A stretch of 15,440 bases of DNA. It comes from Campylobacterota bacterium. GTDB taxonomy: Bacteria; Campylobacterota; Campylobacteria; Campylobacterales; Sulfurimonadaceae. Numbering within the stretch: the first letter of the stretch is position 1; each line of letters begins with the position of its first letter. The stretch covers positions 1 to 15,440 of the forward strand of contig JAYEMF010000068.1 of assembly GCA_034717975.1 (NCBI GenBank), read 5' to 3'. Position numbers and translations under genes: made by a program. A model generated the notes under the pieces. The model did not search any database. It saw only the letters and a program-made list of their open reading frames with translations, and was not told the DNA's origin. Of the stretch, positions 1 through 15,440 are shown piece after piece.

Positions 1-96
1 GAGTAAAGTAATATCAATAGATAGTTTGGCTGTTATGAAAGCGTAATGTTTTATTGTTGAATATCAGAAGTGGTGGCTATTTTATGTTAAGCCTAC

Positions 97-170
97 GCCG
101 GTCGCTACGCGACAACGGCTTCGGTTTCGCACGGGCGAACGACACGAAAGTGTCGTTCACTGGTCCGTGC
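97..170. repeat. REP-like GC-rich double hairpin directly downstream of rnj
   Basis: Hairpin A: GCCG-GTCGC-tac-GCGAC-aa-CGGC (97-119). Hairpin B: GCACGGGC-GAACGACAC-gaaa-GTGTCGTTC-actg-GTCCGTGC (129-170). It abuts the rnj stop codon and has AT-rich DNA to its left. Confidence 0.6.
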
Positions 171-2204
171 TCACATCACATAAACATGAGGGACGATAAG
201 CGGGTATTTCTTCATCTTGCGATAGATATGTTTACGGACAACCTGGCGGAGGTCGTTTTCCATCGCTCTCGGATTCTCGATGTGTCCCGGTTTGAGGTTG
301 ACGAGGAAGTGTTCCAGAACATCCTCCATCTCTTTGGCAAAGGCTTTGTCATGCTTGTCAGCGACAATACCGAACGAGGTGACACGCGGTTTGGAGATCA
401 GGTGTGAGTCAGCAGCACTCACCTGAGCGATCAGCATCACGACACCCTCATTGGCCATTTTCTGGCGGTCAATGACGATATCGTCTTCGATCTGGTGGTT
501 GTTCTGGTTGTCGATGTACGTTTTACCCGACTTGACCGTTTTGGCTTTACGCATATATTTCGGGCTGATCTCGATACAGTCGCCATCACCCATCAGCAGA
601 ATATTACGCTCAGGAACACCACATGAGATCGCCGTCTCTTTGTGACGCATTACGTGGTTGTATTCACCGTGGACCGGCAGGAAGAACTTAGGATTGACCA
701 GGCGAAGCAGCAGCTTCTGCTCTTCGATACCTGCGTGACCGGAAACGTGCAGGTCACGGTCACGGGCAATGCGGGCGCCAGAACGCTCAAGGTGGTTTGA
801 CATCGCAGAGATAGAACCCTCATTCCCCGGAATCGCACGGGAAGAGAGGATGACCAGGTCATTAGGCTTGATCTTGATATGGCGGTGCTCACCGATCGCG
901 GTACGGAACAGTGCCGAGTTCGGTTCACCCTGAGAACCGGTGGTGATGATCAGTACCTCTTTGTCATTCATACGGCTGATCTCGTCCGCATCGACAAAGA
1001 TGTTTTTCGGCAGTTTGATATACTCATACTGCATACATACTTCAAGGTTTCGCTCCATTGAGCGGCCGATCACACAGATCTTACGGTTATATTTGATACC
1101 GTACTGGATCGCCTGATAGACACGGTGAACATTCGAGCTGAAAGTCGAGAGAATAATACGCCCCTCTGCCTTTCCGAAGACACGGTCAAGTGCCGGAGAA
1201 ACCGTAAGCTCACTCGGCGTTATCCCTTGGTTATAAGAGTTAGTCGAATCAGAAAGCATACACAGAACTCCTTTTTCACCATAATGGGCAAAACGGTGCA
1301 GGTCTGTCGTATAGCCGTCGACCGGGGTGTGGTCGATCTTGAAGTCACCCGTATGAATGATCGTTCCCGCATCGGTTGTAATCGCCAACGAAGAGGAGTC
1401 GATAATGGAGTGGGTGATATGCATCCACTCGACCTCAAAATCATTACCGATCTTATATACCTTACGTTTTTCAACAGGATTAAAATGTTTACGGTGCTCT
1501 TTAAGGTGGTGCTCATCGAACTTGTTACCGATCATCGCCAGTGGCAGTGACGTTGCATAGATCGGGAACTGCATCTCTTTGAAAAGGTACGGTACCGCAC
1601 CGATGTGATCCTCATGCGCGTGAGTGATGACGATCCCTACGATCTTGTTTCTGATCTCACGGACATAGGAGAAATCAGGAACCAAAATATCGACACCGTG
1701 CATCTCTTCATCCGGAAAACTCATCCCGACATCGACCAGGATCGCTTCTTTTTCCGTTTCAAACACGGCGATATTTCCACCGATCTCACCCAGTCCGCCA
1801 AGCGGTGTAACGCGTATTTTGGCGGTAGCGTTCAGATCGAGTTTGAAGTGCGGGTTCAGGCGCTCTTTTTGAACATCATGATTACGTTGAACCATCTCCA
1901 ACAGAACTTTATCAGTCGGTGCCGGAGCATTACGACGGCGGTTTCTGCCGCCGCCCTTTCCTCCGCCTTTTCCACTGCGGTTTCGGTTGTCGCTGCGACC
2001 GCCTTCACGTTTTTGACCACTCTCCGGCTTGCGGTTTGGGTTGTTACGGTTTCGGTTATCGCTGCGACTGCCTTCACGCTTTTCGCCACTCTCCGGTTTG
2101 CGGTTTGGGTTGTTACGGTTACGGTTTGGGTTATTTCGATTACGGTTTTGCGGGCGTTCAGCACTTTTTGTTTGGCTGTCTTGCGTTGTAGTTTCTTCTG
2201 CCAT
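171..2204 (-). CDS. rnj: Ribonuclease J (metallo-beta-lactamase/beta-CASP) with a disordered N-terminal extension
   Basis: PLGGLGEIGGN, THAHEDHIG (HxHxDH), HTGDFKID, DSTN, GSQGEP, HVSGH and PVHGE motifs. SD AAGGA upstream; lies downstream of rsmA. Confidence 0.97.
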   Translation of the reverse strand: MAEETTTQDSQTKSAERPQNRNRNNPNRNRNNPNRKPESGEKREGSRSDNRNRNNPNRKPESGQKREGGRSDNRNRSGKGGGKGGGRNRRRNAPAPTDKVLLEMVQRNHDVQKERLNPHFKLDLNATAKIRVTPLGGLGEIGGNIAVFETEKEAILVDVGMSFPDEEMHGVDILVPDFSYVREIRNKIVGIVITHAHEDHIGAVPYLFKEMQFPIYATSLPLAMIGNKFDEHHLKEHRKHFNPVEKRKVYKIGNDFEVEWMHITHSIIDSSSLAITTDAGTIIHTGDFKIDHTPVDGYTTDLHRFAHYGEKGVLCMLSDSTNSYNQGITPSELTVSPALDRVFGKAEGRIILSTFSSNVHRVYQAIQYGIKYNRKICVIGRSMERNLEVCMQYEYIKLPKNIFVDADEISRMNDKEVLIITTGSQGEPNSALFRTAIGEHRHIKIKPNDLVILSSRAIPGNEGSISAMSNHLERSGARIARDRDLHVSGHAGIEEQKLLLRLVNPKFFLPVHGEYNHVMRHKETAISCGVPERNILLMGDGDCIEISPKYMRKAKTVKSGKTYIDNQNNHQIEDDIVIDRQKMANEGVVMLIAQVSAADSHLISKPRVTSFGIVADKHDKAFAKEMEDVLEHFLVNLKPGHIENPRAMENDLRQVVRKHIYRKMKKYPLIVPHVYVM
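1978..2115. repeat. In-frame 69-bp tandem duplication (23 aa) in the rnj 5' region
   Basis: Units 1978-2046 and 2047-2115 differ at 6 positions by manual alignment. They encode NNPNRKPESG(E/Q)KREG(S/G)RSDNRNR twice, with an extra RNRNNPN subrepeat adjacent. Confidence 0.92.
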
Positions 2205-2262
2205 CTAAATTCCTTAGTTAGAGCAGCACCGGGATCTTCTCTTGAGATCCTGGCGACACCTC

Positions 2263-3039
2263 TTATTTTAAAATAGTATAGAGATGATGATAGTCGTTGG
2301 TAGTTACCTGATGAGGGCGGATGGAAGGAACCAGTCCCCGCTGCGCGATGGCGGCATGAACGGCTTCTTTCTCATACGTTGCCGAGAGATTTTTCTGGAG
2401 TGTCTTACGCGGCTGGGTAAAAGCCGATTTTAAAAACTGTTCAAACACTTCATCATGTCGATCTGCCGTTTTTTGAATGAGCAGGACAGCAGAATCGACT
2501 TTTGGCGGAGGCTCGAAAGCGTGCGGCGGAACATTCACGACGATGCGTGAATCCGCTACACTTTGGGTTATTACCCCGAGCGCACCAAACTGTTTCTCTC
2601 CAGCTTCCGCGGCAAATTTTTTCGCCACTTCAAGCTGGACCATGACAAGCAGATTTTTACACTGTGGATCTGCAAGTGCTTTGAGGATGATGTTCGTCGC
2701 GATGTAGTAAGGCAGGTTTGCCACCAAATCGTAAGGTTCATCCAAAAGCGTACTCTGCCAAGCCTCCAAGACATCTCCACAATGGAGCCTGAAGCGGTTG
2801 GTTCTGATCGCATCTTTAAAACGTGTATTAAGGTGCTTGCATAAGTCGGTATCGACCTCAAAAGCTTCTACACTTTTGACATCAACCAAATAATTGGTTA
2901 AATCACCTAAGCCAGGCCCGATCTCGGCGATCTTATGATCGTTCAGGGGCATCGCTTCGACGATTTTTCGTAGAACACTCTCATCTTTTAAAAAATTCTG
3001 GCCAAATTTCTTTTTGGCAATGACGCGTTCACTAGACAT
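2263..3039 (-). CDS. rsmA: 16S rRNA m6,2A1518/1519 dimethyltransferase RsmA/KsgA
   Basis: KKKFGQNFL, EIGPGLG, ANLPYYI, MVQLEVA and F.PPPKVDS motifs. Confidence 0.98.
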   Translation of the reverse strand: MSSERVIAKKKFGQNFLKDESVLRKIVEAMPLNDHKIAEIGPGLGDLTNYLVDVKSVEAFEVDTDLCKHLNTRFKDAIRTNRFRLHCGDVLEAWQSTLLDEPYDLVANLPYYIATNIILKALADPQCKNLLVMVQLEVAKKFAAEAGEKQFGALGVITQSVADSRIVVNVPPHAFEPPPKVDSAVLLIQKTADRHDEVFEQFLKSAFTQPRKTLQKNLSATYEKEAVHAAIAQRGLVPSIRPHQVTTNDYHHLYTILK

Positions 3040-3054
3040 TGATACATTATATCT
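3040..3054 (-). promoter_or_regulatory. sigma70-type -10 box for rsmA, probably leaderless
   Basis: Minus strand reads aagaTATAAT-gtatca-ATG. TATAAT (3046-3051) is 6 nt from the start codon and there is no SD. Confidence 0.7.
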
Positions 3055-3134
3055 TGTTATCTCTTATAAAAAGTTGATAACTTATGTCATTCTATCTATC
3101 TGTTTGCTCTTTGAATGAAAAAGTAACTTTTTGT

Positions 3135-3267
3135 AAACAGGTCAATCAGTCAGGTCATTGCTAGAAGGAGATATGCGCTATGGCCAGGGAGGAGAACCTG
3201 GCGAAGCTTTGAATCTTATTTAGGAGTGAATAAATGAAGCTCTCTTCACTGCTGCAACTGAAGAGAT
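3135..3267 (-). ncRNA. Candidate small RNA with three C/U-rich (CUCCU) loops, CJnc190/RepG-like architecture
   Basis: Intergenic, with its own promoter and a predicted +1 A at 3267. Consecutive hairpins: UCUCUUCA/UGAAGAGA; UUAUU-cacuccua-AAUAA inside AGCUU/AAGCU; GCCAGG-uucuccuc-CCUGGC; CAUaGC-gcauaucuccuucua-GCaAUG. The 3' end is uncertain. Confidence 0.6.
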
Positions 3268-3273
3268 GGCAAA

Positions 3274-3294
3274 AGTATAAACCATCTTGGTTAA
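3274..3294 (-). promoter_or_regulatory. Orphan sigma70-type promoter driving the candidate sRNA
   Basis: Minus strand TTAACC-aagatggtt-TATACT-tttgcc-A. The same TTAA(C/G) plus -10 layout occurs upstream of yajQ and the helicase in this window. Confidence 0.65.
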
Positions 3295-3330
3295 TCGATT
3301 GTAAATAGTGAGCACCTTTAAAAGAAGAGG

Positions 3331-4770
3331 TTAAGCATTAGCAGCTGCGCGCTCTTCCACTATGGCATCAAGCAACACGAAAAGCTGCCCTGAAGCTCCT
3401 TCCATCGTTGCAAAGTTCTGGACGATGGTTTCCCGGTTATTACCATCCAATGTCGTACCATTTTGGACAAATACAAGGCTGTCAAGGACAGCGTTATGTA
3501 CGATCTGGTGTGGTTTATCCATTAATGCATATGATTTCGTGGCACCAAAATGTTCTTTACCGGCGGCATCATACCATTTACCCATACGGCAGTTGTGATG
3601 GTCAGCAAACTTCTCCTCTTTTTGTTCATTTATAACCGCCGCGTAGGCACGTGATTTATAGATAATGTGATCTACTTTGACCAGGGTTGTAAAGAGTTTA
3701 CTCTGGATTGAGACAGCCGTATTTGCCGAACTTCTTGCCGTTTCAGAAAAGCTTTCGAAGGTGCTTTCAAACTCCTGGATCACACCGGAGGACTCTTCGG
3801 CGATCTCTGTGATCTGCTCGGAGTTGCTTTGCATATCGGAAGATTCCTGCTGCAGGGTCGAGATGGTTATCTCTATCTCATGCGTCGCCTTCTGGGTACG
3901 CTCTGCCAGCTTTCTCACCTCATCGGCCACAACTGCAAACCCACGTCCATGTTCACCTGCACGTGCCGCTTCGATGGCGGCATTGAGAGCGAGGAGGTTG
4001 GTCTGATCTGCGATATCTTTAATGAGATTGACTACATCCGAGATCTCACTTGAACGTTCACCAAGGCTTATGATCGCCTCATGAGAGTGACCGATCAGCT
4101 CAACAAGCCTGCCCAGCTTACTGCTCATATCGACAACATTTTGCAGGCTCTTTTGCGACTCTTCTGCCGTCTGCTCCGAAGAGCTGACTATCTCTGATGC
4201 AGAAGCCTCTGTCGTCATGAGATCTTTTTGGATCACCTGCAGGCCTTCTGCCAGACCGCCGCCCAGGGAACCAAGCTGATCGGAAAGTTCAGCACGCAGC
4301 TTTGTTCTATAGCCCGCTGCAATCGTACCGACGGCTTCCCCTACCTGCTGAGAGTTCGTACGAAACAGACCATGCAGACCTTTGGGATTGCTCCGACGAT
4401 AGATTTTACCCGAAGAGGCGGATTTGATAGCCGTTGCACTATCCCGCATATAGGCTTCGAGCTGATCGAGCAGATCGTTCACGGCCCAGGCAACCGCTTC
4501 CTGAGCTTTATCGTCTGAGTGTATCTGGATGATCCGTGCTTCAAGGTCACCCTTGGCAGCGCTCCTGACAACTCTGCCTATCTCATCTCTAAGGTGCGGA
4601 TTTGATGCCGTTCTTTCCGATGGGATGAACAACCCGATCACCATAGCGGCCACTGCAATACCAGCAACAATCATCCCGTCTGTCAAAAGAGCAACAGTGA
4701 TAATCACCGCAAGAACAGCATACAAAAACAGCAGCTGCTTACTCTTGAATAGTGATGATAAATTCATCAT
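3331..4770 (-). CDS. Methyl-accepting chemotaxis protein: two N-terminal TM helices, HAMP-like linker, MA domain, C-terminal CZB zinc-binding domain (CetA-like)
   Basis: [40 protein letters not shown] signature. CZB-like HIIYK...[11 protein letters not shown]...PHQIVH. SD AAGGAG. Confidence 0.93.
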
Positions 4771-5224
4771 AGCTTACTCCTTTATCTGCCAAGAGATCGT
4801 TTAATAGCCTGCCGGAAGCCTCCATGCCGCCGCTGCGTTCTGCATCGACCATCTTGGCATAAAGCGGCTTGATGATCTCAAGTGCTTTGGGGTTTGGCTT
4901 GCGGCGTACCGAGTAGTAACCGATGATATTCCCTCTATCATCCAGCGAAGGCGTAACATTCGCATAGACCCAGTAGTGGTTTCCCTTGGCCGTCTTGTTG
5001 ACTACAAAAGCAAAGATCTCATCTTTGTTCTGCACCCTGTCCCAAAGCAGTTTGAAGACCGTTTTGGGCATATCTGGATGACGAACAATACTGTGCGGTT
5101 TCCCCAGCAGATCGGCTTCACTGTACTCTGCCAGATCCATAAATATCTTGTTGACATAGGTTATGCGACCTTTCGTATCTGTCTTCGAGACGATAAAGTC
5201 ATTCTCATTCAGTGTACGTTCCAT
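4739..5224 (-). CDS. Stand-alone Aer-type PAS sensor (CetB-like), probably FAD-binding
   Basis: [50 protein letters not shown]. The ATG at 5224 has an AAGG SD and is preferred over the TTG at 5239. Overlaps the MCP start by 32 nt. Confidence 0.92.
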
Positions 5225-5400
5225 ACAGAACCTTTCCAAAAATATCTAACAATAATAGTACGTGCTATCTAAAGCATTGCTAAAAGTACACTCTAAACGA
5301 CTCTTTTTAAACTATAAAAAAAACCTAATGAGCTATTTACTGTCACCCGAACTCAAACAAGATGAACCATTTCCGCTACCAGCCACTTTTTGACAGTATC

Positions 5401-5416
5401 TGCTATAATTCGGCCC
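5401..5416 (+). promoter_or_regulatory. Extended -10 promoter for RDD-MFS, probably leaderless
   Basis: TGcTATAAT (5401-5409) is followed by 7 nt and then the ATG at 5417, with no SD. Confidence 0.7.
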
Positions 5417-5923
5417 ATGCGATGGCGAGATATAAAAAAAGGCAGAACAGCTGCCCCCGATAACAACAATACACCTACTGTGGCCTATGCCGGTTTTCTT
5501 GTCAGGACAAAAGCCCTGATAACCGATCTGTTCATGATCTATGCCCCTATCCTCTACATCATCACTTACCTGGTGATGGGCGGCAAGGATGATTTCCAGT
5601 CCTCCCAGCTGGCTCCGCTTGTCGGGGTCACTCTTTATGCTCTGATCTATGCCGTTTTACTGGCAAGATCCGGTCAGACCCCCGGCAAAAAAGCCTATGA
5701 CATTAAAGTGGTAGATGCCGAAACATTTGAAACACTCTCCTTCTTCAGGGCGCTCCTGCGTTTCGTATCGTTTCTCTTCTCGGCCATGACACTTCTGGGG
5801 ATATTGATGCTCTTCTATCGAAGCGATAAACGAACCCTGCATGATCTGCTTAGCGGAACTGCCGTTATTTATGAGGGAAGAAGCAAGAAGGAAGAGGGAA
5901 AAGAAAATTCTGTTGGCACTTAA
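5417..5923 (+). CDS. RDD family membrane protein
   Basis: YAGFLVRTKALITD, GQTPGKKAYDIKVVD and KRTLHDLLSGT motifs plus hydrophobic segments. Start moved to ATG 5417 because the upstream TTG lies inside the promoter. Confidence 0.9.
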   Translation: MRWRDIKKGRTAAPDNNNTPTVAYAGFLVRTKALITDLFMIYAPILYIITYLVMGGKDDFQSSQLAPLVGVTLYALIYAVLLARSGQTPGKKAYDIKVVDAETFETLSFFRALLRFVSFLFSAMTLLGILMLFYRSDKRTLHDLLSGTAVIYEGRSKKEEGKENSVGT

Positions 5924-5957
5924 CCCCGCTTTCCACTCTCCACTTCCCTCTTCCCTG
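5873..5957. repeat. Inverted pair of degenerate heptamer arrays
   Basis: GAGGGAA GAAGCAA GAAGGAA GAGGGAA AAGAAAA (5873-5907), then TTTCCAC TCTCCAC TTCCCTC TTCCCTG (5930-5957). Confidence 0.7.
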
Positions 5958-5974
5958 GCAACCAGAGGTTTTCA

Positions 5975-7072
5975 GTGCTAGCATTTTTAATCGCCGCCTT
6001 CTATTTTTTCTACTTTGCGATCATCGCGGTCTACGTCATCTTTATGCCAAAAGTACTCGATATGGTCGGCTATCTCCCCTCCGAGATCGGGATCATCTTC
6101 GCCGCTGCCCCGCTGGTACGTTTTGTGGTCCCATTCGCCTTCATCAAAGGTCTGCAGCTTAACCGTACCATCTTCAATGCCGCCCTGGCCGTGATGAGTC
6201 TGAGTGCACTCGCCTTTTTCCCTGCTCTGCACTCATTCTGGGGGCTGCTGGTCGCCAATATATTCCTCGGTATCGGGCTCAGTCTGATCCTGCCCTATAT
6301 CGAAGTGATCGCTCTGGCAGAGATCGGCAAAGAGCGTTACGGAAAGATCAGGCTGTTTGGTTCCGTCGGCTTTATTGCCGTTGCTCTGGTGCTGGTCAAA
6401 TTCCTCTCTTCGCCGGAGGTCGCCATCGGCTATCTGGCAGCGACAACCATCCTGACAGCCCTGTTTGGATACAGCATCGCCCGTCATGAGATACGGCTTG
6501 CACAGCCGGCTCCGCTCGAAGGTGGAAGGGAGCTGAAACTGCTTGCACACTGGCCACTATGGCTGGGGCTTGGGCTGATGCAGGTGAGCTTCGGTCCTTT
6601 TTACAACTTCTTTACCATCTACGAGACCGATCACGGCGTCAGCCTCGATATGACCATCTACCTCTGGTCATTCGGTGTTGTTGTCGAAATATTTATGCTC
6701 TATTTTCAGGGTCCGCTGCTTCGCCGAAACCTGTTGGGTATCTTACAGTTCACCACTGCAGCAACAGCCTTGCGCTGGCTTCTCGTCTGGCTCTTTCCCG
6801 ACAATCTCACCATTCTGTTCTTTTCGCAGGGCATCCATGCGCTCAGTTTCGCCCTCTTTCACTCGGCAGCCATCAGCTACCTCTTCTCCCTCTATACCGA
6901 ACAGAAACTGGCTCAGCAGTTTTTCTTCGGTATCTCGTATGGTCTGGGCGGATTTGCAGGGGCGGTCAGTGCAGGCTATATCTATGAGTGGTGGCCGCAG
7001 CAGCTCTTCTTGAGCGCGGCACTGATCGCCATCGCTGCATTTGCCGCTCTGAAACGGGCGGAAAAGATTTAA
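5975..7072 (+). CDS. MFS transporter (MFS_1-like; HcaT/maltose-permease-like group)
   Basis: About 12 hydrophobic helices; YGKIRLFGSVGF and HALSFALFH motifs. GTG start with AGAGG SD. Confidence 0.88.
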   Translation: MLAFLIAAFYFFYFAIIAVYVIFMPKVLDMVGYLPSEIGIIFAAAPLVRFVVPFAFIKGLQLNRTIFNAALAVMSLSALAFFPALHSFWGLLVANIFLGIGLSLILPYIEVIALAEIGKERYGKIRLFGSVGFIAVALVLVKFLSSPEVAIGYLAATTILTALFGYSIARHEIRLAQPAPLEGGRELKLLAHWPLWLGLGLMQVSFGPFYNFFTIYETDHGVSLDMTIYLWSFGVVVEIFMLYFQGPLLRRNLLGILQFTTAATALRWLLVWLFPDNLTILFFSQGIHALSFALFHSAAISYLFSLYTEQKLAQQFFFGISYGLGGFAGAVSAGYIYEWWPQQLFLSAALIAIAAFAALKRAEKI

Positions 7073-7253
7073 GGGCATCCCTAATTGACTTAAGAACGAT
7101 ATAGGAGCAAAAGCCCCTATATCTACGCTAACGCTAAGTTCTCTTTAGCAGAGAGCTCACGCACCCTTGGTGCTTTTGGGTTTTCATGTGTCGAACATCT
7201 GTTTTGTAGTTCTAGTTAAAAATCCTTAAGTCAATAGTGTTGAAGGGTACCCC
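7073..7253. mobile_element. Putative MITE (non-autonomous element) flanked by TTAA direct repeats
   Basis: TTAA at 7069-7072 and 7254-7257. Termini GGGCATCCCT and AGGGTACCCC form a 7/10 inverted match. Perfect subterminal IR ATTGACTTAAG (7084-7094)/CTTAAGTCAAT (7225-7235). Internal hairpins; no ORF. Confidence 0.6.
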
Positions 7254-8546
7254 TTAAAACTCTATCCCCAGACCGAGAAGCATCTGATAATCATCTTGAT
7301 CAGGCACACTTCCGTCAGACGCTTCTCTGGGTTTTTGAAGATGATCCCAGATCAGACTGATATCCAGGTCCAGCCAGCCGGTCAGTTCATTTTCCAGGGT
7401 AAAGACCATATGGTGTTTATACCGTCCTGCCTCTTCATCACTGAAGGTACCTTTATAACTGAACTCCAGATCGGTTATCTTGGTCAGCTCCACATCCAGC
7501 AGGGTGCTTATCTCCAAAGCTGCTGATCTTGTCGCATCGTCCGATCCCTCGGCAACCGTATAATAGTGAGTCTGGACAACCGCCGGACCGCCCGATACGT
7601 CCCACTCTACCCGATTGGTGTCGACAATGGTGTAACCAATACCGACGCCCGCCGTATATTGATGCTTGATATTTAAAAACTCATCCGTATAGTATTCGGC
7701 AAAGAGCGGTGTCCAGAAGAAGCGGCGGCTAAGATAGATATCGAACTTCTCATTGATACGGTGATCGTTGGCCGTCTCTTCACTCTCTTTTTTAGAGATA
7801 CGCCCAAGATAGTCCAGTCGTAAACGGCTCTCTCCCGTACGGCGATTGAGGTTCGCTTTTGCCGTGTAGTCAAACTGATCTTTATTGCCGGAACGTTTAT
7901 CCAGGGAGAGGGTGATTTTTCCTGACCAGAGATGTCGTTCAAGTTCGCCTGATGGAGCAGCGGAGATGATCTGATCACGGGGAAATTCATACCTCTTGTC
8001 ACCTTGAATGATCGTGATCGTCTTATCTTTCAGACGAATGATCCCGGTAAATGAAGCCACATCTTCAATATTGACACTGAGCCTGTGATAACTTCTGATC
8101 TGGGCAATATCTTCAAAATCAAAAGTGTATATCCCCACCTCATCACTGTCAAACTCAAGTTCTTTGTCATAGAGTGCTTTGATCTCGCCTTTGAACCACT
8201 CACCCGATTTGGTCTGCACCCAGTCCCATCCATCTTTAGGAGTCGGTGAAAGCTCTTCCCATCTGGACTGGATCTTTGAGACATCGACCGTGCCGTTGCT
8301 ATCGGTTGCCTGGATCACCTCTTCAATGCTGACCTGCTTCTCTTCCTTATCCGCTTTTTCGGCGATATCACGCACCTCATCATCTGAGAGTCCCGAGGTA
8401 TCTTCAATGACAATGTTGTCTGCAGAGGCCACCATCTCTGATTGTGCCAGTTCGACAGTTTCATCCTGCCAAAGGAACGCACTGTCTGAAGCATTGGCGA
8501 AAAGGGTAAAAGGAATTAAAAAGCTTATGAGCAAGAGGTATCGCAT
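7254..8546 (-). CDS. DUF481 (YdiY-like) outer-membrane beta-barrel protein with N-terminal extension
   Basis: Signal peptide, acidic region, DWVQTKSGEWFKGEI small beta-domain, amphipathic strands (SGN, GVGIGY, GGPA) and C-terminal LGLGIEF beta-signal. Confidence 0.8.
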   Translation of the reverse strand: MRYLLLISFLIPFTLFANASDSAFLWQDETVELAQSEMVASADNIVIEDTSGLSDDEVRDIAEKADKEEKQVSIEEVIQATDSNGTVDVSKIQSRWEELSPTPKDGWDWVQTKSGEWFKGEIKALYDKELEFDSDEVGIYTFDFEDIAQIRSYHRLSVNIEDVASFTGIIRLKDKTITIIQGDKRYEFPRDQIISAAPSGELERHLWSGKITLSLDKRSGNKDQFDYTAKANLNRRTGESRLRLDYLGRISKKESEETANDHRINEKFDIYLSRRFFWTPLFAEYYTDEFLNIKHQYTAGVGIGYTIVDTNRVEWDVSGGPAVVQTHYYTVAEGSDDATRSAALEISTLLDVELTKITDLEFSYKGTFSDEEAGRYKHHMVFTLENELTGWLDLDISLIWDHLQKPREASDGSVPDQDDYQMLLGLGIEF

Positions 8547-8569
8547 TTTTCACCGATTTTTTTGGAGAA

Positions 8570-8578
8570 ATTATAGCA
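8570..8578 (-). promoter_or_regulatory. Extended -10 promoter of the 430-aa DUF481 gene
   Basis: Minus strand TGcTATAAT, 23 nt upstream of the ATG. Confidence 0.7.
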
Positions 8579-8624
8579 AGTTTCAAAAAATCGTCTTTTG
8601 AAACTTACCGGGGGCCTACGGTAA

Positions 8625-9398
8625 TTAAAATTTCCAGATCAGCGAGGTCTTGGTCATCCTATCCTGTTTTTTCACTCCCGCTGGCGGTCTGGAATCATAA
8701 TCGATCTCATAGATAAAACTCAAATAAAGCTCATAGACAACATGCACTTCCAGTTCCGCCATAAAGGAGGTATAGTGGTCGCCTGACTCCTCAAACGAGG
8801 GCTGATAGTACCCGACCAGATTGACTTCGGCACTGTCACTGACAGTGTGGGTATAAGCCAGATAACTGTTTAGACGTGTCGTGGACTCGTCTGCTTCGGC
8901 AACGGTTCCGGCCGGTGCTGTGGGACTGACCGTATAGTTATTGTTCTCATGAAAAGCCCCAAGACCAAGGTAGAGTTTTCCCCACTCGGCATCGCTTAAA
9001 AATCGCCAGCGGATTCCGCCGCCGATGAGCAGGCGTCTGTCAATGCCCTTAAAGACATTCTCTTTCCCCTGAAAGAAAAGTTCACCGTACAGGGTCTCTT
9101 CATTAAGCTTGTGTAGGTAACGAAGATGGGTGTACTTTTGATCTTCTGTTTTGAGGCCATAGGTCTCCGTACGCTCATACGAGGCCTGAAAAAATGTCAG
9201 ATAGCTCTGATTGCTGTCATACTGCACTTTGCCGCTGAAGTCATACTCATCTTTTTCGGTATTACCGCTTTTGGAGACATACGAGCCCGCAACATTTCCC
9301 GATACGCCCGGCTTGCTTCCGACTTCAACCGGAGCTATATCTACAATGGCCCACATCTGGGTTGCAGCCACTAAAAATACCCATACTAAAAAATGCAT
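8625..9398 (-). CDS. DUF481 (YdiY-like) outer-membrane beta-barrel protein
   Basis: Signal peptide, SGNT motif, HLRY, GGGIRWRF, YYQP and terminal aromatic residue (LIWKF). ATG 9398 has an AGGA SD; ATG 9404 is the alternative start. Confidence 0.82.
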   Translation of the reverse strand: MHFLVWVFLVAATQMWAIVDIAPVEVGSKPGVSGNVAGSYVSKSGNTEKDEYDFSGKVQYDSNQSYLTFFQASYERTETYGLKTEDQKYTHLRYLHKLNEETLYGELFFQGKENVFKGIDRRLLIGGGIRWRFLSDAEWGKLYLGLGAFHENNNYTVSPTAPAGTVAEADESTTRLNSYLAYTHTVSDSAEVNLVGYYQPSFEESGDHYTSFMAELEVHVVYELYLSFIYEIDYDSRPPAGVKKQDRMTKTSLIWKF

Positions 9399-9426
9399 GT
9401 TCATCCTATTCTCAATTTTTTTTGGA

Positions 9427-9435
9427 ATTATAGCA
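9427..9435 (-). promoter_or_regulatory. Extended -10 promoter of the shorter DUF481 gene
   Basis: Minus strand TGcTATAAT followed by an A-rich leader. Confidence 0.7.
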
Positions 9436-9452
9436 AAATAGCCCTATTCCTT

Positions 9453-10070
9453 TTAAACATAGCGGACTATGGATTCAGGCGGCAGCCGGTAATGCTCACC
9501 CTGCTCATTCAGACGGTAACCAAAGGCGACAATAAGGGCAACAGAGTGATCAGCCTCAAGTTCAAGCGCTGCTTCGACCTTCTCTTTTTCAAATCCCTCG
9601 ATCGGGCAGCTGTCGATCTTCATCGATGCCGCACCGGTCATCATATTGGCCGCGGCGATGTAGGCCTGCCGTGCCGTCCATGATGCCACGCCATCTTCGG
9701 CGGCTTCCTTCGGTGCCATGTAATCACTGTAGACCTGAACATATTTTGCTTCGAATTCGGCATCCAACCCGCGTCGGGAGAACATCGTTTTGACATACTC
9801 CGTACCGCCTTTCACAACAGCATTGTCTGTCGTGATAATAAGCAGATGACTGCACTCCGTGATCTGCGGCTGATTCCAGCAAGACGGTCGCAACTTCTCT
9901 TTCACTTCATCACTCTTGACGACGATGAATCTCCATGGTTCCATACCAAACGATGAGGGGGAAAGCCGACCGATCTCCAGGATCGTCTCAAACTGATCCT
10001 CCGGGATCTTCTGACCGTTAAACCGTTTACACGCATGACGAAAATCCATAGCTTCCATAAATTCAGACAT
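9453..10070 (-). CDS. NAD(P)H-dependent FMN nitroreductase (NfsB/FrxA-like)
   Basis: FRHACKRF, LSPSSFGMEPWRF, NQPQI, IDSCPIEGF and VAFGYR motifs. SD AAGGAG. Confidence 0.93.
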   Translation of the reverse strand: MSEFMEAMDFRHACKRFNGQKIPEDQFETILEIGRLSPSSFGMEPWRFIVVKSDEVKEKLRPSCWNQPQITECSHLLIITTDNAVVKGGTEYVKTMFSRRGLDAEFEAKYVQVYSDYMAPKEAAEDGVASWTARQAYIAAANMMTGAASMKIDSCPIEGFEKEKVEAALELEADHSVALIVAFGYRLNEQGEHYRLPPESIVRYV

Positions 10071-10377
10071 ATCTACTCCTTGTAGTTTCTACTGCTTCCG
10101 CAAGCATTTTATAATGAAATTGCTGATCAACCGGCACGTTCTCCATTAACGGCAGATATTTCATATAGGTTTTCCATGCACGCATCGATGGCTCCGGACG
10201 GCCGCGCTTGATCAGCTCGAAGGAGACCGAGGCATTGATGAAACCTTTAAGCAGCAGAACATCATCCGTTTTTTCAAAACGGCGGGGGAACCAGAAGGCT
10301 TCAAGCACTTCATGGGCATCATAAAATCGCTCCTCTCTCAGACAGAGCAGGTACGCTTCAACTGCCTCACGCATCAT
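10063..10377 (-). CDS. DUF309 family protein
   Basis: FYDAHEVLEAFW...LLKGFI motif. ATG 10377 has a GGAG SD and is preferred over the TTG at 10464. Overlaps both neighbours. Confidence 0.8.
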   Translation of the reverse strand: MMREAVEAYLLCLREERFYDAHEVLEAFWFPRRFEKTDDVLLLKGFINASVSFELIKRGRPEPSMRAWKTYMKYLPLMENVPVDQQFHYKMLAEAVETTRSRYV

Positions 10378-10693
10378 TGATCTCCATATACTTTCGCCAA
10401 TATCCCCGACCGCCGTACAGTGAGATACAGTGATGCTTTGGAAACTTTTTACGGTACTCCTCAAGACGCTCTTTTGTCACTTTCCCGGTATCACAGTAGA
10501 AGAGGAAAACAGAACCTTCCGGCTCATGTGTGAGTTCATAAGGGTTATAGAGAACGGTTTGGGCACGTTCAATCGGAGAGAGGATGGTATCGATCAGGAG
10601 AACCTTTACCCCGATCTTCCCAAGGCGCTCTTTTTCGCGTAAAAACTCCTCTTGCGTCCACTCATCCGGAAACGTTTCAGCCATATCGTTCAC
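10367..10693 (-). CDS. Small rhodanese-like domain protein
   Basis: LLIDT, VFLFYCDTGKVT (Cys loop) and ISLYGGRGYW resemble the rhodanese fold. Start is GTG 10693 or ATG 10684. Confidence 0.6.
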   Translation of the reverse strand: MNDMAETFPDEWTQEEFLREKERLGKIGVKVLLIDTILSPIERAQTVLYNPYELTHEPEGSVFLFYCDTGKVTKERLEEYRKKFPKHHCISLYGGRGYWRKYMEINDA

Positions 10694-10778
10694 TTTTTTT
10701 ATTAGAAGGATAACGCAAGCTCCGTACTATTTGACTGAAAAAAACAGGCTGGATAAGAGAGCTTGCTTTCGAGGTGGC

Positions 10779-10808
10779 TTTAACCCTTATTTAGCTACCA
10801 TTTCTTCA
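10779..10808 (+). promoter_or_regulatory. Putative promoter of the helicase, probably leaderless
   Basis: TTTAACC-cttatttagc-TACCAT (10796-10801)-ttcttca-ATG (10809), with no SD. Confidence 0.5.
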
Positions 10809-13616
10809 ATGGCAAAGAAAAAGAAAAAACTCTCAAAACTCAATACTGCTGTACGAACCTTCTTCGATGGTTTAGGCTTTGATGAGGGCATCGACCTGGT
10901 TGATCGTCATACTCTGATCGAGCTTACCCACGTGATTGGCATCATCCCGGACAGTCTCGAGAAAGAGCAGCTGGTCCGCCTCTTCCGCCGGCTCTGGTCC
11001 GATGCCGACCTCACCGTCCGCCACATCATCGTCGACTTTTTCAAAGCACAGAAAAAGATCTACAAAAGCACTCACCCCAAAGAGCATGCCATCGAAAAGA
11101 GCGAGAAGATCGATATGTTTCTTACCGAGATGGATGTCACCGAGGCGGAAGCCAAGGCGCTGCACAACGCCTTTATGGATGTGCGTACCAAAAAGATCAA
11201 CCGCGGCAAACTGGAGCAGAAGCTTGCCCATATGCGTTTTGACATCAAGAAAAAAACAGTTGAAAAAGCGGTTGACGGCCAGTTTGACCTTGAAGACCGC
11301 CTCCTCTTTCATCACCCCTTCAGTTACTCAATCTTCGGCGAAAGCTTCAAAAAGATCCAGCCGGTACGTTCGGGTATCTTCTCCTACACCTATCTCAATG
11401 AGACCCCGTCCGAGACACTGATCGAAGAGCTGACAGCCATTAAAACAGAACTAACCAGACAGAAACAGCAGTTAGTTGACGAATTTTTAATGCAGCTCGC
11501 CCAGAGGCATTCTTATCTAAGTGAGGAGGATATCATCGCCGCACTCAAGTCGTCACCGCCAAGCGAGCACCTTACCCTTCCTCCGTTACAAGATTCCATC
11601 TTGAAGAAGGTCCTGCTTGAGAAGCTGCCGGGCAGTGATGTTCAGCAGAGCGAGTATGAAGTCCTGGTCACCTATAACACCTCGTTTGTTCCTCCTCACA
11701 CGACGCAGAAAGTTCCCTATACCCTGCACCTGGCACTGGAGAAACAGGCACTGCTTGGCAACATCTGGCACTCGGATCCGATCGATATCACGGTTGAACT
11801 CGAAAGTGCCAAAGCGCAAAGCGAGGAGCAGTTTCTTTTTGAACTGGGCCATCTTATCGATGCGTGCTCCGAACAGGCAAAGCTGCTGAATTTTGACACG
11901 GTGACACTCTATGAGAAGGTGTATGAAGAGCTGCTGCCGCTGATCCATGACAATCTGCATATCACAGCAAAGATGAGTAGAAAAGTTCTCTTTCACTTCA
12001 ACCAGAGCATTCAGCAGGCCCTGCTCAAACGCCAGCGTCAGGAGCTTCTCGGGCGCACTATCCGCGACTTTAAGAACCTCTTTCCGGTTGCCAGAGAGAT
12101 GCGGCGTCGACTGATCTTTCACACCGGACCGACCAACAGCGGCAAGACCTATGAGGCGATGCAGCATCTCAAGAAAGCCGATACCGGCTACTACCTCGCT
12201 CCGCTGCGTCTATTGGCGCTGGAGGGGTATGAAGAGCTGAAAGAGAACGGAGTGGATGTCTCACTCATTACCGGTGAAGAGCAGCTTCTTAATGATGAAG
12301 CGACGCATATCAGCTCTACCATCGAGATGCTTAACTTCGACGTTGATGTTGACGTCTGTGTAATCGATGAAGTGCAGATGATCGGCGACCGTGACCGCGG
12401 CTGGGCCTGGGCCAATGCCATCATCGGGGCACCGGCAAGTACCATTATCATGACGGGTTCTACCAATGCCATCGACGCCGTTACGGCTCTCGCCGAGTAC
12501 CTGGAAGAGCCGCTGGAGATCATCCATTTTGAACGCAAGACTCCACTGGAGCTGATGCGCCATGCAACGCCGATCACAAGCATTAAACCGGGAACCGCCA
12601 TTGTCGCCTTTTCACGCAAAGAGGTCCTGCGGCTCAAGCAGCAGCTGGTACGCTACTATAAAGTGAGTGTCGTCTACGGCAACCTCTCGCCTGAAGTGCG
12701 CCGTGAAGAGGCAAGACGATTTCGTGAGGGGGAGACGGAGATCCTCGTGGCAACCGATGCCATTGCCATGGGACTGAACCTCCCGATCCAGACCATTCTC
12801 TTTGCCCGAAGCGATAAGTTTGACGGCGAGTCCCAACGGGATCTCACCCCATCAGAGGTCCATCAGATCGCCGGTCGCGCCGGCCGTTACGGCTTAAGTG
12901 AGCGAGGTCATGTCGGCGCTTTGAAACCCGACGTACTCCAGGTCATCCACCGCGAATTCCCCCATCCTGCCAGAGCGGTCAAGATACCCTTTAACGTCAG
13001 TGCCAACCTCGAGCATATCAAACTCGTCGGTGCCATTTTGGAAGAGGAGTCACTTACGGAGATTCTTCACTTCTTTGTCAAAAATATGCACTTTACCGGA
13101 CCGTTCCGTGCCACAAACTTGGAGAGCATGGCCGAGACCAGCGAGATCGTTGACCACTACCGGCTCGACCTGCCGAGCAAATACCACCTCGCCTGCGCAC
13201 CGATTACCACAAAGTCGCCCTACATCATGGAGTCGTTTGAACGCTACGTCAGAGCGCTTGAACAGCATAAACCCGTTGCCTACATTCCGCCATCAAACCT
13301 GGGAGATCATGCCATCACCATGGAGCAGCTGCTTGAAGCCGAAGATCGTGTAAAAGAGATCTCCCTCTATCTCTGGCTCAGCTACCGCTTTGGCGACTAC
13401 TTCATTGATGCCGACAAGGCACGCCGGTTTCGGGGGGTCTTAAACCGTTATATAGAGAACTCGCTAAAACAGAGTGAATTCGTCCCGCGCTGCCGCCAAT
13501 GTACCAAGCCGCTGCCGATGAATTCACAGTACGCCATCTGTCAAAGCTGTTTCAGAAAGTTAAATATGCAAAAACGTGCAGCAGACAGACCTGAGGGCCG
13601 AAAGCGTAAGCGATAG
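10809..13616 (+). CDS. SUV3-like superfamily 2 RNA helicase with long N-terminal domain and C-terminal Cys4 motif
   Basis: GPTNSGKT, APLRLLA, STIEM, IDEVQMI, RGWAW, ATDAIAMGLN, QIAGRAGR and LYLWLSYRF motifs; CRQC-x12-CQSC tail. Start set at M76 of the listed ORF because the upstream part overlaps the opposite-strand gene and promoter. Confidence 0.92.
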   Translation: MAKKKKKLSKLNTAVRTFFDGLGFDEGIDLVDRHTLIELTHVIGIIPDSLEKEQLVRLFRRLWSDADLTVRHIIVDFFKAQKKIYKSTHPKEHAIEKSEKIDMFLTEMDVTEAEAKALHNAFMDVRTKKINRGKLEQKLAHMRFDIKKKTVEKAVDGQFDLEDRLLFHHPFSYSIFGESFKKIQPVRSGIFSYTYLNETPSETLIEELTAIKTELTRQKQQLVDEFLMQLAQRHSYLSEEDIIAALKSSPPSEHLTLPPLQDSILKKVLLEKLPGSDVQQSEYEVLVTYNTSFVPPHTTQKVPYTLHLALEKQALLGNIWHSDPIDITVELESAKAQSEEQFLFELGHLIDACSEQAKLLNFDTVTLYEKVYEELLPLIHDNLHITAKMSRKVLFHFNQSIQQALLKRQRQELLGRTIRDFKNLFPVAREMRRRLIFHTGPTNSGKTYEAMQHLKKADTGYYLAPLRLLALEGYEELKENGVDVSLITGEEQLLNDEATHISSTIEMLNFDVDVDVCVIDEVQMIGDRDRGWAWANAIIGAPASTIIMTGSTNAIDAVTALAEYLEEPLEIIHFERKTPLELMRHATPITSIKPGTAIVAFSRKEVLRLKQQLVRYYKVSVVYGNLSPEVRREEARRFREGETEILVATDAIAMGLNLPIQTILFARSDKFDGESQRDLTPSEVHQIAGRAGRYGLSERGHVGALKPDVLQVIHREFPHPARAVKIPFNVSANLEHIKLVGAILEEESLTEILHFFVKNMHFTGPFRATNLESMAETSEIVDHYRLDLPSKYHLACAPITTKSPYIMESFERYVRALEQHKPVAYIPPSNLGDHAITMEQLLEAEDRVKEISLYLWLSYRFGDYFIDADKARRFRGVLNRYIENSLKQSEFVPRCRQCTKPLPMNSQYAICQSCFRKLNMQKRAADRPEGRKRKR

Positions 13617-13617
13617 C

Positions 13618-14220
13618 CTATTTTAAAAGGTCGCCATAATCAAATCGCTGCGGGTCAAGATGAAGTTTTCCCGCTTCAACAATAATCCGCTCATCTTCCG
13701 AAGCATACTTTTTAAATCGTGCCTTGATCTTCTCTTTCTGCTTGGCTCTATACCCTTTGAGCTTCAAAAACTCTTTAAGCGTAACAAGGCTTGATTCCGG
13801 AACACTGCTCTCAATCACCTCTGCTGTAACAGCCTCTTCAATCACACTATCCATCGTTGCCTGAGTCAGGAACTTCGATGCCACCACCTGAAGGACACTG
13901 CGCAGCTGCTCATCGCGCTCTTTGTATATCTGCTCGACCTTGTCACGCTCATCGATCAGCATCTGTTCGCGCTGATCACGGAGTGTCTGTGTCTCGTTCT
14001 CAAGCTTGGCTATGCGGGTTTTGAGCGCTTCGTTCTCCTTCTCGATATAGTCGTGGTAACGGCTGTCCGGCGTAGCTGTTTCACGCTTGTCCCCGATTAA
14101 CACATACTTCACGCCATGATCGATCACGCAGTCAAGCGATCCTCTACGGATACGGTTGTGGATCGCCTCTTTCGAGATATTGAAGTGTGCGGCAGCTTCG
14201 GCTACGGTCATCTTGCTCAT
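13618..14220 (-). CDS. Putative DNA-binding protein: N-terminal HTH (MerR/excisionase-like) plus coiled coil
   Basis: MTVAEAAAHFNISKEAIHNRIRRGSL HTH and heptad-rich EKENEALKTRIAKLENETQTLRDQREQ. SD AAGGA. Confidence 0.8.
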   Translation of the reverse strand: MSKMTVAEAAAHFNISKEAIHNRIRRGSLDCVIDHGVKYVLIGDKRETATPDSRYHDYIEKENEALKTRIAKLENETQTLRDQREQMLIDERDKVEQIYKERDEQLRSVLQVVASKFLTQATMDSVIEEAVTAEVIESSVPESSLVTLKEFLKLKGYRAKQKEKIKARFKKYASEDERIIVEAGKLHLDPQRFDYGDLLK

Positions 14221-14230
14221 ATTGATTTCC

Positions 14231-14265
14231 TTCTCTCTTTCCTCTTCACGCTTTCCCCTTTCCTG
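14231..14265 (-). repeat. Degenerate heptamer array, 5 units
   Basis: Plus strand TTCTCTC TTTCCTC TTCACGC TTTCCCC TTTCCTG; purine-rich on the mRNA strand. Confidence 0.65.
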
Positions 14266-14276
14266 CGATAGCTTTG

Positions 14277-14774
14277 CTAGCGCATATTATCAAACACCAG
14301 TGGTGCCTCCCACTCCATGCCGCGGATGGTCTTCATCACCAGCTGCAGATCATCGATCTGTTTACTCTTGACGCGGATGGTGTCACCTTCGATCTGTGCG
14401 GTCACTTTTTTCTTGAGGTTCTTGATCTCGGCAACGATCTTCTTCGCCTCTTTGGACTCAATGTAATCGACTACTTTAAAAGTTGCTTTGCGCGTATTAC
14501 CACTGGCATCTTCAACACGCAGTTCATCCAGGACTTTGGAACTCAGTCCATGCTTGACAAGTTTGGCGATGACAATGTCTTTAAGGGCATCGAGTTTGTT
14601 GTCACTTGAAGCGATAAGAATGAGTGCTTTCTCACTCTCTTTGTAGGTGACCTCATAGGTCGTTCCTTTAAAGTCGTAACGGTTGCTTACTTCACGGTCA
14701 ACTTGACTGAGGGCATCTTTAAAGGTCTGAAGGTTGATTTTTGCAGATATATCGAGGGAGTGTTCTTTGGCCAT
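14277..14774 (-). CDS. yajQ: YajQ family nucleotide/c-di-GMP-binding protein
   Basis: HSLDIS, NRYDFKGT, AKKIVAEIK, KVTAQIEGDTIRV, DDLQ and C-terminal F.N.R; 165 aa. Confidence 0.95.
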   Translation of the reverse strand: MAKEHSLDISAKINLQTFKDALSQVDREVSNRYDFKGTTYEVTYKESEKALILIASSDNKLDALKDIVIAKLVKHGLSSKVLDELRVEDASGNTRKATFKVVDYIESKEAKKIVAEIKNLKKKVTAQIEGDTIRVKSKQIDDLQLVMKTIRGMEWEAPLVFDNMR

Positions 14775-14802
14775 AAATTCTCTTTGTTAGTGATAATAAC
14801 CG

Positions 14803-14825
14803 AGTATAACAAATGCTCACTTAAG
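14803..14825 (-). promoter_or_regulatory. Extended -10 promoter of yajQ
   Basis: Minus strand cTTAAGtgagcattTGtTATACT. Confidence 0.7.
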
Positions 14826-14838
14826 CGTTTTATGAATG

Positions 14839-15417
14839 TCAGGCACCTTCTTCATGTTGTTCAAAAAACCAGTAAAAAGCGAACATCAGTCCCGGTGTTT
14901 TTGCCTTTGATTCATCATAGACAAAGCTCCTGGCTTCACTAAGCGGTATCCACTCCAAAATGATCTCTTCCGTCTCGATCCCGCCGCCATCATGTTCTTT
15001 CATACTCTCGTCGATTTCGGCATAAAAGAGGTGCTGCCTGGAGCCTGACACCCCTACGTTGGTAAAAAACGAGGTGATCTTTTCAATGCGTTCAATCGGT
15101 ACATCATACCCGCACTCCTCATCGATCTCCTCTTTGGCGATCTGCATGAGCGAGCTCTTTTTATCGACTATTCCGGCACACAGCTCATAGGTGACAGGAT
15201 AGTTTTCATCATTCATAAAAACCGGTGGACGAAACTGTTTGACCAGTAGAAAGGACGCTTTCTCTCTGTGGTAGAGCAGTACGGAGACACTGTCATGGCT
15301 CTGCACCGCTTCCCAGCTGCGTGCCTTGCCGTTTTGCATGTAGCTGATGCGTACCGGTTTGACAAAATGCGTCTCTTCCAGCGGTCCGATCGAAAAACTT
15401 GTTATATTAAATGGCAT
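14839..15417 (-). CDS. NUDIX hydrolase (ADP-ribose/UDP-sugar pyrophosphatase-like)
   Basis: HDSVSVLLY, LVKQFRPPV and the Nudix box ELCAGIVDK...AKEEIDEECGY; GGG..EEI. SD AAGGAG. The TTG at 15420 is an alternative start. Confidence 0.92.
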   Translation of the reverse strand: MPFNITSFSIGPLEETHFVKPVRISYMQNGKARSWEAVQSHDSVSVLLYHREKASFLLVKQFRPPVFMNDENYPVTYELCAGIVDKKSSLMQIAKEEIDEECGYDVPIERIEKITSFFTNVGVSGSRQHLFYAEIDESMKEHDGGGIETEEIILEWIPLSEARSFVYDESKAKTPGLMFAFYWFFEQHEEGA

Positions 15418-15440
15418 CAAACTCCTTTCGTCACTCCTGC

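Follow-up and report, generated by a model that had tools for sequence, protein, structure and literature searches.

Does the gap between a chemoreceptor gene and rsmA in a member of the Sulfurimonadaceae encode a small regulatory RNA (sRNA) and, if so, what would that RNA bind? The window analysed here, a 15,440-nt stretch of DNA from a Campylobacterota bacterium, carries on its minus strand, in this order, a gene for a PAS protein of 166 residues (4739–5239), a chemoreceptor (MCP) gene with MCPsignal and CZB domains (3331–4770), a gap of 291 nt (3330–3040), rsmA (RrnaAD, the 16S rRNA dimethyladenosine transferase; 2263–3039) and rnj (RNase J; 171–2204). Genes for RDD and MFS_1_like proteins lie at 5390–7072. 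Pfam confirms the flanking genes named in the initial annotation, an MCP gene upstream and rsmA-rnj downstream, and a sequence check located every string that it had quoted at its minus-strand coordinates. Three CTCCT motifs within 70 nt, which had drawn attention to the gap, occur at 27 places in the 2.52-Mb genome, so the triple motif is unusual, not unique; the element as a whole is single-copy in this genome. We favour as on balance probable the reading that the minus strand from 3307 to ~3181 is the gene of a trans-acting sRNA, one of a family spread through the Sulfurimonadaceae, which would pair with Shine-Dalgarno (SD) regions, that of ccoN among them.

The promoter carries the first part of this argument. 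It reads TATTTAC-N6-TTAACC-N9-TATACT (3307–3274, minus strand), with TATTTAC at 3307–3301, TTAACC at 3294–3289 and the −10 box TATACT at 3279–3274, and was assigned from the sequence and from a family-wide pattern match; a consensus scan of the minus strand from 3040 to 3330 found no consensus promoter or terminator. TTAACC had been taken as a −35 box, and that part of the proposal does not stand, as it forms the proximal half of a tandem repeat with TATTTAC at an 11-bp period. That a minus-strand promoter is present is upheld by the family: the pattern TATTTAC-N6-TT(A/T)AC(C/T)-N8-10-TA(A/T)A(A/C)T occurs in 118 of 353 Sulfurimonadaceae genomes, which represent 13 of 23 genera, and nearly always once per genome, compared with three matches for the control, the same pattern read backwards, in the same search. 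Carriers include many g2-type genomes. TTTAC-N6-TT(A/T)AC sits 9–10 nt upstream of the −10 box in all pattern matches, the promoter blocks are invariant in alignments A1–A3, and it is the promoter, not the RNA, that is the best conserved part of the locus. The predicted transcription start is an A at 3267 on the minus strand, 7 nt after the −10 box by the spacing read from the sequence. This start, as first proposed, fits a 5′ end, AUCUC, that is conserved among homologues: A(U/C)CUC begins six to seven bases after the −10 box in homologous loci and recurs in most of 21 aligned homologues, the g7 and g16 rows deviating. Genus g17 has no exact match to the promoter pattern in its 66 genomes. 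Variants with two mismatches gave hits in 31 g17 genomes, which is the control level and led us to discard them; four of five such sites that were inspected precede protein genes and the fifth a tRNA-like stretch. A sigma-54 reading of TGG..TTGC near the −10 box was likewise set aside, its spacing being off by one and its sequence unconserved.

A tandem repeat with an 11-bp period near the −35 position is the usual site layout of OmpR/PhoB-family response regulators. The layout seen here, with 11-bp tandem direct repeats next to or overlapping the −35 position, corresponds to it and suggests a regulator of the OmpR/PhoB type as the likely candidate activator. There is a precedent for OmpR-type direct repeats footprinted in a Sulfurimonas promoter, namely the TTACA repeats of SulR in Sulfurimonas hydrogeniphila between −51 and −17 (PMC12936845). 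An OmpR-family gene lies 3′ of the sRNA in g7; it was rejected as the cognate regulator, its best match in the window's genome being just 37% identical.

The genes around the promoter vary. RDD and MFS_1_like orthologues stand divergently just upstream of it in g5, g8, g21, g23 and g2, and an MCP gene is inserted between them and the promoter in g1 (the genus of the window), g18, g16 and one g5 genome. A relative of the window's own MCP lies just upstream in G001, G002, G019, G017 and G079, with a weak match in G066. Downstream, rsmA follows the sRNA only in g1 and g18 (2 of 13 promoter-bearing genera); a B12-binding radical-SAM gene takes its place in g21, g23 and g2, and a convergent bipA in g5. 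The element of G041 lies away from rsmA and faces the end of a convergent ORF, antiporter-like as named from its translation, and in G017 the element and rsmA are on different contigs. This pattern of neighbours indicates a single orthologous locus in which the promoter and a short RNA are what stays constant. With its own promoter conserved independently of the genes on either side, the element is very probably an independent sRNA gene, as judged from these comparisons.

The same evidence bears on two cis-acting alternatives. The RNA could be the processed 3′ UTR of the chemoreceptor mRNA, lacking a promoter of its own: just ~24 nt lie between the MCP stop codon (3331) and the repeat, the scan gave no terminator 3′ of the MCP gene, and an MCP gene is upstream in g1, g18, g16 and one g5 genome. 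The best conserved block of the locus is nevertheless the promoter, which persists where a divergent RDD gene, in place of an MCP gene, stands upstream, and this origin is scarcely probable. Alternatively, the element could be a cis-acting 5′ leader of the rsmA-rnj operon, an attenuator or RNase J feedback site with no function in trans, since it lies on the same strand directly 5′ of rsmA in g1 and g18 and no terminator-like site separates hairpin 3 (see below) from rsmA in the three g1 genomes (the window, G001 and G002). The varying gene context argues against a leader, because the same promoter and RNA face a convergent gene in G041 and precede radical-SAM genes or bipA elsewhere; many homologues moreover end at their own terminators, and the interval between hairpin 3 and rsmA is unconserved even within the genus. 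In addition, rsmA has the −10 box of its own that the initial annotation had pointed to: TATAAT at 3051–3046 (minus strand), 6 nt 5′ of the rsmA ATG (3039), is probably the rsmA promoter, and since it stands only 6 nt before the ATG, a leaderless rsmA mRNA is suggested. A leader function is thus very unlikely, and the sRNA gene remains our preferred reading. Leaderless mRNAs have been noted in Sulfurimonas (PMC3847290). The radical-SAM gene 3′ of the sRNA in g21 and g23 has a like −10-to-ATG arrangement.

The structure predicted for the RNA is more compact than first described. The 160-nt stretch originally singled out (3135–3294) folds no better than shuffled sequences on either strand (z −1.17 minus, −1.91 plus). 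Its 87-nt core, 3267–3181, forms three hairpins with an MFE of −22.6 (z −2.36; 4 of 200 shuffles as good). Hairpin 1 (3241–3266, minus strand) pairs UCUCUUCA with UGAAGAGA around the loop GUUGCAGCAG. It is followed by a linker that can fold as a weak A/U hairpin 2 (3203–3240), which contains UUCAUUUAUUCACUCCU, with CUCCU at 3226–3222, and UAAGAUUCAAAGCU at 3218–3205; this is the most conserved segment of the RNA in the alignments. Hairpin 3 (3183–3202), GCCAGG-UUCUCCUC-CCUGGC, is by itself the strongest element (z −4.56; 0 of 200 shuffles). Of the CUCCU motifs reported to lie in three loops, two are indeed unpaired in loops of the MFE fold, CACUCCUA (3228–3221) in the weak A/U hairpin and UUCUCCUC (3196–3189) in hairpin 3. 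The third, in the C/U-rich patch AUAUCUCCUUC (3174–3164), falls in a 78-nt stretch (3182–3105) that is unstructured (z +1.29), so the four consecutive hairpins of the original description reduce to the three of the core. The AUAUCUCCUUC patch is part of the RNA only if the transcript passes hairpin 3; at the corresponding position G001 and G002 are likewise C/U-rich, with a different sequence. A long-range helix that had been suggested to close a precursor for RNase III occurs in one MFE structure only, and its 3′ partner lies in sequence unconserved among relatives, which leaves it unsupported.

Homologues were sought in several ways. When 40 relatives were searched at the DNA level, the gap proved to be kept only in the congeners G001 and G002 and in G019, of another genus, all three with an MCP gene upstream and rsmA downstream of the element. 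Extending the DNA search to the 353 family genomes added G041, giving four true homologues, and a GTDB-wide scan with a strict promoter-plus-linker pattern, covering one genome per prokaryotic species, returned the same four, which are by title Sulfurimonadaceae or Helicobacteraceae MAGs. Some 38 further hits of the DNA search, 20–40 nt long around TTTTGCCATCTCTTCAGTTGCA, had no rsmA or MCP gene nearby and were judged chance or gene-start look-alikes, and the one hit of a metagenome pattern scan, in AT-rich coding DNA, was attributed to chance. No RNA run was listed as containing the locus; a run made up of contigs, probably DNA, of relatives showed just their copies of rsmA and of the block 3221–3311.

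The promoter reached further than similarity of the RNA. Among 50 promoter-bearing loci read from the 118 genomes, 37 as judged by eye (29 under a crude automatic rule) have the promoter followed by a short RNA of shared design, ~100 nt long, in which a 5′ hairpin starting A(U/C)CUC leads into a CUCC linker and then a GC hairpin whose loop is C-rich; at the other 13, a protein gene stands directly 3′ of the promoter or no RNA is recognisable. The linker reads ..UUUCAUUUAU(A/U)CACUCCUU.. in the homologues, AUAUACUCCUAUAAA in the largest genus, and CACUCCU is exposed in it in the short RNAs of the 37 loci. The G041 element contains UUCACUCCUU three times. By these comparisons the sRNA is most likely common to many sulfur-oxidising Sulfurimonadaceae.

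The initial annotation had asked whether relatives keep the loops and show compensatory changes in the stems: the loops are kept while the stems differ, and formal covariation is weak. The CUCC loop of hairpin 3 persists on stems of GCCAGG/CCUGGC in the window, GAGUCAGG/CCUGACUC in G001 and G002 and ACCGGG/CCCGG in G041, and the terminator stems of g2 are unrelated in sequence. All pairs of hairpin 1 persist in G041, two of them as A-U in place of U-A and two as G-U. Across 13 sequences, 81% of the cells of hairpin 1 were paired, compared with 28–65% when the partner was slid; double changes affect two of eight pairs, 27 of 500 shuffles reach the same paired fraction, and five g5 sequences break two of the pairs. 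These 13 are what remained of the 21 aligned sequences once 8 with a 3′ arm misaligned by MAFFT had been removed. RNAalifold on 13 g2 and g23 sequences recovered hairpin 1 with eight pairs, two of them compensatory (covariation term −0.36), and missed the terminator because its stems do not align.

How the RNA ends differs between the window and many of its homologues. A deliberately strict finder, demanding a perfect stem and a U-run, placed an intrinsic terminator at +57 to +102 in 15 of the 37 loci, for RNAs of ~93–138 nt, and 14 of these 15 hairpins have a C-rich loop. In G041, for example, the RNA ends in AACCGGG-UUUUCACUCCUUUA-CCCGGUU and a U-run. Hairpin 3 of the window occupies the position of this terminator hairpin and has no U-run, and the finder returned none of the three g1 genomes. 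In all three there is a C/U-rich patch and then, ~60–80 nt further on, an A-run and U-run: AAAAAGUUACUUUUUC at 3132–3117 (minus strand) in the window, which may be a weak 3′ end, and AAAAAAG-U8 at the matching place in G001 and G002. Neither the consensus scan nor the strict finder scored the window's A-run/U-run as a terminator. Since hairpin 3 lacks a U-run in g1, the RNA may there be longer (up to ~150 nt) or read into rsmA-rnj.

These features also bear on the strand. The initial annotation had offered a CsrA sponge read from the plus strand as its alternative. More broadly, a plus-strand product could be an RNA rich in GGA and AGGAG, which would either titrate CsrA or act as a mimic of the ccoN ribosome-binding site; it could also be a 24-codon ORF (3234–3308, AGGAG-N7-ATG). 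The plus strand folds slightly better over the 160-nt stretch, as the z-scores above show, it has three AGGAG motifs, and it resembles a copy of the ccoN translation initiation region (TIR) with equal spacing from SD to ATG. Read on the minus strand, however, the locus has the −10 box and repeats upstream of the RNA and the U-tails downstream. The G-U pairs in hairpin 1 of G041 and in the terminator stems of G017 and G168 would be A-C mismatches on the opposite strand; together with the U-tails of the homologues, they fit the minus strand and do not fit the plus strand. Alignment with relatives revealed no conserved plus-strand promoter, the initial annotation having seen none in the sequence either, and the region where one would lie is variable. 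GGA, the motif of a CsrB/RsmZ-type sponge, is found on the plus strand, and the 87-nt minus-strand core is free of it. We rejected the 24-codon ORF as unconserved: in G001, indels directly follow the ATG and the frame ends after 12 codons, and conservation runs past this stop into the opposite-strand promoter. A plus-strand product is therefore hardly credible, and its sponge form is disfavoured by promoter, U-tails and G-U pairs alike.

For a minus-strand sRNA, the CUCC stretches held in loops or in the linker, kept in homologues despite changed stems, point to anti-SD pairing, which we regard as the rather more probable mode of action. The RNA might instead be real and mainly bind a protein or the ribosome, as a mimic of the 16S 3′ tail or as a feed to RsmA or RNase J, rather than mRNAs. 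Its UCACUCCUU motif appears to resemble the anti-SD tail of 16S rRNA, the 3′ end of which is absent from the assembly of the window's genome. RsmA and RNase J both act on 16S rRNA, and the gene stands beside rsmA and rnj in g1 and g18. The link to rsmA is nevertheless confined to those two of the 13 promoter-bearing genera, and C-rich loops that have been characterised pair with SD regions (PMC4409812, PMC4615179), so that this alternative to mRNA pairing appears highly improbable.

In order to find mRNAs that the RNA might bind, we scanned ~6,700 SD-bearing candidate starts of the window's genome, taken from a crude ORF list. The duplex of the linker with ccoN ranked second of 6,700 at −25.1 kcal/mol (mean −9.9, sd 3.2) and third of 6,696 with wider windows; the two places ranked above it are starts far inside ORFs. 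The gene was identified by its Pfam COX1 domain and by the FixO, FixQ and FixP genes that follow it in an operon. UAAGAUUCAAAGCU (3218–3205) is an exact 14-nt complement of the ccoN leader, and in the predicted duplex CUCCU additionally pairs with AGGAG and partial pairing extends as far as the AUG. Genome-wide, the number of exact 14-mers is by our estimate close to that expected by chance, and one other lies at a gene start, on a contig edge. In the six genomes with a window-type RNA, the ccoN duplex is strong throughout (−28.9 to −36.9 kcal/mol), and ccoN is unique in this among the four top candidates; the other three, genes for a RimK-like ATP-grasp protein, Amt and ExbB, were top-ranked in the scan but lose their complementarity in relatives.

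Comparison with shuffled TIRs gives a graded picture. The ccoN duplex of the window has a z-score of −4.68. Against 300 shuffled TIRs each, the values are −4.2 to −4.7 in g1, −7.7 in g18 and −4.2 in g14 (0 of 300 in each case), −2.4 in g16, −2.7 in g5 and −1.9 in g10, and the homologues of g2, g23 and g7 have no significant ccoN match by the same test (−1.0, 0.0 and −0.9). The match between linker and ccoN is kept in five to seven genomes of one subclade, and most genera conserve the ccoN leader sequence, GCUUUGAAUCUU(U)AAGGAGGCUGUAU, in any case. Pairs of sRNA and ccoN leader show no cognate advantage (−34.2 kcal/mol, compared with −34.7 for non-cognate pairs). Species-specific co-variation of the two, seen by eye as GCU/AGC, GCAU/AUGC and GCGUAA/UUACGU, was abandoned because the cross-species energy matrix did not support it. 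Intergenic RNAs of a different build in G019, G041, G086, G022 and G059 carry a CUCC..AGAUUCAAAGC seed, and its occurrence in differently built RNAs lends the ccoN pairing some independent support. Few independent evolutionary events underlie the case for ccoN, and from these sequence data we rate a direct interaction as plausible, a little short of evenly balanced.

To our knowledge, Campylobacterota lack Hfq, and the regulatory RNAs known in this phylum come almost solely from Helicobacter and Campylobacter pathogens. The CJnc190 RNA of Campylobacter jejuni represses ptmG through a C/U-rich loop. The two genera share no ncRNAs except stable RNAs such as 6S, according to one published comparison (PMC3847290), and no sRNA of Sulfurimonas was found in the open-access full-text literature (supplements aside). 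Rfam 15 gave no hit at gathering thresholds for the whole window, its RsaE and ar14 models included, and a permissive search of 2950–3420 returned five chance-level hits (E 1.3–8.1; 9–16 bits compared with cut-offs of 50–100).

By its predicted mode of action, the candidate resembles RNAs of several phyla. The RsaE/RoxS RNAs of Firmicutes pair C-rich loops and linkers with G-rich SD regions and block initiation; their transcription depends on the redox- or NO-sensing ResDE or SrrAB systems, and their targets lie in redox metabolism (PMC4409812). The candidate resembles them in its short length and in the several C-rich stretches of its loops and linker, but it belongs to a different phylum, has no Rfam match and uses a CUCC or CACUCCU motif (CCCC in g2-type homologues). 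The cuckoo RNAs of Alphaproteobacteria (ar14/CcsR/RSs0680) consist of two to four adjacent hairpins whose stems vary, whereas the anti-SD motif in their loops stays constant (PMC4615179). Hairpin 3 of the window reads CUCCUCCC across loop and stem and is in this respect alike, whereas the cuckoo loop motif, CCUCCUCCC, is not in every hairpin of the window, one motif of which lies in the linker, and no Rfam hit was obtained; the RSs0680 RNAs, moreover, are co-transcribed in dependence on RpoHI/HII (PMC4615179). Within the same phylum, RepG of Helicobacter pylori targets the G-rich leader of the chemoreceptor gene tlpB with a C/U-rich terminator loop (PMC8295292). The terminator loop of most homologues is C-rich as well; compared by description, the candidate differs in its predicted target, which combines an SD region with a longer match to the leader and is not a homopolymeric G-repeat. 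The trans-acting CJnc190, which represses ptmG (PMC8687705), undergoes maturation by RNase III, and CJnc180, encoded in cis, acts as its antagonist. In the candidate, again compared by description, the proposed precursor-closing helix is unconserved and no antisense partner is evident; the Rfam searches lend no support to homology with CJnc190. It thus looks like a new sRNA family of a kind known from RsaE/RoxS, the cuckoo RNAs and RepG.

Taken together, the favoured reading would proceed as follows. Transcription would start at ~3267 from the −10 box, helped by a regulator bound to the TTTAC-N6-TTAAC tandem repeat, and would yield an RNA whose 5′ end forms a hairpin, whose linker ..UUCAUUUAUUCACUCCU..AAGAUUCAAAGCU.. 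is exposed and whose GC hairpin carries the loop UUCUCCUC. The exposed CUCC stretches would pair with SD regions and exclude the 30S subunit. In the lineage of the window the main predicted target is the ccoNOQP mRNA, for a cbb3-type cytochrome c oxidase; the linker is complementary to its ccoN leader between ~−39 and the start codon, and CUCCU and AAGAUUCAAAG are the stretches of the sRNA proposed to contact it. In g1 the terminator U-run would have been lost, and the transcript may extend to the weak A/U element at ~3117 or into rsmA-rnj. As judged from sequence comparison, the case for the gene is strong, the mechanism appears plausible and ccoN is moderately supported as a target. A bolder version, which we hold only tentatively and think on the whole unlikely, is a family-wide riboregulator, switched on by a two-component system, that masks ribosome-binding sites and throttles the cbb3 oxidase and other products, as a convergent counterpart of RoxS/RsaE among chemolithoautotrophic Campylobacterota, with coupling to rsmA-rnj possible in g1.

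Sulfurimonadaceae dominate sulfidic, oxygen-poor habitats. The candidate locus is syntenic across at least 13 genera; its sharp promoter motif, its simple build and the prediction of a specific target, the high-affinity oxidase, make it directly testable. If the bolder version were true, coupling of the sRNA to rsmA-rnj in g1 would link respiratory control with ribosome maturation and RNA decay. If confirmed, the sRNA would be a third independent case of C-rich loops masking SD sequences and would offer a handle on how respiration is tuned at oxic-anoxic boundaries.

Upstream of the candidate small RNA (sRNA), the minus strand of the window carries at 3331-5239 a gene for a PAS-only protein of 166 aa and one for an MCP+CZB chemoreceptor, with the former overlapping the start of the latter by 32 nt. 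The pair resembles CetB and CetA, the bipartite energy-taxis system of Campylobacter. A relative of this MCP gene lies immediately 5′ of the sRNA promoter in the genera g1 (that of the window), g18 and g16 and in one g5 genome, and one g21 genome has a weak match to it upstream of the promoter. On the other side of the sRNA, a −10 box, TATAAT or GATACAAT, lies 6 nt 5′ of the ATG both at rsmA (window 3039-3051) and at the radical-SAM gene 3′ of the sRNA in g21 and g23 (loci L121 and L124). The rsmA and radical-SAM mRNAs are probably leaderless.

Opposite the sRNA, the plus strand holds an ORF of 24 codons whose start, AGGAG-N7-ATG, is perfect (window 3234-3308). This frame is not kept as an ORF in relatives, and it mirrors the ccoN-like seed.

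The sequence ATTAAC-N5-TTTTAC-N..-TATACT marks a second promoter-like site in the window's genome (G000:C149:43330-43452, minus strand), found with a relaxed promoter pattern that also gave one match in the control. Downstream of it, a stem formed by GAUAAAGAG and CUUUUUAUC encloses UCAUUUCUUCUCCCUUUAA, and the ORFs on both sides are convergent; this site could encode a second C/U-rich sRNA. In some genomes, protein genes (L120, L126, L134-L137 and others) are preceded by the repeat-plus-(−10) pattern of the sRNA promoter and could be further members of one regulon with the sRNA. A candidate cognate regulator is the OmpR-family response regulator encoded directly 3′ of the sRNA in genus g7 (G008, L117 1772-2419). 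The window's genome contains no close orthologue of it, the best match having 37% identity.

The seed CUCC..AGAUUCAAAGC of the sRNA is also present in differently built intergenic stem-loops of five genomes (L092, G019:C3; L093, G041:C352; L098, G086:C37; L109, G022; L110, G059). The one in G019 has a stem of 16 bp, inside which 21 nt are perfectly complementary to the ccoN leader of the same genome. All of them may be additional anti-ccoN RNAs. Besides the one in the ccoN leader, the window's genome has a single 14-nt stretch exactly complementary to the sRNA, UAUUCACUCCUAAA, which lies in a gene start at a contig edge (TATACT..UUUAGGAGUGAAUAUGAAAUAUAAA; G000:C92:1-60, minus strand, L182), with only seven codons before the contig ends.

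The ccoN 5′ leader itself, GCUUUGAAUCUU(U)AAGGAGGCUGUAU-AUG (G000:C120:16356-16415 in the window's genome, equivalent to L057 141-200; also loci L061-L091), was compared across 27 leaders from Sulfurimonadaceae and is near-invariant in the majority, among them leaders from genera in which this sRNA was not found. Something that is itself conserved acts on the ccoN leader.
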